DNA of 61,482 nt, counting the filler, from Choristocarpus tenellus KU-1152 (Eukaryota; Protista; Phaeophyceae): NCBI GenBank assembly GCA_964200185.2. It is 12 parts of 12 records of this genome, joined end to end, with 100 filler letters (N's around TTAATTAATTAA, not from the genome) between each part and the next. Parts side by side here need not be neighbours in the genome. Positions count along the whole stretch, not along the records: positions 41,859 to 56,602 come from CAXNAD020001122.1; 11 more parts are not named here. One strand, given 5' to 3'. Below, piece after piece: positions 1 to 61,482 of this stretch. Position numbers and translations under genes: made by a program. Every line of letters starts with the position of its first letter. Position 1 is the first letter of the stretch. The notes beneath the pieces are model-generated. The model searched no databases. It was not told where the DNA came from and saw only the letters and a list, made by a program, of their open reading frames with translations.

Positions 1-244
1 TTAGAGGGTACAGTCGCGTCCATTTGGGGACCAAAATCCGATGTTGCATTTTTGATGTAGTTTTGACTATCATGCTTGTTAGGAGATGTCAATATCCTTG
101 TCTGGATACTCCTTTTCATAACGTATACATTTTAACTACTCCGAAACATTTTGGAGTAGGTAAAAGGTCATTTAAAACCATGGGAAGCCAACCCCCACAT
201 GGACAAACAGGACAAAACTCGTACCCTCTAAGATACTTTTACTC
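1..244 (+). mobile_element. MITE family A (~260 bp, GAG...CTC termini), left end cut by window edge, inserted in a copia integrase region
   Basis: Ends GTACCCTCTAAGATACTTTTACTC and aligns with seven other copies in the window. Confidence 0.9.
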
Positions 245-2548
245 ACATGACCCGAGAGGGAATACCATCAGCCCGGATGTCCGCCAGTTACTCTGGAAGC
301 CTTCGGTAGCATCTGACCTAGCATGAAGGAAATACAACCAAACAAAACGAGAATAATCGTCCCGGATTATCATGGTGTGAGTCAAACGTCAGCATTTCGA
401 TCTAGTCGCGGCAATATGCATTGACCATGGAGGGTGTAATGGCAACCAGGATCTCTTGTGAAGGTAAGTGTTCCATCCAACAGCGAGAATATTCTGGCTG
501 TGAAAATGCCTTTCGCACCCTTATCAGCTGCTTCTTGGCAAGAAAAAAATATTGAATCCAAGATTAGGGACATGGGCAACATTTTGAAAGAGTATTCTAC
601 CTCCTTGTTGTCACATGACGGAAACAAGATGATTAGATCACCATGACCAGCGATGCAAAAGGAATTTCGGCTTGAAGTGGCTACCCTTTGGTCTCCAACA
701 CAGGCTTGTAATTAGTCATGGAATTTATCGTATTTGTCATGTGACATGAAGCCGCACTGTCCAAAATCCATTATTCTCTCTCGCGACCAACCCCAACACT
801 TGACACCAAACATTCGATTGCCCCACACTTGCCTGGAGCATTTCTGCTCGGAGAGTCCTCAGTGGCGGCCAGTAGTGCGTATCGCTTGTTGTCGCCGCAG
901 CTGGTGGTACTTTCCACTGTAATGTGAGAAGGATTCGCCTCAGTCTTGATCTCTTCTTTCCCAGATGGCACCGTAGTCAAGAACACCGAAGTGCATGTTG
1001 TAGCATCATGGGCACGTCCACCACACTTGGTGCAAGTGCGGTTTGGGTAAGCTGTCTTTTCATGTCCATGCTTTCCACATCTCTCACAAGGAATCTTCTC
1101 GGAACTTTTTGGGTTGGAATTAGACCCATTTTTCTTTCTTCTCCACCATTAAATTTACGTTCGACCCCGCGACCTTGGCCATTGCGAAGAGACTGACTCT
1201 TCCCTTGTGGTGAGCTGTTAACGACCAAAACATGACTGTTCTTCTGTCTTGAGTCCTTCCCTTGATGAAGGGAAGCATATCGCTCTCTAGCAGTTTTCTC
1301 TACGTCTGCTAGACATAGTGTTCTCTGCGAGGCCATCATGCGTATCTCGGTATCGTAAGCTGATCCGAGAGCACTCCGGAACTGTATGAGCAGCAGCTTG
1401 TCCGAGATCACCAGGTCCATTGATAGCATCCTCCCCCGAAGCTCTTCCAAGTGGTTAAAGGTTCCAGATCGGATTCGCCCCCTTCTCCACCTTTGCAGTG
1501 AAAAACTCACGGAATAAATGTTGGCTATTACCCACTGTATTAGGCATGAATCAATCATCTATTGCTCGGAAAAGCTCGCTCGGGCTTTGATGCGTATAGC
1601 ACAGTGCCCTGATGGTGGGTGCGACGAGAGCAACAGTAAGTGCATGGTAGGCCTCTTCGGCCATCCACATATCATTTGCACTGAAGCCGTCCGAGAGAAG
1701 TTCTTCGTAGGAGCGTTCTTGATTGACTGGTCTTTCACTTGTCAACGCACCCAAGCATTGGGTATATTGGCAATGCACGATGAAACGCCTCCGCCAGTCC
1801 CGGTAGTCCAAGACGTCCAATAGTTTCGGTGGTTGGGTTCTAGATCTCTTTGTCTTAGGGCGAACAATATGTGCGCCTGACCCCAAGCTCTCCGAAGAAC
1901 CGGACCTCCGGCTCGCCCCACTTCTGACGCTCATAGCATCCAAACTGTTTCCCCTCTCTGTGAAATTTTCCCTCAACATGGGTTCCATAGGACCCACTTC
2001 GACTGGTACGTGCCCAGCCGGAGGCCGTGTGCTGGGCACAGCGGTCTGGATGATGGGATGATTTCCGTCGTCGACTCTTTCAGACTGAACCATGGGATTG
2101 CCAACGTTTCTTGACAACTGCACTACCGTGGCCATAAGCTGTCTGAATTCTTGGACCGATGGGCCCTCGGAAGGAACAGGTTCCGGCAATTCTTGAATCG
2201 CATCTCCTCGTGTAGACACGATGAAATGATGGGTTAGAAACCTAAGGTTCAATATACAGACACCAAGCAATAGATTGTGTTAAAGTATCTCCCAAATCTT
2301 GAAAGAGGATAAAGGTGATAAACCCAGCGAGATTACTTGGTGTCTGTAGAGTGATTGATTAATTTTAGGTGGGGCATGCAGCACCCCATATAAAATCAGA
2401 AATATTTCCTTTTTTATATGATAATTTTTCTCATGCAACTAATCCCTAGTAAAAGGTTCTGATAACTCAACCACTAATTGATTGTTCCATTACTCCATAC
2501 ATATCTTACTGCAGCTGTCCGATAGAGTTGGAAGAGTCTAATCGAATA
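245..2548 (-). mobile_element. Degenerate Ty1/copia LTR retrotransposon, 5' part (5' LTR, gag, protease, start of integrase)
   Basis: Minus strand carries gag ORFs 1551-2270 and 977-1558 and a decayed zinc knuckle CERCGKHGHEKT near 1050-1090. Protease motif WILDSAASCHMT is near 735-775 and integrase-core text IIRDDYSRFVWLYFL near 330-375. Stops and frameshifts are present. Confidence 0.88.
2278..2548 (-). repeat. 5' LTR of copia family 1 (T[G/A]TTCGATTAG...GATACTTTAACA)
   Basis: The reverse complement aligns end to end with 17739-18006, which follows a PPT, and with 34556-34614. Confidence 0.92.
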
Positions 2549-2728
2549 GAGTATGCCATAGATTTATTCAGAGAAGAAAATGTTCTGCGTTGTGTTCATG
2601 TTTCAAGAAAATTACAACGTTAGGCCAATAATGGTTGAATATACTTGGAGTGATTTCTTCTACATATGTCTCTGTGTAGCATAAAATAGCCTCATTAAAT
2701 GGAATGTCTTCTCTTGCCTTTGCCATGT

Positions 2729-2795
2729 GAGTGAAAGTATCTTAGAGGGTACGAGTTTTGCCCTGTTTGTCCACTTGGGGCTTGGCTTCCCACAG
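2729..2795 (-). mobile_element. MITE family A, partial (contig end)
   Basis: Starts GAGTGAAAGTATCTTAGAGGGTACGAGTTTTGCCC, the reverse complement of the family right end. Confidence 0.88.
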
Positions 2796-2895
2796 NNNNN
2801 NNNNNNNNNNNNNNNNNNNNNNNNNNNNNNNNNNNNNNNTTAATTAATTAANNNNNNNNNNNNNNNNNNNNNNNNNNNNNNNNNNNNNNNNNNNN
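2796..2895. other. Artificial contig-joining linker (44 N + TTAATTAATTAA + 44 N); 11 copies in the window
   Basis: Identical 100-bp blocks at 2796-2895, 6899-6998, 10698-10797, 14229-14328, 16868-16967, 19916-20015, 23091-23190, 25929-26028, 34456-34555, 41759-41858 and 56603-56702. The 12-mer gives stops in all six frames. Confidence 0.97.
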
Positions 2896-4021
2896 TTAAG
2901 ATCGTTTTCACAAAACAACCATCCTCGTAGTCCCGCTCCATCCCCAATTTTGAAAATCCTCTGTTCAAGAGAGAATATAGTAAATGAGAGATAAATTGAT
3001 ATCTTGCATCCAACGCACTGCAAGGATGTTTGCACAAGTTGTATATATACTTCCAGTCAAAGTAAACGAGAGGTACCCAGAGTTGCATTTTACAGATGCT
3101 GACAAATATGAGCAAAAAAAAGATACATTTTTCGCGAAAGCAGGTAGGATATTTTCTGAATTCTATCGAAGAGTCTCAAACAATAGAGAAATCAACACTC
3201 TCAAGTCAAACTTATCACTGTAAGAGAAGCATGGGTAAATTGTTTAAAATCAAAATGGGCAAAACCTTGGTACCTGTTTACTTTTGGGTCTTCCCTTCAA
3301 CAGACGTTTCTATCTTGTAAATAAGTTGCAAGACGAAGCAACTATCAACACAGTCATTACATTTGGTGTGTGCAATTTCAATTTTCAAAAGCATTTTTGG
3401 CTGCTTTTCTAAATTAGATTTACTGTTTCCAGAATTATCTAGGTGTTCCAAAACCTATCAACTTCTTTCCATATTACTTTCATTAACATTATTTTGATCA
3501 CATTAGCTGAGGATGATCCCATCCTGTGGTCAGAGGCACTACACACTTCACTACTTTGATACAAACGGCTGGCTAACGCTCGCACTATGATTAATTGTAC
3601 TGCCTCCATTCCTTCCTTCCTTCTCACGGGCTCAGCACTCTGACTACTCGTTACTCCATCATTGTTGACAGTGGCATCTCCTCCTTACAATCTTCTCCTG
3701 GACCCACCCCAAAGTTTCCGTGTCAATCTTGATGCAGTGGGTTCGTTTTTTTTGTGTACAGTCACAGACAGGACAGTACAGGTTTCCAATCTGTTGTGCT
3801 TGCTATCATGTCAAATGGCATTATCGAAACCAGATTTGTGTTAAAAGGAGTCTGGTGTTTAAGGGGGTTCGATCAAGCTAAATTGATGTGAGTAGCTGCC
3901 GCCTTTACTACTGAGCCACGAGGACACTCTATTCTCAACTGTTCTGTTCACAAGTTTTTAACGACCCTAAGAGGAACGAGGAACCTCACAGAGGCGGCAA
4001 ACACCATTCACAAGAAAACAA

Positions 4022-4197
4022 GGCTCAAACGTATCTGGGGGGGGGTGTCTACATCAGGGTGTCCATTCGGTCCCTGACCAGGAGAAGTTAACCTATATTA
4101 TCCATCCAATGCATGCAACCAAATTCACCCAAAATCGCGACATGGAAAAATGGGCCCTGAATGGACAGCTCACCAACCCCCCCCAGATACTTTGAGC
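4022..4197 (+). mobile_element. MITE family B (poly-G/poly-C TIRs), complete copy
   Basis: GGCTCAAA(C)GTATCT-G9 ... C8-AGATACTTTGAGC, flanked by ACAA(G) on both sides. The interior matches 26029-26173. Partial copies at 6871-6898, 10591-10697, 10798-10902, 25835-25928, 34394-34455, 41859-41877 and 56583-56602. Confidence 0.85.
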
Positions 4198-6199
4198 ACA
4201 AGGTTAATATCCTTTCAGCGAAGGGTGATAGTGTGAAGGGAAAAAGGAGAAAAAAACGCTCCACAGGGTGCCCTCTTCAAGAAGGAATAGAAGCGAGTCA
4301 GGAAAAGAGAAGTCAACAAGGAGTTGAACCAACTTCCCTTGGAAAACGATATACTATTGAGTGCTTATGTAAAGCGAATGGATTTTAAAGAGGTCATGAT
4401 AGAAGGGGTTAGGTACAAGATGGAAAAAAAAATCATCTTGAGGGGGAAGGTGTCCCTGAAGATGGGGAATGTGGCAGTGACAACAACACACATGCTACAC
4501 AATCTTAAAAAATGTGAGGGAAGAGCTCGGTGTCGTGGGCATGGACTGCGACCATATTTTGTCCAAGATCATTTCCCAATTTAAGATTCTTGACTTATCA
4601 CTTTTGACACACTTCTCAGAGTAACAACCTTTGTTTTATTCTTCTTGCATGCACAACCTTATGATCAATGCACTCGCCTGGAAATGACAGGAGATCACCT
4701 CTACATTGTTCAGACTTTGCAAGCATTGGGGGCTATTTGGACCAGCTACACGTGCTCCAATTTAATCTCTTCTATATTTGCCGCTTTGTCTGCCCTTCCT
4801 TGCATGTGATAGGGGATTATTTGAAGGTGTTACACCACCGAGCAAGTTTGAAACTACTCTTCTCAATAAGCACAATTGCCAATAAGTGTAAGGTAGTAAC
4901 GGGGGTTCTTTCTGTTACATATTCTTTATATACACGTACGAATTGGATTGGCGAAAAAGATAGGGTTTCCTGGTGTTGTACATACCAACGTCATATATAG
5001 TGATCGGATTGTGTGTCTTTAGGGATGAGCTGTAGCTTCGGAGGTGCTTACATTTGTACACCTTTTTTTTGTGCATCTACCTGCTTTGCTTCACACGGAG
5101 GCCCTTTCTGGTTAAGAGCTGTTTCAATATATAGTATGTGCTTGGATTTGTTGTGAAGCAATTTCGTAATCCTTACTATTTTTTTTTTACCACATGGTAC
5201 CTGCCATATATTACCCTTAATCTTTATCCTAGCATTATCACTTACCATTTCCTACACACTGCTGCACCTCCCTTACATCCTTCAATACACAATCATACCT
5301 CCTTCCAGAGAAGATTTTCACTTCTTCTACAGTCACAGCCTCCTAAGGAGGGGTAGATGAATTTCAGATCGGGAATGGGGAGACACGCAGATCATATAGA
5401 AAATTTAAGTATTCAAAAGAGCCCAAGTATACTCCCCTAGGTATGGGACGGCTCAAAATCATGTCACTCGTTGCCAAGAATGTTTGACCCTTCTCTGGTG
5501 CAAAAACTTTGCTTTGTAAGTTCAACAACCTGCTACCATAGAGCAATAACACTCTAACGGACGTAGCAGAACTAGAGGCATTTGAAAATTGTCCTAATCC
5601 AAAAAGAGTAACAGGGCATAAGATCCAAACAGGGCTCTTGTTCACGCTCAGTCAAGATAAACTATGCAGTCCTTCTGTACTTGGAGATTGTTTAGCATCT
5701 CCTCGATCTTCTCCGTAAACCCTGTTATGTGGATTGGTGACAATTAATATCAATAATGGCATTACGAGGAGGGCTAAAAATAAACTAAGTTTTTCTTTAT
5801 TGAAATTAGACCATACACTCACAAGCATAAGGTGCTGTGCAAGAGTATTCGAGACCATACATAACATTACTTTGATTCCATAAATGGACCAATATATCAT
5901 TTGAATGTTGTGAACTGTCGAGAACTTGAGATAAGTACCAATTCTTGCTTTAAACAGAATATATGAAACGTTGCGTTTCCGCGATAATATCTAGGTTTCG
6001 TGGAACATTAACACTACTGTTCAAATGTGTCATTCAGTCTTGCACACTTGGTGGTTACCTATAAATTCATATGGATCTACTAGAAATACTTGCAATTTCT
6101 ACAACAAAAAGAGTCAAACAGAGGTTCCTACAGTGTTGTCACGGAGAACATAAAGCTTCTGTATATAGGGACAAAATGCCCACCTGCGCCTCCACATAC

Positions 6200-6595
6200 G
6201 AAGACCTTGTGTTGGAGATTTTCGACTGCTGGACTTGAGATCTCTTCTGCATCCTCAGCACCAACAACACTCTTTTCATCCCGCAGCCCATCTAGAATAC
6301 GTTTAGTGAGACCTGCCTCACCCATGTATCCTTTTTCCTCGCTTGCCTGTGGTACAGCAGAATCATGCCTAACCTCCCCCTCCTTCCCATGACCAAACAA
6401 TGAGCGATCCCTTACGGCTGAACGGTAGCGGACAGTCCTCACTCGATCATGCAACCCTTTCTTCTTAGTCTCGTGCTTAAGGGGGTCATTTGAATCAGGT
6501 GATGGGGCTTGGAGGGCCACATCTACCTTCTTTGATTGTGCTTTCAGGAGAGGGGAAAGCCACTTGTGGATGGTAAGTTCATCAATCCGACCCAT
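6200..6595 (-). CDS. Probable internal exon of an uncharacterised gene
   Basis: Open 132-codon frame (MGRIDELTIHKWLSPLL...QHKVF) bounded by a TGCAG acceptor and a GTATGT donor. No recognisable domain. Confidence 0.4.
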
Positions 6596-7214
6596 CTGCA
6601 TGTGCATGCATATTCAGTAAACAAGTGTACATTGGGAAAGCGATGGGGAAAACAAAAGTGTGGTAGGCAGAGTCAATCACGTTTGGACAGATTATTGAGC
6701 AATCAATTTCAAATAAAAAAGGTGTTATGAGGAATGTAGACATTGCCATTTTGGGGGGGCTTCCTACAAGGTATGGAGTCCTCTATATATGACAGATTGG
6801 AGTTGGAGACAAAGGCTTTTCTGCAATAGCACAGTCTAAACTAGGGATCTGCTCCACTCTACTTGTGAGAGGCTCAAAGTATCTGGGGGGGGGGGGGGNN
6901 NNNNNNNNNNNNNNNNNNNNNNNNNNNNNNNNNNNNNNNNNNTTAATTAATTAANNNNNNNNNNNNNNNNNNNNNNNNNNNNNNNNNNNNNNNNNNNNTG
7001 GAGCCCCCACAGCATCCGCAGCCCCTGACCACTGACCCCCCACCCCTCCCCCACCCCCCATGCTACGTATAGCACCACATTGGACTGGATTATACAGAAC
7101 AATGTAGCCCCCACAGCATCCTGGTTCAATGCCCCCTTCTTCTTAGACGCCTTCAATTTCCTCAATTTCCCAACAAACGCCTTCCATTCTTTCCCACACC
7201 GACAAGGATTGGGG

Positions 7215-8539
7215 TGTCAAGAATATGCTTGTTGTTCATGAGTAAAAGAAGATTCTGTAAGAAATAATCTGAGGATGAAGAGACCATGTTTGTGTGCTGA
7301 AGAATAGAAGATATGTTGGGTTTAAAGAGCTAGAATATGGAAGAGTTCAGGAAGAGGAACCACTGTAGGAAGTAATCTGTGAGCAGTGATTACTGATCCA
7401 TATAACAGGAATGATTTTGGCGGTAAGAACCCCCTCCCTTTGGGCTTGGATGGTCACTCCTCCTTTCACCTTCCTTACTTCATCTACAACCTGTTCAACA
7501 CAGTAAGGATTTAATCAAGTCATTTACATACACAAGTCTGGGGAACACCAGCTTCTTTAACATGCTAGGAAGCATTATTTATTGACTTGTGCCAAGTTTT
7601 CAAGGCTAACGTGAATTGATTGCAGGGGGAGTCCCGATGAGGCGGGAATCAGTTACAGCAGATGGACTTTGAGAAGAGCGGAGTATCGAGAAACGATACC
7701 TGCAACACCAGTTAAGATGTTGAAGATGGTGGAGGAGTGGTCGAGTCAGAGGACGAAGATGAAGAACGACTTAGTAGAACCGCGCAACAGACGACTACTA
7801 CTGGACAGAGAATACGACGGCTGATCCCACTCCCGTCAAAGTTCAAAGTTTATAGTAGTGATGATGATGGGGAAGGTTATGCTACTTTTGAGAGAAATTC
7901 CTTTCATGTGCTGCCATGGGGGGATGGAAATATGTTTTGGATTAATTGAGATGGACGAAGCGAGAAGTAGAAGAAACGAGCATGGGTATGGCAGCTTTGG
8001 TGATAAGTTTGGATGGACTAGCAAAACAAGTTGCCGACAACGACAACAGTCCTTCGGAAGCATTTCAAGCTTTGAGGAACCATTTTGCCAGAAGTGGAAT
8101 CACTGAGAGGGTAACCATGCGGTCCAAACTAAATTCGCTTCGTCTACCTGTGGGGAAGAATCCATCCATCGTCATTATGGAAATGGACAGCATTTTCAAG
8201 AAGATGAGATCTATTGATGATGAAGCAAGGAGGCACAATTGAGAGCCATCCACAACTGTTTAACTGATGAATACTCTATCAAGATTCGTCAGGTTACTGG
8301 GAGAAGACTTACAGCTAGACCTGACCTTCGAATATGCGTCTGTGAGACCTATCGTTTACACAAACGACAGCAAGAAAGACGGATGGTGAGCAATGGAGGG
8401 GCATTAGTGGTGGGTGGAGCCTGTACGAGAGGTAGAACTGCAGGGTGTTGAAAGGATCAGCAATCGGGACGTGTGGAGTGTTGGCTGTGTGGAGGACCGC
8501 ACTTTCAATCCTCTTGCCCTACTGCTGTTTCCTCATGTT
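7215..8539 (+). mobile_element. Degenerate Ty1/copia element (family 2): putative 5' LTR 7215-7562 plus gag
   Basis: A TGTCAAGA...TCTTTAACA bounded segment precedes a UBN2-like gag (AFQALRNHFARSGITERVTMRSKLNSLRL) and the zinc knuckle CWLCGGPHFQSSC near 8479-8517. LTR limits are inferred from the terminal inverted motifs only. Confidence 0.75.
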
Positions 8540-8798
8540 GAGCCAAAGTACCTTAGAGGGTAGGGCTGCGTCCATTTGGGGGTCAAAATCCAATGTTTTG
8601 ATTTTGATGTAATTTTCGCTATCATATTTGTTAGTAAGTGTCAATACCCTTGTTCCGGATACACCTTTTCGTAACGTATACATTTTCCTACTCTAAAACG
8701 TTTTTGGAGTAGGAAAATTTCATAAAAGAACCCATGGGAAGCCAAGCCCCAAATGGACAAAATGAGCAAAACTCGTACCCTCTAAGATACTTTCACTC
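8540..8798 (+). mobile_element. MITE family A, complete, without matching TSD
   Basis: GAGCCAAAGTACCTTAGAGGGTA...TACCCTCTAAGATACTTTCACTC. The flanks TGTT and AGCA differ. Confidence 0.92.
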
Positions 8799-8989
8799 AG
8801 CACATTCATTTAGACTTTATCCCACCCCATTGTATGCCTTGCTCCAAGCCTGGATAGCCTTACAACCATGTATTAATTAGACCCTCGGTGCCTTCCTTTG
8901 GGCATTTTTGTACTACTACCGATCTTTCTCAGCAATTACCCCTTTCTCCATATTTTTACCTTACCGTATATCTTTTTGCGATGGGTACA

Positions 8990-10590
8990 CCATCCATAGC
9001 TCCCTTGCCTCATCTGACAGGCCGACTATGTCTAATCGCTTGTTTGTTATACATGTAGGAAGGTGGTACTTTTACTGCTCCTGATTGAAAAATAACAAGT
9101 GCGTAAAACACAACATTTTCTTGGACCGTTTGTACTTACGACTCTAGTCCAGATAGTTACTGGTTGTCGTTTACATTAGAATTCGAAAGAAATCCATTAC
9201 TGGTATGGTATGCATAGATCCGCTTCGTCCATGCTGGAGCTGTTTAGTTTGGGGAACTATATCCCAGGAACTGTTTCGGGACATCTTTCTGTCGAAAGCT
9301 AGGGTGACTGTTACACCAAACCAACTAGGATTGCCCGAGAAGGAGATGAAGTCATGTGGGAGTTTGGTTGGTGCGATTTTTTGGTACAAGTTATTTTGTC
9401 CCCAAGGGGACGACGGAAATTGGAGGGGTCCGTTAGGATCCACCTCACAGGATTGGAGTAGTTTTCAACTAGCAATCACCACGCATCAGCATAAGCTTCA
9501 CGCACTATGGTATTGCCCCAAGCGCAAAGATACCTAGATAATGAGGTGGCTCTTCGATTATCAAGTAAAAACTCAATCACCCACATTTTTTTCCGTAAAA
9601 GGAGGGGGGAAGCAAAATCAAAAACAAATGTACCAACTATTATGGTACTACTCCGCTCAAGACTATGTTTTCGATATTGCGATGATGGAGGAATACAGTA
9701 TGAACAGAGGTTGTAGATCGCGAGTACAACTTTGAGGTTGCACGTTCTGTATTGTAGTACGTCGTACCTTGATGTAACTTTTGGGTCGGTTTCGTTCAAC
9801 ATACACACAACATTATTTGTATTGATCCCACCTATATGGACCTAAGTAAGTAGCATTAGGTAGCGTGAAGAGACAAAAAGATGAGCGTACCAATTGAATA
9901 CCTCCATTTATCCACCCGCATTTGTACCCACCCTTCATAGAGCAATGTCTAATATTCCACCGCTCATTCAAAATCCCGTTAGCATCGTAGATTTAACACT
10001 CAACCAACTACGAGGGGGGTTGATTTTGGCCCTATTGAGTTTGGACCTTGTGCATTATGCATCATGCCCAGACTTGAAATGCCCTTTACCGCCCTAATGA
10101 GGGTATGGCTGTAGAAGAGAAGGTGAGCTGTGAACATTTTGTTAGTGGAAAGTGCCCTCCACTGTGCTCAAAATACATCTCCCACTCACTGGCCAGTCGG
10201 AGGGGCCCTTGAACGTAAAAGACACCCCCCTCAGAGATGGAATCATTCCTGTCTTTGATACATCGTGTCGATCTCTTCCAATAGTTCAAATCTGGAAGAG
10301 AAAAGGTCCAGAAATTTGCCAATGATTTTACAATTGTTGCTTCTTGCACCATATCGAACTCTGTCCAAGCATCACAGGAACTTTTTCCTCGTGACACCAA
10401 GTAAGAGGCCTCAAGTCTGTTGTAGATGTGCACAGTTGAAAATAGATCCATGGTCTGTTGTTTTGATCGCTACTTGATCGCTGACGTCTAAAATTCTTCA
10501 GCAGTGTCGGGACCATCCCATGTGAGAACAATTCGTGCAAATATCGCTGCCTATAGTTTCTTCAACAATATCCCCAACTAAAGCTGTAGA
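8990..10590 (-). mobile_element. Decayed coding remnant, possibly a CxC/KDZ-type transposase
   Basis: Several interrupted minus-strand frames (10086-10451, 9476-9808, 9171-9443) have Cys/His patches plus WDG and IYDANG-like segments. The family assignment is only an impression. Confidence 0.25.
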
Positions 10591-13289
10591 AACCCAAAGT
10601 ATCTTGGGGGGGGGGGGGGGGGGGGGGCCCCCCAGGGGGGTCTTTTTCACCAAAAACAAGAAAAAGGGAACTACATTTTTCCAGGGACGTATACAACNNN
10701 NNNNNNNNNNNNNNNNNNNNNNNNNNNNNNNNNNNNNNNNNTTAATTAATTAANNNNNNNNNNNNNNNNNNNNNNNNNNNNNNNNNNNNNNNNNNNNTTT
10801 GATTGCATACGTCGGATAGATACTGTAAATGCACTTTCCTGATTTTGGTCAAAATGGACAACCTGGTGTAGACCCCCCCCCCCCTCCCAGATACTTTGGG
10901 TCTGTCTTAAACAACTCCTAAGTACTACTGTATCAAAGATTGCGGTAGGACTAAAGTACTGCCTCCGTTCACCCGAGAAGGTTTGAGTCATCCCACCCCT
11001 TGTCGTTCCTCAAATATTATTGTGGACCTACCTTGGCATTGCCACTTCGATCTTGGTTCAGCATTTTTGTGATATGTTGACAAGAAAAAACAGCATAGAT
11101 GTACGATCACTATGTTTAATTGTAGTAGTAGTATTTCCATTAGTCTAAGGGGTCCAAGACCCCTCGTCAAAAGGTCTTCAGAAGAAGGCAATGCGCAGCA
11201 GTAGAGAAACACACAAATACTGTGCATGGACGACAAAAACGGAAGCAGTGAAAAGGAGAAGAAACTAAAAAGAGAGGAGGAACCCAATGTATCTATAATA
11301 GGCAACGAAGAGATCCTAGATGTGGTGCACCAACGTACAAAAATGGAAACATGAAAAATCAATGCAACAAAGAAGTAGAATAAGAAATCAATATTCAGCT
11401 GGACTTTCACCAGACCGGATAGTTAGCATGTCCAACATCCATGCCATGAGCGCAGGTCAGTCTGCAGCCCTGTCATGCTGAAACAGTTGATGGCCATGGA
11501 TTCGACCGTGTTCGCACTTGTTTTTTAGAGTCAACCATCGGTTCGGCTATATTGAAGTAAGGACGGCCATGTTGAACCTACCTGTATCGGGCTGGCCCGC
11601 AGCCATGTTTGAAGTGGTAGCAGTCATGGGCCCCACCATGTTATAAAATCTCACTGATGACCAGCCAGGTAAAATCCACCTGATGAGCAGCCCGGCCTTT
11701 TCATAGTACGTCACACGGACCCATTCTCTAAATACTAATACTATCCATCACTTTGCTTCTTTTTTTTTGCTGTTTGTACTACATATTTTTTGCTATATTA
11801 ATATCACTGGTTATACAAGTATATATTTAGAGAATAGTTACAGTATACTTTTAGTAATAACGTTATGAGTTCTGTTTCGGTGGTTGGGATAATCTGTGAT
11901 CTGCCAGCAGTTGGCAATTCCCCCTCACACGCCACTCCTTACTCCTTACTCCTTACTCATCACCCCTCCATGAGAACCACAGTGTTCAGTGAACAACCCT
12001 TTCCTAGAAGATAAACATTTGGCATAAATTATTTGAGTTGCATTGAGCAGCAGCAGTGGTAGAGGTAATGGTAACAGCATTAGTGGCAACAGTGATGAAG
12101 ACACTGTTAGGGACACTGGTAGTCATGCATCAAGAGGGTACCCAGATATGGCTAGGTCAACAATTGCAACCATCGTCAATTTCACAGAGTGGCGAGCTTG
12201 GGGCATTGATTTATGGAATATAGTGGCAGTCCTTTGCACTTATGACTCAGCGGAAGCAACCTGCGGAACTCAAAAGCAATTTATTGTGTCAGATATTATT
12301 AGGGAAGCAGAAGTATCCAATAGCGAGGTGTCTTAGACCTTTGAGTTCTTCAAGATCATGGAGAATGCTAACTGAAGACCCTAATACGCAGTACCAGGTC
12401 GTGGTGTAGTAACAGTGCCAAGGGGGCAAGGGTAAAAAAGATGACAGGAATTTGTGATGCATTGTTGAGAGCCATTTTTGCTGTACACGCAACCATGACC
12501 ATCATCACGTCTAATATACGACAAGGAAAGCAAGTGCTTGAGGGTGACTAAGGATTGAAGACAGCACTGCTTTTGCTTTTACCCTTGTAGATCATAGATC
12601 AAAGTGCTGAAAGTGCATCATTGCAAAAAACCCATACGGCAACAATCTGTATGCACATTAAACTTCACCCTAAACATGTCAGAAAGGTTAGACAAGTCAG
12701 CAGACATGATCCGGACACGGTTGGGCAAGATAGAGACCCAGTCTGGCTGGCGGACATGGACCCATACAATACCTACAGACACGGAGCAGGACATGTCGGA
12801 TAATTGTGGGACTACTGGGGTCTAGGTCATGGATGGACCATTCTACACTTGCCAACTCAGTGAAAGCCCTTGGGTCTCAACTGGTATTGATGATGGTGAA
12901 TTTGGTTACTTGGGCTACCTTAGCTTCTGTCTTAGCATGATATACATCAACTATCACAATTTCCTTGGAATGCCACTTTACCATGAAACTGTTCGGACGC
13001 CAACCGTACACATGTCCCCCGCCTCTGTCGTTTGGTTGCCCCTTGTTCTCCATCACAAAACTGCGATCCCAAATTTCTCGAGGTTATGTTATAGGTACAG
13101 TACTATGTATTGTGCCTGACAAATACGTGAAATTAGATAATCGAAATCGATGGGGTTCGAACCTGTTAAACTCATGCAGGGATAACCACCGTATCCATTG
13201 ATCTACAAGAATACACTTCCAGTACAACTACATCCCTCCACCTCCCCAACAGGTCACCACAGGAGGAACTACAAATAATATTAAGCTGG

Positions 13290-13800
13290 AGAATAACGGT
13301 ATCAGCAGACTGCCAAGTTTATCTTTGAAGATTTACTCAGTGATAAAACCGATATCAACATTGTGATGCAACTTTGTACCCAGAAGGCATGGGGGCGCTT
13401 CAAGATGTACAGGAAATAGATATATTGACATAAAATTCGGAAGCTCAAAATCGAAGTACTCGAGAGTCTGCTGTATGGGTACATGAAGTAGACACCAAGA
13501 AAGGACCATTGCGCCTAAGTCCCTGCTCAACACTACAACTTCCTACATGGCTCCATTGAGTTCCATAGAGGAGGTTATTATTTGTAGTTTTCATGTTGCG
13601 AATGGACAACGATCGATTGCCAAAAACCTTCATGCTTTGGAGAACTCCACTTCAGGAACCAAAGGGAGAGAAGGGAGGTTCAGAGAAAAACTGGTGGTGC
13701 CTCCAAAACGACCTGAAGGCTTTCGAACCCACAGAGGACCAGTGGGTTTGGCTTTCAGAGGACTCAACCAGGTGATACAAATGTGTGAGGGTTGTAGATA
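13290..13800 (+). mobile_element. RTE-clade LINE remnant (C-terminal part of the RT ORF)
   Basis: Frames read QKAWGRFKMY..KIRKLKIEVLESLLYGY and RMDNDRLPKTFMLW...WWCLQNDLKAF, which are typical post-RT motifs of RTE elements. Multiple stops. Confidence 0.75.
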
Positions 13801-14330
13801 AGTACTTCATGGATATCGGGCATACTGTTGAGATCAAAGAGATCACAGTCTCTCACAAAAACGTGGCCTTGACCAACAACCATGTGTGATAATGCCATCT
13901 GGGCTTCTCCTCTTTTTCTTTTCTTCTTTTTCTCTTTGGAAGGGAAGAGGAGTGGATGAATCCTTTGCCCAACTTCTTGGTGTTGATGATAGTAGGTCTA
14001 GGGGGCGTAAGGATTTGACATACATAATCTGAAAAAATATGGATTTGTGCCCCTTGAACCAATTGTGATCTTTATTGGTGGATCATCCTTCAATAGTGCT
14101 TTCTTTCTGCATCTTATTTTCTATTTCTATTTACTTCACTGATAGAACTGTCCTTTTGCTTTGCTCACGAATTCTGGATTATTATTATTATTTGCACATT
14201 CCTATTTTCTTATTCCTCTATCCTCCATNNNNNNNNNNNNNNNNNNNNNNNNNNNNNNNNNNNNNNNNNNNNTTAATTAATTAANNNNNNNNNNNNNNNN
14301 NNNNNNNNNNNNNNNNNNNNNNNNNNNNAG

Positions 14331-14459
14331 CGCGCAATTGAGCTCAACAACGGGCGTGCAGCTCAGATGGGTATCCTAGCAATGATGGTCCACGAGGAAT
14401 TGTCAAACCAGCCCTACATCATCAATGACCTTGTGGGGGCATCATACTCTTTCAATTAA
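14331..14459 (+). CDS. Fucoxanthin-chlorophyll a/c light-harvesting protein (LHCF/FCP), C-terminal fragment
   Basis: RAIELNNGRAAQMGILAMMVHEELSNQPYIINDLVGASYSFN-stop contains the helix-3 ELxNGRxAxxG motif of LHC proteins. The 5' part is lost at the contig break. Confidence 0.95.
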   Translation, partial: RAIELNNGRAAQMGILAMMVHEELSNQPYIINDLVGASYSFN

Positions 14460-16967
14460 GTGCACATAGAAATATTTGACCTTGTACAGTAGATATATGA
14501 CGTAAAATCGATGTTGCTATCCTGAAGTGGAATTGCAAACCTTTGGTGAGGCGTTGCTGTTTATTGTGGTGTCTTTAGAAGCGCAAACGAGGTTTAATAA
14601 TAAAATGTTAGATGACACAAAGCATGTTCTTACAGTCATGAACTCAACCTTCATATATGGGACTAGAGTGCTTTTGTTTCCATCAAATACAAAGTGGTTG
14701 AAATAGGTTAGAATTGAGACAGAAATATTATCTTTGCAAAGGACACTTTTGTAAGATTGGAACTATTTGACAATGGATATGCTACAGAGTTATCTTGAAA
14801 GTGCGGGTTGAACTTACTCCTGTTTTGGGGTATGTAATTTGTTCTGCAGTAAATGCATGAGTGTTCTTTTATGCATCCTTAGATTAATCCTCTTGATAGA
14901 AAAACATTGGTATTCTTACTGAGTAGTAGGAAAGTTTTCATTGAAGCCATCGGTGGGTATGATGTCGATTGTGAGGGAAATCTGTCCTGCTTCTAGTGTG
15001 AGAAAATCAATATCAGAGATTTAATGTGCCCCTACAACATTGTGTTTTCTAATAATCTGGATTGTCAAGTCTTCCTCGTGTACAATCATAGAGCTGTGCT
15101 GCATCCTAAATAACCCTTCTCATTGCATGATTTTGCATTTTCTTTGTCAACAGAACTCACCTCTCGTACATATTCATTGTATCGTGATGCGAGTAGTAAG
15201 TGCATGATCAGCTGTGCAACATCTTGGATTGCTTCGATAATGTTGCTCTCTCATATGTCACGGCCAATTGTTTTCTGTCCTCTCTAGTCAATATTGCACA
15301 ATGGTGCTCTCACCAATACAGATGAGCTAATGGTGATTCTCCTGGTATATAGTCCATCGGTGGTCTGTGCAAATCTCTCCACACAGTGTGCAGTTGCTCT
15401 GTGGTAAATGCTATGGCATACCTTGCTTGATGTTACTAATGTTTGATCTCCCTGTGTGGCAAACAAGCTGCAATTTATTACAGCTTAATTTCGTTGCATT
15501 CCTTCAATTGCCCCAAATATTAGTATCAACCCTAAAATCTTATGTTCCGGATTTAAACTGCTCTCAATACTACTAGCATTTGTTTGTATGTGATTGGATT
15601 TAACTGCTTTCTTGAGTTTACTCTGGGGACTATTGCGACTGGTGGTCAGAGTCGGCGCTCCAGTACAACTTCTCAACTGCTGTCACTAACTACTGTATGA
15701 CGACAAATTGCATTTTGTTTCTCCCCCTTTGGGCATTGGAGTCGGTCATGCCACTGGTCATTTCTCTGCCTCTGTTGAATCTTGTGCTAGACCTGCTTTG
15801 ACATCGCTTAGCAATAAAAGCTTTCCTGACTATTTTTTAGTTGTGAACTGGAACGATAAAGCCTTTTGTGCAAGGTATATCTTAGCCATCCTGTGTTCGA
15901 GAGAGGCGTTGATTATCTCGAGTCCTAGTGACTGTTCTGGTACGTAAGAGGCATGTGCTTCGAGCACTCTCTGGAGGGTGATCCACACTTATTTTGTGGT
16001 TGAACATTGTTTTCTTCTGAGGCCACACCCTCTGATGAAGGGGCCAAGGGGGGTTTGGTCCAATTCAGGCATGGGAGGAAAGAGGGTTATCAGGTGCAAG
16101 GCGCAAAAGTCTTGGATTCTCGAAAGAAGAGCCTGAATATTCTCCCCTCTAAGATGAGGTAAATCCATTGTCTTTCTTTTTTGCTTCCAGTGGTATCTGA
16201 ATGGACAGGGGTGTTTTGAGCGTAGGAAGGCAAGATGGAGAAAAGGGAAAAGTAATTGTTTTCAGGGTACCTGGAGAAACATGAAAGGGCCGTGCCCACA
16301 AAGTAAGTAACAGGGTATTCCCAAAATTGAGGATGGAGGATACTATGGAGGATGGGTTTGACCCCAAATTGACCGGGAAAAAGTGTCGATATATATTTTT
16401 TGTAAATGTTGCGGCACTTTTTAAGGGCCCCTTTATGAATGGGAATCCGTGCCGGATGTGGTAGTAGTACAGTGTGTGGGGGGCGGCAATGAGTTAATTT
16501 GATTGCCGTGCACACGAATGCCCTGCGTTGGCTTGCTTGCTTGAATAATTAGTGCGGTCGGTGGAGTCGTTTGACTGTCGATGGAGGTGGTAGAAAAAAA
16601 TAGTACTTCGAGGTAGTTTCTTTAGGGGCGGCGGGGTTTCGTCATCATTATGGAAGTTTGATTGATAAGAAGAAGAGAAGAAGTGTTATTTTCCCATATT
16701 ATTAAATTGTTTATCAATTATTGCTATCGTCGCTAAGTAGAAGAAGAAGCTAACATTGAGTGCATATATGTAATGTCATCATATGATGATTGAACTCTTT
16801 GTACGAATATCTCAGTCATGCCCAATATATCGGGTTTTGCGATATGCCCCCCCCTGTTAAGAATATGNNNNNNNNNNNNNNNNNNNNNNNNNNNNNNNNN
16901 NNNNNNNNNNNTTAATTAATTAANNNNNNNNNNNNNNNNNNNNNNNNNNNNNNNNNNNNNNNNNNNN

Positions 16968-17186
16968 TGTCCATTTCGGGCTTGGCTTCTCATGTATATT
17001 TTTATGATATTTTTCTACTCCAAAATGTTTCGGAGTAGGTAAATGTGTAAGTTACGAAAAGGTGTGTCCGTAACAAGGATATTGACACTTCCTACCAAAC
17101 ACGATAGCCAAAATTATATCAAAATTGCAACGTTGGATTTTGATATCCAAATGGACACGGCTCTACCCTCTAAGATACTTTGGCTC
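16968..17186 (-). mobile_element. MITE family A, partial, inserted in a copia RNase H
   Basis: Ends CTACCCTCTAAGATACTTTGGCTC and is followed directly by GAAVSWLSRTQ coding sequence. Confidence 0.9.
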
Positions 17187-18006
17187 GGGGGGCAGCAGTT
17201 TCTTGGCTTTCCAGGACTCAATGTGTCATAGCACAGACGACTGCAGAGGCAGAGTACATAGTGATGGGGGAATGTGTAAAGCAGTTGTTTTTGTGAGGTG
17301 TGTTGGAGTTCTTGCAACCTGATAGGACTGGGTCGTGTTATATAGTGTATGAGGATAACACAGGAGCTATCCATTTGGCAAACAACCCCTTGAGTTCGGG
17401 CAGGACAAAGCATATAGATGTACGGCATCATTTCCTAAGGGAGTTGGTAGCAAATGGACAAATAAGGATTGTTCATGTTACCTCAGATGAGCAACATACA
17501 GATGTCTTGACCAAGCCTTTAGCAGAAATATCTTTTTGGAGGCATGCAAGGGATTGCTAAATTCAGAGTATGTTCAGTGGTTGCTTCTTGCTGAATTTGA
17601 GTGTGTTTGTTTGGATTTATTTATTTTCAGTGAGTTCAATAGCTGGTTGTTTTCTTGTCATACAGGATTGACCTGAGGAGTCTAGGATCCATAATTATTT
17701 TCTTGTAAGTTCTCAAGAGTTGTTTGAGCTAGGGAGGGTGTTCGATTAGACTCTTCCAACTCTATTGGACAGTTACGGTAAAATATGTACGGAGTAAAGG
17801 AACAATCAATTTGTGGTTGAGTTATGAGAACCTTTTACTAGAGATTAGTTGTATGAGAAAAACTCTCATATAAAAGGAAATAATTATGATTTTATGGGGT
17901 GCTGCATGCCCCAATTAACTTTAATCAATCACTCTACAGACACTAAGCAACCTCGCTGGGTTTATCACCTTTATCCCTCTTTGACAATTTGGGAGATACT
18001 TTAACA
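17187..18006 (+). mobile_element. Ty1/copia family 1, 3' end: RNase H, PPT and 3' LTR (17739-18006)
   Basis: GAAVSWLSRTQ..TTAEAEY and YEDNTGAIHLANNPLSSGRTKHIDVRHHFLRE..DVLTKPL are canonical copia RNase H. PPT AGGGAGGG at 17731-17738 lies immediately before the TG...CA LTR. Confidence 0.93.
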
Positions 18007-19518
18007 TACGTATTCCTGCACATGAACAACGTTCAAAGGCAGCAAAAGCATTTAACTTGAGGCAAACATTGCAATAGTACAAGCTTTGCATCTGCTTTGA
18101 AAATATCGGCACAATCAAAATTGGGGGGCATGGGCACATTGGCTCTGCCGACCAGGAGTTGAAATTGGAGGAATGAAAATTATACTAGTCTGCCGACCAT
18201 GAGAAAAAATTGGAGGAATGAAAATTCTACTCTCTAATACTCAGTATCATGTCTGTAGGTATCCCTAACCCTATCCCTCCAAGCATCACTGCAAACCATA
18301 TGTAATTCATCAGGTTAATTTCTAAAGTCGAAAAACAGAAATAGAAAATGATCCCTCGCAAACTCAAGGAATTATGTTTCTACAAGGAAAAACAAAAGTA
18401 CTCGAGAAACAAATCTCCACTCAAACTTTCTCTTCTACAATACCTCATCTATTTCGAAATGTACTCAATATCGCACAACATTTTTTCATATTTTCACATG
18501 CCTGTGTCTGGAAGATTCACTTCCATGCTGAATACAACTACTACTTAGTACGAATAATATAATTTCTTCCTGCATGCCAAGTCTTTGTCAGGAAAGGGAG
18601 TCCTCACAGGTACAGGTATATAGCATGGTGACCCCCAATTGTACCACATTGTTGCTGAGCCCCACAACCTTTCGTGCATCAAACACAGGGTTGGAGTGCT
18701 CTATTAGCTCATGCACTGAGGTGTATGATAGGTGTGCATACATTGTATTGGGGAATACAGAATGGGTTAAGGATATGTCCAAATGTGATCCCTTTCGGAT
18801 ACCTCAGGGGGGCACATCATACAATCTTTATTATAGTGTACCCCTCCCGTTTCTGTCACTCATACCCTTACGGCTTCTCTATCACATCAGCCAGTCCCAA
18901 CAAGAAAGTTCCAGTTATCAAGGTAACATTTGAAGGCTGAGAAAGTATCCTCTGACCGTTGTGTGGCCAGGAGGAAGGAGGCGGTTCTCTGGACAACCAC
19001 ACAGAACACAACTCCCCACAAAAGGAACTGCGCTTTGGCCAGATCAAAGGCACCTTCCGCTGGTGTTTGGGGACCATCCACTCATTTACCGTTTGCCGTG
19101 CGCAATACATCCTTGTACGAAACTTATGCACTGGTTGGCAGAATCTCCTACCTCCCAGATCAGACACGCACTAATCCTAACCCTATCCCTACACCTTTTC
19201 TACATAATACTAATATATGATGCTACTTACGCCTACATACTCGGAAGTACTCAATAGGAATTGAAACGGTTTTTCGTGTAACCGAAAAATGTACAAAATG
19301 AATGTGTGATGCATTCAGTCATCCAGTCAACCACACCTACACACACTAGTGAACTTGGGCGACTCATCGGATTGAGGTAGGTAATATCGAGCTGGTTCCG
19401 AGAGGGCTCTGGACAGCTTCTTTAGATCAACCAGAAGAACCTATTTTCGGTGTGGACAATGGCTGATTACAGGGCTGTTGGTCCTGCCTCGTGGAGGCCA
19501 CCTACCGGAAGGTCGGGT

Positions 19519-19628
19519 ACACGAATCTCCTAAGAGGGAAAAACAAAATAATCCGTCTCGCGTAAGCAATCATACACGAACCTCCTAAGAGGGAAAGACA
19601 AAATAACCCGTCTCGCGTTAGCAATCAT
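19519..19628 (+). repeat. Tandem duplication, 2 x 55 bp
   Basis: ACACGAA(T/C)CTCCTAAGAGGGAAA...GCAATCAT is repeated head to tail with a few substitutions. Confidence 0.9.
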
Positions 19629-20380
19629 CTCACCAGTTCTGTGTCTTTTTCAACTGCGCACAAAAAATATGTCGTTATCCTTGTCGAAACCAAAATACTG
19701 TAATGTCTGTATCAGGGGAAGGCGTAATTATGATCGAGGGAGTGGAGGGCCCACTTGGCGTACTCCACCACCAACAAAGCCGATCAAAGGAGTGTCCACG
19801 GTGGAGAGAGGGCAGGGGTCGTTGGGGGGCCTCAACAGCTGCCCATCGACCCCTCTGGGAATGAGGACGAGGGTGAAGTCGCCATGAGGTGGGATCTTTA
19901 AAGGGGTATAGTGCTNNNNNNNNNNNNNNNNNNNNNNNNNNNNNNNNNNNNNNNNNNNNTTAATTAATTAANNNNNNNNNNNNNNNNNNNNNNNNNNNNN
20001 NNNNNNNNNNNNNNNTCTTACCACGGTATAACGGTATATGGCATACGAGCAATACGGTATAATAACAGACAAACATGCTTTCCACACTTATCTTGATTAT
20101 TTATACTACTATTAAATCACGAGTGTATGGTGTAACTAACCCATATATGGGATTTATGTGAGGTGGGGGGAGTGGGGTGTTTCTTTTCTTCTTCTTCTGC
20201 CACAACCAATTTGTTGTTTTGGACCTTCATTGAATAATGGAGATTAATGGACTGAAAATATACTGGAGTCGATATATTTCCAAACCGGACACCCACCATT
20301 TCATATACATAATACTGTCATATGTTACATGTTCTACTCATGTTAAGACCAAACCCAAACCTCACTTGAGCTTATTCAAG

Positions 20381-21434
20381 ATGTCTCTCGCGCCTTCGCT
20401 TCGACTGCTGCTGGCAGAAACTATGGTACTCTTGACTTTGCTATTAAGTGGACTGGCATTTAGTCCTGCTTTTCGACCTTCAACATTTTCGATGTCACAA
20501 CCGCAGACTCACTTGGCTGGTTGGGGGTGTCATGGCATCAGTAGATTCAAGTAAGTTTGACTACAAGTGGCTAGGTAAGGAAGTCCTTAGGGCCATACCG
20601 TGGTCCGAAATTAAGTACCCTCTTGTAGCACCTTCTTCCCTGCGACAATGACTGCAAGTGTGGTGCTTTTCTAATGTTATTTAGCATCCCTTCCCTCCTG
20701 CTTTTGCATTGTTAGGTCCCTCCAACAGCTGCAGATGCGCAAGGGGCAACTGATCATTCGAGAAGCAGAATTCGCGTCTCGTGAACCACTCATCTTAACT
20801 GAGGAGAACGTTGTGGCAGTGATTGAGGAGGTGATTAGCTTGCGGTGTATCCTTTTCTTCTCCTCGCAGTTCAGAGTTTATGCAGAGTCGACCAATGCTT
20901 GGCGACAAGATTACTACCCTCACACCATCATCCGGCTTGCTGTAGACCTTATATACCTCACGATCACTTTCTTTCTGGCCGCGACTTATCTCGTGGTAGG
21001 CAAAAAAGGAGCTTGGCACCATGTTCGGGAATAGTGCAGAGAACAGGGGAGTCGGGATCACAGGGGAGGTGGAGTTTGTTGAACTCGATGGGCCATGCGT
21101 CATCATACGCATGAGCGGTCGGTTCTGGCATGCGAGGGAGGCGGTGAGGGATCCCAATATCTACATTATGCACCCCACACCAGGCATTCTTGTCCTGTCT
21201 CAAGTTTTCTAAAACCACAATTTCGCTGGATATTTGGTATTTCTCTTTTTTTGTATCCAAATCATATTTTTCCTTCCACACCAACACACACTCACACCTC
21301 TCTCTCTCTCTCTCACTGGTCCTCTTGACTGGAGACAGGTTCTTGCCCGTGTGTCAAACTTCATTTTAACACGCATACCGGAGTGCATCGATGTAAGTGT
21401 GGAGGACCCCTCGCAGTTACTGGAGGAGAAGTAG
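20381..21434 (+). CDS. Plastid-targeted NifU-C-terminal-like protein (GRFWH type, no CxxC); exons 20381-20550, 20716-20830, 21000-21143, 21339-21434
   Basis: GT-AG introns with consistent phases. A signal peptide ending GLA-FSP resembles the heterokont ASAFAP motif. The mature part LTEENVVAVIEEAKKELGTMFG...GITGEVEFVELDGPCVIIRMSGRFWHAREAVLARVSNFILTRIPECIDV follows the NifU-C pattern. Confidence 0.85.
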
Positions 21435-23016
21435 AGGGCCAAGCCAGTGTGGGTGATGAAGTAGAGCTTTGGTCGCAAACAACACATACAGCACTGAGGT
21501 GCCTGCTCCTTGATAGATGTTGAATGTAGTATTTTCATGTGTGGTCATATGCACTCTACCAAGCCTTTCTACTTTTTAGGTGAGAGAACTAGACAACAGA
21601 AAAGTCCTTACTTGCTTGAGGAGATGCATTTGCTGAAATGACAAGGTTTAGACATAGACAATATTCTTGTACAGGTGAGTGACACATTTTGCACATATCG
21701 TAAAATGCAATGTAAAATCTTAGCACCCTCTCACAAAGCCTCAGCCACTGACCCTTGCTCATGATTGCACTGTGTAAGGGTCTTTCCTCCCTTTCCAGTT
21801 GATGCATTATAACCCCTTCCACCCACAAGCAATAATCTTGAACCATAATCAGTGAAATTGTGTCCCAATATTATAGCCGCTGACATGAGCTCAAAACGAC
21901 TCTGCTACAAACCTCTAGGAGGATAAGCCCTGCAGAGATCTTGCAGAGTAGGTCTAAGTCCAATGGGGGGATGAGCATGTGGTGCCTTGTGTGTTAGGAT
22001 TGTGTCAATTTCTGTACTCAGTGCAGCCGGAAATATACATTCTAATGCCACGTGTTGGGATGTAAATAATACGAACACTCTTTTGGACCCCTACTGGGGT
22101 TATCACTTTCAAATATTCTATGGTTTACAAGGGGTTCAGTGATGAAGATCTAAACACATCAGGCAGATATTTTTCCTTTTCTTTTAAGGAGGGGCTATTG
22201 CTATATCCCTCTAGAGGTTTAGGTGTGTATTAGAATGATATTCTTCCCTAGCACACTTCTCAAGGCCTGCAGAAATCACACACATACAGACATGCTTCTG
22301 TGCCTATCGGTTCCCAGGTAGTCCGTGTCTTGGTCACAAATGTATAAAACACACAGTATGTACTTTTCTGTCAATGTTAAAGTTTTTTTAATTCCACATT
22401 TGGCCTATGATATCCATTATCTAGCACGAGACTTGTAGGGTAATGGTGATACCCTTTGCTCTCTGACATCCATAATTCAAAACAATATTTGGGCCCATTT
22501 GTTCAACTATGATTCCTCAGAGCAACCCACTTAGTACATGAGATATTACCATAGTAGATACTACTAGATCCTATGCCGTAGATAATTGTAACAACTGTTA
22601 AGTCACCCCCCCCCCCCCCCCCCCCCCCCCTTCTTCTCTTTTTCCCTCTCCTTTCTTTTTTTTTTCTATCTGTTTANNNNNNNNNNCCCCCCCCCCCCCC
22701 CCCCCTTTTCTTTTTCCTACCTATCGTCCTGCACTTTTTTGTCAGAACAGTGAAGGGATTGCGCTAAATGTGATATAGTTTTGTGTTGTTTGGAAAGACC
22801 CTGACCTGTGATGACTTCATTGTTGATTAAGAATTCCCTGTTTGCCATCTTGAGGGTCTACGTGATGCACAGGCAGGCGCAGCTCACCCATTCCGTCCGC
22901 ATACAACTTTCATTGTGCCTTTCCTCCTTGTGCTGCTTGAGCACCATTACAGCTTAGTAGCAGATCCTCTCTTTCTCATTTTCCCCAAGGTCCAGCCCTC
23001 AGGTTTATTTACCTAG

Positions 23017-23052
<36 letters not shown>

Positions 23053-23404
23053 TTCCTCCTTCTGTGCTTCGCCCCCCACACCCCCCTATCNNNNNNNNNN
23101 NNNNNNNNNNNNNNNNNNNNNNNNNNNNNNNNNNTTAATTAATTAANNNNNNNNNNNNNNNNNNNNNNNNNNNNNNNNNNNNNNNNNNNNCCATCCTCAA
23201 TTTTGGTGAGAGGCCGTTTTACAGGAAATTCCTTGTTCAGAGCTTCCAACACCACCCTGCCTGTCTCTACCGTCCGTCTAGCCATCAGCAAACCATCCGC
23301 ATGACTGGCTATCCAGCAGTTGGATCACACTGTTTTCCACCAAATGTAGCAAACATGGGTCAGCCCGGCACTGCTCAAAACCTAGTCCCTTGAGTGCCCG
23401 GATC

Positions 23405-23660
23405 GAGTGAATTATGTTAGAGGGTACGAGGTTTGCCCTATTTGTCCGTTTGGGGCTTGACTTCCTACGAGGTTTTTATGACATATTCCTACTCCGAAAT
23501 ATTTCGGAGTAGGTAGAATGTATATATTAAGAAAAGGTGTGTCCGGAAGAAGGATATTGGAACTTCCTAACAAACACGTGGCCAAAATTACATCAAAATT
23601 GGAACATTATATTTTGGTCCCCAAACGGAAGCCGCTCTACCCTCTAAGATGCTTTTACTC
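23405..23660 (-). mobile_element. MITE family A with 4-bp TSD GATC
   Basis: GATC|GAGTG...TACTC|GATC. Removing the element plus one GATC restores the copia RT frame WHENMIRAL. Confidence 0.93.
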
Positions 23661-25279
23661 GATCATGTTCTCATGCCAATTGCGTTATCCCTGAACTAAA
23701 CCATATAGAGACCTGTTGAGTTTGCCAACCGCTCCTGGTGTGGTTACCACATCTTCCGTTAGTTCAATGTTGATATCCTCCTTGACATCTGCCTGGACAA
23801 ACGTCAGCACCAAACCATGATGTATTAGTCCTCCCGGTCATCCAGCACAGCAATTGCCATCACCGACCGCATATGCACACTTCTCTGTCAAGTCTAGTCC
23901 AGAGATTTTCCTGTTCCCCATGGTCACCAGACGCGCATGGTACTCATCAACCTTCCCTTCAGTGTTGATTCTCTATTTGTAGACTCATTTGGTTGTCACC
24001 ACTGTGCAATCCGAAGGCCTATTTTTCCTTGTCCTGGACTCCAGTCTCCATCGGTTTCCCAACTCCTTCGCCATGGCATCCTGCCAAAATCGTGCTTCTG
24101 GTGGCTGTAAAGTGTCACCGACAGGATCGTGGTTCAGGTGGCAGGGTATTTGCCAGCCCATCAGGGAACTCCATGGGTCTCTTCCTCGACAATCAGGGCT
24201 TTAGCTAAGATAGCTTCAAGAGTACCTTCCGAAGTCCCTCAGTTGCCTCTCTTGATGACCCTCTGACGACCCTGCTTTGAATGCCGAGATTCTGGTGTAA
24301 GAGACTTGGGTGTTGGCTGAAACTCTGCGAGCTCATGCAACATTCGGCCTCACGACACACCGCGAGACCCCTTCCCGTACTGTGCAGATTCGTGTGATTT
24401 CTCACTGCGCACAGCCCTTTTGCTAACATCCTCTAACTCTTCAAAAGACGTCTCGAGTAAATCCAACAACAGTTCAGGCTCCTCATCTATAATCTCCCCA
24501 TCATCACAAGGTATTAAAGCAGGGGGAAGTTTAGGCCATGCCACACACTGTCGGATCAATAACTGGTTTGACCTCTCATGTAGAACTCGCCAGGAACCCC
24601 TTGACTGATGCTCAGCTAACCTCATCAGCAAGCACCTTGATCCTCGCATCACTAGTAGTTTGTTCTTGCATTTGCCACAAACCCCAGCAGTTCATCTAAC
24701 TTCCCCAGTTTTCCATGCCAGAGCTCGTATGATGAAATCCAATCTTCATTAGAGCGAGTGACAAACAAATTGCTGAGATGGCATGCATAATTCTGAGCTT
24801 TAACCCATAAATTGAGTCTGCCTTGAAGTTCAGTACAAATCATCATGGCCATCGCTTTCTCAGCAGTCAGGCTCAAGGATGATTCTGCTACACCATTATG
24901 TTCTAGGGAAAAAAACATCTGTGAACTCACGACATATCCCATGCTTCCACAGCGCATACTGGAAAGTCTCGTTTATGAACTCTCCTCTCTCGTTACTCTG
25001 AAAAGTCCTAGCTTATAGTCCACTCGGGAATCACTACGTCTGAGATGAAATCTGCCAGTGTACCAACTGCACTATCCTTCTTGACCAGGAATCGTATCCA
25101 CTTCATTTTCGTACAGTCGTTGGTTATGATCATGGAATAACTACGTAGCAGCCCCCAAGGCTACGGACTGGTTTAGGCCCACTCAGATCAGAAAATATCT
25201 TCTCCAGCTTCCTGCCTGCCTGAGAATCTGTTCTCTGTGGCACTGGATCACAATGAGCTTTGGATTGAGAGTACCCAAC

Positions 25280-25540
25280 GAGCCAAAGTATCTTAGAGGG
25301 TAGAGCCGCGTTCATTTGGGGGTAAAAATCCAATGTTGCGATTTTGAGTAATTTTGGCTATCGTGTTTGTTAGGAAGTGTCAATATCCTTGTTCCGGACA
25401 CACCTTTTCATAATATATACATTTTACCCACTCCGAAATATTTTGGAGTAGGAATATGCCATAAAACGCCCCGAGGGAAGCCAAGCCCCAAATGGACAAC
25501 AAACAGGGCAAAACTCGTACCCTCTAAGATACGTTCACTC
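25280..25540 (+). mobile_element. MITE family A with 4-bp TSD CAAC
   Basis: CAAC|GAGCCAAAGTATCTTAGAGGG...CCTCTAAGATACGTTCACTC|CAAC. Confidence 0.94.
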
Positions 25541-26028
25541 CAACACATGCTTAACCAACTTCCAATCAGGTCAATTTCATGCATTGCTGCAGTCTTGGGT
25601 GTTATCTGTTCGTGAAGATGCCCAATCTGTTGATGAAAACCTTTTGATATTGACCCCGACCTTCAACGTAGCCACTAGTCCAGTTGAGGTTTCTCGAGGT
25701 TAAGCCTGATACATGTAGCCTGTGTAAAAGTCATTCGACACTGGTATCACAAGATCATCCAAACCATTGTTTTCCTCCATCATCAATGCGCCAGTCTCAA
25801 CAATACTGCGTCGCCCTGATGCCTCGCAGATGGTGACCCAAAGTATCTGGGGGGGAGGGGGGGGGGGATCTACACCAGGGAGTCCATTTGGGTCAAAACC
25901 AGGAAAATACATTTACATTGTCCATCAGNNNNNNNNNNNNNNNNNNNNNNNNNNNNNNNNNNNNNNNNNNNNTTAATTAATTAANNNNNNNNNNNNNNNN
26001 NNNNNNNNNNNNNNNNNNNNNNNNNNNN

Positions 26029-26173
26029 GTCTATGCCAGGGTGTCCATTTGGACCCCGACAAGGAAACGTGCACCTACATTATCCATCTGACACATTCAA
26101 CCAAATCACCCAAAAATCGCGACATGGAAAAATGGGTTAAAAGAACAGCCGCCCCCCCCAGAGACTCTGAGCC
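26029..26173 (+). mobile_element. MITE family B, right portion
   Basis: Aligns with 4048-4197 (CCAGGGTGTCCATT...AAAATCGCGACATGGAAAAATGGG...C8AGA). Confidence 0.85.
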
Positions 26174-26629
26174 TTTATCATCATCAATGTTGGGACATCC
26201 TAAAAAGGCGACCTGTACCTGACATTCTGACATTTCACAGATGTATGAGGGGAAAAGACAATTCAATAAGGACCCCCAGCAAAAGTAACAGCTGAAAATA
26301 TTCAAGATATATTATCTCCAAAATCTATTTGCTCTTTGAGTAGCAACTGTACTACACCACTCCCATAAAAGCTGGTAATTACAATGGGATGTGTACATTG
26401 CTGTTATGCCTCCAACCTAGCTTAGCCCTACACTACAAAGCAAAGAACTAGGGAAGTATCCCAAGAATCTGACAAGTCAATTCAGTATCATCATTAGTAG
26501 ACATCGTGTGGAAACCAGGGTTGTCTGTTGTCATACCGTTATTGACGTCTCACAAACACCGTCATACCGATTGGGGTTCCTTGTCAGGAATCCCCGATTC
26601 TGGTGGAGCACCTTTCATGAGATAGGGGT

Positions 26630-27890
26630 ATATGATCTTTTCGACAAGACCAATCCCATAAAGTAGTGGACATCTCTTCAATTAGAGATGTCAAACATCG
26701 AAGATTCTCTTTGTTGTTTCGTGTTGACATTCTGATGATCTCCCTCTCATAAGATCCTCATCACTCTGGAATTCTCTGCAGTACTCTGCAGTCTTTGCAT
26801 TTGTCCAACCTTAACCTTGTCCTCTCGGTTACAGTTCATCTTGGTCCATCTTGCCCACTAATGTTCTTCACTTACCCTTGCCTGAGTGAACCACACCGCC
26901 ACTTTACTTCTCAGGAGTTATTCTGATATTTGATTGGCTTTCATTGGTTTTTCCCCTGACACTCCGGCAAAATGTAAGAGGGCAAAATAATGAAATATTT
27001 GTTATGTATAGCTAGGGCTGAAGCAGTATGTGTCTGAAAACTGTCATCATACCGTCCCCCTTCCCCTGTATCTCTATAGTTACTTGACCAGATAAAAAAC
27101 AAGAACAGGTCATACTTTCATCAAAATGGTTATAGTTACAGCAACAACGTGAAAAGATCGCGCACCTGACTTTTGTGCGATCAAAAACGCCAATAAGCTC
27201 CCTCCCCAGAGCAAAGTCTAGGTACCCACAGGACATGGATTTCGTATGAGGTCCCCATAATCGCGCACCAAAAACGCGCGTAAATACATAACGGCGTTCC
27301 ATTCCTGTCAGGGTTGCTATTTTAAAAAGGTTCCCTCTCCCTTCGCTAAAAGAATCACCCTCAAACGTTCAAGTCCACAAAGAAGATTTTTGAAGATATA
27401 CTAGGGTTGGTCGTCATCACCATCGTCACTATATTGTAACAATAACTTCAGTAACAGTAGTAGTATTAATACTAGAACAACAATATTCATGATGCAGGGG
27501 GAGGGGAATGAACCACTTTCAGCAATAAAAATGTTATTCTCCCAGGAGCAAGTATCGGTCCAAAACAGAGTTTATACCTGTTCGTGGATTACGCCCGTCC
27601 TTTGCAAATCATACATATGTGAATTGTGTGATTCTGCGGCGGCGCGGTTCACTCAGGTAAGGGTGGCAAAGAGAATCACCGGGCAAGACGGACGAGACGA
27701 ATAAAGACGAACCGTAACCGAGGGTACGAAGTTAAGGTTGGACAAATGCAAATTGAGGAGTGATGAGCATCTTCAGATATGGGGCTTCATCACCATAAGT
27801 CAAGAAGTGAGAACAAAGTGGATCTTTCATGTGTGACAACTCTGAATGACGAGCTGTCCCAAGTCTGTGGAGTTGATCTCGTCAAGAGAT
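26630..27890. repeat. Diverged inverted pair (about 26630-26830 and 27715-27890)
   Basis: GCATTTGTCCAACCTTAACCTTGTCCTCTCGGTTAC is close to the reverse complement of GTAACCGAGGGTACGAAGTTAAGGTTGGACAAATGC. Weaker similarity extends about 200 bp outward. Confidence 0.7.
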
Positions 27891-28727
27891 TCCATGGTTT
27901 CGTTCTGACGGAATGTTCTCACCTCAACTTTTAAAACATGTATCCTTTTGACACTAACTTAAAATTGGTACTACATGTACTTTGAGTACATATCTTCAAC
28001 TTTCGTTGAAAGTGCCTACTTTATTTTAAATAAGACATTTCATGTGTGTTGAAAAGAGATTAACTTGAAATAAATAGGATGAGATAGCAAATGTAATTTC
28101 CACCTCTTTTCACCAGATCATCATAATATCCAAAAAGTCCCACACGCCAACCCAACCTGTCCCACAATAATTTAACATGTCAGGTACTGAACCTGTCCAT
28201 GTCCGCTGGTCGGACCAGGTCAAACATTCTTTAACATACCCAGACCATGTCCACAGAGTATTGTATCGGCCCATGCCTACCAGCCAACCAGTCCAACTAT
28301 TTTCCTTGAATGTATGGACCATGGCCTGCCCATCAGTTCATTTTTTTTCTGACATGTCCAGACCGTGTGTACTACCTCTTAGTATAAGTGTGAATGTGAG
28401 ACATCAACGCACACAAGAATCACAAATCACCTCACACACCCATCTATCCACTTGCATTAAATTTACAATTGTAATATTCTAAAAAAAACACTCTAAAGGT
28501 AAGATAGAAATATCACCATATATAATCAATTTTGTGTTGACCATAGAAATTTGAAAATTAGGATACAATACTGAAGAAGAGTGGTAAAATAGAGGCATGG
28601 TCATGATATATTTGACCTAAGTCTAAAAAAATTATTACCTGACCAACCATACATACAATGTTCTCATATGACCAAGTCCATGACCATCGGTTATTCAGCA
28701 TGACCAGGATTACTGATCTGTCGTGTA

Positions 28728-29483
28728 CTCCTACGGTCCCATAGGTCTGGGTCGTCATGGTCTTATGTGAATAACGTTTTCAAATGTGAGATCCAAAATC
28801 TAGAAATAATATCATTCGAAAGCCAACAACATAAATATCTTCAAAAAAAAATTCATTTCGAAATGGTCAAGAACGAGCTGTGAACACAAACGGGTTTTTT
28901 TTCAGAAATAGCAGATTTAGCCAAAAAAGCAAAAAACCCAGCAAAAAATGGCTGGAAATGATGGTTAATCGGCCACGTCTCAAGGAGACCTCCAACGAAG
29001 ACGCAGTTAATTGCGTTGGATTCCTTGGCGTTTTTTGTATTAAATTAATTACTCGCCACACTAATTCTCTCCCTCAATCCAAGTTGTGGCTGCGTTGTGC
29101 GCATCTCTGTCAATGGGGATCAAGTGATCCAGAACGCCCTCCTCAGGAGGAGAGAATGAGAGTAACGAGCAATTAATTTAATACAAAAAACGCCAAGGAA
29201 TCCAATGCAATTAACTGCGTCTTCATTGGAGGTCTCCTTGAGACGTGGCCTATTAACCATCATTTCCAGCCATTTTTGGCTTGTTTTGCTGTTTTGGCTA
29301 AATCTGCCATTCCGAAAAAATACGTTTGTGTTTAAATGAGGGTTTCTCGATATTTTGAAGATATCTGTACGAAAGCCGAAGTTGTTGACTATCGAACGAT
29401 ATTATTGGTAGTTTCTGAATCTCACATTTGAAAAAGTTATTAGCAAAAAAATATAACGGTACAGACTTATGGGACAGAGGGAA
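28728..29483. mobile_element. Stowaway-like fold-back MITE (mariner-type ends, TA flanks) with a long internal inverted repeat
   Basis: TA|CTCCTACGGTCCCATAGGTCTG...CAGACTTATGGGACAGAGGGAA|TA. The termini match the neighbouring mariner end at 30035. Arms 28944-29055 and 29166-29277 are near-perfect complements. Confidence 0.85.
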
Positions 29484-29485
29484 TA

Positions 29486-29666
29486 AGAACATACCACATT
29501 CTGTTTTCCATTCTTTCGAAACCATTTCAGAACAGAAATCTTTGTAGAAATATTTATGACATACACGTAAAATATTCCAACGAACCTAACGTAAAAGTCC
29601 GTTTTGTAATCGGACGTCATCCTAGAGAGGTACAACTTAACGGCCCAGACCTATGGAACAGAGGTA
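29486..29666. mobile_element. Terminal fragment of the plant-type mariner family
   Basis: 29486-29560 matches 31561-31630. It ends TTAACGGCCCAGACCTATGGAACAGAGG, the reverse complement of the 30035 terminus. Confidence 0.75.
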
Positions 29667-30034
29667 GCACAACCAAGTTCGAACATGGGGGAGTCCATGC
29701 CCATTGAGTGTTTCGACATGGCCAGGCCACAGGCTGGTCTGTGGTCATATGCCCGACAGTAGACATGGTTATTGCCTGAGCTGATGAAAAGTCCTGATAA
29801 TTTTGTGAGAGGTTTGTTAGGGATACACCCCTCCACTCATATTTTGTAGTAACACACTTCTTTAGAGGGGGGTTAGAATACTGTATATTATGAGAGGTGT
29901 GGATGTACACACTTCAATATTGGAAATGTATTCTGCTTACTTCTTGAATAACATGTACTCTGGGACAAACTCTTACGAAATAAAGATTACATAATCGGAC
30001 CTAGTTGGAGAAGTAGTACATGAGAATAAGTATA

Positions 30035-31640
30035 TTCCCTCTGTCCCATAGGTCTGGGCCGTTAATTTGTAGCTCTTCGGAATGATCTCCAATCACAAAA
30101 CGTACCTTGCGTTGAATTCCTTGGGATACTCTACATTAAAGAACTTTGTCTCGCCTTTTTTTGACAACGTCAACCCACCAATCCAGGGCTGCCACGGAGG
30201 CCGATCAGTCTACTTCGACTGATCTAGCCAACCCGCCCTCCTGCTACCTTTTTTGGTCCTGGTGTGCTCAACCTCGAAATCGTTCCCCCCAAGCGCCCTT
30301 GACAACTGATTGTACCTCTTAAACAGACTCTGTCACACCCTCTTGAGCATGTCTGCGTCGTATGCACAGAATATGGTTGAAACTCCCTCTGCAAGTTCAC
30401 CAATGATGCCGTAATGCTCCGCCCAAACCCTGCTCTTCAGAGATGCAAAACCCCCCAATCATTGATGTCGGACCGGTGACTGCGCTGGCTGTATCATGAG
30501 CTTAATGTTCCATCCCTCCGCCATCCTTGCTGTGTTCAGCTTCTACACAGTGCCCTTGCCCGTATGCAGGATTGGACCGTCCTGCAGTATGGAGCCCTCC
30601 CCCCTGATTCCAGCCACAACATTTTTTCCTTGATCACTGGCAACAGCTGCTCCATGTACCAGTCCAGGTACCACTCAGTGTCGATGGTGACATCGACCTC
30701 GTACTCCTCACCCTTTGTGTGCCGTGTTGTAGTCCGTAGCGCCTCCTTCATGCCACAAACCCGCCAGATCCCAATCTTGTTGTCCAAATCATGGGAACAA
30801 TCTGGGCGTGAAACAGCAGAGATGATCATCACATTGGGAATGTGACTCTTGTGCTGCACCTTCGTCGAGCCCAACTTTTCCTCCCCTTGGAACATGTGCA
30901 CAATCTCTTGTTTGTGGATGAGGTGGAACCACGCCTTGTCAATGTGAATGGTGTTGAGGCTAGTCCTGTAGGTTTTGCGGTTGCGGGAGATCTGGTCAAG
31001 GATGAAGTCCACCCTGTTCTTCTTGTGAGCAAATCAATGGCTAGGGGTGACACGCCGCTAAACCCTTGTTGCCCCCACGGCTTCAAGCCAGCAATAAAGC
31101 TTTGAGTTGCCAACTGCAAGGTCCGCTTCGGTGAGCTTGACAGAAAGTTGGTCAATAGTCAGGATGCGATTACTGGCGTTAATTTCCCGGATCTTCGCTT
31201 GTTTCATTGGCGTCAAGTTCAACAGTCGTCCAAATAGTGCTTGTGATTTCAGGGAGATGGTGTTCCCCCTGTCTAACTGTTCATTGACGCGCGCCCATAC
31301 CTGTCTTGGCTGTCTCTCTCCCATTCCAAACTCTTTCGCCAACTTAGACCCCACACCCCTCCGGAGCCTCTCATGACCTGGAGGAAGAACCAATGCGTAA
31401 CACAGAGCAAGTGCAGTCCGACCTCCCTCAGTCAGCTTGCAGTTTTTTCCCTGAGATGGCAGACTTCATGCTGGGGACGACGGGCTGTGGAGGCTCGCCA
31501 TGGGGGTTGTGAGAGTGTTGTGTGGTTCCACGCTGCAGCAGGAACATAAAAAAAATTATAAGAATATGCCCCATTCTGTGTTCCATTCTTTCGGAACCAT
31601 TTCAGAATAGAGTTCTTTGTAGAATTGTTTTAAATCTAGT
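30035..31640 (-). mobile_element. Degenerate plant-type (DD39D-like) mariner transposon, one TIR missing
   Basis: Terminus TA|TTCCCTCTGTCCCATA. Transposase motifs IHIDKAWF, QHKSHIPNVMIISAVSRP, KIGIW, ILQDGP..H and QPAQSP..INDxGxFASL occur across frameshifted frames 31058-31393, 30829-31155 and 30536-31012. Confidence 0.88.
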
Positions 31641-31647
31641 GATTTAC

Positions 31648-31913
31648 GAGTGAAAGTATCTTACTTAGAGGGTACGAGTTTTGCCCTGTTTGTCCATTTG
31701 GGGCTTGACTTCCCTCGAGATTTTTTATGACATTTTCCTACTCCGAAACAATTCTGAGTAGGTAAAATGTGTATGTTATGAAAAGATGTGTCCGGAACAA
31801 GGATATTGACACTTCCTAACAAACACGATAACCAAAATTACATCATCTAATTCGCAACATTGGATTTTGGCCCCCAAATGGACGCGGCTCTACCCTCTAA
31901 GATACTTTGGCTC
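31648..31913 (-). mobile_element. MITE family A with 4-bp TSD TTAC
   Basis: TTAC|GAGTGAAAGTATC...GATACTTTGGCTC|TTAC. Confidence 0.94.
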
Positions 31914-32288
31914 TTACCGGTCATGGAAACGATGCATGATGTAATGAACAGCCACCTCTAGCACACATAAGAGTCAATGCGCCCAGTGATACGGTGTCTT
32001 CACCACCCATGCGAACAAGGAGAGTTGAGAGGTAAAATTAGTCTTATGACCAATTTATTTATTTATTTTAAACGTCCACCAACGTATAAACAGTCTATTT
32101 GCAAAGGACTGATAGGCTTAGTAAACACGAGATGTTCAGTCAGAGCTGGTCGTGAAAAGGTTAACCGAGATCTGTTACTAGTTATCTAATCTCTTCACAA
32201 AACGATAGACTACACACATCTGTGACAATACGACATAAAATGATTCGTGTAAACTAGATGGTCAACCTATGTAAAGGATTGTGATATA

Positions 32289-32506
32289 ACAACCGATTTC
32301 AAAAATTTAGGATGGAGCTTTTCATTGAGGATGGGCTTGACCNNNNNNNNNNGATAAAACAACAAAAATTAATTATTGAAAATGGAGTGTTTAACTTATG
32401 AAGGGGTTTGCAAAAAAATAACTGGGATAAAGTGTCGATATGTTTTTTTTTTAATGAAAGCCCATCCTCAATGAAAAGCTCCATCCTCAATTTTGAAATG
32501 GGCTGT
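32289..32506. mobile_element. MITE family C (~50-bp TIRs containing repeated GAGGATGG; probable TA TSD); contains a 10-N gap
   Basis: ACAACCGATTTCAAAAATTTAGGATGGAGCTTTTCATTGAGGATGGGCTT pairs with AAGCCCATCCTCAATGAAAAGCTCCATCCTCAATTTTGAAATGGGCTGT. Related ends lie near 16310-16405 and 23191-23220. Confidence 0.78.
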
Positions 32507-33962
32507 TATGTGTGAGTAACACGAGAACTGGACCAAGATACACAAGTCATACATAGATTGGAGGGGATCTGTACCAGACATATGTTCGGATAGACCCTTC
32601 CAACTGTATCGGATATCACAATACAATAGTTGTCAGTTTGTAAACCCAGAACTATTTTTTCTATAAACTGTGCAATATAGGCTGATAGTGTATATGGTTT
32701 ATACGTGTTTAGTGAAAACTACGAGACAACAGGAATGTTGGACAAGTGGAACAAGTGGTATTGACTTTATTTCGTGTACGTAAATTAATGAGTTCGAATC
32801 TCAAACGATCGACTTCAAATTACTTGATGTAAATGGATTGATGGACAAGTTCTGACATAGTACTGTACATAGTACGATGAAACGGCAGGACACGTTTTGA
32901 TGTGTCAGCTGATGCGTCAGCTGATATATGTAATAAACAATAAGGTAATAAGAGAGAGGACCCGGCCCCCCCCCACACCCCCACCACCGAGGGCAGTGCT
33001 CACTCCGCTAATAATAAACATATCCATACCACACAAAGCAAATACTCCACTTGAGTAGCTCTCTTTTGCATATAAACGGATGGATAGGGATTGATTATAT
33101 TATTGTAAGCAGGCTTGAGGTTGCGAGTCACCTACCTCCTTGGGACTAATCACACATCCGCAACATTTGGCACTATTCCCTTATTTTATCACTCGTACCC
33201 ACACATGAGTCAGGGGAAACTTCAACACAATATATTGGAACCCTAGGTCTCTACCTGTACCTGTCGTGTCTTTGGACAGAGAAGGGACACCAGTAAATGC
33301 TCTGGGCTGAAGTGATGTCTCCCTTGCCAAAGATCATCTTGAACTTTCCTCTACTATGGATGGCCTGCTTAAGACAATAACACAATTTAAAGCTAGACCG
33401 GACTGTTGTTTTCAGACGGATGTTGGCATTGGAGTCGTCAACGGCAACAATCCCACTGTCCTGACCACTGTGCCCAGCACGAGGCGTCCGGCCGGTTGTG
33501 TACGAGCGGAAGTCAGATCCCTAAGTGAGGCAGTGAATCATTATGCACATGGCATTTTACGTTTCGGACAGCACCATCCAACACATCATGGTCGTATGGG
33601 GAGCCTCGTGGATTGGTAAGATGGAGTGCAACAGAGGAGAAAAGCTGGGGTGGTAGCCGTGACACTTGAAAGTGATCCACGGACAACAGCCATAATTCCT
33701 AACAAGGTGATCCCTGCACAAGATGATGGAGACAATCAAGTCAATGCAGCTGGAGCTGCAGCTGTGACCAAGTCTGCGCCAAATGAACCTGGAACAGTCA
33801 CCACACATGTCCCTGAGGGGGCATGCCCATCGATTGGAGATGCCAAGATTATTGCTTTCAGAGCGAGAAAAGCAGTCACCATACCTGCCACCAAAGGGAG
33901 AAGGACATCAGCAGGAGCAGTAGCTAAGTCCCCAGCAGAGGAAAAAGGAACAGCTACATCTT

Positions 33963-34260
33963 AGGTGCTTGCCGAGATGGCACACCTCCAAGACGCCCCA
34001 CTCACCTGTAAAAAGGCTAGAGTCAAGCCTCCAACTCCCAACGGAGAAGGAGCCAAGCCATGCAATCCCTGGAGGGGAAGGCCTTGCTAGTATCAAGGTG
34101 CTTGCCGTGATGGCAGCCTTCGATGTCCCTCTGCTCGAGTGTGAAACTGCTCGAGCTAGCTTCCAACTCCTGAGGGAGAAGGAGCCAACTAACCAAACCC
34201 GGTAGGGGGGAACCATTGTTCTTCTCAAGGTGGTTGCCACAATGGCAGACCTTGATGACT
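33963..34260. repeat. Degenerate tandem repeat, period 132-133 bp (about 2.2 units)
   Basis: AGGTG(C/G)TTGCC....ATGGCA recurs at 33963, 34096 and 34228. AGC(C/T)TCCAACTCC...GGAGAAGGAGCCAA recurs twice. Confidence 0.65.
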
Positions 34261-34555
34261 CTCGCAGGGAAGGTAACCCGGTGAGCAGGTAGTAGGCAAG
34301 GGCTGCCTACACATAACTGGGGAGACTGGCGCAGTGGAGCTTCACAAGTCTCATCAAGGGAGGAGAAGCTGTGACATGTTGCCTGGGCCCAAAGACCCAA
34401 AGAATCTTGGGGGGGAGGAGGGGGGAGGTTACACCAGGGTGTCCATTTGGGCTATNNNNNNNNNNNNNNNNNNNNNNNNNNNNNNNNNNNNNNNNNNNNT
34501 TAATTAATTAANNNNNNNNNNNNNNNNNNNNNNNNNNNNNNNNNNNNNNNNNNNN

Positions 34556-34614
34556 GCAATCTCGCCGGGTTTATCACCTTTATCCTCTTAGATGATTTTG
34601 GGGATACTTTAACA
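34556..34614 (+). repeat. 3' end of a copia family 1 LTR
   Basis: GCAATCTCGCCGGGTTTATCACCTTTATCC...GATACTTTAACA matches the other two LTR copies. Confidence 0.88.
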
Positions 34615-34619
34615 AGTCA

Positions 34620-35065
34620 CTCCCCGTGAAAATCTAGTATGGTCAATAGTCATTTCATAGGTGACCGTCGCGTAACCTATCGAGGCAGCCCTTTCACACA
34701 CAAACTCTACTGGCGGGTATGCTCACCTTCAGCTTCACGGGTATGACAGGGCGTCCGGTGCCATCTGCGGTTCAACAACCAAGCCACCCCTGCCTTTGTA
34801 CCTCTTTCACGAAATCTTCAAAGAAAACAAATGGGACACGGAACCACCTCATAAACTTCAGCGTCTCCCGCTAAGTGACCTCCTCTCTCAGAGCTTCCTC
34901 TCTCCCCAGCATAACCTCCCACGAGCTCGCCATGTAAACAGCCCGATCATTGGGGATGCGAAACCTGCGAAATAGTGTATGTTCATCCTCCTCATCTTCC
35001 TCGTCCATCAAAGCGCAGATGAGCAATATCTCAGCGTTTATTATCTGCCTAGATCTCGCGTCCAA
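34620..35065 (-). mobile_element. PIF/Harbinger-like transposase N-terminal remnant
   Basis: Reading through stops gives KFMRWFRVPFVFFEDFVKEV...DGTGRPVIPVKLKV, resembling the FRRxFR(V/M)...F..L and DxxGR..IP.ELK segments of Harbinger transposases. Confidence 0.6.
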
Positions 35066-35772
35066 GCTAAAGGTAGATTCATCGAGGATGATGGACCTGA
35101 GGACGATGACATTCGGTCTCTCTCACTCTCTTCATCCATTTTGTAAATCTTGAATCAGATGACGTATACGTAATAACTCTGTAACCCCAAGGACATTGCG
35201 ACGAACAACAACAGAGGGCAAATCGAAATACCAAGAATTCCATTCAGATTTTCCTTGAAAATTGGTCACGAATCGTCTGATCCACCCTCCGTTCAGATTT
35301 CCCTCGTTTAAAAATTCCTAAAAACTGCCTTATAATTCCCACTTGTGACGAGTCACGATTTTGTGTTCGTAACGGGTCTGAAAACGTAGGTATAGGAGAT
35401 GGCGTAATGGAAGAGTATAATTATTCTCCCCATCAATTTTCACATTAACCCTCGAATGTTGTTTACTCAGATTAATTGATTAGTAGTCAAAAATCTTCAT
35501 ACTATTGATTTTATATTACTCTCATTATTCCCATCACATTATTGATCCTCTAATCTCTTTATTACCATTGCATGAGAATAGAACATACAGGAGAGATTTC
35601 ATGTCATTGAGAGTATTGAATATTTCTGATAGAACAGTTTGCTTACATGTAAGGAATAATCCCTACATTTATTTTTATTCGAGATGTTTGTGTTTTGAAG
35701 GATTTACTTGCACCTTCCAGTTAGAATTGCTATTCATCACGTATAGCCTCAGTGAAGGCTGAGAATTGGGAC

Positions 35773-38374
35773 ATGCACCGACAAAGGCGCACCTCGGTCG
35801 TTGCCCCAGTGTTTCCGAGTCGTGAGCCAGCCAAAAAAAAGGCCGTTAATAATTCGAGTCAATTTCCTGATCGAGAACGACGAAAAAGTTGGACTCGCCT
35901 TCAGACCTCCATCTTCCTCCTGATCACCCTGACACCAATAATATTTTGGCTTCGGAATGTTGTATTTGTACCTGTGAAAGATTCGATCCTATCTTCTCGC
36001 TTTGGCAAAGAGGGGCAGATGGCCGTGGTGGTCCCAGCACATGAAGGCGACATCGATCTTGTTTTGCGGTCCATTCGTCAGTGGCCCTCGAGGTGCTCTA
36101 ACTTAAGGCTGATGAACATGGACCTCGTACTGTACTATGCTGGGACAGAGGACACCGCTTCAAGGAGGGTCTTGGATGAGCTCAAACATTCAAGTCTTCC
36201 TTGCTTCAAGTGGACAAAGCTTATATATGCTCGCCTTGAAGAAGATGTGAGACATTTGCATGTTCTTGAGCACAAACATTAAAGATGTCCACACCTCTAT
36301 CCCAAAGTTCTATTCTTCCTCTGTAGCAAATTTTACTTCAAAGGAAAGCTGCCCATGAATTTCACTCTGATACATTATCCGTGCATCGAATGACTCCTTT
36401 GTACACACCCACCCCCTCTTTGTACTTGCCCATGATAGGAGATGATGTACCCGATAGGTCCTTCCGCCCAGTTCTACAAAATGTTCTTGGATGAAGAGGT
36501 CAAGGGGCAACTCTCTTCGTACGACATGCTGGCATTGATTGAGTGGGATGTCATTGTTGTGCACGACACATCGTTTGAAAGACTCTACTCGGCGGCATTT
36601 AGTAATGATGAGGAGTTTTGGGTGAAGGGCAGCACGCTTGATGGGGACAACTTTCACAACACGGCAGTTATGTCGGACTCCTGGCATGTGCTTAGCCACC
36701 TCAACGGCAACGCAATATACAACAATACAGACCCGGCTTTCAAATTTTTTTTAAACTACACAAGAGAGCAATGGGGCTATAGCTACCCCTTCGATGTAGC
36801 AATTTGGGCTACCCTAGCAGACTTTCCATACAGCTGGATATTGTGGCAGCGCTACTTCCGCAAATTTGTGGCTTCAAGCTTGGTGAGACGATTTATAAAA
36901 GATACGTGGGTAGTGGTTATCTCACAGGGAATTTGCCAAACGTTGGTCACCTGTGAGACTCGAAGTCGTGGGTGCATATATTATATGTTCATCTCTACTA
37001 GCACATTCTTTTGTTGAAAGGGCACGTACTAATTCAAACTTCTACACATATCACATCCCTTGTCTGTTCAGATTTCTAACGTCGGCTTCCTTGATGTGAG
37101 CGATGAAATATTGCAATACGCCGTAGCTGGTGACACGCTTTTCGTTCATGGGAGTACTGGTGGAACTGGCAGCAGGAGATATCGCAAAACCAAAGAGTTG
37201 GACTCCCATGCTGGTAAATCTAATGTGGAGGGCGATTGTACACGATTTTGCGGTGGCAGTAGTCATGGAATCTTACCCAAGGGCACAAGTACTGTTTGTG
37301 ACCCTTCGTGCTCACGAGGGGGAGGCAAGCTGCTACCCCGTTTTGGAGGCTATATGTGTGGAGGCGGTGATGAGTTCAAGTATGGGAAGGGCTGTCGTAT
37401 TTGTTACACTGACCTGCAGGAGGCACAGAGAGCGGATATGGCACTGCGCGATCGCTCAATGCATGGTGTGGACAGAAAATCCAATGAGGCTTGCTATGAG
37501 CAACCACATGTCATTATGTGTAACACGCTCTTACCACCACCAGCAAAGAATTGCGATAAGGAGTGTACTGCTCAAGGGAATGCGGTAAGTGACAAGATTG
37601 GACGATGCATGTATATTTGGCTGATACAATAATTGTGTAGTGCAAGGTGTGTTTGAATCAGTAAGATGTGCGTGATTTGCCATTTACTCTGTTTGCCACC
37701 CTGAAATTAATATGTTTGAAACTGTGAAATACCACCGTGTCGATTGCACAGCAGTTAAAAGAGGCTCAAACTATCGCAGTGACATGCTACGCCCTAATGT
37801 ACCTCCAAGGTGTTAAAACAAACATCAATCTACTTACACACTCCAATCAGCACATGTTCCCTCTTCCCACTCCTTGAACTTCTTCTGCAATATGTGCTAT
37901 GGCTGTGCTCAAGCTATGCGATGCCACCTGCAGCGATCAGCGTTTTGGAGCATACAACTGTCATTTTAAGGGATATGACTCTTGTCGTTCATGCTTCAAT
38001 GATGAGAAGAAAGCTCGTGAAGTAGATGTCACTGCACGCCTACATGGTGGGAGGGTAATAATGTGCAACACCCATGAGCCTCCATTGCCGAAGTTTTGCA
38101 ACGGAACAGTTGATGAGGATCTGGTTGTTGATATGGAGGGTAGTGAGGGAGGTGATTCTGCTGAGGAGGATTTTGTTGATGCACCTCAAAGGTCAACATT
38201 TAAAGAGCCATACAGACTGAGCAATGTCGACTACAGACAATACTGTGTTGCAATACGGGGCTACCAGAATGTGGTTGCCGAAACAATCTTGACAGTGGAA
38301 AGCGTGTTCCACTTCATGGTGGGAGCGAAGGTCGTCATTACAACGAACCCAGCATCATTCTTTTCTTTCAAGAG
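35773..38374 (+). CDS. Type II membrane glycosyltransferase-like protein with two Cys-rich repeats, 3' end not located; exons 35773-36246, 36439-36882, 37072-37584, 37914-38374
   Basis: Phase-0 GT-AG introns join long ORFs. There is one N-terminal TM helix (IFLLITLTPIIFWL), a GT-A-like start MAVVVPAH, an EWD motif and HLNGNAIY. A second GT-like start YCVAIRGY...LTVESVFHFM follows. The function is inferred. Confidence 0.8.
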
Positions 38375-39303
38375 GTGAGTGAACCGAAAAGTTGTATCTT
38401 CAGTGTAAGCGTGGTAGAAATCAACCCTCTAGTCTTCTTATGGGGGGGATGCATATGTTGATATATTGTACTTTTTCTGCCTGCTTGGGTTTTCAGGGAC
38501 AAGTGTGAAGTTATGTTATATTGTACAGGTGTCATTTGGAAAATCCAGGAAGAACTTCTGCCATGCGCATTAGTGAAGCCAGTATTGTTCAACACGCTAT
38601 TAAATAAATACTATGATATGGCTGCTTTCTTGCCCGCACAAACATACTGCATTCATTAATTTTGTCAATACCTGGCAAAGTCAGAGACTGGGAACTTAGT
38701 GATGTATAACTGTTCACAGCGGAAGATGATCACTCGACCACCTGGGTTTGTGGGATGAAATCCCTGTCTCATAACTTTCCCAAATCCCTACAGTGGGAGG
38801 GTAAACAAAAGAGTAGTAGGAGGGTCCGGGAACAGGTTCCAGGGGAAGCACAGGTTGGTATGACTGCTTGGGGAGACTGTGAGACTAGCACTTTTAAGAG
38901 AAGGCACAGAAAAACAGCAAATGCAAGTTTAGCAGTTATAGCCAGATCTGCGATGATTGTTTGGCATTTTTTTCGAGATATTATTGCAGCTAAGCCTCCT
39001 TTAAAATTGCATCTGTAACAAATTTGTGTCCGTCTCTCTTATCACTTACAATCAATGAATAAATTACTTCCTTCGACATCCTTGGAGTTTGATTGTACTT
39101 AACTAGATCTTGAACCTGATACACTTAAACTAGTAAAGGCTCACTTATTTGCTTATCTATCCACACATATTTCAATGCGAATTTCCTACTTTAGTATCTC
39201 AAACATGTAATCAAGATTTTTTATCAACTATATTTTTTAATTGAACCTAGCAGCACAATAGTTGACTTTAAACAAAAATCTGTTTTTTTCAGAACTTTTA
39301 ATA

Positions 39304-40904
39304 TAGTGGTACCAATAGCTCATGTTTCTATAGTTGTCAAGTTATAACTTTTGATGTAGACATCAGATTTAAACAATAAAAACATATTCGTGATGCCCAT
39401 CACAATGCCCTCCAGAGTATTGGCTTCAAGGTTTTATTCGCCATTTATTTCTTTTTTGAAAAAAGAGTGGACCCCGGGTTATAGGTCACCAAGAGTGGCA
39501 ACAGATACACTATTACTTGATCAAGATATAGGGTTTAGGTGGGAAAAAAGCCTTCCCACCCTTTCTTCCTGAGTGTTCGCGGACGCACTCTTTGACCTCG
39601 GCAAGGATGTCCTCGTCGAGGGCCAGAACGAAACGCCTCTCGTCTCGCCCTTGCTCCAAGACGCTGAAGTGGCCCTTAGTTAGGAAGTCTCTCTCCCATT
39701 TACTCACAGTTTCCGACCTGACCATCGCATATCCTGCAGCCATGTCAAGTGCCGTTTGGCGGTTGTTCCTCCCGTTCAAACGCAGGTACAGGATTCGCAG
39801 TGTTAGAGCCTTTACTATCACATTTCCTTGTTGAGCACCGGAAATGGGTTGCCTTCTTTCGGGCTTCAGAGCCCTTGTAGCCCAACCCTAACACCTTCTT
39901 TGTCGTTTCCTAAGCCACTCTGGTTCACATGACATCCAAACAGCTAGGGCCTGCTGCAACTGTGGATTACTAAGATATTCTATACCCAGGTTTTCGCTTA
40001 AGGCGTTTCCTGAACGCAATGGCACATGGTGGCACTTCTCTCCTCCCCAAACTTCCTTCCAGCCTGTCACTCTTGTTCTCCCTTCGCCTGCTGTGACCAG
40101 GCTTCCTCACAGACTTCGTCACTGTACTACACCTGGTGATGGAGTCGCCGCTCTCTTCCTTCTTTCCAGAGGCGGCAGAGACTTCAGAGCAGAGCTCCGA
40201 CATGGTTGAAGATCCAACAACGTTTGTGTGGTAATGCTTTTCATGCATCTTCTCTCAGCATCAGTGTCGCGACCGCGTGGTCCATTGCACGATTTGATTA
40301 TGCTGCTGCGTCACACTACATGCACTTTCTAGTCGCCTAATATCGCACCGAATGTCACACGGTACTTGTTTTTTGGTCACCTCTCGACAGAGAAGGTGCC
40401 GAGGGTAGATCCAGAGGGCAATGTGGGCTCAGCGGCTCTCCTTTTCTCACCGTCATGGTCCATATTGATTTGTGGGTCACCTGTGTGTGTGTGCTCACAG
40501 AAATGCGCCCCAAATGGACAACCATCTCCCGCCCCCCGTCTGCAAAAGGCGTTATAAAAAGATGTTCGAGAATTGTGCTCTTTTTTTCAATATAGCCACA
40601 CGCACCGTAAAATGACATAACTCTCCCCTGAATCAGTTTTTTGCAGGGAATTTACCCAACCACTTAATTTTTGTATCTGTTGAGGTTGGAACCATCAAAC
40701 TTGTGCCGGAGTTATTCCCAAGCGTTTGTGGCATTGATTGGGGTAGAATTCCCCTTCGCTGGAGGTAGTACATTTCTGCATACAAATTTTCAACCCCTCT
40801 TGGCATAAGCATTCATTCGATACCTATATTGTTGCATGCCTCTCGTGGCAAGATAACGAAAAAGAGAAAAATTGCCAAAGACCACAGAGCTATTGGTACC
40901 ACTG
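39304..40904 (-). mobile_element. Internally deleted Tc1/mariner-superfamily DNA transposon
   Basis: 18-bp TIR (C/T)AGTGGTACCAATAGCTC with TA on both sides. Minus-strand HTH-like remnant ETVSKWERDFLTKGHFSVLEQGRDERRFVLALDEDI. No catalytic domain left. Confidence 0.8.
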
Positions 40905-41573
40905 TAGTGTTATACCTCCAATGAAGGAATATATAATGCTAAGGTAGCCGGAGTAGAAAAATATGTCTTAAATAACTGATCACCAACACAAGAATAATAG
41001 ATGTCCACTGGAAACTAGATATTTTCAGTAAAGGTTGGTGCTTTCTGGGGTAGAGTATCAAATAAGGGATGTTATAGATTGTTATGTGAGTGTGAAGGTC
41101 CAACTGGGTGTAACTTCAGTAAGTGGTAGGTGAATCCGGTTAAGGTTTAGTTACAGGGTTTGTCGGGAACCCAGTAACCCTACAGGATCAGGATTATGGA
41201 CAGTATTCCAGGGCACAAAAAATCCAGATTAGATAAGCTCTTCTGTCGTAAATTGTATCAGGGTGGTAATTCTTTCTTTTACCATTAGATTCTACCTTCC
41301 AGTGGTACTACTGTGATGTAAAGTATCTTCAGCACAAGCAAGATCAGATTGACTTGAATCTAGACCTCAAACTTAGAACAATGTTTTTGATTGCTTTGGT
41401 GTAGAATAGGTTGGCACCTATAACCATGAGTTGCTTGTATTCTGATACACAACACCGACTCTACGCCCAAATGGGCCTATGGTAACCAGCATCCTCCCGA
41501 TGAAGTACAGTCGGGTGATGTAGTGGTATTTATTTTCTGTTTTTTCACAGTTTAGTCGTACTGTTCAGTGCTT

Positions 41574-41752
41574 GGGTCAAAATATCTGGGGGGGGTGTTC
41601 GGCGTCCGTTTTTCACTCTTTTTTCGTTTTCCCTTTTTTGGTGCGATTTGGTCGCACGTGTCGAATATGAAATGTCAGCAAAAAAAAGAGTTGTTTGACC
41701 GAAACGAATGCCCCCTTACAAACCATCCCCCCCCCCCCAGATTCTTTGAGTC
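41574..41752. mobile_element. MITE family B variant (same TIR type, different interior)
   Basis: GGGTCAAAATATCT-G8 ... C12-AGATTCTTTGAGTC. No clear TSD. Confidence 0.7.
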
Positions 41753-41898
41753 TTTCTGNNNNNNNNNNNNNNNNNNNNNNNNNNNNNNNNNNNNNNNNNN
41801 NNTTAATTAATTAANNNNNNNNNNNNNNNNNNNNNNNNNNNNNNNNNNNNNNNNNNNNCCCCCAGATACTTTGGGTCCAAAGAGCAACAGGGCCATAC

Positions 41899-44800
41899 CT
41901 GCTAGCTTTGTACAGCTTCTTCAGATGATCCATTCTGATGAACCCATCCTTGGTGACGTCTAGGGCATCAAATGCTGCCCGAACAATTGAACTCCTTCGT
42001 TCACCCATAGGGCCCTGGAGTCCCTTAAGGAACTCACGCGAACTAATCGCTCCATCTCCATTCCTATCAAAGAACTTGAAGACCTGCAGAGAGGAGAGAG
42101 GTGGGGCACATATGGGATCACATACTTGGAAACCCTTTGTCAGACGAAAAAGATTGTGCTATCAAAGACACAAGGTTGTTTCTATTGAGGGTATGTCCAC
42201 CAGGTTGTGCATTGCAACATTTGGATATGAGGTTTGAGATTATGAAAACTCAACTGAGACTATGACACTGAGCTGAAATAATGCACTTTGATCAATGATT
42301 TCAGTGACGTGACGAAGACTTTTTCTCAGAAGGATAGCCACCATCCCAACACCAGATTGAACTCATCAATCCTAAACAGAGCTCTTACTTGTATTCAGTG
42401 TCAAGAGACCGTGATTTATGCTTGCATCAACTAGTGCACAGACACATATGAGGGATTTGACCTTGCTTACGCTCAAGCAACAGAGCTCACTCTTGTTGCC
42501 TAAAACACACCATTACTATGGTACAAATAAATATAACACTATAGCTCTACTGTGGACAACTTGAGAGTACATAGACTCTTAAGCATTTCTTCCTCCACTT
42601 AAAAACCGTTACTTGCCTTTTTCATTTCATCATCCGATACATGGACACCAAACTCCCTCAACCCCTGCTGGAGCTTACAGGAATCTAGCCGCCCAGCCCC
42701 AGACTCATCCATCATTCGCAACACGCGCCGCACACCCCCTAGCCCAAACTTGCCAGCACTTGTGATCTGTTGGAGGGGGCATGGTGGTCTGGGTTGGGGC
42801 CACTGTATCATAACATTGCAACGAAGGACTGGGGAGGTCGATCAGAGAATGGATTTTTTATAGTGCGTGAGAGTTCATTGCCCAATCAGAGCATTGCTAA
42901 GAGGGGTGACAACTGCTCCCCCCCCCTAGGTCTGCAATAGCAATATATATATAAATGGAATATCAAATAAAGAGTTGAATGCAATAGGGAAGGCTATAGA
43001 TATGAATACAATACAATAGACGTATGTGTACGCGCACTACTTGATTTAAAAAAATTATACATAAGTACACACACACAAATATGTTACCAGTGCTTCAAAT
43101 GTAAGGAACGTATCTATTTCCTACGTTTTTGAGATCTACAAGGTTATAGGACCGCATGGTCGTAATCCAAAATAGACTATGTGTGAATGTCACACAATAC
43201 AACCCATTGCAGTTTAACTTGATATTTGACATAATCCCACTAATAGCCTGACATGGTGCTATCCTCCAAGTAGAAACATTATTTTGTCTCCAATTACCAT
43301 ATATTTCAACCCTTGTCCTCTGCATTCCTTTCAATAAAAAACACTTCTCTTCTAGCATGATATGCCACATCTACATCATATGCCCACTCCCACTTTTCTC
43401 CTCTGCGGAAACTCAACACCAGCAACCTAATGGCCTCATCCATACCCTAACCCTGCTACTGTCTCACCGCCATCCTCAGCCGCTCAACCTCAATGGGAGT
43501 TCCAGGTAGCACCCTAGTCTGTGAGCCGTGAAAGGACTCTGGCACACCACTGTTAGCATTGATGACTGCATCGGTTTTAAAACGCACTGGACGGATGGCA
43601 TCTGTCTCTGTAGTCCTATTGCCCGCACAGAGAGAGCAAGGATCGGTGAATTATGCAGATAGGAAGGAAATTGTGTAGATATGTACACAAAGAAGAGGCT
43701 GCGGTGACTTACAGGAGTTCTCTACGTAGGAAGGGATGGGTGGGAGGTGGGAATGAGATATGCTTGAGGGGGATGCGTTCGCAAGACCCATAAGTGAGAA
43801 ATCAGCACTAGTCTCAATACTAGCACGGGAACTGGTTGTTTCAAAGTTTAGTCAAGCAATAACTCAAGGCACTTAAAGTTTAAATTTTGCTAATGCTTAC
43901 CATTGTTGTCGATACTTATGCAGAGAGGCGTTGTCTGTCATACCCCCAGTTAGCTTAAATGTAGATACAAATTCGTTCACCTTTGGTTAGAGTAGAGCAG
44001 AGGTGTTTCAAGGAGAAGTGCTTAGCCCATCAGCATGGGAGGGGTGCAGCAGAATATAATTCGAGTTGAAGCTCCAAAGACACGCTAATATTTCGCAACT
44101 AGTGCAAATAGATGGCACCGTAGTACAACATTCCATAGCGGTACAGGATCAAATACGGTTACTGACTTCAAAATTACTGCATGTTCTAGAGCACTCATGC
44201 CACCAGGCCAAAAGGTATTCGGAGTATCCTTATGTTAGGTAATGTTTTCCATTCTATCTTGTCGTTTTTCAAGTATGTTTTATTATCGTCCCACCTTGAT
44301 ACCTTCACTTCCTGGTGAGGACCCAAAGCTGCTGTTGGTGAGGGTCGACCACAACTTGTCGCTCTGAGATTTGTCATAGTTCAATACTCTGTGTCCATCA
44401 ATACGGGAATCTTCTTCCAGTGGCAGCGCAGCACCAAATCTTCACACAATATTAGCACCATGCCATGGCCATGGTAATCGTGGAAGGAAAAGGACAAATA
44501 TGTCAAACATAGAAGAAGGGTTTGATCTCACAAAATGGCAAAAAAGGAAATGCTTTTCTGACATGTGCACCTAATAGTGTTCAACGAGAATGCAGCCTGT
44601 GGAAATGGCTCATCGAACTATTTATCAATAAAACCATTGACTCAACTGTGGATATTGACCGTGCTGTCCTACCATTGACTATGGATAGGCTCTGTAGTTG
44701 GGTCTGAGGCCTCAGGGAGAGTCTTGGAATATTGCACACATCTATTGATGCCCCAACTAATAGAACGGGAACTGAATGGACACTCAGAACTGAACCATCC

Positions 44801-46547
44801 GCTATCGCAACTGAGTTGGAATTAGACAGCCTAGGAAATTTGTGACTTGTGTGGTCGCAAAACATGTACAAATACACTTGTCGAAAAGTGCAGCAGAATG
44901 AACATATTCGATGGCCTGAGGTGCATAGTCAATTTGTAAGGACTCCTTATGTATATGTTACGAACTAAGTGCCACAGGGGAAAGAAAATTAAGGAGAACA
45001 TCTACGACAGATCAATTTGGTCGTTGGTTTTGTTCAGCAATTAATGCTCTTAGGGCTTAACATATTTTAAAGAGATAGTGAGTGCACCCCCCGGTACTTC
45101 GCACGTTTGTGACATCATATTGAAACTGTACTCAGGGGTACATCAAAAAAAGAATTTAACATCTTCCCAGCATCCACAATAGTAGACCCTCTCTGGGTCG
45201 AATAGAGCTCTACGTCTTTTACACATAATGCCCGAACTTGGTGGTACAGGAGGTTGAATTACCTTTGAGGTCGTTGAAGAATACCCTCGTACATCCCTGA
45301 ATGTGCAACTGTCTGGTAAAGTGCATGAGGAAAGCCCTGAGGTTGAGCCAGGCCCGGCTCTGCTATCGCTTCAACCCAATTCCCGCACTAATCAAGAACG
45401 TGGAGCCCCGAGATGGGGACGTAAGAAGGGGATTATAAGTTCGACGGAAATTTTTTTGATAAGATTTTTGACACTTTGATATTTACTGGAGCATCAGATA
45501 TACTTTCACGGGGAAATCAGGGTTTGAGTGGGCTATGCTATCATTAGAATTGACGGATGCTCTGACATAACTAAACTCGCCTTTGTTTTCGTCCCGTATG
45601 TTTTCTTTCCCCCCCTTAAAGAGTTTGTGCCTCCTTCATTTCGGAGACGTTGCAGGAACGCCATTCTGCTCGGCCTGTATGCTGAAACAAACTCTTAGTC
45701 CAACACAAAGCTGTTGCAGCAAGAACTCCCGTTCTTACCCCTTTGATATTAGCGATCTGCCGCAATAACTCGTCTAACGGGAGATCACAATCATGCACGT
45801 AGGACGACGTGGTGAATCTCACCTTGTGCTAACCATTTGATGGAGAGGAGTCCTTTGGTCAGAGAGCGCTGCACTGCTGAAATTACTCATTTCCTCAAGG
45901 AATGATTCGTTTGAAAGTTGAACAAGAGGACGGTTTCAAAGAAAGGTGCTGTGAAACCGACAATTTGACGGTAGGGATATCTATCGTGCTCCTGGGTATG
46001 GCAGGCGAGAACTTATCGCAGAAGTTCACGAGGTCAAATCTAGACACGGAACACTTATGTTTCAAAGAAGATAGCTGCCAGAGCTTAGTGCTCCTGCTGC
46101 TCATCTCTAAGGTACCAGGATCGCTACTCGATCTCATAGATTTAAATAATCTCATTTTGTAGTATCACCTCCTGTGGTCCACAGAGATAGTGTGACTATG
46201 TCTCTACCTGATACTAGTCTCAATATTGTTTTTCTTTCTGTCCCTTATCTTCTTGTTCCCTAGCTGACGGTGGATGGCGCTGCATCGGCGGTGATATTCT
46301 CATGTTGTCGCCTCTATAATTTTGAGCAATTCTTGTGCGCGATCGCCTTGCCTTAATTTTATTACTTCTCCATGTACAGCAATATCCCTGCCTTCCCGCC
46401 TGAACGCATCCTATCATGCTCCACTGCCTCTTGACCTCTGATTGCGACCTCTCTTCCTCTCTCGACCCAAGACGTTAATTTTCCGAGGAATGCTCTGACT
46501 CCTTTTGGTTTGATGTGATGCAAGGTACCTATTCTTACATGAGGCAT
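41899..46547 (-). CDS. Calcyphosin-like EF-hand protein, 3' end beyond contig break; exons 46547-46366 (tentative), ~45871-45823, 45674-45581, 45336-45263, 44439-44295, 43980-43901, 43615-43468, 42766-42617, 42083-41899
   Basis: Exon phases chain consistently from 45823 downwards. The product has GLGGVRRVLRMMDESGAGRLD, FKFFDRNGDGAISSREFLKGLQGPMGERRSSIVRAAFDALDVTKDGFI, the calcyphosin EF-hand arrangement. The first exon is uncertain. Confidence 0.82.
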
Positions 46548-46807
46548 TAATGGACTGAGCGCTATTCGCTACCTCCAACTATATCTTGATTGTTTATGAA
46601 GGTCCATGCCTCATGAGACAATCACGAGCCGAGTAAGCTTTGTTGGATTCAATCTTATCTAGATTGAACGCGAAGGTCCATCCCCGACGTTTGGGTCCAA
46701 AATGGGACTCTTCCTCTTCCCAATAATTATCCCCCTGGAAAACGTCCGTGACGCTTAGGATCCTTGCATCCTATTTATTCTCAATCTGGCAGGAATCTTA
46801 AGGGATC

Positions 46808-49380
46808 ATGGGGGAAGAGGTGCCTGATTGGACCATGATGTGGGGAGCAAAAGTCAAGATGCCCATAGATATGAACGATGATATGCTGCGGGACGCGATC
46901 AATACTTGCAGGGATGTGTTGGAAAAGTGCAATGACTTCGAGGCTGAAGGTGGTCTTACAATTGGCTGTAAACATGCAATCTGCTGCTTCGTGTATAGTA
47001 GGCAAGATACTACTTTGATCGGAGCCAGGATTAAAGATCAACAACCTGTTTTCGTATTTAAAGGACTATGATCAAGGACACACTTACAGTACATCGCTAG
47101 TTACGGACTTGTAAATATAGGTATGTAACTAGACTATGCTGATTGTGTAGCATTCGGACAATGTCGCTATGAGAACGAATCTCTCTTGGTTATCTCAAAG
47201 CTCATCATTTTTTAGTTATCTTGGAGAAAATATTGAGCCAAAGTATCTTAGAGGGTACGGCTGCGTCCATTTGGGGGTCAAAATCCAATGTTGCGATTTG
47301 ATGTAATTTTGGCTATGATATTTACTAGGAAGTGTCAATATCCTTGTTCCGGACACACCTTTTCATAAAGTACACATTTTCCTATTCCAAACCTTTTTGG
47401 AGTAGGAAAATGTCATAAAAAAACACATGGCAAGCCAAGCCCCAAATGGACAAACAGGGCAAAACTCGTACCCTCTAAGATACTTTCACTCATTGCTTCA
47501 TCGATCTTTCATACAGTCCTTGCACCCCAATTTGTTTGAGAATACCATCAGGTGGAACCAATTCTCGTCGAAAGAAAATTATATCTAAATGTCACCACTG
47601 CTCTAAGCCTTACCGTGGTACGGAGTCTAGTCATATGTACACTTGGAGATTAATCTCAAGCTGGATATCTTTTATAAATATTTCCTATAAAGCATCAACC
47701 ATCACTGGATGTTGTGGACATTATCTCTTCTCATTTTCTACACTCAGATAATGTCTTTTTTTTCCAATCTGGGTCAGGTGGAAGAGACAGAAAGTCAACA
47801 GAGATCAGTAAGAATGTGTGAGGTTTTTCTTGATCCCATTCACCATTTCCGTCTGTAGGTTTTGCTCCTGACTTGCGACAGCTTGTACGACAGTGTATTG
47901 GAGAAATATATGTGTTTACAGTGTCTTCTCTATTCGAGAGTATACTTAGCAGCTACAGTGTCTTGACTGCCATGCGGGGTGTTGATCCACTTCCGTACAC
48001 CTCCAATCCAAATACCTGTACTACAATCTGATGTGAAGTTGCCTAAATTCTTGTTTCTCACTTGGATCCAGGGCTTGCAGCAGCTGAGACAATCAAGAAG
48101 CACTTCGATTCTAAGTGGGACCCGAACTGGCATGTCATTATTGGACGAAACTTTGGGTCCTTTGTTACACACGAGACAACGTGAGCTTGAAAAAAGTTTT
48201 TATATTGTCAACTTGACAGGGAAGGAGGTTGGATGGAGTTGAGTGAGGGAGTATATGTAGAAACAGTGTTGTACCTCAGCAACCTTTCCAGCAGTGACCA
48301 GAACTGCAAAGTTATGGATGCTGCCATTATGCAGTAGGACAAAATGATTTCAAGTAGTATCCTGTAGATATATGCTGTTCTCTAAGAAAATGTGTTGGCC
48401 TGGTACATTAAATTCAATCCATTGCTTGGTCTTCCACGATAAAGACCATGGAATGTGTCCCTTAGGTTTCCCTCAGGTATTACATTTTTTTAGATATTTC
48501 CACAGAGAATAGTACACTATAAGTCTCACTCAACAGAATGAATCTTTGGTGGTCAAATCATTCTTGATTCCCTTTTCTGAGTAGTCCTTTGACAAAAAGA
48601 GTAGAACTGTGACAAAAGCTGCTTGTAGAATATCTTCTGTCAAATACTTCGAGGTAAGAGTCAAGTTTTGAAGGAAGAGCTGTGTGGGGTTATATGTATC
48701 CGCAAATACGTCCACACTATCATGAAGAGTTGGAAATGTCAGCGTGTTTGCCGACAACCACCAGAAAAAATTGGAAAAGAACTATACATCCACCATAAAG
48801 ATACAACCGTTGACAATGAGTTTTACTTATGACTGTAGAAGATCCTCACAAAATATTCTCACCAACTAATTTTTGTCTAACCACTCTACCATCCCACCAG
48901 CCAAACTAACACTTTGCCACAACATTCTTCACAGTTCTAATCAAGTCAGATAGGGTCCTCAGTCTAGAATTGAAGCTTGAATGCCCTCACTGTGTGCCAA
49001 GAGAGGGGGTCATCCTCCATCTCTTGCAATAGTCTGAATGGCATCGGCATTACTGATTTTCCATTCCTCAGTGAAACTGGGCATGACTGCGAACTCTAGG
49101 ACTTGAGCAGATAATCAATTACCTTTCTGAACTTCAACAGCCATTTTCCTACTTTCATTGAGTACCCACATCAATCAATCTCCGGAAGCATGACTGATGG
49201 AGGCTACACTGCACCCATTCGTCTTCTGTGCCATCCCTCTGTACTTGCCCAAGCCCTGTTCAGCATCATTGAACTTTGAGGTCTGATCGGCTTTGCGTCT
49301 TTCTTCCCCACTTCTCACTCAGGTGTTTTGTATATTTTTATCTTGGGGATAAGGCCATCATGATGTACAAGGCCGGGTAA
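46808..49380 (+). CDS. Dynein light chain type 1 (LC8 family); exons 46808-46949, 48072-48180, 49323-49380
   Basis: Spliced product ...[14 protein letters not shown]...[53 protein letters not shown]-stop has the WH.IxGRNFGS.VTHE signature. Intron phases 1 and 2 match. Confidence 0.95.
47235..47491 (+). mobile_element. MITE family A in intron 1 of the dynein light chain gene
   Basis: Full TIRs. Flanks TATT and ATTG, so only ATT is duplicated. Confidence 0.93.
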
Positions 49381-50374
49381 ACTCTTTGGAGGGTGACGAT
49401 TGTACTGCGCAGACACTGTAACCACAGCCAGTCTAGTGCTGCAAGGACTCTACACTCAATGCGCTTGTGGTATATACTTGGTAATATTAGCTTGACTAGT
49501 TAATCAAGAGTTAGCTTAGGTTGTCTCAGATCAGCCAAGTTCGAAAAAGCAAGAAGAATACCAATGCCAACGACATGTGTACAAAAACTTTGAAAAGTGT
49601 CTCACAGTCCGGCATACCTACAGCTCCAAAGTAGCAAAGTGCACACTCAACTGAAACACAAATCACAAATCTCTGCCGACTACAACACAGACTCCAATTA
49701 TTGCAAAAGATGTCTAGACTCAACTCAAAAGCAAAATCGAATTAATTGCAAATGACAGTTAGACTCAGCTCAAGTATCAGTTTCGTAATGGTGTTCAATA
49801 GGCTGGGGTACTAATCATTTCAGCTTCAGCTTCTCCAACTCCTCACTCAGGTATACAGGGGAAACACTTCAGACTAGAAAAGTCAGAGGTTCCTACATCC
49901 TCTCACACTCCTTGAATATATAAATACATTGTACCCAAACGGTTGAAGTGCCACATTTGCATGGACTTCCCCATTCTAGACTCTCTGGCGGAGGAGAAGG
50001 TGTGCACGCACTAGAATGAATGATACCTTTACATGGATGATATCGTGAGGCAAGACAAGTCTGAGGCTCCGCAGAAAACCAGAACTAGGATCAAGAATTC
50101 AAAGCAATGGGCAGCACCTATTTACAAGTAGAAAATCCTATGAAGCAACAGCAACTACAGAACCTGAGGGTCACACGAACACCAGCACCAATACCAGCAA
50201 CAGAATGGAAGCTTGATTAGGTTATGGAGTCGAGGTCAAGAAAGAAGAAACAATGCTGATACTTACATCACATTTAAGAAAACCTCGATCTGTGGGTCTG
50301 CAATTGTACAAAATACCCTCTCGGAGGATTAATAAGTATATGCCCAGCAAAACTAGAAATGAGCACCTTAGCCC

Positions 50375-50643
50375 TGTGCAAAGTAGGACAATAGTGAGGG
50401 GTACCTTATTTTGTGTATGAGAGATGTAACTAATAAGATAGAACATCTGGATTATGAATGGGAATATGTATGTGTTTTTATTATTATTTGTGTCTCATAC
50501 ATAAGTCCATGGTTATGTCAACGTAGTTGAATGCAGAATAAGACTCATACATATTCCCATTCAGAATCCGGATGTACTATCTCATTAGTTACATCTCTCA
50601 TACACAAAATAAGGTACACCTAGCTATTGTCCTACTTTGCACA
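50375..50643. mobile_element. Fold-back mini-element composed of two inverted 5' (U3) ends of the copia family 3 LTR
   Basis: 98-bp arms 50375-50472 and 50546-50643 both align to the LTR start at 58070. The termini are TG...CA and the flanks AGCCC / AGTCC. Confidence 0.88.
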
Positions 50644-53600
50644 AGTCCCGATATATAGACGGGTTCTTTAACTTAATGAGGTCACAAATCACAAGCTATC
50701 ACAAAGGTAGAGGTCAATGCAAAACCAGGCATGGTAAATAAGTGGGTGAAACTCTCCGATGTTGTGGAAGCAATAGTATGGAGAGAAGGAGTGAAGAAGG
50801 ATCAAGCTGAAGGGTTGGTATCATGGTATTAAATCAGATATCAGTGGTGAGCTCTAAAATGAGATTAACATCGTTTTTTATGGTAGGTGTGTTTCAAGGC
50901 GATTGGTTAGATTCATAGGTTTACAGGGCCGAATGTTTGGTTTAAGCAGGTTGAAACGTGGGGTGGATGCTGTGATCAAGAGAAGATTAATGGCGATGCC
51001 AAAATTACAAGTTGTGGTAGTCATCTTTGCGTTTATTGCTGACGTAGGTTCGTTGATGAACTCTACGATCTTCTGCGCTTATAGCATGCATTAGGTGGTG
51101 AATGATACTCTAGAGATCCGATGCAACACACATGAGTCATTAGTGCTCCTAATATGTAAGTGGAAGATCTCCGTCTGCAGCTTAGTTTTTAATAAGGAAA
51201 GGCGAGGATGCAAGTGTTTAGCAACATACTCGTTCTGGGAGCACCAAAATCGCTATCAACACTGAGAAAGCTGTGGGTTGATCAAGACTAGTAGAAGTAA
51301 AATTGACGAAAGGGTGGATACAAGAGTGAATGGAAATCCACAGGTATATCCCAAATCGCTTCTCGCAGGCCATTGAACCTCATTGGTTAGACGCAGAGTC
51401 ATTATTATGCGATGTGTCAAAGCAATAAACGGATCACAAGTGTTAATAGAGTTTAAACAACGGTGGTGAGGATGTAAGAGGAGTGAAGCTCTCCATTAGA
51501 GCAATGGCATATTTCTCATTCAGATTGCTTGGGCACCAAGTGACACGTCTTTTTCAAAGATCGCAGAGGAAATAATTGGATACTTGATTCAAGAGACTGT
51601 ACAGCATCCCAATCCTTTGCAACAGTATCTGTTGAAATATTCTAATTTATATACAGCTACCTCCATGGATACGTTTTTGATAGCTAGAGTCCAAGCCTCG
51701 CTGAATCGCCTCGAGCTGGTGGTGGACTATGTTAATCGTCACAGATGCACACGACGCACAGGAAAGCTCTTGCTGATGGTACAGTGTCAATATTGGATTG
51801 TGAATTCGGGGTGGTGATCATTCTTGGTGCAACCATACAGAAAAGGACTTACATTGCTTGGCAGAAGACTCTGCTGCCCTGTCGAAAATAGCCTTAATAT
51901 TATTTTGATGTTTTTGTCCTGTCTGATACGTCGATGATGTTTTGTCCATGTGCCTGTTAGTGCTCTACTACTAGAAATACTTCGTGTTCTAGACTCCATC
52001 TATCCGATAGATCAAGCAGAAAGGGAGTTTTAGTTAGAGCATGCATGTATGACATATTATGTTACAGTTAGCAGTACATAAAATGTGTCAAGGGCTTGTC
52101 ATAGCATTATGGAAATGAAGAGTACAACCATTTAGCGAGTATTAGAAAGGATGTCTGTCCAACCTATGCAAGAGCATAAACGACTGTGTGAACATAGGTA
52201 CTTTCAAGCAATGATCTATCCCATAGTTTAGTTCAGGGCTTGCTTGTTGTGCCTCCCAAATTCTTCTTCCAGAGTCAACCTTGGTCTTAACCGTCATGAA
52301 TATCGAAAACCCTATATTGTGAACCTGGGTACCTCTCCCCTCCGTCCATCACTTCACTATCCTCTCTGATCTCGACATTGCTACGACATAGAATACAATA
52401 TTTTTTTTTGTGATCATTTGAAAGTACCAAGTATTCAACTGCATCATGCCCTCGTAAGGCTTTCGTAAATACGAAGAATATGTAGTTGCAAATTGTGCTT
52501 GCAGAACAAGATGTGAGTGAGTGACGATGATGTGTAATTGGGTGCTCCGGACACGTCTTCAGTTTTATGACATGCCCAGGGAGAGAGAACGTTGAATTAA
52601 ACTCATTTTATTAGTATAAAAACTAATCATACACGATGCCTATTTCTTGGTATCCACCCGTCTTCATGAAATGGCTCACTTCTTGCTAGTGGCTATTGTA
52701 GGAGGGAGTTACGTCTCAAAATCTACTGAGAAACGATGTTTACGTAGCTACAAAATGTTCCAACACTGGCAAGCCAGAAATGGAGCTTGCAGCACCCCGA
52801 AGGGAGGATGATGCCTGAACACCAGTTAGTCGTACACAGTCCCTTACTGAGCTACCCGGAGTAGGTACTATGAAGTAAGGTACGTTGGTTGAAATGTTTA
52901 GCGAATGACATCAATTAGAAAATGAAGAGAAATATTTTAGCAGGAAATCGTCAGGTGTACGCCACAACCGTTTGCCTCTCAGAAGGGCTCTGTACTCATA
53001 TCATAATGTCACATTTCTGACTTTGAAGTAAAACAGCGATGCAAACTGTTCGCTATAGTGCTGTAAGGAAGACCGCCATAAACCTAGAGATGCCTGTCCT
53101 GACTCCCCACCCCAACAGTGAGTCAATATTCACTCTTCTCATATGAGGAACTAATGCATATGACATAAATGCAATGTATTACTTGGGAAGAAATCCATTG
53201 CTTTTGTTGTACCATCTGAATGGTTAGTCTAGTTAGGACCATTGAAAGGCCTTCCCCCCTCTATGAATAGTCTTGCCTGAGTCGCTACTGGTCCCACTTT
53301 GTAACTGGTTGCATCTTTTCCAAGTGTTGGTTTTGGAGCTATTTTCACACACACAATATTAATCAGATATATGGTACCTTTCTTATATTATTTATTTATT
53401 ATTTATTTATTATTTATTTATTTCAGTTTCAGTCTCACTCAATTATCGTAGTAGGTTGATGATGCATGAACACAAAATAAAGCAAATACAGATGTGGGAG
53501 GAAGTTGTGACCAGTCGACATTGCAGCACACGAACAACAGCAGAAAGTAGGTATATTGTGACCTCAACCTACGAACGTATAGCACGTAGTACCTATTACG

Positions 53601-53690
53601 ACCAAAATACTACTCCATTATTACTTCTAGGTCAGCAATGTCCACTCGGAGTGAGCCCATTAAGTAATTGAGAATCAAATCAACTGAGAT

Positions 53691-54130
53691 GTAGGCAAGG
53701 CTGCATTTTAAGGATTCTGAGAAAGGGCTAAAGTGTTCCATTTTGTATAATGAATGGTAGAAAGAGACTTTCTTGAATTGTGTGTCACTTTGTAAGTGGG
53801 AAGGGGTGAAAAAAGCAATTTTGCGTGCACTATTGTGCACATAAAACAATGACATAGACTGTATTGCACAGGGTAAGAAAGATGACCAAGAATGCAAAAG
53901 GGTTCAAATCTACCTACCTCACATTTTTTTTGGCTCTTGAGAAGTAGGCAAGGTTGCATTTGAAGGATTTTGAAAAATGCCAACAGACATGCCTCTTTGT
54001 ACATGAATCACTCTGGAAAGGCCTTTTCTTCACTGAATTGTGGTGAGAAGGAGAATATCAATTTTGCGGACACTGTTGTGTACAAAAGCAATGGAACAGA
54101 GTGTATTACACAGTACGAGAAAGATGGGTA
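53691..54130 (+). repeat. Diverged tandem duplication, period about 253 bp
   Basis: GTAGGCAAGG(C/T)TGCATTT(T/G)AAGGATT occurs at 53691 and 53944. CAATTTTGCG..CACT.TTGTG and TGTATT.CACAG...GAAAGATG also recur. Confidence 0.75.
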
Positions 54131-54327
54131 ATAATTTGAAAAGGTCAATAGTTTCCTACCTCTCCATTACTTTTTCTGGAGTACTACTTGGAAGGCGTGC
54201 AGGCTTGCTTGTCGGTTTCATTACAATCCTGTACAACCCATATTATGTTGCATCATCGACTTTACGATGCCCTGGCAAGCAAAATAAATGCATACCCAAC
54301 CTTCATCGAAAAAAGCACCGAATTACC

Positions 54328-55983
54328 ATGAGTGGAGCACATACATCCGACTCACTCAAGGTACAAACTCGGACAACAGATAAAGATATCCAGGAGGAAT
54401 CTGCAGCAATAGGAGGGAGTGAAATGTCTACGCAAAAGTGTTGCTCTTGGATGGTCAATCAACAGGTCATTACTTATACCTTCCCTATGCCCATTTCCCC
54501 CCAGGTCAAGAGAGTCGGGGGCCCTAAGACTGAAAAAGTCCCTAGGGGCACCCGAACATGTGTCCCAGAACACCGGCAGGTAAAAATAAAGGCCAAACCT
54601 GGAGGAGCCTTTGGTCTGTCCTTCGGTGGGAGAGCAGTGACCAGAATTGCCCCAGGGAGCCAGGCCGAGCGATACGGGGTCATGCCTGGCTGGACGCTTG
54701 CTGAAGTCGACGGCCGGGCTACATCAACGGCAATAGAGATAGCATCAGCCTTGGCCAAAGCCCGTACTGGTGCCAAGCCCTACAATCTATTGTTCCTTGT
54801 AAATGTCGATATTCCACAAACAAGCGGTTCTGGCACAGGGAGTGCATATCGTGAGAATGACGATGGACTTGCCGTAGAAGGGGAAGGAGAAGGAAACAGA
54901 ACAGGTGTCCCTCCTGACGTTCTGAAACCTTCCTCGGGCGAGACATTACCTACGTGTGGCGTAGCATGTGCTGCAGACACCGAAAAAGACACAGGGTCTG
55001 TGGATGAGGGGATGACCTCAACCGTGGAGAGTCAGGATGGAGGTGAAATATCCGCCATGGAGGAGCCTAGGGAGACAACATCCAGTGCCAATGGGACAGG
55101 AGAGGTTACTCTCAAGTACGAAATGTACGATGAGAAGTTTCCGATTGAGGTGTGTCCAATAGTGAGCCAGCTGGAGATCTGGTATAGATGAAAAATGCTT
55201 CACTGAAGTAGATGCAACTACATACATGCCATCGAAAACCGCATTCTTCTGGTGTATATCTATGTGTGACACATCTAACACACCCATAAACAGCCTCACT
55301 CCCCTTCCCTATCAACGAACACCTCTGTTCCACCTATGACTCAATTTCATCTCCTATCATCTCTTATCATCTATTGCCACCTATTTTATCGATCCCCACG
55401 TCTCTTCCCCTTGACCCTCTATCCCTTTATTTCAAGGATGGCTCCATCACTGCTGCTGCAATAGACGACATATATTGCCTGAGCTTTGCAATGCCTAACT
55501 GCACGCTGCATCTAGGATACCTGAGTCCCTCTGATCACTATGCTTCAGAAGCTGAAGGAGTGGGTATGCACTACCTACATGGTACGCATTCCATTCATGC
55601 AATAGCTGCTGTGACGGTGAACAACTGAAATGAATCTCACAAAACTTCCGATGTAGTCCATTCTGGGATTGGAGTGGATTGGATGTGGGGGTAGTTCAAG
55701 GGATTGATTTGTTTTGATACACAGAAAACCAATCTTACACGATTTATTTCAAGGCTGCAGCATTGACCTAAGCCCTATCCTCCAGCCCTCAACCTCGACC
55801 CCCTTCTCACCATTGAATCCTAATGCAAAACCTTACCGGTGGAGAGTGTCTCATCCCCGACTGTTGTTTCGTGCAGAGGACCCAGCAGGGACATTCTGCG
55901 GTTTGGAAGGGGGTGGCACATATTGGGTGTACGTGTCCCAGGATGCAGAAGAAGAGGCCAAAGATCGTGAGAGAATGAAACAG
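54328..55983 (+). CDS. Uncharacterised protein with a PDZ-like domain, 3' end missing; exons 54328-54360, 54505-55149, 55437-55581, 55877-55983
   Basis: GGAFGLSFGGRAVTRIAPGSQAERYGVMPGWTLAEVDG fits the PDZ carboxylate loop and GSxA..xG...G..L..VDG pattern. Downstream exons join in phase (VTLKYEMYDEKFPIE|DGSI...IDDIYCLSFAMP...|EDPAGTFCGL). Confidence 0.78.
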
Positions 55984-56290
55984 GTGAACCTACCACCCAT
56001 ACCTTGGGCAGTTTATGATTGTGAATTGATTATGCACTCGCCAATCCCCAGCTGTATGAACGAGAATGAAGTAGGACAAGAAGAAAATTATAGACATGGA
56101 GGACCAATTGTCACTTTCCACCGGCCATTAGTGTTGAACTGAGCTTCTCTCCAACTTGACTATATCTCCCAGCCGGATACAGCTATTGCATACCGTATTT
56201 CCCTTTCATCAAGATGTGGAAAGTAGGAAAAAGTTCAATTTAGTAACGTGCATACAGAGAATTTCTACAAGTCCTCCAGTGTAGACTGGC

Positions 56291-56331
<41 letters not shown>

Positions 56332-56702
56332 ATTCACCCTGCTGTGCAGACTTGGCACCCCACTTCTTCATTCAACCTTAAGCAGTCCAATTTCCAATCC
56401 CTACTGGAAATAGTACGAAGGAGCATGCACTGCAGCATAGAAACGTCAAATGCATTCAAGCCTGTTGATATTTTCGTTGGATTAGCAAAGGGCTCATTGA
56501 TAGTCAAGTAGCACAACTTTGTGGGACAGTGAGAAATAGTGGATTTCCTGAGTTGCTACACACAAGTAAACATCTGAACAGAGGGTCAAAGTATCTGGGG
56601 GGNNNNNNNNNNNNNNNNNNNNNNNNNNNNNNNNNNNNNNNNNNNNTTAATTAATTAANNNNNNNNNNNNNNNNNNNNNNNNNNNNNNNNNNNNNNNNNN
56701 NN

Positions 56703-58069
56703 CTACCCCAAGGGCTGGCACGTTTTTCAATAATGTCTTGCTCTTCCATAGTATTAACACACGAGTCAATTACTTGTTGAGTACTGGGGTTTGCTCTGTA
56801 AGGGTTCCTGTCAACAGGTTTGGTACCAGACTCTATAGGAATTTCTGCTTCAGCTAGGGTACATCTGCCTAGTTCTGCTGCATTCAACGAAAATACCGAT
56901 CTATAACGATCACAGAGGTCTAAAAGTTGAGACACTTGTGACTGATTGAACGTGGTATCTTTGAATGCGTTTGACTTGGTTAAGGCTTGATGTTACTCCT
57001 CTCTAGCTCTACTGAATGGAGCAGAATCCGTATTTAGAGCACTAACAGTGATTGGTATCTGATCTGAGATTGGGATTAAGTGACCTATCACACGATGCTT
57101 CCTGATACGTACTTTCAGTGTTGTTGGATTTGCCATTTGAACCAATACTGATCTATTACTTGCTGACCAAGTACTGAGGGCGCGAGCAGCTACGATACGA
57201 TTCCATGGGTGTGTAGGTTCAGTGGTTTGATCTACTGCAGGCATGGAGTGTATGACTGGCCCCACTGCCACAGCAGTATTCAACGACGGATTAGTATCAG
57301 TTGTGCAACGTATGATGATTTCATAACCAGGTGGTATGTTATACTGTTTATGTACACGGACAGGTACAGGGTCAAAATCATGTTGCACACTCGCCACAGA
57401 ACACGAAGGAGTGATACTTGTCTCACGTACTTGAGTGGGCTCCTTGTCATGTGATGTCTCGCTGAAATGGTACACGAACTGTTGTGGAATGAAATACGTT
57501 GTTCTTGCCAATCAAGGATTGCACCGAAGGCCTGCATAACACTATCATCAAGCAGAATTTTATCGGGACCAAGTTGGGGAATCACTAAAGCTTCAACTGG
57601 CAATGCGATGTCACCAAGTGTAAGTGCAAAACGAATAAATGTACGGATATGCAAAGGTGAACCATTTGCTGTACGGCACTAGGTGGGACAGGATGCACAT
57701 CAAAACGTTTCAGTTGAGGGTGATTGCGAACAAATATTTCAGAAATACATGGTACATCACTAGCTGTGTCAATAGTCAAGTCATTTTCTTCTTGTTCTTC
57801 AACGGTGCCAGATACACGAACCCTCTGTGATGAAAACAATAAGGGTTTGGGCATGGATGAATATCTGCACAAAGAACTGTTGAACCAAGTTTCATTATTA
57901 TTACACGAGTTTGGTTGAACTAATGGCAAAGAAAAATGCTTAGTGACACACGTGCGGGCAATAAACGATGCCTGCGGGGCAAGAGGTGCGACTGGTGTCA
58001 ACCTCTGACACTTGCCACTCCCTACGATGGTATCAAACAACAACACCATGGCTGTTCCCAAGTGGACAG
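56703..58069 (-). mobile_element. Ty3/gypsy remnant (protease, spacer, start of RT)
   Basis: Protease LTIDTASDVPCIS and ILLDDSVMQAFGAILDW. RT N-terminus YRSVFS...ELGRC...IPIESGTKPVDRNPYR...MEEQDIIEKRASPW. The PR-RT order is gypsy type. Confidence 0.88.
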
Positions 58070-61000
58070 TGTGCAAAATAGGACAATAGTGAGGTGTACC
58101 TTATTTTGTGTATATGAGATTATTGTGTTGAATTGAGTCCATGTGATGTAACTAATAAAATAGTGTACATCCAGATTATGTATGGGATTATGTATTGGTA
58201 TTTATTCTGCATTCAACTACTTTGACATGACCGCTGACTCAGATAGGAAGCACAAATAAATAATAAAGCAATGAAAAGACACTACACAAAGGTCACTCTT
58301 CTAATTTCAACTATGTAATCACGTTCAGCAAAGGGGGTCGTGCGAGGCTTCACACCTTCTTATCTTCACTACTAATAAATAGTTACCTCCCAAGGTAGTT
58401 TGCACAGGTTATGAGCCTCAGTAGTATGGAGACTGTCCTGAAGAAACTTGCTGTCTGGACAGGGGCGACAGGAAGGTCATTGGAGACGTGGTCAACTTGG
58501 AGACTGTCACTGATCGCCTACGCTGGTGGAATGGGCTTGTACGAGATTACGACAAGGGACTACGAGATTCCCGAAACACCCACCACCATGTCGGGAGAGG
58601 CAGTGTGTACGGCACATGCCTCATACTCGAAGAACAACAAGGCATTATGGTTCCTCCTTCTACAAACAACGAAAGGATCAGCATCCACGATTGTAGCGAA
58701 ATACGAAAATGGAGGTCAACCAGACGGCAGAGGAGCTTAGTTGGAACTAGAACGAGTCTACGGTGGACGCACGGAGGACGAAATCCCCGTACAAGTCATC
58801 ACGTTGGAGGCGAAACTCCGCGAATTACGGTGCACAGCGTCTCAGGACAGCACTGATCTTATCGTCAAACTCGAACGACCATTTTCGGAATTCGAGGAGC
58901 TCAAGGAGCCTAAATCCGAAAACATAAAAAGGGCATCTATACTACTTGGAATCAAGGAATCAATGCCACATGGGTTCGCGCAATTGATGAGACGCCCGGA
59001 CATCAGCTATGAAGAGCTTAAACGAGCAGTTATCTCGTCGACAACTTACCTTCACTCGGGTCAAGATGGTCATGGAGTATTAGCAATGCATGGCAACGTG
59101 AAGAATGGCCATGCTCGGAAGACCAAAGGATCAGCTGGAAGTGGCCTCAGACCAAACCAATGTGGATATTGTTTAAGGATGAACCATCGATGGCAGCATT
59201 GCTACCGATACTTAAATGGAAAGCTGCCGGCAACGCGTCCGCCTGGGGTGGCACCCGTAACATTTCCGCCACCTCCAACTTGTGGGAGCAGCAACAAAGT
59301 CGACGGAAAACCAAGCGCGCTCCTTCTCCAGTTTCAAGGTGACAGCAGACGAGGAGCTTAACAAAAGTGCGGTTTTCAACTCCTCCAGTGGAAGACAAGT
59401 CGAGATTTTATGTGACTCTGGAGCAAACGTACATCTTACACCTGATCGTGAAGATCTCAGAAGTACTCGGGGCACCAAACACACATGCACCTTCGGAAAC
59501 AATGGGAAATTGGAAGCGAAGGAAATCGGGGATATGGTTCTAATGGTGACGGACAAGGACGGCAAACCAACAAGAGTGGTTCTGAAAGATGTTCCCTGGG
59601 TCTCAGGTCTACCATGCCGCATATTGAGTACTGGAAGTATACGACGGAATGGGGGAGAATTTATGGATTCAGGAACATAGGAAAGTTATCTGCGGGCCTC
59701 CAAGAATTCGCCCAAGATAAACCTACAAAAATCGGGGGGGTTCTTAAATTTAACTGGAACCATAATCAACATGGAACAAGAATTGAGAGCCAGCGCTGCA
59801 CGAGCCAACCGAAAGCAGAGGCTAACATTAAAGGACTGGCATAACATATTAGGTCATATCAACTCTTCAACTATCAAGCACCTCGAGAAGCGTGGACTAT
59901 TGGAGATCACCGATGCGACTGTGGTGTCAGATCTGCAATGTGAGACCTGCAAGGAATACAAGTCCGAGGCCCTAAGTTATCAACGGGGTGGCAGGACCCC
60001 CAAGCAGCCCGGCGAGGTTGTCCACACAAATTTGGCGGGACCTTTTAAAGTAGACATCACTGGCCATCAATATTTTCAGGTGTACGTCGATGAGAGCAAC
60101 CGAGACAAGAGGGTTTATGGATTGAAGACAAATAACACAGCGACGGACGCAACCGCTGCTTATATCGACCAGATGGCCAGGGAAGGTATACCAGTCAAAT
60201 GCATCAGTGGGGATGGTGCTGGCGAGCTTGGGAGATCGGTGAAGTTCCAAGGGATGCTGGTGAACAACGGTACCCAATGGAGGAAATCTCCACCGAGAAC
60301 ACCACAGAGCAATGGAATCGCCGAAAGGGCGATAAAGCAACTTATGGCGGCAGCAAGGAGTCTGGTAAAGGCTGGGCTGGGCGACGAGTATTGGTTCTTT
60401 GAAATCACGGACGTCGCCTTCAAGACTGGAGGCATGCCACATGAATACCTCGGAGGAGAGACGCCATGCGAGCATCTAACAGGAAAATCTTTCAACTATG
60501 ATAGATTTCGGGCCTGGGGGAGCAGGTGCGATGTTCATCAGGACAAGCAGCAGAGATGGGCCAGAGCAAAGTTCCACCCATACGCCAAGAGTGGTAAAAT
60601 AATGGGACACGATCGCACATCATTATGCTGTCACATCTGACTTCCTCAAGAGGTCAAGTTGGTAACCTCAGCCCACGTGACGTTCGAGACAGACAAACAC
60701 ATCATGGACTTCTTGGGGGAGAGAGAGACAATGACTTCGACGGATGATTCTGAGAGTGAAGACGACTCTGATCGGGATTCCGATATTGCAGTCGATCCGA
60801 TTCCCCTTAGTTCTCCTAGTGGAAAACGGAGGTCAGCTAGGATAGCTGAACAACCCAGGGTAGACTACAGGGGTTTACACTCTGGTGATACAGAAGAACT
60901 GGGAGAGGATATAGTGAATCTGCTCAGATTAAGCACAAATGATGCATATTGTTTGATGGGCATGTCAGTGACATCTCAATAGGCCACCAGGAGCCATCAA

Positions 61001-61482
61001 CCATCGCAGAAGCCCTCGCAGGGCCTGGTGCAGAACAGTGGAAGAAGGCAATGGAACAAGAAAGGGAGGGCCAACGAACCAAAGGAACCTTCCATGAGGG
61101 AGAGAGTCTGCCACCAGGGAGGAGACATGTCAAAGCCAGATTTATATTCAAAATAAAAAGGACTGCACATAGAGACATCGAAAGATACAAGGCCAGGCTG
61201 GTGGCACGGGGCTTTTCCCAACAAGAAGGGGTGGACTACTTCAGCACGTTTAGTCCAGTGGTGGGATTTGACGTGATTCGAGCAGTCCTGACTACAGCAG
61301 CTAACAGAAACTGGATCAACTCCCTAGACTTCACTCAAGCCTACCTGAACGCACGACTTCCTGAAGATGTATGGCTACAACTGCCCAATGGATCCATTGT
61401 AAAAGCTGCCAGGGCCATCTATGGCCTTAAGCAATCAGCAATGGAGTGGTACAAGGAGCTAAAGGGAACAAAGGGGGCACGC
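58070..61482 (+). mobile_element. Ty1/copia family 3 element nested in the gypsy remnant: 5' LTR 58070-58406, gag, PR, IN, RT (runs off window)
   Basis: TGTGCAAA...TTTGCACA LTR, zinc knuckle CGYCLRMNHRWQHC and protease ILCDSGANVH. Then WHNILGH..CETC, integrase TPQSNGIAER, and RT YKARLVARGFSQ, DFTQAYLNA, IYGLKQSAMEW. In-frame stops at 58738 and 59678. Confidence 0.96.
58407..58417 (+). promoter_or_regulatory. Primer-binding site GGTTATGAGCC (half-tRNA-iMet type)
   Basis: Directly abuts the LTR CA and differs by one base from the GGTTATGGGCC PBS of Drosophila copia-type elements. Confidence 0.8.

Follow-up and report, generated by a model that had tools for sequence, protein, structure and literature searches.

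A 269-bp palindrome (positions 50375-50643) carries the same terminus of one highly repeated family at both of its ends and is embedded in single-copy DNA of Choristocarpus tenellus KU-1152. It was found in the window, that is, the whole stretch of 61,482 nucleotides analysed here. With a probability of about one half, a single integrase-type event inserted a short DNA that had this repeat terminus at both ends.

Structure of the palindrome

An inverted-repeat search revealed two arms of 104 nt with 91% complementarity, separated by a loop of 61 nt (Table 1). Nine positions were mismatched over the full length of the arms. A blastn alignment of the arms covered 98 nt with 92.9% identity and 7 mismatches. 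The stability of the structure was compared with that of shuffled sequences. The DNA fold of the palindrome was calculated at -99.2 kcal/mol vs. -23.8 kcal/mol for the shuffles (z -24), and 0 of 200 shuffles was as good. The corresponding RNA fold reached -157.8 (z -21). The 269-bp palindrome with 98-bp arms and seven mismatches which had been described in a first-pass annotation of this DNA was thus reproduced. Its outer ends, TGTGCA...TGCACA, and the flanking pentamers AGCCC and AGTCC were also read in the sequence as described there.

Table 1. Features of the palindrome and its borders (positions in the window).
Feature	Position	Strand	Remark
Left flanking pentamer AGCCC, candidate target-site duplication copy	50370..50374		4/5 match to right pentamer
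Left arm, first ~98-104 nt of the repeat family, starts TGTGCA	50375..50478	+	unambiguous homology stops at 50472
Left-arm site of ~27 further nt in most family copies	50425..50426		contig loose ends
Junction TGTTTTTATT, micro inverted repeat of the parent	50473..50482		readable both as left-arm continuation and, in reverse complement, as the far end of the right-hand copy
Loop, next ~60 nt of the right-hand family copy, ends in A/T-rich tract	50479..50539	-	unbroken contigs across
Right arm, same family terminus, ends TGCACA on the plus strand	50540..50643	-	X1 contig joins right arm to unique right flank
Right-arm mirror site of the extra ~27 nt in most family copies	50592..50593		contig loose ends
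Right flanking pentamer AGTCC, candidate target-site duplication copy	50644..50648		4/5 match to left pentamer

Within the piece of the window that holds the palindrome, the terminal 20-mer was found at the two ends of the element only, in inverted orientation, when three mismatches were allowed. Direct repeats inside the element did not exceed 17 nt, and no terminal pair was among them. No tandem array was found in the element, and no ORF lying wholly inside it was longer than 39 aa. A primer binding site (PBS) and a polypurine tract (PPT) are absent, both ends are of one kind, and the element is non-coding. Therefore, it is most likely immobile and single-copy. In the surrounding piece no ORF for a reverse transcriptase, integrase or transposase was found, and a Pfam search with 25 ORFs gave nothing above threshold. 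An ORF of 383 aa at 54040-55191 showed one distant match to a PDZ domain only, and exact-protein look-ups for two ORFs of the window returned nothing on record.

Both arms are the terminus of an abundant repeat

Copies of the family were examined using contigs from three public sequencing runs (X1, X2 and X3). The number of contigs drawn by the element was 689 in X1 and 505 in X2, and the summed depth reached tens of thousands. With a word depth of ~21-23 in X1, the flanks were single-copy as far as the termini. At position 50375 a match began in 21 contigs of X1 and 22 contigs of X2, and the sequences preceding this position were unlike each other (agreement 0.41). Consequently, 50375 is a true family terminus. 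The arm homology stopped exactly at this terminus on both sides and the flanks are not part of the palindrome. The two arms had been claimed to be the same end of one repeat, and this was borne out, with the terminus of a highly repeated family located exactly at the outer ends of the palindrome. X1 contigs ran from each unique flank ~50 nt into each arm. Of 1,426 flank bases, 5 differed between X1 and the window, so that X1 may represent another individual or haplotype.

Within the piece only the two arms were found as copies of the family, using a repeat search, the 20-mer search with three mismatches and short-word blastn. Exact-pattern scans of metagenome contigs gave 0 matches, and a protein word search with the ORF reading out of the arm yielded no candidate. 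The family probably represents an LTR retrotransposon by its LTR; the copia identity given to it in the first-pass annotation was not supported by any further copy in the piece. The consensus of the upstream loose ends terminated in GATAT, identical in X1 and X2 and absent at the palindrome locus. This pentamer could reflect a target preference or the end of a polypurine tract.

On the left arm 17 contigs had their loose ends behind 50425, with an agreement of 0.79, and 7 contigs before 50423, with an agreement of 0.92. On the right arm loose ends were observed behind 50595 (16 contigs in X1 and 10 in X2, agreement 0.8), and these were the reverse complement of those at 50425. The extra letters of these contigs agreed well, and we interpret them as the same ~27 nt which most family copies carry and both arms are without. 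A segment missing from both arms had been postulated, and the divergence of the contigs at 50423/50425 and 50595 confirms it indirectly. X1 contigs also ended at 50425 and 50592, and a single-copy 'opposite strands' joint was observed at 50417/50602; several readings fit these observations. The X1 contig ends give a hint that the form with the ~27-nt deletion may be present elsewhere, too.

Contigs on the right arm continued unbroken through the loop to 50476-50478 and then diverged with well-agreeing loose ends. They were unbroken over 50476-50644, and the summed depth across the loop amounted to thousands to tens of thousands. Family copies thus run on past the loop, which shows that the right-hand copy continues into it. 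This agrees with the antisense continuation proposed in the first-pass annotation. Family contigs in minus orientation began to match at 50475-50478. The junction of the two orientations lies in a short sequence which can be read both ways, and a micro inverted repeat at this point, likewise claimed before, is thereby supported. The two readings presumably overlap over the ten positions given in Table 1. The family majority letters at 50542 and 50545 make the extension of the left arm resemble the forward sequence. Among the matches listed no contig crossed the junction at 50472/50473, the contigs listed diverging at 50475-50478. No contig among them spanned the centre of the palindrome (50426-50591) either, so that the spacing of 269 bp is taken from the assembly alone.

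Origin of the palindrome

The two flanking pentamers match at 4/5 positions. An empirical probability of 0.019 for a match of at least 4/5 was determined at 14,024 control positions of the same piece. When other lengths and one mismatch were allowed, the chance probability of a flank duplication was 0.049. At lengths from 2 to 11 other than five no flank duplication was found, which means that an 8-9-bp match is absent. No contig skipping the element, that is, no empty site, was found in X1, nor in X2 and X3, which are both too thinly covered to be informative. The palindrome ends at the family terminus and not in the flanks, which argues for its formation outside the chromosome and subsequent insertion. 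Its failure to reach into the flanks also argues against an inverted duplication in place and for an end-specific joining.

According to the explanation that we favour, the palindrome would be the relic of a single aberrant integration, in which a short piece of double-stranded DNA with the 5' (U3-side) terminus of the abundant repeat at both ends entered single-copy DNA. The inserting enzyme would have been an integrase joining CA-3' ends, and its 5-bp stagger would have left AG(C/T)CC on each side. In the inserted DNA, ~98 nt of the terminus would have been followed by ~171 nt of it in the opposite orientation, with the joint located within a micro inverted repeat of 8-10 nt that stems from the parent. 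In vitro, a coordinated insertion of two ends can be carried out by integrases, whether these ends are identical or come from separate donor molecules, and the two-end integration catalyzed by retroviral integrase likewise uses CA-3' ends, identical or separate, and a characteristic stagger (PMC2857682, PMC11054761). Those reactions took place in the test tube with model substrates, whereas the palindrome would be a natural, germ-line-fixed product of a retrotransposon host, with its inner ends joined by the cell.

Two routes to such a molecule may be considered. In the somewhat preferred one, two separate truncated cDNA fragments would each have provided one end for the integrase complex, and the cell would have joined the inner ends by microhomology. 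In the other, to which we give somewhat less weight, the micro inverted repeat would have allowed a nascent cDNA strand to fold back and serve as its own template. Two linked sites, 50396/50622 and 50400/50618, distinguish the arms, and both states occur in other copies of the family. At these sites the contigs on each arm carried the state of that arm (for the right arm 31 contigs in X1 and 17 in X2). Therefore, both states are inherited family variants. Arms with different linked family variants argue against a simple fold-back of one strand, and the fold-back of a single strand claimed in the first-pass annotation was accordingly not supported. Judged from these variants, two source molecules appear to fit better than one. 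The divergence of the arms to 91-93% identity, including one CpG-to-TpG change, would have arisen after insertion. The observed/expected ratio of CpG was 0.52. In a eukaryote such a value indicates a signature of CpG deamination, for which DNA methylation would be the simplest cause.

Foldback (FB) elements possess long arms of tandem subrepeats and an 8-9-bp duplication, and the palindrome has neither a tandem array nor an 8-9-bp flank match. Solo LTRs and TRIMs derive from LTR retrotransposons; they are small and non-coding, have TG...CA ends, are usually flanked by a 5-bp duplication and often lie in or near genes (PMC4717578). The palindrome resembles them in its small size, its lack of coding sequence, its TG...CA ends and its candidate 5-bp duplication. 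However, the two ends of a solo LTR differ, one being of the U3 and the other of the U5 type, whereas TG and CA of the palindrome belong to two inverted copies of one terminus. A TRIM is built from direct terminal repeats, a PBS and a PPT, whereas the terminal repeats of the palindrome are inverted.

Alternatively, the palindrome might be an ordinary MITE, an internally deleted non-autonomous copy whose parent would be a DNA transposon of the cut-and-paste type, bounded by long terminal inverted repeats (TIRs) and encoding a Ginger2/Tdd-like, integrase-related transposase. We consider this unlikely, although the architecture is of the MITE type: a small, non-coding element of 269 bp with inverted arms of ~100 bp (104 nt by the inverted-repeat search), an A/T-rich centre and a short candidate duplication in the flanks. 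Transposons with TG...CA-ended TIRs, 4-6-bp duplications and small non-autonomous derivatives exist (PMC2836005, PMC6839031). Ginger2/Tdd elements and GingerRoot MITEs resemble the palindrome in their long TIRs, their TG...CA ends and their small non-autonomous copies, e.g. the 252-bp Ginger2-1N1_NV, and have duplications of 4-6 bp, with which its candidate 5-bp duplication would agree (PMC2836005, PMC6839031). The TIRs of Ginger2/Tdd-like elements measure 45-297 bp and their duplications 4-5 bp. Moreover, GATAT at the upstream loose ends of the family in X1 and X2 recalls a preference for A/T-rich palindromic targets, and the probable nature of the LTR assignment leaves room for it. However, Ginger2/Tdd termini read TGTNR and their target is the A/T-rich RTATAY (PMC2836005). 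The palindrome ends in TGTGC, and its target AGYCC is not A/T-rich. Most family contigs also extend, in one direction, 200 nt or more beyond the turn of the palindrome. The family is very abundant, far more so than the Ginger-type families, which are low-copy in the cited surveys, and no ORF for a transposase was found in the piece. Finally, the right-arm variant had a summed depth of ~3,500 at 50623 vs. ~95,000 for the left bin 50313-50413, which is an indirect comparison. Such unequal depth is not as expected from fixed differences between a left and a right TIR.

Next in order, and improbable as well, is an origin from two LTRs of the same subfamily which inserted independently, close together and in opposite orientation, the 5' end of each pointing outward, with a microhomology deletion at a later time. 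This deletion would have removed everything between ~98 of one LTR and ~171 of the other, host DNA included, and the likeness of the pentamers would be a coincidence. In genomes rich in repeats, elements often insert into or next to one another, and illegitimate deletions are frequent. The different family variants at the linked arm sites are accounted for by two insertions, and two inverted copies of the micro inverted repeat of the LTR give the same 10-mer as direct repeats, an ideal substrate for microhomology deletion. On the other hand, three events are required, the ~27-nt deletion variant has to be present in both insertions, and the 4/5 match of the pentamers has to arise by chance (P 0.019). 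No other remnant of either element or of DNA between them was found, and the flanks are single-copy up to the termini.

It is quite improbable that the palindrome represents one member of a multi-copy family of LTR-end fold-backs which the integrase of the parent or a related enzyme can re-insert as DNA and which also feeds hairpin small RNAs directed against the parent LTR, with the right-arm variant (at least 31 other contigs) as the signature of its right arms. If true, this would define a retro-derived, MITE-like class with two U3 ends. The propagating MITE-like class proposed in the first-pass annotation found no support: no contig with the same junction was present among the matches listed, PBS and PPT are absent, and there is no obvious route to self-copying.

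The repair of breaks via hairpins is known to produce palindromes. Nevertheless, a rearrangement in place (fold-back repair or template switching on a single truncated LTR) or the collapse of a larger inverted pair by the assembler, with which the lack of a contig over 50426-50591 among those listed would agree, is the least probable origin, since a fold-back in place would copy into the flank whereas the arm homology ends exactly at the family terminus on both sides, X1 contigs independently link each unique flank to an outward-facing terminus, and the 10-nt overlap is too short for an assembler collapse.

Hairpin RNA and biological meaning

If transcribed, the element would give an imperfect double-stranded RNA of ~100 bp that matches the terminus of the parent. 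Of the listed sequencing runs containing the locus none was an RNA run, and the siRNA formation suggested in the first-pass annotation was thus not supported. LTR hairpins have been discussed as candidate triggers of silencing (PMC11624286). Maize Mu killer and the LTR hairpins sought for Arabidopsis EVD are likewise based on the inverted duplication of a transposon terminus and offer a potential for double-stranded RNA against an active family. However, hairpins of this type are of kilobase scale and derive from rearrangement or nested insertion, whereas the palindrome is 269 bp long, ends exactly at the element termini and may be flanked by a duplication. Matches to plant miRNA precursor families in Rfam stayed below the gathering threshold (MIR807 with 64.1 bits vs. 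113, MIR2646 with 41.1 bits vs. 245) and were stem-to-stem alignments only. Further Rfam matches of this kind were also sub-threshold and aligned one long stem with another. A wheat primer that matched the terminal 13-mer in a text search differs outside those 13 bases and was taken as a chance hit.

As a single, decayed and apparently immobile copy, the palindrome is a curiosity rather than a new class. A wider importance would follow only from more copies with the same junction or from small RNAs of this locus. If the proposed integration is true, the palindrome would document, in nature and in vivo, that an integrase has paired two ends of the same (U3) type, a reaction so far known mainly from integration assays in the test tube. 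It would also represent a simple route by which a genome may gain a compact hairpin against the promoter region of an active retrotransposon.

Anatomy of the palindrome and its surroundings

The palindrome, referred to as the element, was confirmed and lies far beyond chance expectation. Alignment with blastn returned arms of 98 nt with 7 mismatches, exactly as proposed in the first-pass annotation; over 104 nt the number of mismatched positions is 9. The arms are separated by a spacer of 61 nt, the outer ends read TGTGCA (left) and TGCACA (right), and the flanking pentamers are AGCCC and AGTCC, respectively. Folding of the element as single-stranded DNA yielded −99.2 kcal/mol compared to −23.8 for shuffled sequences (z −24), and folding as RNA yielded −157.8 (z −21). 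The terminal 20-mer was found nowhere else in the searched piece (41859-56602), which also contained no further fragments of the element. Within the right-hand copy a 17-nt imperfect direct repeat (50494-50510/50544-50560, 82%) was observed. Thus, the parent repeat carries an internal, ~50-nt-spaced CTCATACATA-type duplication.

Coordinates of the element and of neighbouring features
Feature	Position	Strand	Description
Palindrome	50375-50643		269 bp
Left arm	50375-50478		104 nt, 91% complementary to right arm
Junction readable both ways	50473-50482		TGTTTTTATT, ten bases
Right arm	50540-50643		104 nt
Second MITE-like inverted repeat	47234-47492		26-nt arms, 92% complementary, 207 nt apart
Simple repeat	53379-53423		TTAT/TATTATTTATT-type array
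383-aa open frame	54040-55191	+	locally G+C-richer (0.46-0.50); 3.4 kb from element
Simple repeat	56294-56328		(TC)17 microsatellite

The CpG observed/expected ratio of the piece (0.52) and its TG/CA excess (1.22-1.25) fit a methylated eukaryotic genome. A Pfam search of 25 ORFs of the piece found nothing. The 383-aa frame, itself free of a Pfam match, contains a PDZ-like segment and has one distant database relative with PDZ Pfam domains (30% identity, E 2.8e-16); this frame probably forms an exon-rich section of a genuine gene. Another complementary pair, GTCCATTTGGGG/CCCCAAATGGAC, lies inside the second inverted repeat, which shows no obvious flanking duplication.

An abundant parent repeat family

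Because the putative parent LTR of the first-pass annotation is located beyond the searched piece, contigs of three public sequencing runs were aligned on 49000-52000, and all family letters cited are those printed in this alignment. X1 and X2 derive from one organism and X3 from a close relative, organism B. The flanks of the element are single-copy with a word depth of about 21-23 in X1, whereas the element itself was matched by 689 contigs in X1 and 505 in X2 with a summed depth of tens of thousands, which is not a copy number. This shows a very abundant dispersed family, also present in X3. No family copies from elsewhere were obtained from any collection searched. Just right of the element (50717-51120) the X1 word depth was slightly raised (29-41 vs 21-23 in other flank parts), which suggests a low-copy repeat. 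X3 coverage was thin around the element; contigs of this run were identical to the window over 49568-49801 (234 nt) and 50776-50926 (151 nt), making organism B a very close relative.

The match started exactly at 50375 in 21 X1 and 22 X2 contigs, and their preceding sequences were unlike each other (agreement 0.41). Consequently, 50375 is a true family terminus. The last five letters of this noisy upstream consensus are GATAT in both runs and could represent the end of a polypurine tract at 3' LTR junctions or, alternatively, a preferred target; GATAT is absent at the left end of the element and occurs 6 nt past its right end (50650-50654). Contigs on the right arm passed unbroken through the loop to 50476-50478 and then diverged into a well-agreeing continuation (agreement 0.63-0.98). 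Thus, the right-hand copy continues through the loop for another ~60 nt, and family members normally extend at least 200 nt one way. Many contigs diverged at 50423/50425 and at the mirror point 50595, with extra letters that agreed well and were mutual reverse complements. We read them as ~27 nt, with GAT on each side, present in most copies and absent from both arms. All of this agrees with the earlier description of arms derived from a putative copia LTR, with its terminus at both ends, its antisense continuation in the loop and a shared gap of ~25 bp.

The left arm follows the forward family sequence unambiguously up to 50472, and the right-hand copy, reversed, begins at 50473. According to the family majority letters at 50542 and 50545 the forward sequence there is G/T-rich followed by TTATT, and ~60 nt further along the family an AATAA-rich sequence ends in AAAAACA. 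From the element and these contig letters we infer that the parent holds an imperfect micro inverted repeat of 8-10 nt at both junction points, where one had indeed been annotated.

Probable insertion and possible origin of the two arms

On either side, the arm homology ends precisely where the family terminus lies, without entering the flanks. A chromosomal fold-back or template switch would have copied into the flank, so an end-specific enzyme most likely produced the ends. The TG...CA ends and the match of the pentamers at four of five positions favour one insertion with a 5-bp stagger without proving it. The pentamers remain a candidate for the annotated integrase-type target site duplication. 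Their match is imperfect, and at least four of five positions matched at 1.9% of 14,024 control positions of the same piece, while 4.9% were duplication-like (lengths 3 to 11, one mismatch allowed from length 5). In vitro, integrases catalyze coordinated insertion of two identical ends or of two separate donor molecules (PMC2857682, PMC11054761). The best explanation (probability about 0.5) is therefore that a short DNA, bearing one and the same terminus at each end, was inserted in one integrase-type step.

That the element is an ordinary MITE, derived from a DNA transposon related to integrases, appears unlikely. Elements of the Ginger2/Tdd and GingerRoot type end in TG...CA, carry TIRs of 45-297 bp, make 4-6-bp duplications and include small derivatives (PMC2836005, PMC6839031), which resembles the ends, inverted arms, short flanking match and small size observed here, and the parent is only putatively an LTR. 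However, Ginger2/Tdd termini read TGTNR and not TGTGC, and the target at this locus is not A/T-rich. In addition, the family has a very high abundance, its other copies go on one way beyond the turn of the element, and depth differs strongly between the two arm variants.

Within their first 98 nt the arms differ at seven positions. Three of these differences are confined to one arm (50442 left; 50623 and 50564 right), one (50448/50570) is a CpG-to-TpG change, and for the remaining three both states are seen in other contigs of the family. The right-arm states at 50622 and 50618 are common to contigs on the right arm (31 in X1, 17 in X2), which among the three clustered sites (50618, 50622, 50623) deviate from it only at 50623; left-arm contigs carry the left-arm states. 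Two linked changes thus copy an existing family variant, which is not expected from random decay of a perfect fold-back. They agree with two source molecules that belonged to one subfamily bearing the deletion, or with later gene conversion. The differing arms would also be explained if two copies had inserted in inverted orientation and a deletion at microhomologies had then fused them, but this improbable course takes three steps, and it requires that both insertions were of the variant lacking the ~27 nt and that the pentamers match by chance. Rearrangement in place, or collapse during assembly, is very improbable. Although no contig among those listed spans 50426-50591, in X1 both unique flanks are connected by contigs to a terminus that faces outward; with 5 of 1,426 flank bases differing from the window, X1 may come from another individual or haplotype.

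Under the single-insertion explanation, two truncated cDNA fragments may have contributed one end each, and microhomology may have served to join the inner ends. Because of the linked variants we lean slightly towards this route; the single-strand fold-back proposed originally is plausible, although a simpler fit probably exists. The anatomy given in the first-pass annotation holds, and the structure is both real and out of the ordinary. Its best reading is one old, aberrant product of an integrase, built from two U3-side ends belonging to an abundant repeat.

Propagation and hairpin potential

The propagating MITE-like class suggested in the first-pass annotation is unsupported: among the contigs listed none has the same junction, and all diverge at the turn. 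The element possesses no PBS, no PPT and no second kind of end; therefore, if it derives from an LTR, no way in which it could be copied is evident. A plant miRNA precursor was rejected, as Rfam matches to plant miRNA hairpin families were far below threshold and stem-to-stem only. Among the sequencing runs on record that contain the locus, none is an RNA run. The predicted hairpin-forming potential of the element is real. Hairpins formed by LTRs have been looked for as triggers of silencing (PMC11624286), and this is the main reason why the locus could matter.
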